A stretch of 63,247 bases of DNA, filler included, from Licmophora abbreviata (Eukaryota), in NCBI GenBank assembly GCA_900291995.1. It is 10 parts of 10 records of this genome, joined end to end, with 100 filler letters (N's around TTAATTAATTAA, not from the genome) between each part and the next. Parts side by side here need not be neighbours in the genome. Positions count along the whole stretch, not along the records: positions 1 to 14,253 come from OLMU01004217.1; 9 more parts are not named here. One strand, written 5' to 3'. Numbering within the stretch: position 1 is the first letter of the stretch; each line of letters starts with the position of its first letter. The position numbers and the translations under genes were made by a program. Below the pieces are notes generated by a model that saw only the letters and a program-made list of their open reading frames with translations, made no database searches and was not told the DNA's origin. Of this stretch, positions 1 through 63,247 are shown in pieces.

Positions 1-210
1 TGCCATCATCAGTCGTGCTTCATCACCCACACGGGAGCGGACGAAAACGAAGAGACAGACAGACGGACCAAGGTGCGTCATTCTGATTGGTTCCGGCGTC
101 CGATTGCGCAGAAGGTCCAGCACAAAAGGCGCGCAGGCGCGCATGTCCAATCCAAGCAGCAGCAGGCGAGGGTTGAAGGTGAGTTCTGTTCCTGCGTGTC
201 TTTGTTGCCA

Positions 211-228
211 ACACACACACACACACAC
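211..228. repeat. (AC)n microsatellite
   Basis: acacacacacacacacac. Confidence 0.9.
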
Positions 229-455
229 AAGTCGTTCGCGTTCCGCCTGGCAATCGTCGACATCATCACCCTCGTCGTCGTCGCAGCCACGACTGTTTGC
301 AGTGTTGCTGTTGTGTGTGGACTGAAAGAAGCACAGTGTCGTCTTCTATCACCTCTCCTCTCTGTACTTTCAGAGCTCTAGAGAGTTTCGTGTTTGTACT
401 TCACGGTATCGTACGACATACGTGCTGACAAAACTGCAAGGTTGAAGAAGGCAGA

Positions 456-2433
456 ATGAGATTTTCACAATGGACGCTCTTGCTCTTGGCAAGCGGCTGT
501 CATCTGCAGTCTCTCTCATTACTCCTCTCATCATCATCTTCGTCACTGCTCGTGTCTGGCTTTGCACGACCTTCTTCTTCTTCTTCTCGACAAAAAGGCA
601 GACTGCTCAGTGCATCCTCGTCGGCACGCGCCATGAGCTCCACTGCGGCACCGCCTTCACTCTCAGAGACCTTGCCTGAAAAGGGAGAAGACGGCATTTA
701 TCACATTCTCAACAAGGAACAGCATCGTCTCTTCTTGGAAGCCAACCCGGACAAGATGGTCGTCATGAAGTTCTTTGCTCCGTACGTACTGCCAGCATTA
801 CTCGTATAGATATCATACGAGAACTGCTGTGTCATGCTTACTCATCTCTCTCTCTCTCTCTATCTCTCTACATTACAGTTGGTGCCGCGCTTGCAAGGGC
901 CTCGAACCCAAATTCTTAAAGATTGTCCACGACCCAGCCTACGAACACTTGCCCTTTGTCTTTTGCGACTTTAGCGTCGCTCACAATCGAGACTTTGTAA
1001 AGTCCCTCGGCGTCCTCGCCCTCCCCAACATTCATATCTACGCGGGTGCCGCCGGCCTGGTGGAGAGCTTTCCCTGTGGACCCTCCAAGGTGCCCATTCT
1101 CAAAAGTAAACTCGTGCAGCTCATCAATGATCGAGTCGATCCCGACACACGATTGTTGATTCAAAATAATGATGCAAAGGCGGAAGAGACGGAGCCCTGT
1201 GCGGAACGCCCGGTCTTGGATTCCACGGGGGTGGTGGAAGAAACGCAGTTGACGGTGGGAGGTGTGCTTGTCAGTCAGGAACTCATGGACTACATGCGAC
1301 ACGATGTTCCCTTCTTCAAAGACTTGAGAGAAGACGAGTTCAAGGGACTCATGCAAAAGGCAAAACTACTCTCCTTTGATCCAGGCAGTGTCATTATGAG
1401 ACAGGGTCGGCCGGGAAGATTGTTTTATGTTATGGAAATGGGTGAAGTCGAAATTTGTGTACAAGCAGCCTTTGAAGATCCCCTCACGACACCTCCGAGC
1501 TACCTTGGAACGGTCATTAACCGCATGGGCAAGAAGAATTACTTTGGAGAACGGGCCTTGATCACCGGAGAACCGCGGGCAGCTAGTATTCGCTCTTCGG
1601 GCAAGACAAGGGCTTTTGCCTTTGACATTGATGATATCCCGTCATCGTCGATTTTGTCTGGAACCAAGCAGGTGACGGATGAGTACATGCAAAAACTGAA
1701 TGATCGCTATGATTATGATTTTTACAACATTGACATGATCAGTGATCAGTTCAAGGCAGCCAACATTGGAAATCAAGTGCGTGGGTCCGTCAACAGGCCC
1801 CAAAAGATTGTAGGAGTCGATGTAGAGCCGGAAGAGAGCTTTATGGAAATTTCAGAAAAGGACAAGGAGATCATCTTGCCGTTGCTATTGCGGTTTCGAA
1901 TGGTGCGCCATGCCGCACGCTGTTTCAATTACATCGTCAGCACTCATCCCCTCCTTGGTGATCCCGGCGAGATTCGGCGGCGAAGCATGTTGGTTTCCAA
2001 GCTAACGGAAGCGCAAAAGGAGGAATTCCGGGATCTCTTTCACTTGATTGACCGCGATGGAAATGGCCGCATTGAGTTGTTGGAGCTAAAGCGCGTCATG
2101 GAAAGCGTTGGCGAAGTCAAAACGGACGAGGAACTCTTGCAAATGATCAACAAAGGAAATGTTGCGCTGGACGGAAACCAAGAAATCCTGTTTGTCGACT
2201 TTATGGGTATCATGGCAGAGGCGGAGTTCTACGAGCTGTTCAAGGACACCTTTAGCGCTCTGGATACGCACAACTCAGGTTTTGTCAGAGCAGCCGAGTT
2301 GGACCGAGTACTCTGCGGTATGAGAGATTTGATCAGTGATGACCGAAAGAGCATAATCGATGTGGAGGAAGACAACGACATGCTGATTGACTATGAACAG
2401 TTTTCCAAGATGCTCTTGGGGACACACGTGTAG
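456..2433 (+). CDS. Thioredoxin (WCRAC) + cyclic-nucleotide-binding domain + EF-hand fusion protein with a probable bipartite plastid-targeting N-terminus; exons 456-781 and 879-2433
   Basis: GT-AG intron 782-878 joins VMKFFAP to WCRACK. CNB phosphate-binding cassette YFGERALITGEPRAASI. EF-hand loops DRDGNGRIELLE and DTHNSGFVRAAE. Hydrophobic N-terminus followed by VSG-FARP and a Ser/Arg-rich stretch. Confidence 0.85.
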
Positions 2434-2582
2434 TAATAGAAGTTGCGAGAAAAGATATGGAACGACTTCCATTCGTATGATATCTAGGTCTGTTCGTACC
2501 GGTATTGCTCCTTTTTCAGCTTATAACGAAGATAGGTATGAAAGTATGGTATCGGCTACTACTAGACTGTTTTAGAGCGCCG

Positions 2583-3839
2583 TCACCGCAAGCTACCATA
2601 GTCAATGGCGGCAGGAAAGGCTCGGAGTAGATCATAGACAACCGTGAGTTGCAAGAGGTCATCCTGTTCCCTGGCCTCGTTCAGAAGCGTCTGCTGCGAC
2701 GAACTTGCTAAAAATCTATACATGCCACCAATCGTCTGACATGCCCGTCGCTTGGCATGAGCATGGGCGACCGCTGGATCGTGTGGGATGGCCGCCAAGG
2801 CAAACGAACTCAGACCAGGCCATGACGTTCCATCATCATCATCATCATCACCACTTGCTCCATACAAGGCCGCAGGATATGCATCCATCAAGGTCTGAAT
2901 TGTGGCTTGGGAAGTATTCCCGCTCGCCAGGGCCACATTCAAGGGCAAACGTCCGTTGCAATTGGTGCGCCGAGCGGCATGGGGGTACGCATCCAGCAGC
3001 GCTCGGAGGATCGGAGGACATGGATGCTCATCTTCGTAGACAATGTTGGTCGTGAAGGCCGCTCTTGCCGCGACATGCAAGGGGAGATTTCCGTCTTGGT
3101 CTACAGTGTCGAGTTGATCGGGAAAGAGGGAGACTGCAAGTCTTGCAATGATCGGTGGACATCCCACCAGTGCCAAGGCGTGCAAGACTCGAAAAGATTT
3201 TCGAGGAGGATGGCTGTCTTGGAGTATTGTAGTGGAAGGAGACATGTTTGCATCGATAGTGTCAAGAGTCGCAGCTGCCATGAGGATCTTCTCCATGTCG
3301 AACCAAAGTGCGGCTACCGTTTCCACTGCACTAGAAAGAGGGGAATCGTCATGATGAAGTTCGTTCTTGAGTGATGACATAGAGTATGAGACACGCCTCT
3401 CGTGCAAGTCTTCGAGTCGATCTCGGATGACGACACGCAACGACTGGTGCTCACGTAGTTGGGTCATGCATGTTTCCATCGCATCCTGGACACGCTGCGC
3501 AGTCTCCTTGACTTCCAATGATTGCCATGGAAATGGATTGAGGTGTCGTCGGAACCAAAGATCAATGCACGAGTGTCCTACATCGGTTCTCATATGGACA
3601 AGGTCATGTGGACAATCCGCCTGCGACGACAAGAGCCGGAGCCATTCGTGGGTGCTGCGGTGACTGGCGCCAAAATGCAGAGCCGTCCAGCCGACGGCGT
3701 TGGGGTGCCAGAGAATCCCTGGATTCTTTGAGACTAAGGAGAGTGCTCTCTCCAAGCTTTCCTTGCCACGGATGGTGGCGTGGAGCTCTCCCATCGTCTG
3801 TCGTGGCAACAAGGCATCCGTATGATGTGTCTGAGCCAT
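2583..3839 (-). CDS. Ankyrin-repeat protein
   Basis: 418-aa ORF with ankyrin-like units GWTALHFGA, GNLPLHVAA and GRLPLNVAL. Confidence 0.75.
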   Translation of the reverse strand: MAQTHHTDALLPRQTMGELHATIRGKESLERALSLVSKNPGILWHPNAVGWTALHFGASHRSTHEWLRLLSSQADCPHDLVHMRTDVGHSCIDLWFRRHLNPFPWQSLEVKETAQRVQDAMETCMTQLREHQSLRVVIRDRLEDLHERRVSYSMSSLKNELHHDDSPLSSAVETVAALWFDMEKILMAAATLDTIDANMSPSTTILQDSHPPRKSFRVLHALALVGCPPIIARLAVSLFPDQLDTVDQDGNLPLHVAARAAFTTNIVYEDEHPCPPILRALLDAYPHAARRTNCNGRLPLNVALASGNTSQATIQTLMDAYPAALYGASGDDDDDDGTSWPGLSSFALAAIPHDPAVAHAHAKRRACQTIGGMYRFLASSSQQTLLNEAREQDDLLQLTVVYDLLRAFPAAIDYGSLR

Positions 3840-4177
3840 TTTGTGTCAGTGGTACGAAACTGAACTTGGGCGGATCTGGATCTGGTTTTCTTCAACAACA
3901 ACAAAAACTGGGTTTTCTCTAGCCTCTTTTGTAAGAGGTATACATTGATCTGGGCTTCCGCTCCTTGGACCTTTGCGTTCGCTCAGTGTGTTTGTCACTG
4001 TTCTTCTTTATGTTCGATGAGATCCCATCGTATGATACCTGTACCGGGGTACTTCTGTACGTCCGTCGACCGTTATCGCGCGCCAAAAGAAGTCTGTCAT
4101 TGTCCACACCATGGCGCTACTGTTACACCTTTTATTATCATACTCGCGTCGAAGAGAACAGCTGCATCTCTTTCAAA

Positions 4178-5062
4178 ATGACAGCTCTTAGTGGCGGTGT
4201 CAGCAACAAGACTGTTTGCAAAGGATGCGGAGTGGAGTTTCCTTCGAGAAATGCCGTCTTTCGCCACTTGAACGAGACCGACGCCGCGTGTCTCTCTCCC
4301 ACGGACCTGCAGGACTTTTCCGAACACTTGCGTCAATCCGCGAAACCAAAGACCAAAGCAGAACGCTTGCTTCCAGTTCTAGAGATTCCACTGACTGTTC
4401 ACTTTGAAGATAACCACATCGCTGTCGTCTACAAGCCCGCAGGCATCTCCGTGTCGGGCTGGGAACCCTGCAATCGCAAAAGAACCCTCGACATGGCCTT
4501 GCCTTACAATCTAAAGCCGTCCAGCGATCCCGACGCCCTTCCGCAGCCCCGCCCCGTGCATCGTCTCGATAAGCCCACGCAGGGTCTCCTGCTCGTTGCC
4601 AAGACATTTCAAGCTCGCGTGCGGCTCAGCGATGCCTTTGCGCAGAACCAGATTCAGAAGCGATATCAAGCCATCGTCTTGGGATGCCCGTCGGAACAAC
4701 AGGGCAACCTCTCCCAGCCGATCTCCGACAAGGCTGCGTCCACGGACTATACGAGAATTCGAACTGTTTCGTCGCTTCGTTCCGGTCAACTCACTCTCAT
4801 CGACCTCCGCCCTCAAACTGGCCGAAAGCATCAGCTACGGATACACTGTGCGGCGATGGGACATGCAATACACGGTGACAAGCAGTATGGGCCAGAAGGA
4901 AAGACAATTCTTCACAAGGGCCTCTTCCTGGCTGCTCTGGGGCTATGCTTTCGGCATCCACTGACTCGGGAAGAGATTGTTATCCAACTGGACGCACCGT
5001 ACAAATTTCAGGCCGTGTTGGAACGAGAGCAGCGGCTGCACGATGAATGGGGCGGTTCTTGA
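4178..5062 (+). CDS. RluA-family RNA pseudouridine synthase with an N-terminal C2H2-like zinc finger
   Basis: Motifs YKPAG, HRLD (catalytic Asp), TGRKHQLRIH and GDKQYG. N-terminal CKGC...FPSRNAVFRHL. First ATG at 4178. Confidence 0.9.
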   Translation: MTALSGGVSNKTVCKGCGVEFPSRNAVFRHLNETDAACLSPTDLQDFSEHLRQSAKPKTKAERLLPVLEIPLTVHFEDNHIAVVYKPAGISVSGWEPCNRKRTLDMALPYNLKPSSDPDALPQPRPVHRLDKPTQGLLLVAKTFQARVRLSDAFAQNQIQKRYQAIVLGCPSEQQGNLSQPISDKAASTDYTRIRTVSSLRSGQLTLIDLRPQTGRKHQLRIHCAAMGHAIHGDKQYGPEGKTILHKGLFLAALGLCFRHPLTREEIVIQLDAPYKFQAVLEREQRLHDEWGGS

Positions 5063-5155
5063 CATATCTTCCTATTTCTTACAAAGCTACGAATTCTCAA
5101 GTCCATCGGTCATAATCTCTTTGTGAGCTTGTGCGAGTCATCGTGGCTTTCATCC

Positions 5156-6805
5156 TCACTCTTCATCTGGGTTCCCTTCTGGAAACACACCGTACACCTC
5201 GGAAGGCTCCGGCTCCTCGATCGCCCACAGATCCTCCTGAAGCTTGGCGAACTTCTCCCGTCTCTCCTCTGGGATTTCCTCCTGCACATTGAGAGTTCGC
5301 AGATAATCGAAAGGATCACGACTGAGATCGTACCGCTGCTCGGAAGTGGCATACATATCCTCAAACGGTTGGTTCAAGTCATAGTCGAACGCGCTGTTCC
5401 ACCAGCCGTTGAAGGTCAGTCTCTTTTCCATGGCATGTGGTGAGACTTTCGTCACGAAGTGCAGCGTGTCGGGCTGCACGACAAAGAGAGACAGGGTGTT
5501 GAAGGATGCATGCTGGTAAGCATTGTAGGTGAGCTCGGGCGCCCAGTAGAGACCGCCGCCCCATTCTGGACGCCAGTTGTGGCTCAGGTGCCACACGAAT
5601 GCCACCGTCCTTTCGTCTTTGAAGTCCGTGTGTGGCATGGAGTAGTCTCCCGGCATGTAGTAGCTAGGTGATCCAGTGATTTCTCCGCGACAGTCGCGCT
5701 TTGTCAAATTCGAAATGAATTGCTTGGATTCGGGGCAGTCAAACATATCGTAGGCATCGTTCATCATGTCGCTGTAATCTTCCTTTTCGTACACATTGTG
5801 ATGGTTATAGGTAAATCCATCGTCGCTGTACACCTGATGCAGCCGCCAGTTCTTGGTCTGGGATAGATCATAGTGCATGGCTTCAGCAAACTCAGGGATG
5901 AAGGCATCACGGATCACCACAACTTCGCCCTTTCGCAGCCTCCGTCCGATCTCCTGAAAGGTCTCAGGGTCTTCCATCAGTTTGGGATTAAGATATTCCT
6001 GGAAGGGCACACCCGGTTCGAGCTTGAAGGATGGCACGTCCTGGGGCTCAAATCTTCGCAACAGATCTCCAGTGACATCTTCCAGGACTTGACCATCATC
6101 GCGACTGACATAAACATCAAAAGTGCCATCCTTGTGTACGCTGTTGATTCTGGCCGGGTAAAAGTAATCTTCGGAAGAATACTCGAGCAACTCGTGTTGC
6201 TCTGGAAGGTCGTAAGGACGAATGTTCCGTAATGGAACCTGCTCGTTTGTCTTATCCAAGGCGTACTCGATCCAAAAGCTCTTTCCTTCCTCCTCCACTG
6301 CCTTGACGGTTGCCTTGTACCAATAGCTGTCTTCCGGGTCCTCCGTGTCGTCAACATGAACTTGGTGCAAAACTTCCACAATGGAGCCAACCTCGAGGTA
6401 GGGCACCTCTTCGGGAGCGTTATAAATTCCATCGTTGTTGTTGGGGCAGGTGGGACGCTCTTGTAGGGCAGAATTGGTTCCTTGAAAGAGTCGAATGAGA
6501 GGTTCGTGTACGTAGGTCTTGTGGACTGTCTGCATCCAGGTGGAAGAGACGTAGGGTCCCAGGAGAAGAGTCCATGGGATGAGCATTAAAAGTGCAACAA
6601 TCCACCGTGACCCCAAGGAGAGACCCTTGCCGTTTCGTTCGTGCTTGGAGATAGAGTCGTCGTCCTCGTCGAGTCTGATGAGTGCCGAAGGAGAGTTCGG
6701 ATTGGTGTCCATGTCTACTTTTTCTTTGGAGCTTATTATAGTGTCCCGTCGTTGCTCGTCCTCCAAAGCAGGGTTCTGTGTAGTTTCTTCCGTGTCCGTG
6801 GACAT
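5156..6805 (-). CDS. Single-TM protein with two Tudor/Agenet-like segments and a C-terminal 2OG-Fe(II) dioxygenase domain (prolyl-hydroxylase-like)
   Basis: HTD...H iron triad (YSMPHTD, TLHFV), RPEWGGGL and KRLTFNGW. TM segment WIVALLMLIPWTLLLG. Tudor-like LEVGSIVEV...YWYKATVKAV and YFYPARINSVHKDGTFDV. Confidence 0.8.
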   Translation of the reverse strand: MSTDTEETTQNPALEDEQRRDTIISSKEKVDMDTNPNSPSALIRLDEDDDSISKHERNGKGLSLGSRWIVALLMLIPWTLLLGPYVSSTWMQTVHKTYVHEPLIRLFQGTNSALQERPTCPNNNDGIYNAPEEVPYLEVGSIVEVLHQVHVDDTEDPEDSYWYKATVKAVEEEGKSFWIEYALDKTNEQVPLRNIRPYDLPEQHELLEYSSEDYFYPARINSVHKDGTFDVYVSRDDGQVLEDVTGDLLRRFEPQDVPSFKLEPGVPFQEYLNPKLMEDPETFQEIGRRLRKGEVVVIRDAFIPEFAEAMHYDLSQTKNWRLHQVYSDDGFTYNHHNVYEKEDYSDMMNDAYDMFDCPESKQFISNLTKRDCRGEITGSPSYYMPGDYSMPHTDFKDERTVAFVWHLSHNWRPEWGGGLYWAPELTYNAYQHASFNTLSLFVVQPDTLHFVTKVSPHAMEKRLTFNGWWNSAFDYDLNQPFEDMYATSEQRYDLSRDPFDYLRTLNVQEEIPEERREKFAKLQEDLWAIEEPEPSEVYGVFPEGNPDEE

Positions 6806-7166
6806 GCTGGTGACTGTTGCAGACTCTCTTTCTCTCTCCAATACAAACGATCAATAGTGAACACTCGCTCCTTGTGACCTTGTGTGCTTGCTTGTGTGAA
6901 CCATGCGAGCGCCGCAATCTTGTAGACGCTTTTACAAGTTGTTTTCTGTTTTTTGAAGTTTTGGGCAGGGGCAATAATCGACTGACTCGACTCATTCGAC
7001 TTGATGGACTGACATCGAGTTCGAAAAAAGTTGGATCAAAAAAAGCGAAACAGACAACAGAAAACAGACCTCTCTCTCAAGGATGGTGTCAGATACATCA
7101 GTTTCAAGTTGTTGTTATTCTGTACCACCAATCTTCTGAACAACAAATAGAAGAGGAAGAAGAACA

Positions 7167-9524
7167 ATGAGCAGCAGCAGTTCACGTCACCACACAAAAA
7201 CAAGTTCAAACGGACGTCCGTCGTACAAGCGACTTGAGAGTGGGACCTTTCACAGCCAGGGCGAATTGCCTCGCCTTCCGATTCCTACGCTCGATGAGAC
7301 GCTCGACAAGCTCTGCAAAGTCCTCCATGCACTGCAGGACTCTCACCAACGGGAGGAAACGAAGCGGATCATTGAAGACTTTCGGGATGGCGATGGAGCC
7401 AAACTACAGGATCTCCTGGAGCAGTACGACGAGCAAGGTAGCAAAGATGCTTCGCTCGGAAGTTACGTCGAGCACTTCTGGAACGAGTCCTACTTGGCGC
7501 CAGATCAGAGCGTTGTTCTCAACTTGAACCCATTCTTCGTTTTGGAGGACGGACCTGATCCCAAGGTTAGCAAGGATCCCGTTCTAAGAGCTGCGTCGCT
7601 TTGCTTCGCCAGTGTCAAGTACGCTTCCCTCCTTCGTCGCGAAATGCTCGAGCCCGACATTTTCAAGGGCAAACCGCTCTGCATGGATCAGTTCTTGAGC
7701 CTTTTTGGCAGCTGTCGCATTCCGGAAAAGGGATCTGCGGATGCCGTGGCTGTATATCCGGATTCTTCCCATGTTTGTGTCATGAGTCGGTCGCAGCTGT
7801 ACTACTTTCAAGTCCTCTGGCCCGACGGTAGTGTAGCGGTAGATGTCAATGACATTGCCGATATTCTACATGCCATCCTCAGAAATTCCAAGCACACGGC
7901 CCTCGAAGAGGCGGGAAAGCACTGTTTGGGTGTGCTCACGAGCTTGCCGCGACAGGAATGGGCAACAGCCCGGGATGATATGATTGTGTCGTCCAAACGA
8001 AATGACGAGTGCCTCCAGATTATCGACTCCAGTCTATTCATGCTTGTGCTAGACGACTATGTGCCGGAAGATGTCAAAGAAACGGCGGCCAACATGTTGC
8101 ACGGAACATACAAGCTGCAGAAAGGAAGTGATGGCGTCGACTACCAGGTCGGAACTTCTTGCAACCGTTGGTATGACAAACTTCAAATTATCGTCTGCGG
8201 CGACGGTTCGGCGGGTATAAACTTTGAGCACAGCGCCATTGACGGTCATACGGCTCTCCGGTTCGTATCAGATATCTTTGCCGAGACGGTGGTTAACTTT
8301 GCCCAGTCAATTACCAGAAGCATTGGACAAGACATCCCGCACGTGGTACATGCCAAAGTGCAACGTGCGGCTCTTGTTTTGAATGAACAAGGTTTTCCTC
8401 GCCTCGACGTCTTTCCCAAGAAACTCATTATGGACATCCCTACGAGTGTCAAGGAGCGAATCTACTACGCCGAAACCGCGCTCGGGGATCAGATTGTTTC
8501 CAGTGACACACGCGTTCTGGAGTTTAGAGGATATGGGAAAGCGCTTATCGTTGCGAACAAGATGAGGTGAGTGAAGGGGAAAGAATGTTTTGCGTGTCGT
8601 CGTTGGAGCTAGATGTGGAACTTACGACCGTTTCTTTTCTGATGCTTTAGCCCCGACTCTTTTGCACAAATGAGTATGATGCTGGCGTACTTTCGCCTCT
8701 ACGGAAAGATTGTTTGCATGTACGAGCCTGTGCTGACGAAGCAGTTCTATCACGGAAGAACGGAGGCAATGAGAACTGCGACTCCAGAGGCCACCGAGTT
8801 TTGCAAAGTGTTCTGCAGTAGGTTTTCCTCGCCAGAAGACAAGCTGGTGAGTCTCAGGAAAGCGACAGAAGAACACTCGCGTCTCGTCAAGGAGTCGGCC
8901 ATGGGAAAAGGAGTGGACCGCCACCTTTTTGCGTTGCAATGCATTGCTAAAAGGCATGGAATGGAGACACCCGAGTTCTTTCGGTCCAAACCCTGGGAGA
9001 TGCTGAATCACACAGTCCTATCAACTTCAAATTGTGGAAATCCATCGCTTCGACTCTTTGGCTTTGGTCCCGTTGTGCCTGATGGGTTTGGCATAGGCTA
9101 TATCATCAAAAACCATGGCTTCCATTTCAGTGTGTCGTCGAAGCATCGTCAAACGCGGCGCTACGTTCACACTCTCGAGACAACACTCATGGAACTGAAG
9201 GAGCTTTTCCACCCCATCGCTAGTGTCGAAGTAGAAGAAGTGGCACGAAAGACTCTTATGGGCCTCGAAGAGCCTCCAAGTCCTATTGCGAACGAATACG
9301 GAGGGATGTTTGGGAATGACAACCACTCGTTCGATGTTGTCAACGCGCCTGCGCTGCCAGTAAACATGCAAGGCTCAAGTTCGTCACAGTCCAAGTATTT
9401 AGCTCCGACGATCAAACGAAGCTCGTTACACCAGAAGATGCGTGACATTGGGATCCCTGTTGATTTGAAAACATCGATCGAGCCCGAAGGAGAGCCCCAC
9501 ACCAGGCTCTCAACAGCATCGTAA
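7167..9524 (+). CDS. Carnitine/choline O-acyltransferase; exons 7167-8566 and 8651-9524
   Basis: LPRLPIPTLDETL, NRWYDKLQ, catalytic EHSAIDG, SPDSFAQM (formed across the GT-AG intron 8567-8650), FYHGRTEAMR, GKGVDRHL, LSTSN and GFGPVVPDGFGIGY. Confidence 0.93.
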
Positions 9525-9611
9525 GGAGGCAGCTTGATAACTGTGAATATCACGATTGACTTTTAATAAAATACGAAGTACTATATTTTTTCCATAACGA
9601 GACGGATAAAT

Positions 9612-10052
9612 CTATGCGGATTGAACTGGCCTTTCTTCTCCCTTGTTCGAAACCTTTTCGGGGGCTGCGATGCGTCGTTCTTCGAGCATGATGGCTCCGA
9701 TTTGTTCTAGCGCAGCAGCTCGCTTTCGAGTAAGACGGACTTTTTTACGTTCCATGAGCAAACGGTATTGCGTCTGTTGATCTAAAACCCAGTCCGCCAA
9801 AGCTGAGTCGTCCTCTCCCTTGACATTACAATGTCCATGCTCTTCCTTGTAGCGAAGCAGATCGTCGAAATGGCGCTGCCACTTGTCCCCCTGATGGCCC
9901 AACACTTTTTTCGTTTGTTTCTTCGCCTCTAGTACAGATCGAAAAGAGCACGAGCCTGGACTTCTTAGTAGAAATGCTCGGACATTTGTTGTGGCATGGA
10001 GCCAACAAACTAGCGTGATGAAGCACAACAGAAGACGTCGTTCCCCCACCAT
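9612..10052 (-). CDS. Small helicase-associated (HA) domain protein with a signal peptide (possibly plastid-targeted)
   Basis: KWQRHFDDLLRYKEEHGHCNV...LADWV..Q..QY...LT..R...LEQIG fits the HA domain pattern. N-terminus LLLCFITLVCWLHA...VRA-FLL. Confidence 0.8.
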   Translation of the reverse strand: MVGERRLLLCFITLVCWLHATTNVRAFLLRSPGSCSFRSVLEAKKQTKKVLGHQGDKWQRHFDDLLRYKEEHGHCNVKGEDDSALADWVLDQQTQYRLLMERKKVRLTRKRAAALEQIGAIMLEERRIAAPEKVSNKGEERPVQSA

Positions 10053-10356
10053 GATGATATCGACAGCACAATAAGGGCGCGAAAATGGAAATGTCAATCT
10101 AATTTTGAAGGGCGCACCGCGCCTCAACATCGTGACGCGGACAGACGGACAGAGTCGATGGATTTTTCATCTTTTCGAGCTCTTTTTGGTCGTTTTTCTT
10201 TTGTTTTTGTTTTTTGTTTTTCACCATTCCCATGTATTTTTTCTGCATCAGAGTTTCATCCCTCTTCCCTCTGAGGGGTACCGGCTGCCATACAGATATC
10301 TCAGAGGTCAGGGAGTTGTGGGCTGCGGAGTGAAGAGACGGGGACTGAGCGATGTC

Positions 10357-12014
10357 ATGCCTGTTGATTTGGGACTCTTTCGTCCTATTGAGGAGAATGG
10401 AAACATCTGTCAGGTGAAAGGTTGGCAGAGATTAAGAAATGAGACGACCGGCGGCGAAGAGGCCGAAACCTGGGACCCTCTTCTGTCCTCAATACAAGCC
10501 TGGGAGACAGAGCGTCGTACAGCGCGGCAGCGACTTCATGAACAGTATCGGCTTCTCAATGAGTTCCAGCGAATGCTCTCCCCCAAGGTGTCTGAGTCGG
10601 ACGATGTTCGCGCGGACGCGAGATCGCGAATCGAGATACTTCGAAGAGACACTCTGCCCGAACTCGAGTCGATGGTCGACCATCTCACAGAAAATCTGGA
10701 AGAAGCCTTGCCACGGGTTGGAAATGAAGTAGACACCGACTTGTCAGTTGACTTTATTGAGGGAACAGCTGTTCCGTCGCCCCATTCTGCAGTTTTTGCC
10801 GGGCTTAATGTTATCATCGATCCTCTGCTTTCTCTTGGTGGCTACGAAAGGTTGGACGACGGCCATGCTACAATCTTGACAGGTCCGGGTGCTATTCTGT
10901 CTCGTTCCATGACAGAGGCAGCCCTACGAGTAGCTTGCCTCTCGGATGAGTACTCCCACTTGGTTGGATCTATTTCTGTGGACGCTTCTTTGATGCGCGC
11001 TCTACTGGGATGCCATTCCCCACCAGCTGGTGAGCGACCCAGCAACTGTCTCATCTGTGCCAGCGTGCCGCCGACGAACTCTGGGTCGACCAGATCCTTC
11101 TTGTTGGAGGCCCCGCCTGTTGTAGTACTGTCCAAACGACATCAAAACCTCACGTACTGGGATCGGCAGCTCCCACATGGATACTCTTGCACGACTCGTG
11201 GTGCTGGACACCTCGATGCGCGTGAGGGAGCGCGGCGACAGACCTTTCGAAGATGCAAGCGCCCGTGGTTTCAGGGGATACACGACAAAGTCGAGGTCTT
11301 TGCCTTGACGGGGAATACAATGGGTGAGTCACGGGAAGTTCAAGTTGAGCTGGCGAGAAAAATACGAATCTTTCATCAATCACTGCTTGTCAACAAGGAT
11401 GACCGCACGGTCCAACACTTTGTCCGCCTCAATAGGATTCCTCTATGCGAGTTGCTTCCCAGCGAAGCGAGTCGGATTCTTGTGGAAGGATATCTTCCAA
11501 GTCTGAAAGCCTACGTCACCTTGGGTTACGTTTCAAACTTCACTGATTTCATGTCGCGAGAGACCAAGACAAAGTGCGGTGAGGAGGGATTCGTTCACAC
11601 GGTACATGGTGTCATATGCAGTGTGCCGGAATCTATGGAGTGGATGTTACAGAATAGTATCGTGGATCAAGATGGAGAGGTGGGCATAGGAATTGCTCCC
11701 TGTATGGCAATGGAGTTCAAAGTTAAAAAGATAGCAGGCATGAAGAGATGGCTGTGTTCTTGCCATTGAGACGACGTGTACAACATGGCAAGGGCGGGAA
11801 GATCATTGTCAGGGAGCTTTGTGATTCAGTTACTCCTCGACCTCTCGATCATATTCGCAATGAGGGAGAACGAGCAGAGGCGATGTCGAACCTTTCCCAC
11901 GCTAGCAAAACAAAAGTCAAAGAGCCATTTGCATTGGCTGGACAACCTACGCCCTCGCAGATTTCAGGTGAGGCGCTAAGCTGCCCCTTCGACTTTCTGC
12001 CAATGTATCGCTAG
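10357..12014 (+). CDS. Degenerate seryl-tRNA synthetase-like protein; apparent frameshift near 11725 (ORF 10357-11769 continues in ORF 11748-12014)
   Basis: SerRS-like N-terminus MPVDLGLFR, coiled-coil arm, LPRVGNEV, RQLP, DKVEVF, EGYLPSLKAY...VSNFTDFMSR and VHTVHG. Motifs 2 and 3 are degenerate. Confidence 0.7.
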
Positions 12015-12052
12015 CTTCTGTGGTCGGCGGCGGACACTTTTGATTTTTAGCT

Positions 12053-13666
12053 TTAGGCAAACAAACTCTTAATGACCGACTGCACACTCAAAGGTTTCAA
12101 ATGATTGTACTTTTGTCCTGTTCCACAAAAGACAATCGGCGCCCCCGTGACGTGCGTCATGGTCAGCGCAGCGCCGACCTTGTCGCCAACCGTGTCGAAC
12201 TTTGTCAAGACAATACCATCAATCTGCCTCGAATGACCACCACTCCGGAACGCTTTGTTGAACATGTTCAACTGGTCGATACCATCATTGCCCACCAGGG
12301 CTTCGCACACAAACAGAACCAGATCACAGTCGTTCTCCACGAGTAGCTTCGACAGCGCCTTCATGAGAGGTACGTTGTTCTGCATTCTTCCGGCAGTGTC
12401 AATCATCACAACGTCATGCTTCTCTTCTGTTGCATGTACAATCGCAGCTTGAGCGACAGACGAGGGATCTTTTGCATAGCCCTTGTGGTAGAGGGGAACG
12501 TAGAGACACTTGGCATGAACGTTCAATTGCTCCACCGCTCCACTTCGAAAAGTATCGCAGGCTGCTACCATGGGATTGCAGCCGCTCGATTTTAAGTAGT
12601 ACGCAATCTTGGCTAGACTCGTACTCTTTCCCACACCGTTGATTCCAACCATGCAAATTACGTAGGGTCTCGCACTGCCCCTCGTCAAGAGCGTTCCATC
12701 CCTCTTGGTCACAACAGCCCTCAAGACATTGACTTCTCGGTGCTTGGGCGGTTGCAGAATCTTGGTAATGGCGGACTCGAGCGCCTGTCGGACAGCAGTC
12801 TTGACACGTGAGAAGGACTGCAGCCTCTTCCCGACTAGCTTGTTCTGGACGGTCGAACAGATCTCCTTGGCAATGTCATTGGCCACATTCTTGCTCGTGA
12901 GCAATTTCTGCATCTCCAACAAGGGGGCTTCTAGATCCTGGGCAGTCAAGACTTTGGTTCCTGCCATTTGATCCAATAATCCCTTGAGCGAGGATCCCCA
13001 AGAGCCATCGGAGCCTTCATCCGTATCATCCAGCCGATCTTCCTCTTGCCATGCGGGTATGTCGTCGGGAGAAGGCAAGTAGGCAGCTCGTGCTTCGGCC
13101 AAGGCCGAAGATCCTTCCAGCGCATCATTGTCTAGCAACCCTTCCGCACCCTGATCCTTTGAATAATCCAATTCGTTCATGGCCTCCTTGGTGACCTTGG
13201 CCTCGCCCCAGACACGCTTCTCTTTCCCCGCCCGCTTGCCCTTGGTCTGAGCAGACGATGCTGCAGTCGCGGTGTTGAGCTGCGCCAAGTTCTCCACGCT
13301 ATTTCTTGTTGAAAGCGCCTGCTTTCGCAAGACATGAAAGGTCTGATCAAATAGTTCGGCGTTGTCGGAAGCTTGTTGAAAGAGATCATACTCGTGCAGA
13401 ACAGAGCGTAGTAGATGGGCCAGCGTGCGGCCACGCGACACGACGTTGGGGTATACCGTGATAGCAATGGAGGTGCTGGACTCCTCCCATTCGATCATGT
13501 CTTTGTGGACGACGCATTGTTTGGATTTGGAAGCAGTAGGATCCAGGAGTGTTTGGGAAATGAAGGAGTTTATCTTTTGGGCGGTAGAGTGGGAATTCTC
13601 GTGGGGCGCAAGATACTGGTAGAGAATCAAGCCTCCTTTCGAAAAGATCGTCAGGCTATCTAGCAT
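12053..13666 (-). CDS. SRPRA: Signal recognition particle receptor alpha subunit
   Basis: N-terminal longin start MLDSLTIFSKGGLILY. GTPase motifs GINGVGKSTSLAK, DTFRSGAVEQL, DTAGR, TKFD and GTGQKY. Confidence 0.96.
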   Translation of the reverse strand: MLDSLTIFSKGGLILYQYLAPHENSHSTAQKINSFISQTLLDPTASKSKQCVVHKDMIEWEESSTSIAITVYPNVVSRGRTLAHLLRSVLHEYDLFQQASDNAELFDQTFHVLRKQALSTRNSVENLAQLNTATAASSAQTKGKRAGKEKRVWGEAKVTKEAMNELDYSKDQGAEGLLDNDALEGSSALAEARAAYLPSPDDIPAWQEEDRLDDTDEGSDGSWGSSLKGLLDQMAGTKVLTAQDLEAPLLEMQKLLTSKNVANDIAKEICSTVQNKLVGKRLQSFSRVKTAVRQALESAITKILQPPKHREVNVLRAVVTKRDGTLLTRGSARPYVICMVGINGVGKSTSLAKIAYYLKSSGCNPMVAACDTFRSGAVEQLNVHAKCLYVPLYHKGYAKDPSSVAQAAIVHATEEKHDVVMIDTAGRMQNNVPLMKALSKLLVENDCDLVLFVCEALVGNDGIDQLNMFNKAFRSGGHSRQIDGIVLTKFDTVGDKVGAALTMTHVTGAPIVFCGTGQKYNHLKPLSVQSVIKSLFA

Positions 13667-14067
13667 TTTTAGTCTCGAGGAAGCAAAGAGGATTGGCGTG
13701 GTAATCAATGGAGGAGCGGTGCAGCTGGGAGGTCCTCAAGGGCGGTCGTAGTCTATGTGGCTGCTAAGTTCGACATCTTTTGTGTTGTGTGTGTTCACGA
13801 CTTCTCCGTACGAGTACCAGCAAGTACCCCGATGGTCGTTTTGCCAATTTTGAATGTTGTCGATTGTCAGAGCTTTTCATGAAAGTCGTCTGTGCCTCGC
13901 ACGATAGCTCGTGTTTACGCGTAGAATGTACGCACGACTCAGTACAGGTACTTGAGGTCGAGTGTGTCGTCCGGATTCCAAAAAGACTTGCGATCGAGAG
14001 AGAAAAAAGACCGCAGTCTCTCTGCACAGCCGTTGTGAGCGTCGTCGCCCTCTTTGCCCTGTAAAGC

Positions 14068-15118
14068 ATGAAGATTGTAGGAATTGCTGTTGTGAGAACG
14101 GGTCCGGACCTTCCGGAACCTATCCCCTTGAGTATGGCGTGTGATTTGTCCAGCTTTGGCTTCTTCCAAAGACAGGTGAGCTTCCATTTGTGTGCCACGT
14201 AGGAAGTACGCAACCTCAGTACTGGAGCAAGTTCGGCAACGAGAATGTTGCCANNNNNNNNNNNNNNNNNNNNNNNNNNNNNNNNNNNNNNNNNNNNTTA
14301 ATTAATTAANNNNNNNNNNNNNNNNNNNNNNNNNNNNNNNNNNNNNNNNNNNNACCTCAGTACTGGAGCAAGTTCGGCAACGAGAATGTTGCCACGACGG
14401 CAGTTTCAAGTTGCTTTTTCTCATCGACGGGAGCTGAAACGTGCAGCATCGTGCAGATCAGATAGATAGGAAGGGTAGAGGGGACTGCTTCGTGTTGTCT
14501 GATCTTCGGTGGCTCTTGAGAATGAGCCAAGCACGCCGCCTCCTCTTGACAATGCGACTTGACTCCCACTTTTATCTCTCACCACCCTGTTTTGCCAATC
14601 GTCGCTCTTGCCAATCCACACAGTCCGTGAAAGAAATGCTCATGTTCCTCACCAAAACATTCTCCAAACGAACACTTCCGGGACAGCGACAATCGGTCAC
14701 ACACGAGGGATACGTGGTTCATTGCTATACTCGCTCCGACGGACTTGGAGGCACTGTCACGACTGATCTCGAATATCCCGCACGAGTTGCCTTTGTATTG
14801 CTGGGACAGCTGCTGGAGGACTTCACGGCCACAGTCGGTGAGACCTGGAAGGATGTTACGACTCCAGAGAGCGTGGCCTTTCCTCAGCTGGAAGAGTACC
14901 TGCAGAAGTATCAGGACCCCGCAGCCGCTGATAAGGTTACCAAGATCCAGAAGGACTTGGATGATACCACTCAGATCTTACACAAAACCATTGACAGTGT
15001 CCTGGAACGAGGAGTCAAGCTGGACAACCTGGTGGAACGTTCTGATGACTTGTCGCGGCAGTCCAAAATGTTTTACAAGCAGGCCAAGAAGACAAATAGT
15101 TGCTGTGTCATTTCCTGA
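14068..15118 (+). CDS. YKT6: Longin R-SNARE YKT6; exons 14068-14175 and 14624-15118 (the intron spans an assembly gap)
   Basis: Exon 1 encodes MKIVGIAV...DLSSFGFFQRQ. Exon 2 has YPARVAF, the SNARE motif VLERGVKLDNLVERS and C-terminal CCVIS (prenylation CAAX). Confidence 0.95.
14254..14353. other. Artificial contig linker N44-TTAATTAATTAA-N44 (also at 26466-26565, 34879-34978, 38604-38703, 47211-47310, 55809-55908, 57342-57441, 58513-58612 and 60681-60780)
   Basis: An identical 100-bp spacer with stop codons in all six frames appears at every gap. Confidence 0.97.
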
Positions 15119-15494
15119 AGGATACTCGGGCGGGTACCCTATTTCTAATTGTGTCCTCTTGAAAGAAATCAATGTATAGATCAGTTTCTGTTTGGCTGTA
15201 CATGTAGCTACGCCACGCGCTAGTCTCTGCAGCCGCCATTGCGCCGGCCTACGAGTATGTCATGCCAGCACCGATCATTTGATCATTTGGTGTACACGAC
15301 AGACTGACAGACTCTTCAACCCTGTCGTGCGGCTCGCGTCGCGTCTATCGCCGTTCCATCGTCGCGACAACATCACTCATCACATGCAACATGCAAAGTC
15401 GATGTATGTGAGGAACAGGATGATACGGTAACTTCATCTGCAACAACGTGGCATCAGTGGCTCGAAGCTAGTCTGCAAAACAAGACCGTGAAGC

Positions 15495-16544
15495 ATGTGG
15501 TCGTTGATGGTCCTACGCGCGAGTTCGCGGTGCCCCCCACTGTCGGATGTGACAGGCCCAGCGTCTACTGCTGCGCTCAACATTCATCATCGCTTCTTAA
15601 GCTCGAGGAAAGCGCATTCTGGACGGAAGAACAAGTCCAAGGGTCCGAGAAAACTCAAGCAGAAAAAATCGGAGCCTCACAGAATACCGAAAATGAGGTC
15701 AGACCAAATACCGGCCGCACAATCTATCGTGCCTCCGGTCTTTCTGCGCGTCACTGCTTCGCCCTTTGCGTACGTAGCATCGTGCGCTGTATCTCAGCAT
15801 GAAATCGACCCAAAGGCTCTCTTCATTGAGGAGGAGCGCCCGCCTTCATTTTCCAAAGTTGACTTTCAGTACGTCTCACCGAAGACGTTCGGCCACGAGC
15901 TTCCGTCGTTGGAGATTCCGGAGGTGTCGTTTCTCGGAAGATCGAATGTGGGCAAGTCATCCTTGTTGAATGCTCTCACTAACAGTGATCTAGCACGATG
16001 TTCCAAGCAACCCGGACGAACGCAGCAGGTGAATTACTTCGGCATATTCGATCGAACTGCGACGGAAGACACACGTACGAACGCTAATGCGTTTCTCGTT
16101 GACTTGCCTGGGTATGGTTTTGCGCAAGCACCAGGAGCTCTTGTTCATGGCTGGCAAAAAACAACCCAGGACTATTTGCTACAGCGGCGGGACTCGGGTC
16201 AGATGCGACGAGTGTATTTGCTTGTAGATGCTAGGCGTGGGCCGGTCCAGCTTGATCGGATCATCATGGGTTGGTTCGACGAGGCTGAAATGGAGTATGC
16301 TGTAGTCTTGACAAAAGCAGACCGTGTGAGCCAGCCGCAGATCGTGAAATGTGTAAACGAGGTGTGCATGCGGTACTGTGGTCAACTGGCGGACGGCTAC
16401 GATCATCAAGGGCCAGTTGTACACGTGACGAGTGCTCGAGACGGGCTTGGACTACGAGAACTCATGATATCGATTGATGCCGAGTTTCTAGGGTATAGAG
16501 AAAGGGATGTCAAGATTCAGAAAGGGTTTGGTGAACTTCGTTAG
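15495..16544 (+). CDS. engB: EngB/YihA/YsxC-family ribosome biogenesis GTPase, probably mitochondrial
   Basis: PEVSFLGRSNVGKSS, PGRTQQVN, VDLPGYGFA and LTKAD. Basic N-terminal presequence. Confidence 0.92.
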   Translation: MWSLMVLRASSRCPPLSDVTGPASTAALNIHHRFLSSRKAHSGRKNKSKGPRKLKQKKSEPHRIPKMRSDQIPAAQSIVPPVFLRVTASPFAYVASCAVSQHEIDPKALFIEEERPPSFSKVDFQYVSPKTFGHELPSLEIPEVSFLGRSNVGKSSLLNALTNSDLARCSKQPGRTQQVNYFGIFDRTATEDTRTNANAFLVDLPGYGFAQAPGALVHGWQKTTQDYLLQRRDSGQMRRVYLLVDARRGPVQLDRIIMGWFDEAEMEYAVVLTKADRVSQPQIVKCVNEVCMRYCGQLADGYDHQGPVVHVTSARDGLGLRELMISIDAEFLGYRERDVKIQKGFGELR

Positions 16545-16888
16545 AAAAGTTGCTTTTGATTACGATGGTAGGTATTTTAGTCCTCGTCCATCGTTCGTCG
16601 TTGTGTGGAAAAGAGACTTACGAGTAGATTCTAGATTGAGAGTTGAATTCGAGCTCTCGAGCTCCCTGTGTGTCGGAGGGAAGTTTCGTCGAGTCGAGTC
16701 GAGTCAGTCGAGTCGCGCCATTTTCTCCTGTCGTACGATTTGTACTGATAGCAACGTAGGACACCCACCGACTGACTCGGACGCCTCTCGGTCGCGACAA
16801 TGACGCCGAGGGACACAAAAGAGAGCAGCAGCGGCTCGCGGCTCTTGTGCTTCTTCTCCTTTGTCAGTTCTCGTGATCCGATCATCAA

Positions 16889-19800
16889 ATGCTGGGCGGA
16901 AGAAAGCAAGCCTCGTCGTCGTTTGGCCCAGATGGGCGTCGCGCTCAGGGAGGAGGAACAGCGACCAGGAATGCGGCGTGCCACAGCAGTAACAAGCTGT
17001 TCCAGCCAGGAGCCACGCTCCTTGTCAAGCGCGCTCCGGTCATGAACGGTCTCTCCATCCCTCCGGGCCTTCAACGCAAGTTTCGTAGGCCCATGACGAA
17101 GCGCCGTGCCTACAATTGCCACGCGGACGACGCACTAAGGAGATCTAGTCTAGGACAGAAGCGAAGAATGGATGGCATGTCCAAGCTTATGGCTCGTGCG
17201 GGGCGGGGTCTCGCCTTCCGACTGCCACAGAAGGCTGATATCGGTGATGGCGAGGGAACCTCTGCTGACGAGAGCGACGACGATGATGAAAAGGAGAACG
17301 AGAGACCGTTCGAGCCACTGCTTCTGTGGACTAGTCCTCATCAGGGCGGCGAACCCATGGGTCTGCCTTCGCAAACGTAAGTACTACGTTCCTCCCGTAC
17401 GCCCGCCAAGGCTCTATCTCTCTTACTTCCTTACTTTGCTTCTTCATAGGGTGACAATGATGCAGCCGGACGAATACGGAGTTGAAGTGGCGGTCGAGGT
17501 CGACAAACCAGCTCCGCCCGAGGCATACAGCTCGCAGAATGTCTTTGTTCCCCCCATTCTTGCCAAATGGCTTCGGCCACATCAGCGCGAGGGTGTGCAG
17601 TTCTGCTACGAATGTGTCATGGGACTAAAAGAGTTTGACGGCCAAGGATGCATTTTAGCAGATGACATGGTGCGTTCAAGGCTTGGATGTCCTGGACTGG
17701 CTATGACGGGCTCTCGTTTCATACGATAATATGACATCTCACCTGCATGTTGCTCACATTTCTCGCTATCGAAGGGTCTGGGAAAGACGCTTCAGTCCGT
17801 TGCACTGATCTATACCCTCCTCAAGACTGGAATCACAAGCAATCGCCAGCCGACGGCCAAGCGTGTCATCGTCGTCTGCCCCTGCTCGCTTGTCAAGAAC
17901 TGGGAAAACGAGTTCGTCAAGTGGCTTGGTCCAAACGCAGTCAAGACAATGGCACTAGCCGAGTCCGATCGCAAGACTGTGGAGAAGAGCATTGACCTGT
18001 TCGTGCGGACCAAGATGTTCAACATTCTCATCGTCAGCTATGAAACGATTCGAACTCACGTTGCCAGACTTATCAGGGTCGCTGACTGTTGTGACCTCCT
18101 CGTGTGTGACGAAGCGCATCGCTTGAAGAATAGCGAGAACTTGACATCACGTGCGCTGGATTCCATCCCGGTGCGACGTCGCGTTCTCCTTACAGGAACA
18201 CCAATGCAGAATGACTTGCAAGAGTTCTACGCTATGGTGAATTTCGTCAATCAAGGAGTCCTGGGCACCCAAGACGAATTTCGAAAGAAAAAGCTGTTTC
18301 CGATTCTTCGTGGCCGGGAGCCCGACGCCACCGAGTCACAGAAGCAGAAGATGACGCAGATACAGCGAGACATGAGCGCAACTGTGAATGAGTTCATCCT
18401 GAGACGCATCAACACTCTGAATGCCCAGCACCTTCCTCCCAAGCTCGTTCAAGTCGTGTGCTGCAATCTAACGGAAATGCAACAGAGCATGTACCAACAC
18501 CTTGTCGATAATAAGGCAATGAATCATGTTCTACAAGGCAAACAAGTCAACTGCCTCGGTTCTATTCAGATGCTCATGAAGCTCTGTAATCACCCACGTC
18601 TCATCGTCGAGGACGACACTAAGGCCAAGATCGGTCGAAGAGCTGCATCAAAACACGCCAAGTACACTGACGGAGAAGAAACGAGTGCTACTCCGGGGGC
18701 CTCTGACGTCGCGAAGTACATGCCGTTTGAAGCTGGTGGCAGGGGAAACAATGCACCGGTTCGGCCTGAGTGGAGTGGTAAGATGTTCGTACTCTATCGA
18801 CTCATGAAAGAGATGCGTAGGCCAGGGAACGGCAACGACAAGATTGTTATTGTTTCCAATTACACACAGACGCTTGACCTCATCGGTCGAATGTGCCGCG
18901 AGAACACTTGGGGTTTCTGTCGCCTTGATGGAAGCATCAACATGAAGAAGCGACAAAAGATGGTACGTAAGGAGACATGGGTTAAATGGTCTGTTGCATC
19001 GAGATCGTGGTTTCAAACTCAGTTTCGTCGTTGCCGGTCTGTTTCAGGTTGATGAATTCAACGATCCGGGAAGTTCATTGGTTGCCTTTCTGTTGTCTAG
19101 CAAGGCCGGTGGGTGGTAAGTTTCGTGGTAGTCTATCAGTTCCTTTGGCCGAGCAGCTCCGCACCCTGACCAAACCTCGCGTCCCTTGCGCCAACACGGT
19201 ACACACAGTGGCCTTAACTTGATTGGAGCGAACAGACTCGTTCTATTTGTAAGTGACTTGTCTTGGCTTCTATCACGATGCCTCTCCCACAAGAAGCTTC
19301 ATTCTAACGAAACCACAATCAACTTTTCACAGGACCCAGACTGGAACCCTGCTGTCGACAAGCAGGCCGCAGCTCGCTGCTGGCGCGACGGCCAGAAAAA
19401 ACGCTGCTTCACGTATCGTTTTCTTGCGACTGGCACAGTCGAAGAAAAGATTTTCCAGCGTCAGCTTAGCAAGGAGGGATTACAATCGATCGTCGACGAC
19501 AAGGAGCAAGTCAATGCACTCAGCACCAAAGATTTGCGCAGCCTCTTCAAACTTCGAACCGGCACGCCATCTGACACCCATGACAAACTCCAATGTGAAC
19601 GATGTAAGATCATCGCCGATCATGCGGAAGTGGAAGCGGCGAAGGTCCTTCCCAAGAAACTAGAGGCATGTCGTGAGCTGTTGACTCGCGTAGAACAACA
19701 GCAAGATGCGGCGTTGTTCCTCAAGCCCCTTATTCCAATCGACCATGGTGTGGAGCCCGCCGAGTACGAGAAGCTCGTAAAGCAGCCCATGGATCTTACC

Positions 19801-20834
19801 ACCGTCCGCGGAAAGTTGGAGTTGCCCGCTGATCAGCCATCGGCGTACAAAAGTATCTCAGGAGTATCTAAGGATGTCAATCGAATTTTTGCCAACGTCG
19901 TGAAGGTGTGGTCACCCGGTCAGGAGATTGCAGATGCCGCTCGGCGACTGCAGTCATGGTGGGACGAGGAATGGCACGCGCTTGTGCCCGTCCTCATGTC
20001 GATGAGACCTGACGTTCAAGAAACCGACACGGACAAGATGGAAAGTGATGACAATCTCAATGAGCGGGGTGAAGATTACCAAGAGCAGATAGGAATGCCG
20101 GACGAGGAGAATATGCGCAGCTGGTCTCATCACTACAACACGGACACTGTCGACGACCCGATCTTCCGTGCCGCAACCCGCGACTGTGACTCCGTCTCCT
20201 TTGTTTTTGGTCTCGAAGTGACGTGGAGCCTTATCCAGCAGCGTCAACAGGAGGAAGAGGACAGGCGGGCTATGGACGATATTCAACAGATTCAGGAGAT
20301 ACACGATGGCGAGAACAGCTGTGAAGACGACGACGAGGATTCAGACGACGGAGGGGTCAGAGTGGCGATGAGGACAGCAACGCAATTGAAAGCGATGATT
20401 CGGACGAAGAAGAGGGCGACGATGAAGCCGCTCAGCCTGAGGAAGAGAAGGGCGTGGAATATGACCAGGAAGAGGAGCCTTTTGTCGACGAAAAGGATGC
20501 ATCGATGGAGACGCAGTCTTCGCAAGAGATGGAATCGCCGGAAGTCAGCCGTAAAACGTCCCCAGCGATATCGACCTCGACAGAATCCACCGAGTCAGTG
20601 GAAGACTCACAGCGTTCGTCTGAGAGCGAGGGGGGTTCGTCTAGTACGCAGGGAAGCGACACTCGATCGAGCCAGTCTTCTCAAAGCATCGCCGCTGACA
20701 GTTCAGCGAATGGCGAATGGGCGTGCCCCACCTGTACCCTAAGCAACAAAAAGTCTGCTCGCAAGTGTGCAGCCTGCAATGGGAAGCGTCCTCCGCGTGC
20801 GAAGAAGCGCCGCACGATCGTCGACTCTGACTAG
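16889..20834 (+). CDS. RAD54: RAD54-family SNF2 DNA translocase with a bromodomain-like insert and C-terminal RanBP2-type zinc finger; introns 17377-17449, 17670-17774, 18963-19047, 19116-19208 and 19249-19332; apparent frameshift at ~20353
   Basis: [81 protein letters not shown] and [10 protein letters not shown] all assemble across canonical GT-AG introns. C-terminal [10 protein letters not shown]...CAAC. Confidence 0.92.
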
Positions 20835-20989
20835 AGGTTGATGAAGGCTTCTGGATTGGAGAATTCAGCCATGTATGCGCATACAATAGTCTAGAGAACG
20901 AATTCTGGATCATCTTTGTTTTTTAGCAGTTCGAGTGTTTAACTTTGCTGGTTCCCTCGGCGATTAGAGCCGAATCCGATCAGCCAGAA

Positions 20990-22171
20990 CTAACGAATCA
21001 GTGGGAGAAGCAAATAAGACATGTAGAAGAGTTTCCACAAGTGCATGTAATAAGAGTAGACCTGCTTCGAGTTCTCTGGGTCGATTGTTTCGGCTTCATT
21101 CCTCACCGATACCCCTCCAACGAGCGAGAAGACTCCAACAATGCTTCGACAGACCGCTGCGGGAACCGAAGGCGCTTCAAAGGCAGCCTTCAAGAAAGCA
21201 GCGCCGCATCCGACAAAAAGCGTTGTCAAGAGCCGTCTCATGGTATTAAAAATTCTCTTTTGACCGATTCGAACACTGAAGGTTCTAATATTGAGCACTT
21301 TGTCTCCAGTGACATCCGGCACGTCCTTCATCAGTGCAATGACAATTCCGAATACACCAAAGAACAAACTGGAGATCAAACAGGTACGATCCGTAAGCAA
21401 ATAGTGCAAGACTGACGAGGCCTGGCTACCGAATGCTGCGACACGGGCGTGTGCAAAGAAGCTCGCGTTGATGATGGTTCCCCGTACAGCGACAATACAG
21501 AATGCCGCTAGCAGTGGGAAACGCTTGAGACGAAAGGGCGGCAAGCTGTATAGCGTTCCAAGAATCCCTGACCCCCACAGGGCGACATTCAACCCTTGAG
21601 TACCAAGAACTGGGTGTGCCACTCCCAACCAGAGAGATGCCATGAGCGCTGCAAGTACGATGAACGTCGCATCACGAGGGGAAAGATCTCCGGCGGCGAT
21701 AGGAAGCGTGGGCTTGTTGATTCTATCGATCTCCACGTCTGTAATCTGGTTGAGCCCGGTTATGTACAAATTCATCAAAAGCGCCGGAACCATTGCGTAT
21801 ACCATGGAAACAAGGCTTGCCAAGGAGAAAGCGGCCCTGTAGGACGGCGCCGCCAGGGCGTGAAGCGCTGGAATGGCCAAAGCGGAGCCAATGATTGTGT
21901 GTGGTCGAGTGAAACGCCAGAGCACAATCGGGAAAGGAACGACGGGGTCAGACTGGGAGGTACCGATGGCAGTTGTCCCGGTTGCCACTTTCTTTAGTTT
22001 CGTGGCGTCCTGAGATGTGTTACACTTGGGCCCGCTCAATGGGAGGCCAATGGGCCTTATTGGGACCTGGTTCCCCGGCACTGGAGCGGCGTGGCGGGAA
22101 AACGTCGTAAAACTGGACCCAGGTACGACGAATGCCACCAGAAGGACAGCTCCAGCTTTGCCTCTTCTCAT
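20990..22171 (-). CDS. Homogentisate prenyltransferase (HPT/VTE2-like, UbiA superfamily), plastid-targeted
   Basis: LWRFTRPHTIIGS, GLNQITDVEIDRINKP, YSLPPFRLKRFP, MKDVPDVTGD and YMHLWKLFY. N-terminal signal peptide ending GSS-F. Confidence 0.9.
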   Translation of the reverse strand: MRRGKAGAVLLVAFVVPGSSFTTFSRHAAPVPGNQVPIRPIGLPLSGPKCNTSQDATKLKKVATGTTAIGTSQSDPVVPFPIVLWRFTRPHTIIGSALAIPALHALAAPSYRAAFSLASLVSMVYAMVPALLMNLYITGLNQITDVEIDRINKPTLPIAAGDLSPRDATFIVLAALMASLWLGVAHPVLGTQGLNVALWGSGILGTLYSLPPFRLKRFPLLAAFCIVAVRGTIINASFFAHARVAAFGSQASSVLHYLLTDRTCLISSLFFGVFGIVIALMKDVPDVTGDKVLNIRTFSVRIGQKRIFNTMRRLLTTLFVGCGAAFLKAAFEAPSVPAAVCRSIVGVFSLVGGVSVRNEAETIDPENSKQVYSYYMHLWKLFYMSYLLLPLIR

Positions 22172-22362
22172 TTTTGTTCACTGGTGGTCCTTCGAGCCGG
22201 AAATGTCTGATACCGTCACGATGGATCGCCAAGGTTCATCGGCGGTCCATGTGATCGGTGATGCACGCACCACGCACCGCATGAAGCATCAGCCACAAAT
22301 ACAAACACAAACACAGCGCGCAGATGGTGACACGTCACCGACGACATCTCGATGAGCAACTT

Positions 22363-22420
22363 GACTTGACTCACTCGACTCGACTCGACTCGACTCACTC
22401 ACTCCACTCGACTCGACTCG
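22363..22420. repeat. (GACTC)n-type pentanucleotide microsatellite upstream of HPT
   Basis: gacttgactcactcgactcgactcgactcgactcactcactccactcgactcgactcg. Confidence 0.85.
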
Positions 22421-22783
22421 TCGGACTAGATCATACATCCCTTGCGGAGACGAGTGCATCCCTCTATCGAGACAACATGCTCTCTCTCTCTAGAAAGAAA
22501 GAGAGCGATAATGCAGAGCGTCGAATGTTCCGCAGTCCCTCGCATCCTCTGTTCGATTCTGTTGCAACGTAAACTCGATATTTTGTGTAAGAGGTGCGCA
22601 GACGAGACGTTTCTGCTCGTTTGGAGGAAACTAGGTACAAGATACTTGCAACTGCCGTACTTCGCAATATACGTGCTTGGTGCAAGGAATGTGATGTCAA
22701 GAAGTATCAGGTTAGACTACTGGGAGTAAGAGCTAGACTCAAGAAACTGTCCATTTTCTCCATTCGCTAGTCAAATCATATCC

Positions 22784-23645
22784 TTAGCTCATGAAAAGCT
22801 TCGTGCACTGCTCCTTTGTGTCTTCCGGAGAGGTCACTGTGTGTCCGATGGTCCGCTCGTGCGTGAAGATCTCGTAGTCGTTCCCGCCTTTGAAGGTCTT
22901 ATCGCCGAAGAAGTGAACCTCGTCAAAGTCAGCAGCATTCAAATATTTGAGGCAGTACGTCTTGTCCCATCCACGAGGAAAGACATCGAATGAGATCTGT
23001 CCACCGATAGAGTAGGTCATTTCAAGGTCCTTGAACTCCTCTTGCATTGCTTTGACCATGTTGGTCCGGATGTTGTGTTCGAGATCAAACTTCTCGTAGT
23101 CGTTGCGCTCTTCACGAGAGCAGTTGCGACCAATGGGGGAGATGTTGAACATTCCGCTGCGGAACTCAATGAATGTCCCACGCTGTGGAAGATGGCATGA
23201 GGTTTGAGTGTATGATACCAGGGTAGATGCACAAGGTTAGGTCAAGCAGACAGTGCCTCCAGCTACATATGCAGTGCCTCTACTGACTACTGACCTTGAC
23301 GGGAAGGTCGATATCAGCAAGATACTTCATGACCCAGTTGACAAGACGCTTGACGTTGTCCTCTCCTAGGAAGCGTGCGATCGTCTGGACTTCCTGCAGT
23401 TCTCCGTCTTTGTAAGCCACGAGACCGTTCTGGCTAAAATTGTAAGGAAAGACACTAGCAATGCCAGCTCCTAGCTGTTCTTCCTGCTTGGGCAGGTCGG
23501 AACCACCAACAATGCCAACGGTGATCTTCTTGCTGAGTGAAAGCATGAATGCCATCATTTCTTCAGTCACCTCGCCCCGTGGGATGGTCAGCGTGCCATC
23601 CACATCGAACAAGGCTATGATACGAGGATTCTCGGGGGCGCTCAT
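22784..23645 (-). CDS. PMM: Phosphomannomutase (eukaryotic HAD type); intron 23183-23294
   Basis: [26 protein letters not shown] (across the intron), [17 protein letters not shown] and [15 protein letters not shown]. Confidence 0.96.
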
Positions 23646-23979
23646 CGTGCTTATTGTGCTTTTGCCTCGCTTGGTCGGTCGGTCGGTACCTGTACCAGAT
23701 ATGGTTTCAGACTGTTGATGCCGTTACCGTTTTCAGTTTGTGCTGTTTGTGGTCATTTTGGCGGTCATTCGTCTTTCCACGGATGGAATTCACTCGTCGT
23801 CTGTCATGCGAAAGCAGATTGTGCGAGCTTTTTTGAGCGAAAAAGGTTTGACGTCTCATCTCGCGATGACGATGGCGACGACGACCGACGACACGACGAC
23901 GCATGGAGACTCTAGACGAGGAAACTCCTCCAATTTGAAAGTGCGGGAGCTGCAGAATTGACTATACCATCGACGATGG

Positions 23980-25159
23980 ATGACAACGACCACAACAATG
24001 CAGCACGATCTCCTGAAAGTGGGACTGGCAAGCCTGCCTCCAACTTTCTCGTCTACGGGGCATTCGATACGTGGTACCTTACATGAAAGAGCAGCGGTAT
24101 TCATTACGGCTGCAGCATGCGGGGAAGTCTGCTGCTGTTGTCCTCGCCCAAGCCTTCCACCGCAGGTCCAACAACCTCGACGACACAATACGGTACTATA
24201 GGAGAGAAATTTCAGAAGGCCGTGTTGAGCTAGAGCGTCACAAAAAGTCCATTGACGACTCTTCTCCCTTCACCACCTCGACTGTGCTGCTCGACCCGGA
24301 CATGCCCACGGAGCGGCAAGATAGATTCAAGCTACAACAGCATGTACACGAGCGCTGTACGATATACAGGGGCCCATTGCAGGTTATCTTCAATGGGAAA
24401 GATGGGTCATACAGAGCCATCTTCAAACCTTGTGGATTGCCGGTGATTGACGACCAGGGGGGGTTCAACTCGGTGCCCGGGCTCCTGGAAGGCGAAAACT
24501 ACCTACCGGGTCATCGACTGGATCTGCCCGTATCTGGAGTCTTGTTACTTGCTAAAGGAAAACGCCGCACTGCGAGGCTGCTGAAAGCATTAGCTCCAGA
24601 GGGGAAGAAACGGGAGCGAGTGCTCAAGGCGTATCTTGCTAGAGTGAAGGGCGAGATGCGAGAAGAGCAGGCAGGAGAGATTTTGCTAAAGCTAAGGTGG
24701 GACAATCGATCCAAGAAAGCCATAGTCGACGAGAAGGACGGGAGACAAACGATAACGAGGATCTCGAAACTAAGATTTGACGAAGAGACAGGAGAAAGTT
24801 TAGTGAGAGTTGAACTCGGCTCGGGGGCTCGACAGCAAGTGAGGGCCGTGTTGGCTAGTATGGGTCTTCCCATTCTTGGTGATGTGCGATATGGGGGAGG
24901 AACGTATTTCCAACAAGAAAAGCTACTCCTGTATGCTGACGACGACCAAGGTCATCTGCTTCAGATGTTGCGAAAGGAAAGAGTTGGGTGGTGTGACAAG
25001 TGTCGCTGGCAGATTGAGGAAGCGGAGAGCGGCGGTACACAACGAGGAACAGAGCGACTGGCCGAGCAGATCTGCCTACTATCGTACCATTATCGTATCT
25101 CAAGCCTGGGAATCGACGTGTGTGTTCCCGAGCATATGATACCCCCCTGGGCAAAGTAG
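23980..25159 (+). CDS. Second RluA-like pseudouridine synthase; apparent +1 frameshift in the G-run at ~24057-24060
   Basis: FKPCGLPV, HRLDLPVSGVLL, KAYLARVKG and SGARQQVRAVLASMGLPILGDVRYG. The N-terminus lies in the adjacent frame (ORF from 23980). Confidence 0.8.
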
Positions 25160-27115
25160 CAGCTTCTGTAATCATGATGTAGCTGAACTGTAGCTCGAAG
25201 TTAGTATAGGGACGTAAACCCTGAGAGACTCGGCTGGAGTGATGCAACTGCTATTAGCTCCAGCGTCATTTGCTATTTGTGGCTGTGTTCTTTACTTGCT
25301 CAGACTGGCTGTGCTCTCCTTGAAGTCTATACTGGTACAGGTAGACTACATTACTACGGCCGAGTATTATGGGCTTTTGAGGCGCCCTAATACGAGCTCG
25401 ACGGCCGGTCGAAGTCGAGTGATTCAATGATTCAATCCCTTGATGACCCGGCCGCGCGCCGCGCCTCAAAGCCGTCACCTGTCCATCGCTCCGTGGGAGA
25501 AGGGCCCCTACGGAGCGCTCATAACTCATAACCGAAGTGAACTATCATACATACTCGTATTTCTATGCTGGAAGTCGGGGTTCAAGGAATAACACGTTTC
25601 GTTAAGTAAATGGGGATCTCGAAAACTGGCCTGGCTTTTGCATTGAAGCTTTCGAAACTTCCCCTATGGTTGCTTCTCGGTCTGCTGGTTCAGAATTTGT
25701 CGTCGGAATGGGGGGGTCAAAATCCTACTTTTCGAGCTACGGGCGTTCCAAGTTGACACTTCCGCCTGAGTTTTGGCACGACCGGCTCGGCTCTGGGCCT
25801 CACACCAAGGAATTCGGAATTTTGAGAACCCCGCCAACTCTCATCACGAACGTGGTCGTTTGGCGCTTCCGACGCTCGCCGTCATGTCGACATGAATGAT
25901 TCTACCTTCATGCTCCATCTGCAAAGAATGGATGGAAATGTGATGCATGGGAAGGTCGTCGTCGACGGCGCTCTATTTTCGAACGCATTCTGATTTTGAA
26001 ATGCATCGGCCGCGCACTCTCTGATGTCGAGAACATCGACGGTTTATCTTGGCGCGCGACTGATTGAGTCGAGTGAGTCGAGTCGAGTCGTGTCTTGCAG
26101 TATCGTACTCGGAGTAGGATTTTCTCACCTAGGGCCTTTATCGGTCAATCTCGTCACTTGAAGAGATCATTCCAACTAGCTACTCGTACTTATAGCGCAC
26201 ACATGTAAAGACACACCACCACACAAGACGCAAGCCACACACAAACTAGTCTAGACTAACCGATTGATTACAAGGTTCATTAGCTAACGAATTTGAGCAC
26301 GGAGTAAAGCTATTAGCTGCATAGTAGCTAGCTAGCTACGCTAAGAGCTTTTCACCAACAACGTACTATGCGTGACCATGCGCTAGCTACTACGTCGAAA
26401 GCAACAAAATGAGGAGGTTATTCACAATTCGTTGATCAAATCCGGACCTGGCATTGCTTGCCGATNNNNNNNNNNNNNNNNNNNNNNNNNNNNNNNNNNN
26501 NNNNNNNNNTTAATTAATTAANNNNNNNNNNNNNNNNNNNNNNNNNNNNNNNNNNNNNNNNNNNNAGATTGCTGCATCTCGTTCACGGCCTCATCCTACC
26601 GGACGAGTGCCAGGTAACCATTTGCTCTGTTTTGAATTCACGACGGTAAGTTGCACCTTGTAGTAGCCTAGGTCGGCACGGCGCATGGTTCGTCGCATAG
26701 CTAGCGATGAGACTACCGCACACTGCTGGCAATGCTTTGTTCGGGTGAGCGATGATCTATTAGCACTGGATCACTACGAGTATCCGGTTGACTGGCTAGT
26801 AGACGGTAGTCTACCTTACCAGGTTCGGGTACCAGGTGCTGTGTCGGTAGATGGAACAGCATGTTGGTAGATTTGGCCCCACCTTACAAACTTGTACGCA
26901 CGAACTACAAGCAAGAAAGTCAAGCTTTCCAAAGCGAAATCAATGACGCCATAGGAAGAAGCGATCTGCTGCCACAGGCTGTGTTGAATGCAGACTGAAT
27001 TTCGAACACGGAGAGATACTGTCTTCACACGACAAAGGCACACCGGGGCCCGTGTGGGATAAGTAGAAGAGAGTGGCAGCTCGTCGTATAGTCTCATCTT
27101 CTTGTAGCTTCTTCC

Positions 27116-28728
27116 CTATGTCCCTTTGTAAGCGTCTGATCGGTACTGCGCTTGAGTCTGTGGACCCGCGGGTTCGGGAATAGCATGCTTCAGAAGTAGA
27201 GATTCGCTTCCAATCATATCAGGGTGATCCAATTCTGCCCGAATGAGATGCAAAAGCATAGCAACATCCTCATCGTCGTCCATTGACTCCATGGGCAACC
27301 AGTGAGCCTTCACGTACCCCGCATTGTTCCAGAAGTCAAAGTCCATATAAAAGCCATCGATGCAGTACAGTATAAGTGTCGCGCCTCGAGGCAAGAACGA
27401 TGCCGTCATCGTGCCACCGCCGCATGGCGCGACGTATATAGAGGTCTGAGAAGCAATTCGGATCTGTTCTTCAATATCAAGTTCGGACATATCATACTGC
27501 TCGACCTGCACCTGACCACCAAATGTATTACGCACAGCCGTCATCTGCTTTTGGAACTCTGTGAGCCGTTTTCTGTCTGATCTAAGGGAAGATGCGCTAT
27601 CATACTTGGGAGCAAAGACTATCCGATGCGGCGCTCTATCAGGTAAGTCTGTCTCATTGACCCCCACGTGCCGCATCATCCATTGTCTGAAACTGTAAAA
27701 TATTGGCCCCTTCCCCGAGTTGACTGGATTCAGAAGGTCAGACTTCTTATTCCCGTGGAGAGTAGACATATGCTCAGTGACAGGGGCGATTCCAGTTGTA
27801 CCATACCGAGAGCACACATACTGAGATCTTGGACTTCCTGAAAATGTTGCATTCACAGTGTCGTCAGTGCTATACGAGCTTGGCGGCACTCCAAGTAGTG
27901 GCAAGAGCTTCAGCATGCGAGGTGCAGACTCAGTCTGTTTTTTATCGAAGTTTAAGAATGTGAGTAGCATTTGTTTATCCTCCCAGCCGAAAATTTGAAG
28001 AAGTCGATAAAAGGCAAGTCCGTAATCCCAAAGAAGATGACTGCAGCACAAATGCAAAGTAGGACGAGAATCGCAAAATGAGACTGGGCGTTGATCGAAT
28101 CTTTTCCAGTTAGACGTTCCAAATGTACACAAACTCACCCTGGATTTCTCATGTGAGTGCGGCCAGTAAATGGAATCCAAACCAGGTTCGGTGGAAGCTC
28201 ATAGTAGCCCTGAACTTCATTCGATGGCGGGAGAACGTTTGGTCGCCAGGGGTTCCGAAACTTGCCCCGAACAACCGGCACGATGGAGACCTTGTTGCTC
28301 TTGCCCATACGTGTACTGAACTGTGCGTAGGAGGCCCCCTGGTACCCCTCAAGCTCTTGTTCGAATGACTCATAGGATGATGAACCTACTAGAATGAATT
28401 CCTCTTTTTTCATGTCGAAGCACAGATTGCGAAACTCGCACGAGCGATACGTCCAAGCATTCGTTTGAAAGTTGTCGCCCACACAGTGTGCTCGCGAAGG
28501 AGGCAGTGGGTCATCCACGAAGTAAATCGGAATGCCATTGAATCTTCCATCGGGAGCAAGAGGGTCAGCTAGATCCACCGTGGACGCGTTCTTTTCCTGA
28601 GAGGCGCGAGAGATAGTCGCGCTCAGCGTGGCTGGCATAGATCGTGCCATGATTGTTGCCAACACGGCTACAGAACAGCATGTCACGGCAATAATGACAG
28701 CCAGCGATCCTCGTTGCTTGTGCCCCAT
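27116..28728 (-). CDS. GT61/DUF563-like glycosyltransferase, type II membrane protein; intron 28041-28138
   Basis: N-terminal TM segment. RSCEFRNLCFD, NPGHLLWD formed across the GT-AG intron, and EEQIRIASQTSIYVAPCGGG...FLPRGATLI typical of GT61-like C-termini. Confidence 0.8.
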
Positions 28729-29215
28729 TCTTGATCACTGGGGCCGACCGTTCATTCCATCTGTCATGATAGGAAAGTCAAGAGTCTGGTGACCGGCGCT
28801 GTGCTCTCAGTCATTGCCATCATTGTCGCGCTCTCGTCGCCTTATGACTTTTGGTCGTTTGTGGGCACTCACTCGTGCGACGCGCGACTCGATCTGGGCG
28901 ATTGATTCCCGAATCCAACCTCGTCGGCGAGAGGAAAAGCCATGCTCATGGATCACAATCTGGTATCATACCTTTTTGCTAGATTGTAATCCCCTAAGGC
29001 CGTTCAATCAGTTTGTCAGAGCACCAGGTACACTACAGCTGACATAGTCCTCGCTGGCCTGTCTATGGTAAAAGTGGATGCCCCACCGCGCCCCTCCCTG
29101 TTTTACAGGTTTCTCACTAGCTAACAGCCCATCAAGCTTCTGTCAACCGACGATGTCTTACGACCAGAAAACTGTGGGTACCTGCTACTATACCTGTAAG
29201 TAGGACACGATATGA

Positions 29216-30574
29216 CTACAGCAGCCCTAGCGTGTCATTGCGAAGCATTTCATCAATGCAGCCGTTGCCACATGCAAAATCCAAATTCAGGCAACTCTCA
29301 GCAGCGATATCGAGCTGCGGCTCTCCGTCATTCGAACACGGAAACTGGGCATGCGGAGCACAGATCTCTTCTTCCAGAGCTCGGAGCCGTCTGTACTCCT
29401 TCAAAGCGTCCTCAAATATTTGTCTCCCAATCGTCTCTTCAATTGTCCGATCCAGACTATGGCGTGCCGCAGCCAGTAGCAAGTAGTCTCCATAATTTTC
29501 AGCTCGCCACCGTTTTGACTCGAGATACTGTTTCACCATCGGTGAAATGGTGCTCTTTTTCAACTTCTTGCATTTGCCATCCAGATAGCTGTAGGATGAC
29601 GCGCCAGCAACCTTGGAAAATGTCACAAGGATGTCACCGAGTTCGATGCCCATCAGCATAGACATAGCCACAAGCGATTCGTCGAGTCGATCAACAACCA
29701 CCAGAAAATTGTAGCTCTTGATGACTCTCTTTACGTTTGCTTCCACTTGATCAGGATTCAAGACAACGTCCGGTGAGCCCTCTTTCCATGCCGAAAAGGC
29801 CTTGAGTCTTCTCGGAGAGACATAGTTCAATTGGAAGCCTCCTCTTCCTTGCGAAGTCTCCTTCGTGCGCTTATTGGTTGACTGCAGCTGATGCAAAATG
29901 AACTCATCCGTAGGCTTGATGCCTTTCCGTGATATCTCCGCAAAAAAAATGTGACTGATGACACGCGCCACTGGATCGCGAAGAATGGAGTAGAAAAAGG
30001 TTTTCTTCTGGTCATGCTCCCGATAATAGAATGCTTTTCGGTGTTTCCACTGCATCGCACATTTTCTCCTCTCTGATATCCTCCACGCCACCCCAGCAGC
30101 GGTGGACGAAGCTGCTTTGACGGTCTTGACTAGAATCAAGCCTTGCCATATGCCACTGCTCGACTTGCTTTCGTGGACACACCAGTTATCAATGCTATGT
30201 TTCGGAAAAGCGCGAGACAAGGAGCGCGCTTTCGTCTCAATACAGTCATCCGAATAGCAATCAGACCACGCATCGAGCTCTGTCACGTGCTCTGCTGCAT
30301 GCAGTCTCCCCTCTTCGTTGGCGTGCTCTGTCCCGTCGTTATATGGAAAAGTCTCTGACAACGACTCACTATCGTTTTCTTGTCGCTGCTGTTTTACTAC
30401 GAAAGAGATGTCGTGGAGGCCCGCGTCCTTTGACCTGCGGTCGCTTGAAGCGGAGGCAATTGTGTGGTTTCCGTCTGCAGACAGAGCGCGTTTTCTGATC
30501 AAAACCAACACGGACACAGAGAACGATGCCAGGAAGACAACGCCAATAATAGATCGACGTTGGTTGTACCTCAT
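29216..30574 (-). CDS. Golgi-type sulfotransferase (galactose-3-O-sulfotransferase-like)
   Basis: N-terminal TM segment. 5'-PSB loop VKTVKAASST, 3'-PB motif ILRDPVARVISH, and YNFLVVVDRLDESL. Confidence 0.85.
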   Translation of the reverse strand: MRYNQRRSIIGVVFLASFSVSVLVLIRKRALSADGNHTIASASSDRRSKDAGLHDISFVVKQQRQENDSESLSETFPYNDGTEHANEEGRLHAAEHVTELDAWSDCYSDDCIETKARSLSRAFPKHSIDNWCVHESKSSSGIWQGLILVKTVKAASSTAAGVAWRISERRKCAMQWKHRKAFYYREHDQKKTFFYSILRDPVARVISHIFFAEISRKGIKPTDEFILHQLQSTNKRTKETSQGRGGFQLNYVSPRRLKAFSAWKEGSPDVVLNPDQVEANVKRVIKSYNFLVVVDRLDESLVAMSMLMGIELGDILVTFSKVAGASSYSYLDGKCKKLKKSTISPMVKQYLESKRWRAENYGDYLLLAAARHSLDRTIEETIGRQIFEDALKEYRRLRALEEEICAPHAQFPCSNDGEPQLDIAAESCLNLDFACGNGCIDEMLRNDTLGLL

Positions 30575-30877
30575 CCTTGGTCATTGCGACGACGCGAGAG
30601 GAGAGTCGAGTCATCAGTCGATCGATCTGTCGACGACGAGTGAATGAGGCGAGTCGCGAGTCGCCTCGCAAATAATGCAGCAAAATTGCAAAATTTTAAA
30701 ATTTTCCATTTTGGCGTCGAGACGACACAACCTCCAGATGTGAAAGCTGTTCGAAAGGGCCTTGCAGATGTTCTAGGTTCTACGATCATACTCTACCTAC
30801 CTATGTATCCCCGATTCTATGAAAGCATGTAATTTAAGGAATTGGTCTGCCTTTCAAGCCTGTCGTCTGTCGCACTA

Positions 30878-31954
30878 CTACTGCTCATCATTGACCCCCA
30901 AACCCTGCTGACTCATCTGCCGATGACATAGTTCCACAACTTGTTCGTGTACTCTTATCATGGAATCCATGTATGGCTGCAGTTCAAATGGGACGATTTT
31001 CAGGCGTTCTTCCTCTGTTAGAGGATCTCTCGACTTGTATATTTCGGATGCGACTTTCTTCCATTTACGTTGGTCCTGGAACATGAGCGCCTCACCCAAC
31101 CGCGGACTGTCGCTCGGTACTCTGTCATAGTTCCAGCACGCGAACGTACGCGATGGATTGGACAAGAGCTGAAAGTAAATGATCTGTAGCATGGTCGTGT
31201 ATAAGTGAATAGACCCCAGAATATCAGTGTTAATATCCCGATTGATGTTGGTGGACTTGATGACGCTGTGTGGATCCCGGTATATGTGTATGTGCTGACA
31301 GTCGACCTCAGCTCTATCACAGGCCTTGTACAACAAATCTACGTTTGGATAGCTCATTCCTCGACACGGCTCCCTGTAGTTGGGATATGCGAGATGACCG
31401 AAACCCCTCTCCAAACGTCCATTCAAGTGAAAGTTGACAGTTCTGTTTTTGGCACGAAAGCTGGCATCGAGATTGCGTAGAGTCTTGACAAGATCGTCTG
31501 TGATTGCCGCCACATTCGGCGGCGGCTCCTCACGTCCATCATCCCACCGGCAGGTGGCGCTCCAAAGTCCCTTAGTGCGGATCTTCCACTGTCGAAATAA
31601 CAGACCATGCAGCACGGTGCCAAAAGACTTGGTTTCGCGTAGCACCTCACCGGCTGGCGTCTCCGGTACGAGCTCATGATAAACGTGGTGACCCGTCCCC
31701 TCCAGACCAATCAAGAAAAGAACTCTGACAGCTGAATTGTAAACTTTTGGTAAGAATTCAGGGACATGCTTTTCTAATGGCGACACTGCAGCGGCCTCGG
31801 AGATCACGCGGCTTGTCTTGGCGTCGATTGATGGGTTGGAAAGTGAAACTGCTGATTCGGGAAGAAAGATGGAAACAGTTACTTTCATAACTGTCATGGC
31901 ACCAATAACCATCAACAAGATGCGGAGCATGGAGAAGAAACGTAAGGTAGACAT
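30878..31954 (-). CDS. Sulfotransferase-like P-loop protein, type II membrane
   Basis: TM segment ILLMVIGAMTVM. FLIGLEGTGHH (PSB-like loop) and IYRDPHSVIKS (3'-PB-like). Confidence 0.65.
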   Translation of the reverse strand: MSTLRFFSMLRILLMVIGAMTVMKVTVSIFLPESAVSLSNPSIDAKTSRVISEAAAVSPLEKHVPEFLPKVYNSAVRVLFLIGLEGTGHHVYHELVPETPAGEVLRETKSFGTVLHGLLFRQWKIRTKGLWSATCRWDDGREEPPPNVAAITDDLVKTLRNLDASFRAKNRTVNFHLNGRLERGFGHLAYPNYREPCRGMSYPNVDLLYKACDRAEVDCQHIHIYRDPHSVIKSTNINRDINTDILGSIHLYTTMLQIIYFQLLSNPSRTFACWNYDRVPSDSPRLGEALMFQDQRKWKKVASEIYKSRDPLTEEERLKIVPFELQPYMDSMIRVHEQVVELCHRQMSQQGLGVNDEQ

Positions 31955-32291
31955 GATGATAACAGTATGATAACAGGAGAGGCATAACGAGACCTCAGAG
32001 TGTTGGGCGTTAGGCAGTGTCATCGCTGTTTCGATGTGCAGGCACAACGGCGCAATGCACGCGCGGATGCCCGGTACTGCTGTGACAGTGTACCCTTGGT
32101 CTATAGCCTATTGAGATAGGGAGAAGAAGCACAGCCACTCATTTCTTATCTCGTCAAGTTGCTCTCTTGCTCTCACTGACTCCTCTTCATCCTTTGTTGC
32201 CGTTGGTGCTTGCCCTTGCTTGCTGCTTTTGTATCCTCTTCTCTTCTACGTGTAGCGCCTTGATCTGCGAATCGCTCATTATCTGCAAACT

Positions 32292-32771
32292 ATGACAAGT
32301 CGTCCCAGTCGCTACGACGAACGCCTCTCGCCCGGCGAGGATCCTTCTGCCAAGGCATCCACTAAACGTCCAGATCGATCACGCTCTCGCAGTAGTTCTC
32401 CAGAGGATCGCCGAGAACGGGAACGAAGGGCGCGTATGGCGCGGCTGCGTGCCGAAAACGAAGAGGAAGAAAGAAAGCTGACAGCGTTGGACACAGAATC
32501 CGAGACCAGACAGACTGCGAAGAAAGCTCCTCAACCGAAAGAACAAATTATCCACGTAGACGACGCTGAACTCGAGGGACTAGACGAAGAAGAGCAGATG
32601 CGGAAACTTTTGGGGTTTTCAGGGAGCTTCGAAAGCACCAAGGGAAAAGGTGTAGATGACAATAACAGCAGTGCAGCCAGAGGGGCAACGGGAAAGAACA
32701 AGGCCCGGAAGTATCGACAATACATGAACCGAAAAGGTGGCTTCAACAGGCCCCTGGACAAGATGACTTGA
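32292..32771 (+). CDS. SNRNP27: U4/U6.U5 tri-snRNP 27 kDa protein
   Basis: RS-rich N-terminus. [18 protein letters not shown] and [18 protein letters not shown]. Confidence 0.93.
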
Positions 32772-32920
32772 TAGTGTGTTGTGCGCATGCGCTATGAAAG
32801 TGCAGACAATAAATAAATCTATAGAGAGAAGGCGATAAGTTCATAACGTTCTGTTGTATTGGAAGGTTGCTGTGGCTCAAGAACAAACGCAAGCTTTTAT
32901 CTTCGCTCGCTCTTCATACC

Positions 32921-33535
32921 TTAGCGGCGAGTCGAAGAAGCAGGACTGACGGTATGACATTCTGGACAACTAACGAGCGTTGCCCCAATTTTTACCCTGA
33001 GACGTCCGTTGCGACAGGAACCGAGGCATGTGACCACGTGCTCGTCGTCTGGGATCTTTCCATCTCCACGGCCGACGGGAGTTCCAATACACAGTTCCGG
33101 TACTCGTTTTCCCTTTTGCTTAATAAACTTTGTGTTGAGGACGGCTGGGGGGAGTGGTGGCTCCTCTGCCTTAGCCATGCTTCCAGGGAATGAAGCAGGG
33201 GAAGACAGTTTGGGTTCTGCCATTGTCAGTTTCAACTTCATGCGATACTCCTTGAGTTTCAGCTCCTCATCCTGTTTCTTTCGCTGCTCCTCGTACTCAG
33301 CCCTGTCAAATCCAATGCTCTCCCTGACTCTCGCACTGGCCTCATGCTGCGCCATAATGCGATACTGCTCAAGCACCTCTTCGTCGTCGAAACCTTCGGT
33401 AGCGCCTCCCTTCAGTTCAGCGATATCTGAGAGATCTTCGCCGCCAGCGCCGGTGGTGAAGAAGGCGCGCGCAAACGACGACCTTCGAGTATCTTCTTCC
33501 GGCATGATGCTTTTCAATTGAAGGTCCTCTAGCAA
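32921..33535 (-). CDS. Hypothetical protein with a C-terminal Cys zinc-ribbon-like motif (5' end uncertain, probable upstream exon)
   Basis: 204-aa ORF with a charged helical middle and a C-terminal CLGSC...VSCPECHTVSP. Confidence 0.6.
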   Translation of the reverse strand: MLEDLQLKSIMPEEDTRRSSFARAFFTTGAGGEDLSDIAELKGGATEGFDDEEVLEQYRIMAQHEASARVRESIGFDRAEYEEQRKKQDEELKLKEYRMKLKLTMAEPKLSSPASFPGSMAKAEEPPLPPAVLNTKFIKQKGKRVPELCIGTPVGRGDGKIPDDEHVVTCLGSCRNGRLRVKIGATLVSCPECHTVSPASSTRR

Positions 33536-33830
33536 ATTAAATATGCAAGGGGGAAAGGAGATAATAAGTCGTTGGTAACAACTGGAACAGCGGTCTCTGT
33601 ATCACCGCCGCGATGTGGCTGTGGTCATCATGGTCCATCGCTCCGAACTCCCGAACAGCGTCACACGGCGGTCGCCCGGCTTGGTGTTCCCAGTTCCAAG
33701 GTCATTTTATGTGTATATTCTATATTCTATTTATCTTTGTTGAGGCCTACGTCGAGTCGAATGAGTCGAGTCTCTTTTGATACCTGTGCTAAAATCAATC
33801 AACTCACAAACCACTGGATCATAACATAGG

Positions 33831-34878
33831 CTACACTCCTATTCTGATCGGATCCCAGAACCCAGGCCAGTCACCTCCTAGCATCTTGTACAGCCGACGA
33901 TTATACGGCTCGAAAAACTTTTCCAGTTTTCTTCGTGTCTCGTTCCTCATCGGGTTCGAGTATTTGCTCTTCACTTTGACCTCCGTGTCTTCCAGCTGGT
34001 GATAGGGCAGTCCTAAGAAGTCTAAAGCCTTTCGATACTCGCCGTCAAGATCATGTTCCATGTCTTCTGTCCGGACAATGTGAATCTCTGTTTTCGGATC
34101 ACGTCCGATGTCTCGGAACGCTTGGTACCAATGCCGTAATTGGATCTCATAGAGGCTCCGGCCAATCGGCCCTTCCCGCACCAGCTCATGATATCGCTCC
34201 CAAGCCTTATCTTCTGCCGTTGTACCCATGAACGACAATTCCGACTTAGAATCCAAAGGTGTGAGCCCAGCTTCCTTCATCAAGCCAAAATCATGTTGGA
34301 TATACCGTTCAAATTCCATCTTCAATCCCCCGTGTCGTTTGTGGTATTCATAATTGGAGTAGGCGCGATCCACCGGGTTTCGGAGAATGATCACAAGCTT
34401 GACCCATGGGCATACACACATGACTCGTCTTGGAACCTTTGAACTAACAAAAAGATACCCGGGCGTGCCATCAAAGCTAACGAGCGCTGGATTGTCGATC
34501 AGCGGTGTTCCAGTGTAGTCCTTCTTGTACATGACTAGACGGGCCGATTTGACCATAGTTACGTCATCCTTGGTCTCAAAATCAAGAAAGTTCTTGTCCA
34601 TGAAGAACTGAAGTTCCTTCGTTCGAGCCCCTAAAACCTGCGGGTGCTGCATGAGATAGGCGGACAGAGAGGTCGTTCCCGATTTTTTGGCGCCGGGAAC
34701 CATAAAGAATGGAGCCCTTAGCTTCCAGTCGTTATCTCCATCTGGAAACCAGTCGGCTCCCTGCATCTCGCACCACTCATCAGTAAAATTTCTTCCCAAT
34801 GTCTCATCGTAGGAAGGTCGATCAATAAGAGATTTTGTCGTGAGAGATTTCGATTCGGCTTGAAGCTCGTTGACAGTG
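33831..34878 (-). CDS. Sulfotransferase, heparan-sulfate 3-O/N-sulfotransferase-like (5' end lost in gap)
   Basis: PGAKKSGTTSL, KELQFF, DGTPGY, ILRNPVDRAYS, FLGLP and FFEPYNRRLY. Confidence 0.9.
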
Positions 34879-34978
34879 NNNNNNNNNNNNNNNNNNNNNN
34901 NNNNNNNNNNNNNNNNNNNNNNTTAATTAATTAANNNNNNNNNNNNNNNNNNNNNNNNNNNNNNNNNNNNNNNNNNNN

Positions 34979-36081
34979 TCCAAGACTCTTCTCGTCTTTT
35001 TTGTCATGGTCGGCTCGTCGTAGTGAGAAACCATTTTGTTTTTGAGATCCAGGGCGACCGGCATTGCTGGTAGTTCGAGCCATCGAAAAATATTGTTCAG
35101 GGTTGCATCCGGCTTGTCCCTCAGATCTTCAGATCGAACAAGATATATTTCCTGTTCTGGATCGCGGCCCATTTCACGCATTGCATCATACCAGTGCTGA
35201 AGTTGTATTGCGTACAGTCCCCGAGCAACCGGTGCCTCCCAGCCCTTCCATGCGTATTCAAGGTAATTCGTCCAAGCCTTTCGTTCTTCAGGCGAGTCAG
35301 AGAAGGCCTCAAACTCTTCCTCATCCTCAAACTCGCGGCGCACCTTGTAACGTTCAAGCCGATTCAAATCGTTCCAAACAAATGTATCAAACGAGCTTAG
35401 AGGTGTCTTGCCTTTTCTTTTTCTGACCGTATTGAGAAAGTTGAAATGCGACCAGACGCGTTCCACTGGTTCCCGCAGTATCACAAGTATTTTGACCCAG
35501 GGTGACGTGCAAAGAAGATGCCTCATGTGCGCATCCGTGTAAAAGAAGTACCCGGGAGTGGCCTCGAAAGACAAGAGGGAAGCGTTGTGTTTTAGAACCT
35601 CTTCGGGGTAGTCAAACTTGACCTTGTCACTTGCGTAGGACCGATCTTCGTGGTACATGGACTGTCGAATTTCCGAGACAATGGCTTTCCCATCGTCGTC
35701 GACAAACCTTTCCTGATCGAAAAAAGGAGGTAAAAAGTAGAGCAGTTCTTTGGTACGTGCTTCTGCAATCAATGGGTGACGATTCAAGCGATCGGCCAAA
35801 GAGGTCGTTCCGCATTTCTTGACGCCAGCCAACATAAAGTAGGGAGCTCTTTCCTGCCAGTGACCGGCGCCAGGGAACCAATCGACACCCTCCAAATTAC
35901 AGTATTTTTCAGCAAATTCAAGTTTGGCAGTAGTATTGTCCGGCTTCTTGGCTGCTACCTGGTGATCTGCGGAGAACGCGATGGAGCCGTTGAGCTCGAG
36001 AAACTCATGAAAGAGCTTCGGACTCAGGTTTCCCAGCGCAAACGCCAAGACAATCGCCGCACTAAGCCTCGACCACTTCAT
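34979..36081 (-). CDS. Sulfotransferase, heparan-sulfate 3-O/N-sulfotransferase-like; tandem paralog (3' end lost in gap)
   Basis: N-terminal anchor. AGVKKCGTTSL, KELLYF, EATPGY, LREPVERVWSH and RGLYAIQL. Confidence 0.9.
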
Positions 36082-36579
36082 TCCTTGGCATTGAGCTCTG
36101 TTCTCTTTCGTGTAGCGTCGGAGTAGCTTGCTCGTGTTTTTCCCGACTCCAATTGCATTCTGTTGATACCGGCGTATCTAATGTTAGCCCAGGAGCTGGG
36201 CGACGAGAGAACGAGGTGACGGATGATGGCGTGCACCGGTGCCCGCGATGCTGATGTCGTGACTGAGACTCTCACTCGTGATCACACACACAGTGACCAA
36301 GCGCATTTCGCTCCTTGGCAGCTGATGCATTAGAGCTAAGGATAGACACTATCTGAAATGATGTACTAAATATATCTTCACCATTGATAATATCCTCAAG
36401 GAGGAATACATGCATATTCCTTCGAATCCAACGCATGGCCAAAAAGCCCACAATAATTTTGCGACGACAGACATAAGACACATCAACGGTCTCCGTTCGA
36501 AACAATACTACGTAGTAGCAAGTGTACTGCAGATGAACTCGCGGCTCTGTCCCTGGCAAGCCCTCCCATACATACCATA

Positions 36580-37820
36580 ATGAGAAGACCCAGGGGATCG
36601 TGGTCAGCGGTTCTGCTGGTGGTGTTTCTATGCTCTCATGGATCCCTGTTTTGGCTCTGGAAGGGCATGCTACTTGCCGATGCTGACTGCGAACGCGATG
36701 ATGGAGTGCCATCCCGGCCAATTCATACAATACAGGAACCTCCCGTCGCAGTCACTGCCACACGTACATTCAAGGTAGAAGAGATCGATCTGGAAGGGAT
36801 CGAGCCTCGTGCCTTTCCATCATGGCCTCAAGATGTTCCGTTGCCATGCCCCGAACCCGACAAACACTGGTGGGCGATCGAAACGCTGCGATCGCCAGCA
36901 CACGAAGGCATCCTGTTTGTAAAAGAAATGAAATGCGGATCATCAACACTTGCAGGCATTGCCATTCGGATTGCTCGCAGCATCGCACGCAGGAAAATAG
37001 AGGCCGGAACTTGGTATGAAGGCGCACGACCGCTGTGTAAACTACGATTCGATCATACAGATGCCCGGAAACTTGACTATGAAAATCGAAAAAAAGACAC
37101 ATCCTTTCTGTGGACTGTCATTCGGGAGCCTTCGAAGCGAATCACAAGTCAGTTTTTTCATTTTGAGGTATCACGAGCAAAGGTGGAGCCCAATGACAGA
37201 AATTTCAGGGACTTCATCTCGAGACATTCTTTCTTGTCTAATTACTACATCAAAGACTTGATGCTGGAAAAGGAGAAGAACCCCAAGAAGGGAGATCCAG
37301 AAATACCGCATGGCAAAAACGTCACTGAAGTCGCCAAACAAATATCCAGAGTTATGACTTCATTGGGATTACCGAGCGAATGCACGAATCCCTTGTTGCC
37401 ATGCAGATGATTCTTGGTCTGGAAACAAACGACATTCTCTATCTCAAAGCCAAGGGAAGTGGCAATTGGGATGATGGCGCAGCAAACGAAGGGACATGTC
37501 ATTACATCTTCCCCAGCTTTGTCTCGCCCGGAATGAAGAAGTATTTTGAGAGTCAAAAGTGGAAGAACTCTATGCGGGGCGACTACCTTCTATACCATGC
37601 AGCCAATAAGAGTCTTGACCTCACCATTGAGCGATTGGGGAGAAAGAAATTCGAAGAAAACTTGAAAAGATTTGAAAAGGCGATGGAAGTCGCCTCCGAT
37701 ACTTGTACCAACGTGACGTTCCCGTGCTCACCGGAGGGCGAGAAACGGCGCGAACACGACTGCCTGTGGAATGACTCCGGGTGTGGCACAAAATGCCTAG
37801 ACAAGCTGGCCGATACTTAG
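36580..37820 (+). CDS. Golgi-type sulfotransferase (galactose-3-O-sulfotransferase-like); apparent frameshift at ~37340
   Basis: TM segment. FVKEMKCGSST and IREPSKRITSQF. The second frame gives YDFIGITERMHESLV...DYLLYHAANKSLDLTIE, which is collinear with the 29216-30574 protein. Confidence 0.85.
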
Positions 37821-37971
37821 GCCCTCTGTTCAACACCAGAGACTCACACCATAATACAAATAGTTTGCAAGTAGAGACTATACACTGATCTATCTCGAGA
37901 TCTGGCCCCAGAAGCATCTAGAGGGTAGCGAAAAGCACTTCCGAATAAGTGGCTCTGTCGTATGTACAATC

Positions 37972-38596
37972 TCAGTTGATCTTTTCTTCAGTTGTATCAA
38001 TCATCTCGAAGAATCCGACCTTTGCATCTGCTCCTTGATTGTCGTAAGCGTGCACGGAGCCTTGAACAGCGAGGCAATCGCCCACGGTGGTCTTCTCTCC
38101 ATCAAACGTCCTGATGGTCTTGAACTCGAATTCTCCCATATCCGTTGGAAATATTTTCTCTCGTCCCGCGGGATATGTACGTGTCACTTCCATTATGAAC
38201 GATCCATCAGGCTTAATTTCCCAGGTGCCCGTTGAATCAACTGGAGGAGGGCCATCTGTCGCGCCGAACTTGATTGAGCCCGAGGGTTCAAGAAAAAGCT
38301 CTGTTTCACTAGTGTCCCTGTCTTCCATCTCCTCCAACTGGAAATACCGGTTCTCAAAAGTAGGGGAAGCAAACAACGCCGAGATAGATCGCTGTGAAAG
38401 GAAGAAAGACCAGAAAAGCTCGTAAGCTGGCACACACAAGCTACGGAGCGAGAGTATGGCTGGGTTTACGATAGTCAGAGTGCATTGATTCCATTCTCAC
38501 CGTCCTCACTCCAAAGAGCGGCTTTTTCACGACTAATCCTCGCACCGAAGCAATCAGAAGTGCCGTGTAGGTGAGACTTCTTCTAAGAGAGGCCAT
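37972..38596 (-). CDS. Hypothetical protein with a signal peptide; intron 38392-38500
   Basis: Exon 1 MASLRRSLTYTALLIASVRG splices in frame (GT-AG) to a well-formed domain YFQLEEMED...VGFFEMIDTT. Confidence 0.65.
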
Positions 38597-38893
38597 CGTC
38601 ACTNNNNNNNNNNNNNNNNNNNNNNNNNNNNNNNNNNNNNNNNNNNNTTAATTAATTAANNNNNNNNNNNNNNNNNNNNNNNNNNNNNNNNNNNNNNNNN
38701 NNNCTTGATACCAAGTACACCGTATACGTACACACAGAATTCGACCATCTGCCACTAGAAGCATCACCACGAGTTCAACTTCGAAACGTCAAAACATCAA
38801 CCGAGCCGACCATCGCGGTGCTTTGAATGTCGTTCACAGTCGTCTACAGACTCACACCACACGCCATTGTCGAACCTCCCCCACCAAGCAACC

Positions 38894-39811
38894 ATGTCAA
38901 GGATATACTTGTTCGCGTCCCTTCTTTCACTCCTGCGCTGGACTCAGATTTTTGCCTTTGTCGGTCCGACGCGGCCCCGCCTCAATACGGATGCGAGGGT
39001 GCCACGCGGCATGGCGGCGAACGGCGAAGCATCGTCCGGCGCCGTTGACCTGGGAGATGTTGGCTTTGTACTTCTGGCCGGGGGCACTGGTTCTAGAATG
39101 AAGGCTACGATGCCTAAACAGTTTCTACCACTGCGTGGTGTCCCCGTGCTGCACCATTCGCTGGATTTGTTCCTCGAGCGGCTCCCGGCGTATGCGAGAG
39201 AGAAGGGTTTGGGTGCCCCGCCGAATGTAGTACTGGTCTTGGACCCAAAGTACCAGCCTGAGTATCAGCCGATAGTAGAAAAGTACGAGGGGCGTCTCGC
39301 GTTTGCCAATCCTGGAGAGGAACGACAGGGATCCGTTGAGAATGGTCTGAACAAGCTAGTTGACATCTCATCTACTGATGATGGGGAGAGTTGCCAGTAC
39401 GTGGCCGTGCACGACAGTGCACGGCCACTAGTGACCATTGAGGAGATTTGCAATGTTGTGAGGGATGCCAAGGAGCACGGTGCTGCAGTGCTCGGCGTTC
39501 CTTGCAAGGCCACCATCAAGGAAAGCGAAGACGGGTCGTTGGTGCTTCGGACGATTCCGCGAGCTCGTCTCTGGGAGGTTCATACGCCACAGGTCATCAA
39601 GATCGACACGCTGCAACGGGGATTCGCCAAGGTGGAGGCAGAAGATCTGGAGGTGACTGATGATGTATCGATTGTGGAGGCCCTAGGTGAACCCGTCAAA
39701 CTGACGAAAGGAGAGTACACGAACCTGAAAATCACAACGCCCGAGGACATGGACGTTGCCGAGGCAATCCTGGATGAACGCAAGAGCGAACCCGTCGACA
39801 TGCTGGCATGA
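38894..39811 (+). CDS. ispD: 2-C-methyl-D-erythritol 4-phosphate cytidylyltransferase (MEP pathway), plastid-targeted
   Basis: LLAGGTGSRM...PKQFL, ERQGSV, VHDSARPLV, HTPQ, VTDD and NLKITTPED. Signal peptide ending IFA-FVGP. Confidence 0.96.
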   Translation: MSRIYLFASLLSLLRWTQIFAFVGPTRPRLNTDARVPRGMAANGEASSGAVDLGDVGFVLLAGGTGSRMKATMPKQFLPLRGVPVLHHSLDLFLERLPAYAREKGLGAPPNVVLVLDPKYQPEYQPIVEKYEGRLAFANPGEERQGSVENGLNKLVDISSTDDGESCQYVAVHDSARPLVTIEEICNVVRDAKEHGAAVLGVPCKATIKESEDGSLVLRTIPRARLWEVHTPQVIKIDTLQRGFAKVEAEDLEVTDDVSIVEALGEPVKLTKGEYTNLKITTPEDMDVAEAILDERKSEPVDMLA

Positions 39812-39922
39812 CGTCTCTACCTTCTAATATAAAATCAAGCTAGACAAAACGCAGGATTTGTGCTATAAGCCCTTTGCTTCTACACACAACTGATCGTGCA
39901 TTCTTCCTGCACGTACGTGCGA

Positions 39923-42259
39923 CTAATCGATCTTGATCGACATAAAGATAGTCTTGTTGAACATAAGGGAGCTCACCACACCAATGAAACCAGTCATGAG
40001 CAAAAGACCCACCGACATCAAACCCATGTATCCAAAATACAAAACATAGGTCGCAAAGCTGTTGGCGTTGAGCTGCTTGAAGTACACAAACGAGTACAAG
40101 AAGACGTACAACGCTGTCGATCCGGCCGTGCAGAATGAGCGCCACCACCAGTGGTAGTTCTCTCCACACAACTGAAAGTAGCAAAAGAGAACAGTAATCT
40201 CAGCGCACGTAATAATCAGGATGAAGAAGACTAGCAGCAAGAAGCCAAAGACGTAGTAGTACTGATCCATCCAGATGGAAGCGAGAATGAAATAGAGCTC
40301 GACGAAGCAGGCACCAAACGGGAGGATTCCACCAATGGCGAGAGTGAACGGAATTCCCATGAACCAGGGCTGATCCGGAATTTGACGCGGAATGCTACTC
40401 GTGTTGACAGGGAACTCAATCGCATCCTGCTTGTATCCAAAGTAAGCTCCGAAGAACACAAGAGGGGTCGAGATACCGAACCACAAGACCAAAAGGACAA
40501 TGATCGTCGTAAAGGGAACTGCATCGGAACTTCCCTGCGTTACCGCCAAGAGATCCATCAAGAAGAAAAAACCAAAGGCAATACCGGGGAACCCCATGGC
40601 TGTGGCCATGGTGGCGGACTGCCAGCTCTTTCCCTTGAAGGTCTTATAGAGACGAGCCGTGACGTATCCAGCAACAGATCCCATCAGGACAAAGAGCAAA
40701 AGCTCTGCCATCAATAGGGCCCCTCGGTTGGCAGGGCTCAAGAATCCCATGGCAGAGAAGATGATGGTCAAGAAGACCATGCAGAGAATCTGTGCACCGG
40801 TTCCGCAGCAGACGGCCAGGAGCATGGGCGAGAATCCAGGAGGACGGAAGACATCCGCATGAACGAGCTTCCAGCCGAACTCTTCCAAGTCTTCGGCCTT
40901 TTCTTCGTCCGTAGCAAGACGGTTGTAACGAGCGAAATCTCGACGGAGATTGCGCACGAGGATAGCAGCAATCATGGCCGAGAGAACAAAGACAATGACG
41001 AGACTGTTGGCAATGCTAAGCCAGTGGACCTTGGCAGGGATGGCGTCGTCCATGCTCAAGTAAATATCCCAACGCGAGGCCCAATGGAGATCGTCATTCT
41101 GAACCCAGTGGACGTCGTACGTGAAGAGGACCTTTCCGCTTGCTAGTTGGGGTTCGCGGCCATTGGCAGTGATCATGTCATAATCCGTGTGGACCTTCTT
41201 CTGGGCCTTACAGGATGAGATAGGGTTATTGATCTTTGCCACGGCATATTCTGAGCCGCTGACCTTGTCGTCGTCATCGTCCTCGAGCGGCTCAAAGTCA
41301 TGCTTGATGCTGAATGGCTCGACGGTGAATCGGACGACACGGTACTTGTCGACCTCGGTCTCGACCGGGTGGTACATGATTTCAATGTTTGCGTGATTGT
41401 TGATGTAGGCCTTCTTTGTGTCACTGGCGACGAATCCGATTGGGAATCCTTGCCAGTACCTCGTGGTGATGGTGGTGTCGTCTTCGACCTTGCTGGCGGC
41501 AGAAAGGTTGTCGACGATCCAGTTGTTGTGGTACTGCCTGCGAATAGCCTGCACGACCTTGTTGGGCTTGACACCACGTGCCTCACCTCGCCCGAGATTG
41601 GTGATACAGAGCTGCTCGCAGTACATTTCAGTCTTCATCTGGAGGCGGTAGGGAGAGCTTTCGATGCGATCGCCGGCAAGGAACTCTCCAAGGTTTTCAT
41701 TGTCCATCTTGGGCCCTCCTTCCGGATGACAGAAAGGAAGCTGGTAGTAGTCGACGGGCATGAGCGTCTTGGAGGACGTCATCTTGTTCACCTTGAGCTT
41801 GACGCTGTTTGCAGCAAGAAGGGCAAAGGATACGAAAAACAGTGGTGAGTCTTGGGTCTGTGTCTCAGAACGTACTATCACTAGTATTGATTCAAAATGA
41901 CCCCGACAGCAGAGTCGATGCAAAACGCCGGTCATTCGGCGGTTCCCCGCATCGTGCACATCTCCGGACTCCCACAGCAGCCCATGAGCAGGGCATTGGT
42001 AGTTTTGTCCAGAAGAGACGAGCGCGAAGCGCAAAACACAGCGTCGTACTACTAGTCGAGCGACCGCGTTGCTGAGCAATGATGATCCTGGTACGTAGGA
42101 GTCCTACTGGAACCCACGTAGGCTCCTTCCAAAGACTACTGACCTGTCTCCTTCTCCAAACGATTGAGGATTCACGCCTGGCAAATAGAATCCCTCCACC
42201 ATGGTCGCAGCTCCCACAAGGAGCCCCAGCACGGCACCCAACGCACGTGGTGGCATCAT
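39923..42259 (-). CDS. TM9SF: Transmembrane 9 superfamily (EMP70/TM9SF2/4-like) protein; intron 41805-42143
   Basis: Signal peptide followed by FYLPGVNP. ENLGEFLAGDRIE, WASRWDIYL, GWKLVHADVFRPP, GGILPFGA, YHWWWRSF and a C-terminal KID motif. Confidence 0.95.
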
Positions 42260-42584
42260 GGTACACACGAACTACAAATATAAGTGAAAATGGAAAATGA
42301 AGCAACCGACAAAGCACCGCGCGACTTTTTGTGCTTCTTGTGCGTATGTTTGTACGAGTATGTTTGCACAAGGAGCCACAGCACGATGGTCATTCTCGCG
42401 GTTGGAGCTTCTCGTAGAAATATACGAAGCATCAGTACTAGAGTTGTCTGTGACCATTTTCACACGAGCGAAACGGACTTTTCGGTAAAGAATTGACAAG
42501 CAGTCTCACAGACAAGTCGTTCGCGCGCGCGTGGACTGTTTTGAAGTTGGATGTGATGGGCGCCGCGTTTTTGCCATCAAATGA

Positions 42585-45500
42585 ATGTTGACACCCGCCA
42601 TCACCATGATGACGATGGAGCAGCGTGAACCGTCCACCGAGACGACCCAGCTCTTGGATCACAACAATGCAACACCTCTGCGAGAACTCTTCAAGAATGA
42701 GCCCATTCAGGAGGTTCCCATTCTGCCGGAAGAGGAGGAACCGCCCCGGAGGAGACCCCTCGTCTGTTCGGCGCAAGCCATCTCTTCCACTATCATAGGA
42801 TCGACCACTTTCTTACTCTACCACCTGGTCTTTTGCCTTGCCCAAGCCTCCACAATAACTCGCCCGCATGCATCGACTCCAATACTTGGACCTATTGCCA
42901 AAATGGCAGCCCTCGGGATATTGCTAGCAGCGCCCGTCTTTGTCTACTTTCTCGGACGGGATGTGCCATGCATCTACCCCACCACCGACCTCTTCCTCGC
43001 ACCCTTCCTCGCCGACCTAGCCGAGACCATTGATGAGACCTTGAACAAACATGGACTGCAAGATGATAATGTTGTCTTTCTAGAAACGTTCGCGGCAGTC
43101 AGTGGCGCGGGGCTACTGCTGAGTGGAGCACTCTGTGTCTTGGCAGCTCGCGTCAAACTAGCGAACCTGGGTGCATTCCTTCCCTACTCGGTTCTCTGTG
43201 GATTCTTCACGGCCATTGGTTTACTCATGTGGAAGTTGGCCTTTGGGGTAGACACCGGCGGAATGAAGATCGGTCAGGTTATCTTTTCTGGTGATGCCAA
43301 CTTGGTGGGGCACTGTCTACTGCACCACCTTCCAAGCTTTGCCATTGGGACGGCCTGTTATGTGCTGGGAGACCAGCAGCCCTTTCTGGTTGTCTTTCTT
43401 GTTTTCGGTACCATTGTTGGATCATATATTTTAATGGCACTCACAGGAACTACTCACGCAGAAGCGCAAGAACTGGGCTGGTTCTGGACGGCAAAGGATT
43501 TGGTGAACCCAATGAATCCTGGAGTAGGATTCTCAGCGATGGTGCCGCCGGCTCCGTTCGGAGTCCTCAGGTGCATTGACAAGGTTCACTGGGAAGCATT
43601 TCGGGAAGGCCTCCCGATGGTATGCGCTCTCGCGTTTCTTTATCTCATACGATGCTCCTTGCATACTGCAGCATTGAAAAAGAACATTCCTCTCTTGACA
43701 CGAAAACCAAAGTCGGAATCCCCTCCTCGACCAACGACTCGTCGTGGCAGAGCAAAACAGCCGTCCACAAAACGACCCCCCGTTACCTTGCAAAGGATTC
43801 TTGAAGAAGGCTATGGCTACAGTCAGCTCATGGCGGCTTTGGTAGGAGGGATCGCGGTCGCTCCTGCTGTTGGATCGTCGCTCACACTGTTTAAGGTACG
43901 CGTTGTGAGAGGCCTCGAGTATGCGAGACAAGACTTTCGGCCACATCTCTCTCATAGCCTTCCTTTGCCGACTCGACTCTCATAGCTCGGCGCAGAAGGC
44001 GTGGCTCCACAGTATGGATCTGTCATCCTCGTGCTGATATTTTATCTCACTGACTTTCAGCTCGTTAGCTACATCCCCAAGCCGGCCTTTGCCAGCTTGC
44101 TTATTCTTGCTTTCGAGGACTTGATTTCAACCTGGTTGATTCAGTCGTATTGGAAGACAAAACAAAAGTGGGAATGGATGGTGACACCATTGATTATCAT
44201 TCTTACGTTCGTCGTCGGATTACTCAATGCTATCTTCCTGGGCGTCGCGTGTTCCACTTTTATTTTCGTCGCTTCGTTCTACCGAACGGGAGTGGTCAAG
44301 TACCTCGCCAACGGCCTAACTGTCCGCAGCACCATCGAGAGAGGTCATCGCGAAGCTACCTGGCTTGACCAGAATGGAGATTTAATTCAAGTGATGGTTC
44401 TTCAGAACTTTTTGTTCTTTGGAAACGCTCAAAGTGTCTTGTCGTATATCTCAACAATGTTTGAGAATGACGAGGGAGGTTTCGACGTAGAGAACAACAT
44501 TTCACTTCCGCCCCACCCGCTCCATCTCATACTGGATTTCACAATTGTATCGGGAATGGACACGTCAGCGATTGATCTACTTGACGAGATCATCACCCTC
44601 TGCCAAAACAACAAATGTCGATTGTACTTTGCCGGTTTATCGCAGAACCTTCGCTCGAGCCTAGTCTACGCTGGGCTCAGACCGGAGACAAAATCCTTCT
44701 CCTTCCAACCTGACCTGGAATCCTCGTTAGGGAAGGCCGAAGATGCCATATTAAGAGATGTGTTCCACGTATTTGAGAGAGACGAACACGACGCGGGGGT
44801 TAGGCGTCGTTTGAGATCCGTCAGCAACGCTGACGACGGTTTTCGCTATGCTCTAACGAAGATTGATGAACAAGTAAGTTCTACTCATCTGCTCGTCTCC
44901 AGTGGGTACGCAGGCATTTTCTCACACACAAGAAATGTGTTTCAACTTCTTTCTATCCAAAAAGCACGGCACAAAGTATCTTCCAGAGCTTATTGGCCTC
45001 GAGCCATACACGAAAGTCGTAGAGCTTCAGCCTGGAACTGCCTTATTTCAGGACGACGGAGGCAGTCAGGACGAGAAAGACCGAGGCTTCTTCTTCATTG
45101 AGCATGGACTCATGCGGGTTGAGAAGCGTGTTTCTGATTCTCGGACCGGTTTATCTCTTCGAGCTTTTGTATCTTCTGCAGATCACGCATCTTCCGACTC
45201 CTCCATTGGGCATCTAAACGCGCGAACGGAAACGCTTGGACGAGAAGCTGCAATACTCAAACAAGCACGGATGACCGATCGGGCAGCACAGAGCTTTCGA
45301 TTAGCTAGAATCGGAGCAGGATGGGTTGTCGGCACTATTGAGGGGTGCAGCGGCATGAGAAACCCGGGGCAGCACGTAGCAGGTACGTCATAATATCGCT
45401 GTGTCATTCGCACATGCTTGACAAAACAAGTCTCCATCTGGCCAAATCAGTATGTTCCCTCATCATTCCTGCCGGCATGCAGTCACACCTTGCCGACTAT

Positions 45501-45724
45501 ATCTGCTTCCTTATATCCGTGTCAAAGAAATCGAAACGAAGAACCCAGAGCTGATCTTGAGCCTCTTTCGACTTATCTCCCTTCTCAATGCACGGCGACA
45601 GGAGTTGACAATCGAGCAGCTGGCGCAGTTTATTACGATCATGAGCTCACCTGCCCGGTCGGGCCCGATCAATAGACTTGCACTTGCAACGCTGACAGAG
45701 AGAGACAAGGATCATTTATCGTAG
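42585..45724 (+). CDS. SulP/SLC26-family transporter with STAS and C-terminal cNMP-binding domain; introns 43896-43985, 44874-44964 and 45383-45482
   Basis: Multiple TM segments, FLPYSVLCGFF, STAS motifs LQNFLFFGNA and ILDFTIVSGMDTSA, and CNB-like FFFIEHG...IGAGWVVG. Confidence 0.88.
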
Positions 45725-45831
45725 CCCAGCCGAACAATTGTGTCATATCGAGGATACAGCGATAGACGAGACCACGACGCTGGCTATCGCCATAGTAAGA
45801 TAGGATTGAACTTACGAAAGAGAACATTAAC

Positions 45832-47082
45832 CTAGGAGTTTGTGTGTGCTTCCCTCGGCACACAAGTTCGATAATGGTGAGCGTGCCAGTTCTGATTCTG
45901 ACACTCGTTAGAGCAATATGTTGCAACACGACATCGTGCACATTTCTTCATCTCCAAGTAGGGCGCAACAAGCTTGCATGTCTTACACCGAACCGTCCGG
46001 ACCTTCTTTGGGGGACAAACGTGATGGGCCGCTTCGCGACAAGCGTCGTCACAAAAGAACACTGTCCGGCATTGTCCACAGGTCGCCGCCAAGCGTACGA
46101 CACCCGACTGAGGATAATGCAGATCCACCTTACCGTGCACGCGGGAACACGTCTCGTTTCCACACGATCGCCCTAACCGCGCCTTGAGCATCGGTCGCGA
46201 CGACGCCGGATTGTCAGGGACGTCTGAGTGTGAAGCATCTGTTATCGCAAGACGATAGTCGTTCTGGAGCGCTTCCCATGCGCCCGTGTGCTCCCATAGA
46301 CAGTACAGGGTCCAGGCATCAAGAGGATCGTCAAGATGAGGACTAGCCGCCGGTCGAGGCGCCAAGTCCTGGAGGAAAGACGCAGTGCCGGCTTCTCTGA
46401 GGATATCACTGACGGAGACCACAGCTTCTCTGGAATGCCTGTCGGACGTCTCTAATATATTCAGTGGGGCCTGAAGTTCCACATGCATTCCATGTACGAG
46501 TCGATCCATACATCCGAGGCAAGCTAAACGGCAAACCAACCGCATCCCAAGCGTCTTACTTGAAGGTGTGGTGTCAGCAATCTGTACCATGGGATACAAG
46601 ATCATCCAGTACTCTTGCTCTTGCGCCGCTTCCTTCGGGACCTCAGCCCTGCTCCCACAAAGTGGACATATAAGGAAACTCTTCACGTCAGGCCAGCGAA
46701 AGATACCATTGTGCACAACATTCAACTTCTTCGACTGTTCCTTTGAACGGAGCATGATTCGAAAGTCTCGAAAGTTTCCTGCTGTAAAACGACATCTTCC
46801 CGCAATTGTAAGGGTCAAGGGCATTGTCTCTGAATGCAGACCTCCTACCGCGGGTTCGAGCTGAAGAATGGTACACCCATCAAACGGAAAAACAAAATTG
46901 GGCTCACGATCTGACCGGTCGTATCCTTGGTCTTGGTAGACAAGCACAGACTGTTTCGGCAGAACCTTTATCCGAGGAGAAAAGGAATTTTCTTCGGCCA
47001 GAATAAGAGAGCATTGAGCTCCACGCATTGATTTTGTCTCCAGTCCAGACCATGTTGGTCGAGACCTTGCAGTGTTCGCCAT
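45832..47082 (-). CDS. MYND zinc-finger protein
   Basis: C-terminal CKTC...CARCRVATYCSNECQNQNWHAHHYRTC, preceded by a second MYND-like unit (CGQCRTVFFCDDAC). Confidence 0.8.
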   Translation of the reverse strand: MANTARSRPTWSGLETKSMRGAQCSLILAEENSFSPRIKVLPKQSVLVYQDQGYDRSDREPNFVFPFDGCTILQLEPAVGGLHSETMPLTLTIAGRCRFTAGNFRDFRIMLRSKEQSKKLNVVHNGIFRWPDVKSFLICPLCGSRAEVPKEAAQEQEYWMILYPMVQIADTTPSSKTLGMRLVCRLACLGCMDRLVHGMHVELQAPLNILETSDRHSREAVVSVSDILREAGTASFLQDLAPRPAASPHLDDPLDAWTLYCLWEHTGAWEALQNDYRLAITDASHSDVPDNPASSRPMLKARLGRSCGNETCSRVHGKVDLHYPQSGVVRLAATCGQCRTVFFCDDACREAAHHVCPPKKVRTVRCKTCKLVAPYLEMKKCARCRVATYCSNECQNQNWHAHHYRTCVPREAHTNS

Positions 47083-47310
47083 CCTCTCAAATCATTAATC
47101 ACATTGTCGACTCTGGACTTCACTCATCGTCACTCCATCACTCTGTCGCTCGGGCCCCGCAGTCGCGCACCTTCGAATCCGGTTGTCACGTTGTCACACA
47201 ACTCTTTCCTNNNNNNNNNNNNNNNNNNNNNNNNNNNNNNNNNNNNNNNNNNNNTTAATTAATTAANNNNNNNNNNNNNNNNNNNNNNNNNNNNNNNNNN
47301 NNNNNNNNNN

Positions 47311-47722
47311 CCAACCACGCCGAGTCTGCCGGGGCGGGTGCGCAATGATAGTAATGAACAAAATCAATCTCACCATCGTTAATGAGTCGCTCCAAGTATA
47401 GCATTTGTGTCTCCTGATTTGATCGTCTACCCGAAAAGACAAACATGATATTCCTGCCTCGATAGCGTATCTCGACTGGTTCGCGCACGTAGTCGAAGTT
47501 CCTGTTAACTTTTCTAGCAGTCATATCGGTGGGAGACTGGTTTTCCTCAAATGCCTGTCGTACGGGGCTCACTTCTGCCTCCGCAGAAAGCATGTCGCCC
47601 ATGAACCGACCGATCGCGACATGGAAGTCGACGCCCTTCTGAAAGACGCAAAAGCAGTACAAAACGAAGGCTCCTACTACCAAAGTCGTCGAGAGAACTC
47701 TCTTACGTTTCATCAGTGCCAT
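47311..47722 (-). CDS. Type II membrane protein, possibly glycosyltransferase-like (3' part lost in gap)
   Basis: Basic N-terminus, TM segment and stem, then NIMFVFSGRR...YLERLINDGEIDFVHYY. The ORF runs into the gap. Confidence 0.55.
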
Positions 47723-48193
47723 CCTTGACTGTTAAACCGTAAATGCAATGCTGGATGGGACAGTCTAATGAGCTAGAATGAGATTTATGTGACACTGTGC
47801 CGGCAGCAGGGTCATCGTCATGAAAAATTCAAAATTGAAAATTCAAATTGTGGCTTTTTCTCACGCGGTAACTTGTTTCGTTTTTATGCCCGTAGAAACA
47901 GTACTCGTGGCTACGTAGATAGCTTCGAGCTCCTTTCATGTTTGCGAGCTCTACGAGTACCAGGTTTTACCGGCGCCGATGACGGCGGCGGCGCGCTACC
48001 GGTAACTCCATGATGAACGCTGCGGACGGTTCTGCCTACCGGTACGGTCGTACCCGTTGTTGCTTTTCCGGTACCTCTACCTGCCGAACTCAGTTATGTG
48101 GAAGGCTTAGCCAGAGCGTGATATGATTTTGAGAGACTGAGAGAAGAAGAATGAGCGAGAAGCTAAAGATTGCTCACCGATGAGAGACCCATC

Positions 48194-49515
48194 ATGACAA
48201 GCCTGTCAAAGCCGCCGCAAGGGTCGAGATCACTTCGAATGCGATCATTCTTGCTTGCAGCTGTACTTTCATGTACTTACTTTTCGTTCTGCAATCTGCG
48301 CTACTCGACGAAAATCCTCGATGCGCCTGACACCAGTTATGATATGCCGGAAGCGATACCGGTACATACTGTCGCCTACGCGATAACGGTCACCGACTGC
48401 TCTACGTTCTCCTCCTCGACGTATCTGGACGGTGCTGCAGTCCTGGCCTATTCGATACATAGACACTCGAAACGTCATGCCTTCAGTTCATCACGATACG
48501 ACTACAGACTTGTAGCCTTTGTCCATCCAGACGCTGCCAACTGCACCGAGTCACTGGAGTCCATTGGGTATCATGTACAAATCAAGCCGACGCCGATCAA
48601 CGTGGAGGACATACGGGGTCCTCACAAGGATTCGTCGATGGCGCTGGATGCTGTGGAGCCAAGGAGTTTCTTAAACTCTACTCGTATACTCTGACTGACC
48701 ACCCGATCGTTGCGCATTTGGATACTGATATGCTATTGATGCAGCATTTGGATGTGCTTTTTGATGCCATGCTGGAAGGTACCTCTTCGCCTGCACGGGA
48801 ACGCTTGCCTGTCATGTGGACAAGCAATTCCACCGAGCTACCTGAGCGGATAGAGGCCTTCTTTACACGAGACTACAACATGATGGGACCCCGGAAACGA
48901 CATGTCAACGAGTCGGCGGTACAGGGTGGCTTTCTAGTGATTCGGCCGAACGTAACTCAGTTTGAAATGTATCGCCAGATCATTCTAGAGGGCGACTATC
49001 AAGTTCCGTTTGGCTGGGGAGCCTCAAAAGGGCTGCAGTTTGGTGGCCATTATGGCGCACCCCAGATCCAGGGTCTGTGCAACTATTTCTTTGGCCATGT
49101 CCGCCAGGGGTACGCCGTGGAACTGAATCGGTGTCGAGTCAACAACATGGTCGATTCTCCGTACGTTTCGGAAAAAGGAGACTACGAGGGAGAGTCTCGC
49201 ACACGGGAAAGAGAGTGTGAAGATTGTCGAGAGGCCAGGCTGGAGGATATCATGCTGACGCACTTCACGCTCTGTGGCAAACCTTGGTGGTGTCAAGGCC
49301 ACGGAGAGGGTCTGTGCCGAGACATTCACAATGAGTGGTTTGCCTATCGACATGAAATGGAGGAAAAGTGGGCAGGGGAGGACGGGTCTTACGACACCAC
49401 TGTCGCACGAATGGGAAAGAAATGGGAACGCCAGAATGACCAGAAGCTGTTCTGTCAAAGTGGGAGCTATACTCCTATTCGATACCCGCGCCAGCCATCG
49501 ATGCAAGAAAACTGA
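48194..49515 (+). CDS. GT8-like (GT-A fold) glycosyltransferase, type II membrane; apparent frameshift at ~48628
   Basis: TM segment. VAYAITVT...YLDGAAVLAYSI. The shifted frame gives GCCGAKEFLKLYSYTL...HLDTD (DxD), then VQGGFLVIRP, QIQGL and HFTLCGKPW. Confidence 0.85.
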
Positions 49516-49528
49516 AGCTCTACAAATT

Positions 49529-51441
49529 TTACTGCGGGAGTTGCCCGATCCCCTGGTCAATGTCCCTCCAACTAGTGGGAAATTCCCGACTGAAGAAACC
49601 TCCCCGGACGGGAACGTAGTTATGCATCTCTAACTTCCTGTCCGGAGTTGCATAGTAGTATGTGGTCGGCAGAATTCCCTTTTCATACCCGGGCAGTTTG
49701 TCTTTCTGCGATCGGTAGCCGCGCAAACGGGTAATGTAACCTGTAAACGTCGAGAACCAGCACCCCAAAAAGATGTCACCCCTCGAAGCTATAAGCTGGT
49801 CCAGCATTCCGTAGTAGTTCGTGTTGACATCTTTGACAACATCCATAAAGTCGTCCAGAAACACGACGTCGTAACGATCTTTCAAAGGCTTGAAGAAAGT
49901 TTTGTCGCGCTCATCCGTAGCGATGTATATCGTTTTGTTCTTGGAGAGCAACTCATGGCTGTTTTCTAGAATCTCCTCCGCAGGGATGCGAGTCTTTTTG
50001 AATTGAAAATCTCCTCTTCGGATATGAAAGCTGTCAAAGGCGCCGTCCAGCGAGGGGTTTCGTTGTCGCGAGTGTTCTCGAACGGCTTGTACCACTCGTG
50101 CAGCGGCGCATTGTATGTCATCTATATACCGAACGTGATCACGAATCATGCGTTTGAGCCAAAGGTCCATTCTCCAGTCTTCGAAGAACAGAAAAGCGTA
50201 AAAATGCACAAGGAGTCGAATCCTCATCTTGTGGTAGCACATGAAATGAACAACAAGCTCCCCTTGCATTTGCTTGTCGTACAGACAAAGATCCTTTCGG
50301 CCCGCCATATTTTCGTGCATGCGCTCAGTCGCTGAACCATTGACTGGGACCGGATTGCCCAAAAATGAGTCAGGACTGATTCCTGCTTGGTGAATGTCAA
50401 GTTGCATCCGTTGTAGCTTCAGCATGTCCCGTTTATCCGTAGACGCAGGAAATGCCGCCAAACAGGCTCCTGGCCTCCATTCCGGTGTATGCGTCACGTT
50501 TCTCATCCACTCTTTTAGTAATTTTACATCCTGCCCATCCCAGTTGGTCCGGTTCTCCGGCGGAAATGACATCCTCCCAGTGTTTTTGTCCACCAGATTC
50601 CCCGCCATGGCCTCAGTCTCCAAAAACTCCTGCATGGTGATAATCTCGAGTCCTTTATGCTCCTCGGCCAGCTCAAGCATTGGAAAGAAATGAGCGAAAC
50701 TGAAATGTATCCGCTGTTTGGAGCTATCTTTGCGCAGCAAGTACATGCCTTGTTCCGGCGGCAAGACGAGCGTCCGCCCCATCGCCACCGCCAGACCCAC
50801 AACTGTCTCCATGGCCATGCGAATGTTGTTCCAACCACCTCCGTCTATAGAGAATCGACACGAAGCACGTAGTAGGACATCAGATGATAGTCATGGGAGC
50901 ACAAAAATCTAAGTTGTATTTGATTCACATGCGACTTACCAGGTTCAAAGGTCATGTAGCGCTTATGTTGACCGTGTTCGACATGAAATGGGCTGACGAA
51001 GTCTGAATCAGAGTCGATATCACTCCAGTAGACCATTTCGGCAGCCGCCTCGGAAGATGGACCTCCAAACGCATCGCAGTTGAGTCCAGCCAACTTTGAT
51101 CTACTTTGCGGCGGCGACAAGTTTTTCTGTTTCGTATCCAATGCTTCCACAACGTCGTGTCGAGCGTTAGGTGCAAGAACCTCAACATTCTCTTCTTCAC
51201 CATCTTCCTTGCGTCCTCTCCGATCTCTTGGCTTGTATCCCGCGGCAAACTCTTGGATGGATCGAGCGATGGCATGATCACGATGGTGGTCCCCAGTGAT
51301 CGATTCAGAGTGAATGAAATTGACGGAAATACTCACCAAGCAGCAGACTCCCAGAAAGCAAACAAACGCAGTGCTCAATTGACTCGGACGAGCTGTCGAT
51401 CTGGGGGGAGAGGGAGCCCCCGCAGGAGTCGCCATGGTCAT
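49529..51441 (-). CDS. GDP-fucose O-fucosyltransferase (O-FucT/POFUT2-like, GT-B), type II membrane; intron 50845-50939
   Basis: FEPDGGGWNNIRM across the intron, GRTLVLPP, HIRRGDF, IYIATDE, LDQLIASRG and FSTFTGYI. Confidence 0.9.
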
Positions 51442-52847
51442 TTTCAAATTTTGAGAAAAACCGCGCGCGCGCTTTGAATGAATGAATCGAATCGAGAATC
51501 GAGGCCTTTTGAGAATCTGGAATCTCGTATGCTCGATCTTTCTAGATTTTCCCTTTCATCTCCTACAGGGTTCTTCGTAGAGAAGCTACACATGTGTACC
51601 CCCAGTATAAATCATACCTATGCATACGTGCGCAACCTCGCTTGCGAATGCGAGCATCCTCACAAAAAACAAATCGCTAAGCCCCCCACCACGACATGAG
51701 ACTGATTGTGCCGTTTGTGCTGCCACGGCGGCGACTCAGGGGTCGTCGATGTATCAGGAGTCAGCGGAAATGGTAAGAGAGGCAGAAGAAGTGAAAAGGA
51801 GTACATGAACAACGCTTTCGAGCTTGAAAACAGTATCAATGGATCCCGCAAGACTAGTATTCCTTCATGCAGACTGATTTCGCATCGCTCCGGCTCGGAA
51901 ACGCGTCCTGTGGCTCTCTATTACGTCTTGCATGCATCAGAAATTGAATGGAAAGCGTTCCAGTGTCTAAACACACAACAATCAGCCGCCATGGGAGTCA
52001 ATTCCGGGGCATCGTCAGCCGTTGAGCTGGATCGCAAAAGATCGCAAATCCTGCAAGTTCAAGACCAATAGTCGAAGGAATCAAATCAGAATTTGGCGGG
52101 AAACTGGCGTGACGCGCCACGTCCGAAAACGCAGGAAGACACACGAAAGACGTCACTGGTTCTGTTGCCCTATGTATTTCATGTCGTAATTCGGTTCGGG
52201 TGATGAGCTGTTCCGAAACAGGTCAGCATTGGTGGAAGAAAACGCGCCAAGCATTGCCCGGGACTGGTCTTCTAGTACGGAGATCTACGGCGACGTCGCC
52301 TTCAGAGAGAATTCTGTAAAATGACGAGTGATCGAACATCAGCAACACATTTTCCTCGCGTAGGGAACCGAGAGATAGAAGGATTGAAACGAATTGAGGT
52401 GAGAATGCTGGAATACTTCGTGTTGAGCCTTGATATTGAAAGTGAGGGAGCGAAGGATGAGATGGGCCCGAGAAAAGCGGTCGCTGCCTCTTCTGGAGAA
52501 CGAATTCGGCCATGGTCGGCGTCATTGTGCGGATGACCCTTTCCCGATGGGGCGACGTGAGTCATAGGATGCTGGCGCTGGCGTTTCCTGTCCACGTTTT
52601 CATGCTTGACTTCCGAATCATCTCTCTGCTGTCGCCGGAGACCTAGAATCGATCTCTGGAGTGTAGCGAAATGCAGTCATGTCTCGTCCATTTTTCTCCA
52701 GTGAACGCATAAATCATGTTTACAGCCGAAGCAAGTCCGCTTGTCACTTTCTTTCATACACAGCATATTGACCCTGCTCGTCCTTTTCTTGCCTGCCCTC
52801 CACTCAAACTTATATAGTACCAAAACCACTGTATCGCCTCCAAAACA

Positions 52848-53888
52848 ATGAAGTTGTCAACTGCACTTGCCACTGCCGCAACATTCTTCCAGTCGACGTT
52901 TGCCTACCAGGTGAATCCGGATCGTACATGGACCCCGAAGTCTCTCATTGAGAAGAGCATCCAGGGCCTGACCTCTCCTGAGAAGTCAGGCACGGCTCTC
53001 AAGTCTGCAAGCGGCGCTCTGTCCCTGCCACGCAGTTCCACAGCCAAGACAAAGGACGAGTCCCGTGGATGTGCTGGCCTCTTCCCCGCCGATCCTCCGA
53101 ACTATTGGTTCAATAGTAGGATACACATCTTTGGCAACACTGGGCTGTCTGGCGGGTTCCACGCTGCAGTCGCGTCCATCGCCACCAAGATCATCGACAT
53201 GGCAGCCTACGACGGGAGAAACGTACGGGAGTACATCTGCGAACGCCTACGTCCATCGGTCAAGAAGAACCCACGCATCGTCGACCTCTGCAGTGGAGTT
53301 GGAATTTCTACCCGCGCCCTTCAAGGTGCGTTCCCTGAGGCGGAATCGATCTTGGGCGTCGACACGAGCCCTGAGATGATTGCCATGGCCGAGATGCTCT
53401 CCTCTGAGTCCATGCTGGACAAGGTTACACGCATGACAGCGGGCACTGAGGCCCACAAGACGTCAGGCACGCCCACTTTGACCTATGAGATTGCCAATGC
53501 GGAACAGACACCTGTCGCGTCTGGGTCAGCAGATCTGGTGACCATCATGTATGGATTCCACGAAATTCCGTTCCATGGCCGTCAGCGCATTCTCTTCGAG
53601 GCGCGCCGACTGCTCGCTCCGGGAGGAACTCTCGCCATTGTCGACATTAGCTCAGACTATTCTCCATCACCAAGCATGTTGGCGGGGGAACCGTACGTGC
53701 TCGAGTATCAGCAAAACATTTTCCGTCAACTCCGGTGGATGGGTGGGTTCCAAGATCTGAGCTCCAAGGCCGTGATTCCTGAGCACGTCACGGTCTGGCT
53801 GCTCAGGAAGAGCGGGGAGAGCGGGTACCAGTGGACGCAGCAAGTCCCCACTTCAACTGTGCTCACCACAATGGGCGACTTCGTTTGA
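52848..53888 (+). CDS. Class I SAM-dependent methyltransferase with a signal peptide (intronless)
   Basis: IVDLCSGVGISTR, GVDTSPEMI, NAEQTP, DLVTIMYGFHEIP and RLLAPGG. Confidence 0.88.
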   Translation: MKLSTALATAATFFQSTFAYQVNPDRTWTPKSLIEKSIQGLTSPEKSGTALKSASGALSLPRSSTAKTKDESRGCAGLFPADPPNYWFNSRIHIFGNTGLSGGFHAAVASIATKIIDMAAYDGRNVREYICERLRPSVKKNPRIVDLCSGVGISTRALQGAFPEAESILGVDTSPEMIAMAEMLSSESMLDKVTRMTAGTEAHKTSGTPTLTYEIANAEQTPVASGSADLVTIMYGFHEIPFHGRQRILFEARRLLAPGGTLAIVDISSDYSPSPSMLAGEPYVLEYQQNIFRQLRWMGGFQDLSSKAVIPEHVTVWLLRKSGESGYQWTQQVPTSTVLTTMGDFV

Positions 53889-54365
53889 GCACGTGTCCTT
53901 GTACATATTCAATTTGGACATTTAGAGCATCTCTAGAACACATCGCCATCATCCAAGAATCACCTTCTGTTTGTCACATTGCTGTCACGGTTGAACCACA
54001 ACATCAAGATACACCACGGTTTCCAGTATAGACTTGCTGCTCCCTTCCGTTTTGGAAGACCTGCAAATATGACTTTTTGTAAATACGATACATCCTAGTA
54101 ATCTGATAAGTCACGAGCGGCAAACAATTGTGGTACCTGATATACGAAGTTCCTAGTAGATTAACAATAAGTAGCACGTACAGAACTTTCTTCATGTGTC
54201 GCCACAACATCGTTTCATGTATCACTGGGCAGAACCCTTTCTTGAGCGCAACTATTTACAATCCTGGATGCTCTAACTCGTATCGTACAAAATATATATA
54301 CTGTATCTACCTCGCAATGGATCAAAGTGAATGAGTCATCGATAGAGTACCTTTTGATAGGTGCC

Positions 54366-55478
54366 TCATACACGCTTGAGGGTCCACATGCCTACGTGCC
54401 CGGGGACGAGTGTCTTATAGGCGGCTTTCGTGAAGCCCTTGAGGGAACTCAATTGACGATGGATATTCTTCTGGTACTCTTGAACGTACGGCTCTCCCGA
54501 TAACATTGTAGGCGATGGCATGTATTCAGGAGAGATGTCGATAAGCGCGAGAGTGCCACCTGAGTGGAGAAGCCGCCTCACTTCGGAGAGAATGCGATCC
54601 CTTCCACGCTTAGGTGCTTCATGCATGGCATACCTAAGAGGCGAGAAAAGGTATTGAAGCGAGAGACGGTGAGCCATGAGGAGTACAGGTGCCAAGAGCT
54701 ATGCTTTGGGAGCAATGAGAACTTACATGATGGTGACTAAATCGAACGATCCGGACGGGAATGGAGTATTCTCAGCGTTTCCGTTTCGGAAAGATGCGAT
54801 ACGAGACCGGGTCAGACCATCCCATGCCTGGGTCGGATGCATGGCCCACTGACTCATGCTAGCTAGGTGGGCGCGAGCTAGATCCATGACGGGGCGGATG
54901 ATGGAGTCTTGGACGGCAATGAGACGAGCCATGGAGATCATTTCCGGGCTAGTATCCACTCCCACGACTACTTCTGCCTTCGGAAATGCATTTTGTAGTG
55001 CGCGCGTTGATAGGCCGACCCCGCAGCACATATCAAGGACTCTCACCTTGCTCTCCTTGAAGGTCGAGGCAAGTTCGTCGGCGACCTTTTTTCGAATATC
55101 GAGTCCGTTGTAGGCTGCAAGATCAATGAGCTTGGTACAGGCTGGTGCCATTGCCGCATGGAGTGCACCAAGAAAGCCAGTATTACCCAGCGTGTGAATG
55201 TGACTGTTGAACCAATACTCATCTTCGTTGTCTTTGTCGACACCCCATGGCTTCCGGGCAACCGGAGTCTTCTTGGGAGTTTTGGTCATGCTGGTCTTCT
55301 GGTGCGATCTGGTGCCAGACTTGGGCTTGAGAACGACCTTCGCTTTGCCTGACTTTACAGTTACCTTCATCGGTCGAAGGAGCACCTTTGTTTCTCTTGG
55401 ATGGACGACATACGCGGTGGACTGCGCCTGGAGGCCAAAAAGGAAGGTAGCGAATGTGAAGTAGGAAAAGATCTTCAT
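54366..55478 (-). CDS. Class I SAM-dependent methyltransferase paralog with a signal peptide; intron 54634-54726
   Basis: VLDMCCGVGLSTR, GVDTSPEMI, DLVTIM|YAMHEAP across the intron, and PSPTMLSGEPYV. Confidence 0.88.
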
Positions 55479-56378
55479 GGTGTCGATGTCGATGAGAACG
55501 ACTTGGGATCAGTGTTTGCTCCTTGAAACGTGGAAATGGCATTGGTGTCAAACGCTATAGACTTCTCAATCGGAAATGCAATCCCGGTGACAACCTTCTA
55601 TACGATGACCGTTAGTTGTCAATCCCGTGACATCTAGTCAATAGTGTCATGCTCCATTTCGAATACCACGTTTCCTCGTAGATCCTACGAGTCATCCAGA
55701 TCGGACGTCGCAGTTTCTTTCTTCTCATAGGCCTGTATCTTGATGTCGGAATTCTGACGGGACTGGTCGATGGAAGCCGGAGGTCTGCTCGAAACGTCGG
55801 AGAAATACNNNNNNNNNNNNNNNNNNNNNNNNNNNNNNNNNNNNNNNNNNNNTTAATTAATTAANNNNNNNNNNNNNNNNNNNNNNNNNNNNNNNNNNNN
55901 NNNNNNNNGGTCTGCTCGGAACGTCGGAGAAATACATGTTCTCGCGGTACAAATGACAACCGAATTCCGATGTCAATGATTTTGTGAGGAGCTTTTCTAT
56001 GACGCGATGATGAGGCTTTGAAATTTGAATCCGGGCTGGCTCGGTGGGTCTGCCATTCGACCGAAAATGGGTGGCTGCTAGCGTGTCCCACGTTCGTGTT
56101 CGGCATTCCGTCGATCCGGACCGGCAACCGGCAAGGGGCAAGGGGATGATCTGGATTTGCCCATCATGTTGGACCGCCGGCGCCCGTGCAAAACAAACGG
56201 TCCAACGCAGATTGTCTCGTATCCGCGTCGCCTCAACAGACACAGTGTCGATAGTCTTGCTCGAATCTCATCTCTGCCCGAGGTCTCATTCCTTCATGGG
56301 CGACTACAGGTAGAACTACAGCTCAGCTACAGCTGCTACTGCTTCAGGAAAGTTGTGCGTACAGTCTTCATCCTCATC

Positions 56379-56708
56379 ATGTGGTTTTGTCCGCTCGACG
56401 GGACTCTCCTTCAGATTGACATGCCGACGAAACAGGAAGGTAGGACATGCTTTGTCTGTGCGACATGCCCATACTCTTGTGACATTACCTCCAACGTAAC
56501 AAGAACAACCCATCTGGAACGAAAGAAGGTAGATGATGTGTTGGGTGGGGAAGCTGCGTGGGAACACGTCGATCGCACACAGGCTGTCTGTCCCAAGTGC
56601 AGTCATGGGCAAGCGTACTTCTTGCAAATGCAGATTCGAAGTGCAGACGAGCCGATGAGCATCTTCTACAAGTGCTGCAAATGCAGTCATCAGTGGAATG
56701 ACAAATGA
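56379..56708 (+). CDS. RPC11: RNA polymerase III subunit C11
   Basis: MWFCP..G.LL, VDDVLGGEAAW, CPKC and QIRSADEPMSIFYKCCKCSHQW. Confidence 0.95.
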   Translation: MWFCPLDGTLLQIDMPTKQEGRTCFVCATCPYSCDITSNVTRTTHLERKKVDDVLGGEAAWEHVDRTQAVCPKCSHGQAYFLQMQIRSADEPMSIFYKCCKCSHQWNDK

Positions 56709-56946
56709 AATCCTTGCTGCTCCCCAAGGGTCGACATGCTTGTCCTCATGGAATCAACAAACGCTGCGCTGCCTGCGCAACGCCACAACGGTGCACTGAT
56801 TTTGTAAACTTAAACCTCTTGAACTGCAGTATCTTCTTTAATTTGTAACCATCCAGCTTTCTAAACAGAGTGCGTCGTATAGCTTCATGCTCCATCTCGT
56901 CAGCACCGCGCCGCGCTTCTCGCCACCCTTGAGCGAGCACCCGCGA

Positions 56947-57995
56947 TTACCACCCAAACACCCACCTAAGAATCATGTCGCAGACATTGCGTTTTCCAGC
57001 GACCATCTTCTCTTCCGATCCATCCCCCAGCAACAGCACTTCTTCGTCGGGTGCTTTGTAAACGACCCGGGAAACCGTCGATCGAACGGGGGCCAGTACC
57101 AAAGAAGAAGCGGCTGAGTTCCAGTCTAACGAGCCCTGCAAACTCGCCGTTAACCGTGTCGTACCAATCAATAGCCCGTCCATCAGGAGAAAGCATGGCT
57201 GACAGAGAGCCTGTTCAGTGTGCATGAGACTTTCGTACTGAAACGCCACCCAATTGGACGATGCCCGCTGCTCCTCTATCTTTCCAAAATTTTTAAATCG
57301 ACGAACCACCAGCTGAAATTCTGCTTCCGTTCCAAAACCGTNNNNNNNNNNNNNNNNNNNNNNNNNNNNNNNNNNNNNNNNNNNNTTAATTAATTAANNN
57401 NNNNNNNNNNNNNNNNNNNNNNNNNNNNNNNNNNNNNNNNNACGAACCACCAGCTGAAATTCTGCTTCCGTTCCAAAACCGTACACGAGAACCCAGCGCT
57501 CTAGGGCGTCGCCTGTCGTTAACTTTGGCAATGGACTGGCTTCAGCTACTGGGAGTGTATGTGCGATTGTGCGAGGCTTTAACGACCAAATTTCAAAATG
57601 GTTCAAACAAGCCAGAGTGAGAAACGATCTTTTTCAAGATTCTTGCTTACATTGTGCCTGAATGAAACTGTCATTGTGAAACTCACCTGAGGTCGAACAT
57701 CGGCATCCTGTGGACCGATGCCTGCGTCGCCCATCAAGAGGCTGCGCTTGGGCGGAGGCACGAGCTTTCGGGCGCTTCCCGTCAAGGGAGTAGCAGGCTT
57801 TCGCCGCTGTCGAATGCTCCCTCCGTTTGCCATTGGGGTGAAGGGAGACCGGAAATCGGGAGCATCAGATCCAGACGGAGTGGGCGATTTGCGACTGAGC
57901 AATGGATTTCGCAAAGGTTTTCGAGTTACGGGCGACAATTCTTTTTTCTCCTCTGGTAGAGCCCACGAAAAGCCCGGAGTTGCATATGATGACAT
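56947..57995 (-). CDS. NUP35: Nucleoporin Nup35/Nup53-like (RRM); intron ~57577-57686; spans an overlap-type gap
   Basis: Disordered S/P/T-rich N-terminus with PPPKRSL, RRM WVLVYGF...FKNFGKI...NWVAFQY...QAL, and an amphipathic C-terminal ILRWVFGW. Confidence 0.8.
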
Positions 57996-58612
57996 GGTCG
58001 CTTCCTCAGAGACAACTTGTGACGTTAAACTTCGAGAAACAAACACGAACAGAACACGCTATGGCAGGAGGTCAGGGCATGCACTTTGGCAACGGTCGTC
58101 GTTTTTTATGAGCGGAGTGGAAAGTGGGCGCAGATGTGGATTTTCGAGGGATCCTGAATCCTATCATGGTTCGCGAATAGCGAACCCCAAGTATGTAGCG
58201 TCACTCACAAAAAATGTCAAAAAAATGTCAGAGCAATGAGAATCCTAAGAAGAAAAAGATCCAACTTGAAACTCGTCTATGTTCCGTTCTTGTGGTTACT
58301 GTTAGCTGTTGATGACGCCCGCGCTCATCATCACGAGTATAAACTGTGAATTGTTTCGGTAATACTTTCCAGAGAGCTACTCGTGCGCTTCGTTGCCACT
58401 GACTGTATCAAAACTGTCACGCCGTCACGCCTTGGTGATTCAGTGTTTCGAAAGCAATCATGTTTCGTTGCAACGACAAGACTGACACATGCGCCATGAC
58501 ACCTTGCAGGTANNNNNNNNNNNNNNNNNNNNNNNNNNNNNNNNNNNNNNNNNNNNTTAATTAATTAANNNNNNNNNNNNNNNNNNNNNNNNNNNNNNNN
58601 NNNNNNNNNNNN

Positions 58613-60633
58613 TGTGACTGAGGTGTCAACTCGTTGGTGACTGATCGGATGGAGACAGCACGATTCGCTTCTTCATACTGCCGAGCGTCTCGCATATTGG
58701 CGGTCATCACATCGTTAGTATCGGTACCTTCCTGGACAGATCTAAGGACAGCAGTCGATAGGAGACCACCTTGGCCTTCTGAACTCTCCCCATCACTCGA
58801 GGACAAGGCAAAGGAGACCCCCCGTTCTTTGCGGATCAGTCCGCGAGCATCCACATCTGACTGACGATCTTTCAACAAAACAGATGCTTTCATGGCACTT
58901 TCCTCCGAAACTGAGATCGTTGCGCGGGAGCCCGCTGTATGAAATACAGCCACAGGGCGGGTAGGAAGAGACGAAGGACTTCCGCTGTCGGCGGTGTGAT
59001 CTTTGAGAAGTGAGTTTGCTACCGACAAGCTCTCGTCCGAGATAGAGATCTGTGCCCGTGACCCCGCCGTTCGACACATTGTCTGAGCATGTGACTCAAT
59101 GCAATCAGCTAGCCCATCAGCAGAATGATTCCCCCGAGAACCTGTCTTTGCCAGAATCCTCGACGCGTTCACACGGCTCTCCTCGGAGGTTGTGATGCTT
59201 GTGCGCGAACCCGCAGTCTGAAAGGTCAACAATGGCTTGGGCTTCGCGCTAGGCATGGGAAGCCCTTCCGTCATCAAAAAGCTGGTCCTACAGGTAGAAT
59301 CAGTGCCATCGTGCAGTATCTTCGACGCCCTCGCCTTGCTTTCTTCCGAGACTTGGACAGCTCGACCATGTCCAGCGGTTCGAAACATTTGCAGAGGGCT
59401 AGCTGGACCTTCCTTGATCGGAACGTCTCGCAGTATTTGTCGAGCAGATTCGGCACCCAAAATTGCCGATCCCTTCGCAATACTTTGCTCGGATACGGAT
59501 ATCCGCTTTTTGCTTGCGGCAGTATGGAAAGCCACAACTGGAGGCCGCCAAGACACGACCAAAGAAGGAGTTTCCCCAGTATCCAGTATATGCGCAGCCT
59601 TGGACAGACTCTCGCTCGACACATTGATCCGTGATCGGCTTCCAGCTGTCAAGAAACCAGCCCTTCCGTTGTGAGTTACATCGGCCTCTGCCTTGGCAGT
59701 CGCCTCACTGCCCAGAACATTTGATGCCCGTTCCATACTATCAACAGAGACGTGGATTATTGAGTGGCTTCCTGCAGTTTGAAATTCAACAGGAGAATGG
59801 TTCTTGACATCGGTCGCTTCTCTGGGTGGGTGCACTCGAAGTTGAGCAGCCTGCATCACGCTCGCCTCCGACTCTTCAACGAGCCTCTCCTGACCAGGAC
59901 CAAGACCAGCACGCACTTCCGACATGACGACTGGCGTGTCAATCGGTTGCGCCAAATAATTCAAAACCTTATCGGTGGTTCTCGCTGTGCCTCCCTCTGA
60001 TACTGAATTCGAAGATAGTCTCCTCCTTCGACAGGCAGGAGACGGCATGAGCTCTCCATCGCTCTCGATCCCTTCTGAAACAAATATACTCATCTTTTGA
60101 TCGATTGGAGAATGCGGTACGCAGGGACTGTCTAAGGCCCTAGCGATCGGCCTTCGAGCGCAGGATACCGGTACAGCCGTTTCTGATATCAGCGTTTCTT
60201 CTGCAGGAAGGCGAGGCGCCGTCTCATCGTCCGTCTCTTTCGCAGCGGTCTCATCTATTTGTGACATGGCTTGTGTGTACATGAATCCCGCAGGTGGCTG
60301 GCTGAGTAGCTGCGAAAAGTGAAGGTCAGCTTCTTCCTGAGACGATGAACATGGATCGTCGATGGCGGTTTCCTGAGAGGTGTCGGCGGCCGCATGCTGA
60401 AGTTGTCCTTCTTGGGAGTCCATGTCTTCTCGACTGCATCCATCCTGTTCCATAGCCCATGCGGTCTCCTCAACTGTGTAACTTGCTTGACACTCCGGAG
60501 CCACACAGCTCGATATGGCGTCCATGCCAGGTCTTCTTTCCGGGGGAGGATCGATAGAGCTCGAGTTTTCGTCTACTCCATCAACCGGCGCCGCGGTGCA
60601 ATGCGACGACTGCTGTTCGTGCGAGCGCATCAT
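58613..60633 (-). CDS. BRCA2: BRCA2-like protein, N-terminal part with 7 BRC-like repeats (3' end lost in gap)
   Basis: Seven units fitting F-x-T-A-(G/A)-x4-(I/V)-x-(V/I/T)-S-x-E-S-x3-A-x2-(I/L/V)-L, for example FRTAGHGRAVQVSEESKARASKIL. Confidence 0.8.
58870..59790 (-). repeat. Protein-coding tandem BRC-like repeat array (7 units)
   Basis: Unit cores FQTAG, FLTAG, FHTAA, FRTAG, FQTAG, CRTAG and FHTAG, spaced roughly 40-55 aa apart. Confidence 0.8.
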
Positions 60634-60924
60634 GGGTTGTCCACATCCATTCGCAGTACAGGTTTCAACCTTTGGCAGGTNNNNNNNNNNNNNNNNNNNN
60701 NNNNNNNNNNNNNNNNNNNNNNNNTTAATTAATTAANNNNNNNNNNNNNNNNNNNNNNNNNNNNNNNNNNNNNNNNNNNNCGAAATTCGAAACGACCATC
60801 CGAGGTCCGTATTCTTTTTCGCTAACGAAGAGCCTCGTAGAAATGCTACTCGTAGACTACGTACGATCTTTTTCCAAACACGAAGATTCTTCCGTATCAC
60901 TTTTTTCTTCTTTCCATCGGAACA

Positions 60925-61482
60925 ATGACGGCGAACAGCATGGCGGTCTCATGGCTCCTGGTGTCCTTTGTGCTCTGCTCTACGCTGCCGCTCCCAAGCG
61001 TTTCCGGGTATGTCGTACAACCTTGCGAGAGCTTTCTCGTTTCCTCTCGACGATGGTCCAAGATCCGACTTCGAGACGAACTACGGAAACAACGAAGCCC
61101 GCCTAAGGTTTACTATGACTTGGGGCTCGGCAAGAACCTGCCGGTTGGCGCGAAGACGGCCACAGTGACGAGAACTGATGCTGTACAAGAGGCAGCAAGG
61201 TTCTGGACGGTTCCAGAACCGGCCGTCTCTTACCCCGCTCCCTCCAGCGAGCGAATGCCGCCTTCCATATCGAACAACGACCTCGTCACTGTTCTTATTG
61301 GCGAGGTGCACACCGGCGATGAGCCTCGCACGCCCGAGAGCAGACCAAGGGCTCCTCATCACAGACCAGCACGCCAGATAGCACTCATCGATCCACTTCA
61401 GCAGGTTGACCCAAACACCATCTGGGTCGAAATGATGCTCCATAACGAACAGTGCGACTACTCCGCGACCAGCCAACGGTAA
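60925..61482 (+). CDS. Hypothetical protein with a signal peptide
   Basis: 185-aa ORF with a hydrophobic N-terminus, YDLGLGKNLPV and a C-terminal DPNTIWVEMMLH. Confidence 0.6.
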   Translation: MTANSMAVSWLLVSFVLCSTLPLPSVSGYVVQPCESFLVSSRRWSKIRLRDELRKQRSPPKVYYDLGLGKNLPVGAKTATVTRTDAVQEAARFWTVPEPAVSYPAPSSERMPPSISNNDLVTVLIGEVHTGDEPRTPESRPRAPHHRPARQIALIDPLQQVDPNTIWVEMMLHNEQCDYSATSQR

Positions 61483-61571
61483 CTTTTCGTTGAATGTCTG
61501 AACACACTAAGAATATCGCAATGAGCTGGAACTAGTTTATAAAAGCTGCCACTGACTGTCTTGTAAGTCAT

Positions 61572-62750
61572 CTAGCCCTCTTCGTGTTTGGTCTCTTCAT
61601 TTCGATTCCTTCCCCTGCGATTGTTCTCTTGTTTCTGTGGCTCCTCCCATGGCATTTTCATGTCTTCAAATTCAACGACGATGTCTTCTTCGTCATCCGA
61701 ATCCTTGTCCTTTTCCGTGCGGTCCTCAGTAGCATCGAAACCACGATCCTTCATCTTGTTGCTCACCGGCGCCTTAACTGGCTTCTTGCCCTTCTTCTTT
61801 CCATCCCACGGCGTGTCTGCCTCATGAATAATCTGCGCCGTCATGCACCCGATCCCGATTACTCTCGTCCAAATGATACCCTTCCAGATGGTGTGAGCGA
61901 TGCGGCAACACGCGCGCGACGCTCGACCTGCCTCCCCCGAGAACTCTTGCGCTCCCACACTGTCCGGTGCACAGGCCCCCGCCAGACACCCGACACAGCA
62001 AAAACACAGTCCGCACTTGAAACAGTAGTGCATAATCCTGGAGAAGAAGGAAATACACCGCTTCTGACGCGCCTCAGTGGGGTCCAAGTTGAGTCCACGC
62101 TCTTCTCTCTGGTATCGTCGCGTCACATCGAACGCACAGCACGTGGAATAGAAGCAACCGAGACACGAGACTTCAAGACAAAGGAAAGCATTGGGACAAT
62201 CCTGTTCGCCGTAGGTACCAGATTCAATGGTAATTGGCGCGCCAGGGCATGTCCTAGCGAAGCACTGCGGTCCGTCGTGGTAGCCTTGCCACAGTTTATA
62301 TTTGCTCATATCTCCATTCAGCACCTTCCGACGCGCATGCCACTGCCCGCAAGGCAGACAGATCATCGATGTACAGCATGTCAGAGGACGCCTATAGCAC
62401 GCTTGAAGCATACTGATTTCATAGCCCGACGATTCGTTCGTATGAGGCTCCGGACTAAAGCAAAAGATCATGGGAAAGGCAATGGGAGATCCGAGACACC
62501 AAATGACGTTGGAAAGCTGCTCGACAACGGGTGTGACGGGTCCCAAAACATCTGAAAACAAAAGAGGAAGTAGAATGAAACGGATGAGAGAGGCAAGTGA
62601 AGCGCGGCTCAGCCGATCCACAAGATTCACACCCTTTGTACCTGCGCACGCCCCGAACGCAGCGTTGCATCCGCATCCTCCCTTCCAACAGTCGCAGCAC
62701 ACCTGGTCAATGCCATTGTTGACAAAGTCGGGGACGAACGCTTGCGCCAT
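61572..62750 (-). CDS. Cys-rich PLAC8-like membrane protein; probable in-frame intron 62552-62641
   Basis: CCTSMICLPCGQWHARRKVL...CCAFDVTRRYQREERGL...CMTAQIIHE follows the PLAC8 pattern. The 90-nt GT-AG intron has a polypyrimidine tract. Confidence 0.7.
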   Translation of the reverse strand: MAQAFVPDFVNNGIDQVCCDCWKGGCGCNAAFGACAGTKGVNLVDRLSRASLASLIRFILLPLLFSDVLGPVTPVVEQLSNVIWCLGSPIAFPMIFCFSPEPHTNESSGYEISMLQACYRRPLTCCTSMICLPCGQWHARRKVLNGDMSKYKLWQGYHDGPQCFARTCPGAPITIESGTYGEQDCPNAFLCLEVSCLGCFYSTCCAFDVTRRYQREERGLNLDPTEARQKRCISFFSRIMHYCFKCGLCFCCVGCLAGACAPDSVGAQEFSGEAGRASRACCRIAHTIWKGIIWTRVIGIGCMTAQIIHEADTPWDGKKKGKKPVKAPVSNKMKDRGFDATEDRTEKDKDSDDEEDIVVEFEDMKMPWEEPQKQENNRRGRNRNEETKHEEG

Positions 62751-63080
62751 GGTCAAGCCGTCAAAACCGGGATTGTGAAAAACGAAGAACAGAGCATGCA
62801 TTCTCCGGGTCTCTGCAATCAGCTAGAGGCGAAACGAGAAACGAGAGTACGGAATTCGATGGCGGACTGCGGTACCGGGAGGTCGATGCGATTGTTTGTA
62901 CCGTTTGACAATACGTCTCCTACACATTCAAAACGATATGATTCGCTTCAACTCAGCGTACCGGTGCATCAGCACCTGTTATATGCAAAGGCATGTCCTA
63001 TTTGTTTAGAGTAAATGCTCCACCACCCCACTCACGATCCGCCTGCTCTCCTCTACTTCGTTCCTATCTTTCGCAGTCTC

Positions 63081-63247
63081 TTAACTGTAAAGGTCCTCTT
63101 CGTCGTCATCGTCGTCCGCATTAGCCGCGGCTCCGCCTCCCGCCGCGTTCGAGTCCGGGAAGGCAAAGGTGGCAAGACTGCCACCGGCAGCCCCTGTGAC
63201 AGCAGCTCGGGACTGCTGCAGGGTCTGCGCAAACGAGGCGTACTGGG
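63081..63247 (-). CDS. CDC48: CDC48/p97 AAA ATPase, C-terminal fragment (runs off the window)
   Basis: Translates to QYASFAQTLQQSR...FAFP...DDDDDEEDLYS*, matching the conserved p97 tail with its HbYX motif. Confidence 0.9.
   Translation of the reverse strand, partial: QYASFAQTLQQSRAAVTGAAGGSLATFAFPDSNAAGGGAAANADDDDDEEDLYS

Follow-up and report, generated by a model that had tools for sequence, protein, structure and literature searches.

A diatom gene for a candidate plastid thioredoxin joined to cyclic-nucleotide-binding and EF-hand domains

The Licmophora abbreviata DNA analyzed here (the window: a stretch of 63,247 nucleotides, filler included, joined from ten parts of assembly GCA_900291995.1) carries, on the plus strand at positions 456-2433, a gene whose product is made up of a presequence, a thioredoxin (Trx) domain, a single cyclic-nucleotide-binding (CNB) domain, a conserved basic helix and a four-EF-hand module, in that order. 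Judged by homology, the gene is a member of a conserved ochrophyte family represented in diatoms, pelagophytes and a dictyochophyte. That one polypeptide should carry all three domains had been proposed in a first-pass annotation of this DNA; Pfam, comparison with PDB structures and AF2 models all recover the same architecture.

What might such a protein do? The answer that we prefer, tentatively and at slightly less than an even chance, is that this two-exon nuclear diatom gene specifies a calredoxin-like plastid thiol-disulfide oxidoreductase gated by Ca2+ and a cyclic nucleotide. Calredoxin (CRX) is a characterized chloroplast protein of Chlamydomonas reinhardtii that combines EF-hands with Trx, and its Trx activity and its reduction of PRX1 depend critically on bound Ca2+ (PMC4911631). 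Localization, ligand binding, catalysis and gating of the diatom protein are what we infer, as follows: the Trx domain would exchange disulfides with stromal targets; Ca2+ at the first EF-hand (EF1) and cyclic nucleotide at the CNB domain would gate Trx activity or access to targets allosterically; conserved inter-domain helices would carry the gating signal. Action on 2-Cys peroxiredoxin, or the oxidative down-regulation of enzymes, is plausible because the CxxC motif lacks proline and the domain resembles thioredoxins of the ACHT type. As for the inputs, stromal Ca2+ in diatoms rises under high light and oxidative stress (PMC11663583); CO2 is signaled by cAMP, and two carbonic anhydrases of P. 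tricornutum are under Trx regulation (PMC7378808). A more ambitious version, in which cyclic-nucleotide signaling operates inside the ochrophyte secondary plastid and this protein is the receptor that computes Ca2+, cyclic nucleotide and thiol redox state into disulfides on its targets, we regard as unlikely.

The family, its nucleotide pocket and its calcium module

The databases hold at least 120 close homologs; the counts given below refer to these, to a 64-row alignment or to 58 full-length sequences. Their labels are automatic, for example "calmodulin" or "EF-hand / CRP-like cAMP-binding / thiol-disulfide isomerase". The family is not confined to diatoms: pelagophytes and a dictyochophyte have the same three domains. 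Corethron, Pelagophyceae sp. CCMP2097, Aureococcus and Octactis share architecture and motifs, which argues for long-lasting purifying selection, and the family appears to be expressed, since many homologs are transcript ORFs from MMETSP or EukProt. The early statement that no characterized protein is known to have this combination of domains holds to the extent that literature searches found no paper describing a Trx-CNB-EF-hand architecture (and a search on the active-site motif WCRAC returned unrelated texts only); it has to be tempered by the database homologs just mentioned and by calredoxin, a precedent for two of the three domains.

The CNB domain has its Pfam core at 1372-1635 (PF00027), with flanking helices extending out to about 1276-1779; the product of exon 2 scores 42.3 bits for cNMP_binding against a cut-off of 27.5. 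The phosphate-binding cassette FGERALITGEPRAAS (1543-1587) has its Gly-Glu and its Arg in place, so that the intact GE...PRAA cassette claimed at the outset is indeed there, in one CNB domain. Foldseek matches the domain to the CNB domains of PKA RI-alpha, PKG and HCN at a probability of 1.00, with a TM score to target of 0.75 and an rmsd of 2.8 for 3pna_A (PKA RI-alpha with cAMP) and a TM score of 0.79 for 5l0n; the matching PDB sequences are apicomplexan PKG (E 4.2e-19) and PKA RI-alpha (E 1.2e-14). It is also the most confidently modeled domain, with AF2 pLDDT of 93-97 in homolog P0011, which is 60% identical to the window protein. The cassette is conserved: in the 64-row alignment F222, G223, E224 and R225 are invariant, P232, R233, A234, A235 and S236 are retained in at least 90%, and the cassette pattern is matched by 108 of the 120 homologs listed. 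Pelagophytes retain the Gly-Glu and the Pro-Arg; the Octactis cassette reads FGEH rather than FGER. Embedded in the beta-barrel is a family-specific insertion of 14 residues, AAFEDPLTTPPSYL (1465-1506), which is a gap in all PKG alignments and in which D200, P201, Y208 and G210 are invariant over the 64 rows.

Ala following the cassette Arg is the cAMP-preferring type in comparisons of PKA with PKG. The window protein has that Ala, as had been pointed out in favor of cAMP, and this much stands; the step from Ala to cAMP does not carry over to the family, because outside the diatoms the residue is A, M, V, W or S and nucleotide selectivity is therefore not a conserved family property.

Does the CNB domain respond to a cyclic nucleotide at all? 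One can conceive of the protein as a Ca2+-only plastid thioredoxin whose CNB domain senses neither cAMP nor cGMP in vivo, binding another ligand instead or serving as a structural or dimerization module, with no cyclic-nucleotide signaling in the plastid. Calredoxin needs just EF-hands and Trx (PMC4911631). The diatom cAMP literature examined concerns transcriptional responses to CO2 and places the action of cAMP at nuclear promoters (PMC7378808); the papers examined name neither a cyclase nor a pool of cyclic nucleotide for diatom plastids. The insertion that PKG domains lack, the variable residue after the cassette Arg and the FGEH of Octactis would fit such a protein. Against this stand the confident model of the domain and the persistence of Gly-Glu and Pro-Arg through the alignment and into the pelagophytes, a persistence that is difficult to account for unless a phosphate-ribose ligand is bound. 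We consider the Ca2+-only protein unlikely, and retain gating by both ligands as the preferred reading.

The calmodulin-like module of four EF-hands occupies 2008-2415. On the exon-2 product, Pfam scores EF-hand_6 at 42.9 (cut-off 25) and EF-hand_7 at 42.1 (cut-off 30); the best PDB sequence matches are calmodulins (E 1.7e-22, in two stretches); and four helix-loop-helix units are present in the AF2 model. A canonical Ca2+ loop being defined as D-x-[DNS]-x-[DNS]-G-x-[ILV]-x-x-x-[ED], the EF1 loop DRDGNGRIELLE (2050-2085) is the only one that is fully canonical. Over the 64 rows its position 1 is always D, position 6 is G in 51, position 8 is I or V throughout, and position 12 is E in 62 rows and D in the other 2. 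In the window protein Ala takes ligand position 1 of the EF2 loop, a position that varies among family members; EF3 reads D-T-H-N-S-G..E, with His at position 3, and has D, K or E at position 12 in the family; EF4 is degenerate, with Gln or Thr at position 12. EF3 is possibly a functional Ca2+ site. The expectation of a calmodulin-like module was thus correct as to fold and the number of EF units, and too generous as to Ca2+ loops, of which EF1 alone is canonical across the family.

Directly ahead of the module lies a long basic amphipathic helix that begins LPLLLRFRMVRHAARCFNYIV (1855-1944; helix 326-355 of the exon-2 product in the AF2 model) and is conserved as far as the pelagophytes and dictyochophytes. 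In P0011 the Trx and CNB domains reach AF2 pLDDT values of 84-97, and the exon-2 product of the window averages 77.6; pTM is 0.46-0.49, and therefore no confident inter-domain arrangement backs allosteric coupling. A complex prediction pairing the Trx domain of P0011 with its CNB-linker-EF part, run without an alignment, reached no verdict (scores of 0.12 and 0.06, the mark being 0.34). When a 620-residue model was used for a wide VIA search, Trx and CNB rows filled the 50 listed, with no EF-hand or multi-domain row among them, an outcome that does not count against the existence of such matches.

The thioredoxin domain and its location

The Trx domain, residues about 80-194 of the spliced product, is encoded at 693-1134 and is split by the intron, as Pfam, AF2 and VIA locate it. 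The exon-2 piece alone matches Pfam Thioredoxin (PF00085) only partially, at 18.8 bits against a cut-off of 23.5, because the intron cuts the domain; exon 1 alone gives no match. Three full-length homologs exceed the cut-off (53.1, 40.9 and 49.3 bits), as do all nine distant members (38-60 bits). The active site, WCRAC at 880-894, is WCRAC in 106 of the 120 homologs listed, WCKAC in 8 and WCRSC in 2; WC[RK][AS]C is thus uninterrupted in 116, the remaining 4 being truncated at the N-terminus. The cis-Pro loop, A47-L48-P49, is invariant over the 64 rows. AF2 models the Trx domain of P0011 at pLDDT 84-94, and the exon-2 product of the window has elements that match the Trx fold. The complete order of the fold, beta-alpha-beta-alpha-beta-alpha-beta-beta-alpha, is present in P0011 according to AF2 and VIA; its model aligns with poplar Trx h4 at Z 17.1 (rmsd 1.4, 109 aligned), VIA rows within 1 Z unit counting as ties. 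The Trx is accordingly as atypical, and as genuine, as first suggested: WCRAC site, cis-Pro loop and Trx fold are supported by Pfam (in the homologs), the PDB and AF2.

Additional cysteines are a feature of the family. The motif FPCGP (1069-1083), an extra Cys following strand beta-5 of the Trx domain, has F64, C66 and P68 invariant in the 64-row alignment and is kept in pelagophyte and dictyochophyte members; EPC.ER, TRCF, ARCF and VLCG are further motifs with invariant or nearly invariant Cys in that alignment. These cysteines invite a reversal of the logic, in which the Trx-like domain would be the redox input instead of the catalytic output: the output would be Ca2+- and cyclic nucleotide-dependent binding of partners by the EF module and the basic helix, and the protein would be a redox-conditioned adaptor or buffer. 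A CxxC that lacks the Pro of the classical WCGPC is compatible with such a role, and so is the position of the basic helix immediately before the calmodulin-like module, which is reminiscent of calmodulin-target or CDPK junction helices. What makes the reversed scheme distinctly unlikely is that the catalytic set is kept in full (Trp-Cys-x-x-Cys, cis-Pro loop, complete fold) while the EPC and TRCF/ARCF cysteines are lost outside the diatoms. A catalytic Trx output remains the reading that we favor.

The N-terminus suggests where that output would be delivered. Residues 1-35 (456-560) resemble a signal peptide, with WTLLLLASG as the h-region in a hydrophobicity scan; there follow, at 561-680, an ASAFAP-like junction, VSG|FARP, and a transit-peptide-like stretch (S+T 15/40, K+R 5 and D+E 2 in residues 36-75). 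The aromatic residue at +1 of the predicted cleavage site is Phe36 (561-563). A likeness to the bipartite plastid signal of diatoms (G-FARP) had been noticed from the start, and the homologs bear it out. An ASAFAP-like motif with an aromatic residue, searched as [AGSTCV]x[AGSC][FWY], occurs in 51 of the 58 full-length homologs, as compared with 168 of 945 control windows, and often literally as AAAFAP, ASAFVP or SSAFAP; hydrophobic N-terminus and motif are found together in 50 of the 58. The presequence is probably of the bipartite plastid type and the protein chloroplast-targeted.

A conceivable alternative is nevertheless that the protein, or an isoform starting at Met60, works outside the stroma, whether in the periplastidial compartment, the ER lumen or the cytosol. 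The h-region of the window protein is weak (its best 11-residue mean hydrophobicity is 1.65, just below the threshold of 1.7 that 55 of the 58 full-length homologs pass), and its Phe comes late, at residue 36, where most homologs have it at 16-33. The internal in-frame ATG for Met60 (633-635) falls at the junction of presequence and mature protein (AMSSTAAPP), and 28 of 59 sequences, the window included, have an internal Met 62 to 38 residues ahead of the CxxC; this is a weak lead only, and members of the Thalassiosirales type have no such Met. In addition, the top PDB sequence matches of the Trx domain are a-domains of the ER PDI family; these score high in part because several domains add up, and single PDI stretches give at most 34 bits. 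The ER PDI-like identity was dropped: the homolog C-termini inspected (...LLGTAL, ...LLGKPL, ...MMSTR) have no KDEL-like end, and the N-termini bear plastid-type motifs. With the aromatic motif so prevalent among the homologs, we judge a location other than the stroma quite improbable.

Gene structure and splicing

The start codon and the presequence lie in exon 1 (456-781), as does the first third of the Trx domain; the exon encodes residues 1-108 and the first two bases of the codon for Pro109. The ATG at 456, with A at -3, is the first downstream of an in-frame TGA at 426-428. The intron (782-878; 97 nt, GTACGT...CT-rich tract...ACAG) is in phase 2 and splits the Pro109 codon CC|T. Exon 2 (879-2433) encodes the remainder of the Trx domain, the CNB domain, the linker helices and the EF-hand module, ending with the stop codon TAG at 2431-2433. 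Reading through the intron ends at an in-frame TAG (807-809), which is why the list of ORFs breaks the gene in two (456-809 and 775-2433), a split that the first reading had recognized. Excision of 782-878 restores a single CDS of 1881 nt and 626 amino acids.

GT-AG pairs with the donor at 700-869 and the acceptor at up to 999 were enumerated; the 15 that keep the frame open were scored against an HMM of 53 homologs from which the window was excluded. The pair 782/878 ranks first, at 915.9 bits, with the runner-up at 889.7, and it is the only one of the 15 to generate ...KFFAPWCRACK..., exactly as had been asserted for FAPWCRAC; every other pair has a lower score, and with it either the CxxC or the strand ahead of it is lost. 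Homologs cover 94-100% of the exon-2 query, and the spliced product aligns with them end to end at 51-78% identity, all key residues intact. This comparison of sequences confirms a real two-exon diatom gene, with 782-878 as its predicted intron. Three read runs from one study, of a kind that is only guessed, add little: the best contained 0.14 of the words, and a single run yielded two contigs over the window (876-1022 and 1255-1444), without joints. The first of these retains intron bases 876-878, and is uninformative on splicing because it is cut at a masked repeat. That the locus is non-functional, a pseudogene or an intron-retaining gene giving fragments only, has those three bases in its favor, from a run that is RNA by guess only, and is scarcely credible in the face of two open exons, canonical GT-AG ends with a pyrimidine tract and the intact homolog alignment.

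Precedents and significance

Calredoxin is the nearest characterized precedent: there, too, a four-EF-hand calmodulin-like domain and Trx are joined in one polypeptide. The Trx part of 5e37_C (PDB 5E37) aligns with the homolog model at Z 15.3 (rmsd 3.7, 123 residues, 24% identity); only that part aligns, and there is no two-domain match. A direct interface between the EF-hand module and Trx belongs to the calredoxin pattern; the AF2 models of the family predict no such contact with confidence. The differences are substantial. The domain order is reversed: Trx is N-terminal here, and the disulfide Cys241 of CRX is read as belonging to a C-terminal Trx. Between Trx and EF-hands the window protein has a CNB domain and a conserved linker of about 130 residues, unlike CRX. 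CRX has four occupied Ca2+ sites; the window protein has one canonical EF loop and the active site WCRAC. Chloroplast location is established for CRX and only predicted for the diatom protein. Finally, the lineages differ, a green alga in the one case and ochrophytes in the other. The likeness looks like independent fusion, not orthology.

Among plastid thioredoxins that depart from WCGPC, ACHT has WC(G/A)SC and TrxL2 has WCRKC, and both of these atypical proteins act as oxidation factors (PMC12661521). WCRAC is neither motif, and shares with TrxL2 the Arg at the first x of CxxC. Entries 6lyw/6lyx (named "Thioredoxin-like 2-1, chloroplastic", with "oxidized ACHT1" in the title) are the best natural single-domain sequence match (E 1.3e-13, 54.6 bits), and second-best in structure among the rows listed (Z 16.4, 31% identity); poplar Trx-like2.1 (5nyk) is no nearer than ordinary Trx (Z 14.9, 19% identity). 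ACHT and TrxL2 are single-domain proteins without sensor domains, in contrast to the multi-domain protein described here.

With the PKA regulatory subunits, PKG and HCN/CNG channels the CNB domain shares the beta-barrel and the Gly-Glu/Arg cassette. It differs in being single rather than tandem, in the conserved barrel insertion, and in being joined to Trx instead of a kinase, channel, GEF or DNA-binding output; where Plasmodium PKG sites have PRTAS or PRSAT, the window has PRAAS. Calmodulin- and CDPK-type domains have the same four helix-loop-helix units, and the basic helix precedes the module here as the junction does in CDPKs; unlike calmodulin, EF2 and EF4 here are without key ligands and EF3 is variable.

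Diatoms and their relatives account for a large share of ocean carbon fixation, and the post-translational sensing of CO2, light stress and redox state by plastids of the diatom type is, to our knowledge, little understood. The list of thioredoxin targets established in diatoms is short (PMC7378808), and stromal Ca2+ transients have been observed in them only recently (PMC11663583). The family could tie redox, cAMP and calcium signaling together. Were the receptor version true, its output would be altered disulfides on target proteins of photosynthesis or carbon concentration, or on peroxiredoxins; the calredoxin principle would be extended to three inputs, and cAMP, as a CO2 signal, would gain a direct post-translational route into the plastid. 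Were the CNB domain inert, the protein would still rank as an ochrophyte counterpart of calredoxin with a separate origin. Its Trx site looks functional, its nucleotide pocket and Ca2+ loop are conserved, and the protein persists in diatoms, in pelagophytes and in a dictyochophyte; this makes it a concrete candidate that is cheap to test.

A protein-atlas search, as a lead only, returned CNB and EF-hand clusters of Bacillariophyta at low scores (0.79 and 0.78).

The gene and its relatives

The Trx-CNB-EF gene, a single plus-strand gene occupying 456-2433, joins a thioredoxin (Trx), a cyclic-nucleotide-binding (CNB) domain and EF-hands. The gene is real, and its family is conserved and uncharacterised; it resembles calredoxin, a sensor-responder Trx, with a CNB domain in addition, and its function is a prediction. 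No description of this architecture was found in open-access papers and bioRxiv preprints, where a search for 'WCRAC' returned unrelated texts only, and databases hold the proteins under automatic names only; the first-pass annotation had likewise known of no characterised example. Tentatively, and with calredoxin as precedent, the product may be a plastid sensor-responder oxidoreductase.

The start codon, ATG 456, is the first downstream of an in-frame TGA (426-428). Because the frame stays open up to TAG 807-809, the ORF list splits the gene into 456-809 and, in another frame, 775-2433. Excising a 97-nt plus-strand intron (782-878; 5' GTACGT, a CT-rich tract, 3' ACAG) brings CC (780-781) and T (879) together in the codon for Pro109 and yields one 1881-nt frame, 626 codons long, that closes with TAG 2431-2433. 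All GT...AG pairs with a donor in 700-869 and an acceptor up to 999 were enumerated and scored against an HMM of 53 full-length homologs, the window protein not included. Fifteen leave an open frame; 782/878 scores highest (915.9 bits; runner-up 889.7; unspliced exon-2 ORF alone 848.0) and alone produces ...KFFAPWCRACK..., which bears out the original proposal that this splice creates the active site. The motif [FY]AP-WC..C is uninterrupted in 116 of the 120 best database homologs (WCRAC in 106, WCKAC in 8, WCRSC in 2), the remaining four beginning downstream of it; many homologs are transcriptome ORFs (MMETSP, EukProt), so the uninterrupted motif is what the relatives' mature mRNAs encode. 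In Licmophora abbreviata the predicted splice rests on homology and canonical splice signals. The intron's polypyrimidine stretch is a (CT)n-rich tract (845-868), and 835-874 is masked as a repeat in read placement; the start codon is preceded, at a distance of about 230 nt, by an (AC)9 microsatellite (211-228).

Of 8000 candidates scored, 604 are homologs at E <=0.001, and the best 120 of these show 51-78% identity across 94-100% of the query; named sources among those 120 are the diatoms Thalassiosira, Cyclotella, Cyclostephanos, Skeletonema, Chaetoceros, Eucampia and Extubocellulus. (A EukProt record labelled as the dinoflagellate Alexandrium tamarense, P0061, holds a Thalassiosirales-like member (KAVEPKY..., LMVIKFYAPWCRACK) and is probably diatom contamination of the data set, not a dinoflagellate homolog.) Scanning 1.84 billion representatives gave 8569 matches at E <=0.001 and 87 at <=1e-30. 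Of the more divergent representatives, ten were looked up, and names were attached to five clusters: an MMETSP transcript, Corethron hystrix, Pelagophyceae sp. CCMP2097, Aureococcus anophagefferens and Octactis speculum. In seven of nine divergent members Pfam detects each of the three domain types above its cut-off; the other two (479 and 461 aa, on contigs of 1792 and 1650 nt) have Trx and cNMP only and may be incomplete. When aligned, the divergent lineages keep F[FWY]APWCRAC[KR], FGE[RH]...PR, EF1, the long basic helix and FPCGP, the last reading FTCGP in Octactis and falling in a gap of the Aureococcus model. Judged by these shared motifs and domains, the fusion is thus older than the divergence of diatoms from pelagophytes and dictyochophytes.

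Two putative sensor modules and a thioredoxin

The exon-2 product matches Pfam cNMP_binding at 42.3 bits (cut-off 27.5). In the AlphaFold2 model of P0011, a full-length homolog 60% identical to the window protein, the CNB domain has pLDDT 93-97. The domain resembles those of PKA RI-alpha, PKG and HCN (Foldseek probability 1.00; TMt 0.75 for 3pna_A, 0.79 for 5l0n); sequence matches are to apicomplexan PKG (4.2e-19) and PKA RI-alpha (1.2e-14). Within the phosphate-binding cassette, FGERALITGEPRAAS, F-G-E-R is invariant and P-R-A-A-S is kept in at least 90% of 64 sequences, where aligned PKG sites read PRTAS and PRSAT. Comparisons of PKA with PKG make Ala after the cassette Arg the cAMP-preferring type. 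The cAMP assignment was first made on that ground; in non-diatom members the residue is A, M, V, W or S. A 14-residue insertion in the CNB beta-barrel (AAFEDPLTTPPSYL, 1465-1506) is absent from PKG and strongly conserved in diatoms, with different, longer loops in pelagophytes. Is the domain, then, a sensor at all? If it does not sense cyclic nucleotides in vivo, the protein would be a Ca2+-only device like calredoxin; the variable residue may be set on that side and the invariant F-G-E-R on the other, and we think this fairly unlikely.

The EF-hand module scores 42.9 bits for EF-hand_6 (cut-off 25) and 42.1 for EF-hand_7 (cut-off 30) in the exon-2 product; its best PDB sequence matches are calmodulins (E 1.7e-22, two stretches), and the P0011 model has a long helix and four helix-loop-helix units. 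Across the 64-row alignment EF1, DRDGNGRIELLE, is canonical (position 1 D in 64/64; position 12 E in 62, D in 2). Position 1 of EF2 is variable (Ala in the window protein); in EF3, D1 and G6 are retained, position 3 varies (His in the window protein) and position 12 is taken by D in 25 rows, K in 22 and E in 12 (Glu in the window protein); position 12 of EF4 is Gln or Thr. Since EF1 is canonical while EF2, EF3 and EF4 deviate or vary, one predicted Ca2+ site is certain and a second perhaps works in Licmophora abbreviata. "Calmodulin-like", as the module was originally called, therefore describes the fold; only EF1 is both canonical and conserved. Directly before EF1 lies a long basic amphipathic helix (LLLRFRMVRHAARCF..., then P.WGD..E..RR; 1855-1944), kept across ochrophytes, which could be an intramolecular target for the calmodulin-like module.

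Pfam Thioredoxin matches the exon-2 product partially (18.8 bits, cut-off 23.5) and exon 1 alone has no Pfam match; full-length homologs pass (53.1, 40.9 and 49.3 bits) alongside cNMP_binding and EF-hand families. The P0011 model (mean pLDDT 77.8, pTM 0.46) contains a complete Trx fold at pLDDT 84-94; that of the window's exon-2 product, built on the 64-row alignment, has mean pLDDT 77.6 and pTM 0.49, and such low pTM values leave the relative placement of domains without a confident prediction. In structure searches, where rows no more than 1 Z unit apart are ties, the P0011 model matches poplar Trx h4 (Z 17.1, rmsd 1.4, 109 residues), 6lyx, 'oxidized ACHT1' (Z 16.4, 31% identity), only the Trx part of calredoxin 5e37_C (Z 15.3, rmsd 3.7, 123 residues) and numerous further Trx. 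Top sequence matches of its Trx segment are PDI-family a-domains (TXNDC5 4.1e-16, yeast PDI 1.2e-15, each summed over several domains); the nearest natural single-domain chain is 6lyw/6lyx (1.3e-13, 54.6 bits), and human Trx and spinach Trx f give about 42 and 38 bits. (6lyw/6lyx carry two names: the molecule is called 'Thioredoxin-like 2-1, chloroplastic', whereas the entries are titled 'oxidized ACHT1'. They are distinct from what the redox literature calls 'TrxL2', which is of the WCRKC type; 5nyk is poplar Trx-like2.1.)

The cis-Pro loop A47-L48-P49 (exon-2 numbering) is invariant in the 64-row alignment, as is an extra Cys after strand beta-5 (C66, in FPCGP; 1069-1083). Four others are invariant or nearly so: C107 (EPC.ER), C245 (TRCF), C348 (ARCF) and C479 (VLCG). 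FPCGP is retained in pelagophyte and dictyochophyte members, whereas those four are diatom-specific; all could be regulatory or resolving cysteines. Extra cysteines would also suit a Trx-like domain that serves as redox input, with partner binding as output; the WCRAC site and invariant cis-Pro loop suit catalysis, and we hold the redox-input alternative decidedly unlikely.

Targeting and a possible plastid role

An aromatic residue at +1 is the mark of stromal import in diatoms (the ASAFAP/ASAFind literature). Presequences were compared in the 58 of 120 homologs that begin at a Met and carry 95 or more residues ahead of CxxC (the window protein has 106). A hydrophobic N-terminus (mean Kyte-Doolittle >=1.7) is present in 55/58, [AGSTCV]x[AGSC][FWY] with the aromatic at 15-45 in 51/58, and both in 50/58; several of the other eight have near-motifs (NSAFAP, FDAFAP). 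Among 945 control windows taken from mature parts, 168 contain the loose motif too; a stricter pattern is present in 21/58 homologs. Typical junctions are AAAFAP, ATAFVP, ASAFVP, SSAFAP and ATAYVLP. The bipartite plastid signal first suggested for the window protein is consistent with its junction, ...LLVSG|FARP (Phe36), and the stretch that follows (S+T 15/40, K+R 5, D+E 2), but its h-region, at 1.65, falls slightly below threshold. A different or dual location is very unlikely, with the joint signal of the homologs against it and that h-region in its favour. An internal in-frame ATG (633-635; Met60, AMSSTAAPP) lies at the predicted presequence/mature junction; 28 of 59 sequences, the window protein included, have a Met in this zone, and some database entries begin there (MSTAAPPE..., MSLAPPPDE...). 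As a weak hint, Met60 could be a second start giving a non-plastid isoform, or these could merely be truncated gene models.

The plastid sensor-responder would combine features read from sequence: behind a plastid-type presequence come a Trx catalytic site that looks intact, a pocket for a nucleotide and one Ca2+ loop, these three under long-term conservation. That the locus is non-functional is, given such conservation and an open spliced frame, scarcely credible. In calredoxin, Trx activity and the ability to bind and reduce the 2-Cys peroxiredoxin PRX1 depend critically on Ca2+ bound by the EF-hands (PMC4911631). ACHT and TrxL2, atypical plastid Trx whose sites differ from WCGPC, work as oxidation factors and turn enzymes off (PMC12661521). 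Diatom stromal Ca2+ goes up with high light and oxidative stress (PMC11663583); cAMP signals CO2 status, and two carbonic anhydrases of P. tricornutum are under Trx regulation (PMC7378808). These papers neither mention the Trx-CNB-EF protein nor place cAMP inside the plastid. The family's WCRAC, without the Pro of WCGPC, has its Arg in common with WCRKC, so that a less reducing potential is plausible.

The window is gene-dense (50% GC), and the genes around this one are ordinary and unrelated: pseudouridine synthases, a 2OG-Fe(II) oxygenase, an SRP54-type GTPase and others. The product of the convergent neighbour (2583-3839, minus strand) is an ankyrin-repeat protein of 418 aa (Ank_2, Ank_4) that contains a poly-Asp run; the two stops lie only about 150 nt apart, which leaves room for nothing but short or overlapping 3' UTRs. 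A plus-strand choline/carnitine O-acyltransferase is divided between two ORFs (7167-8570 and 8670-9524; Pfam profile positions 1-393 and 401-573), which implies another short intron near 8570-8670.
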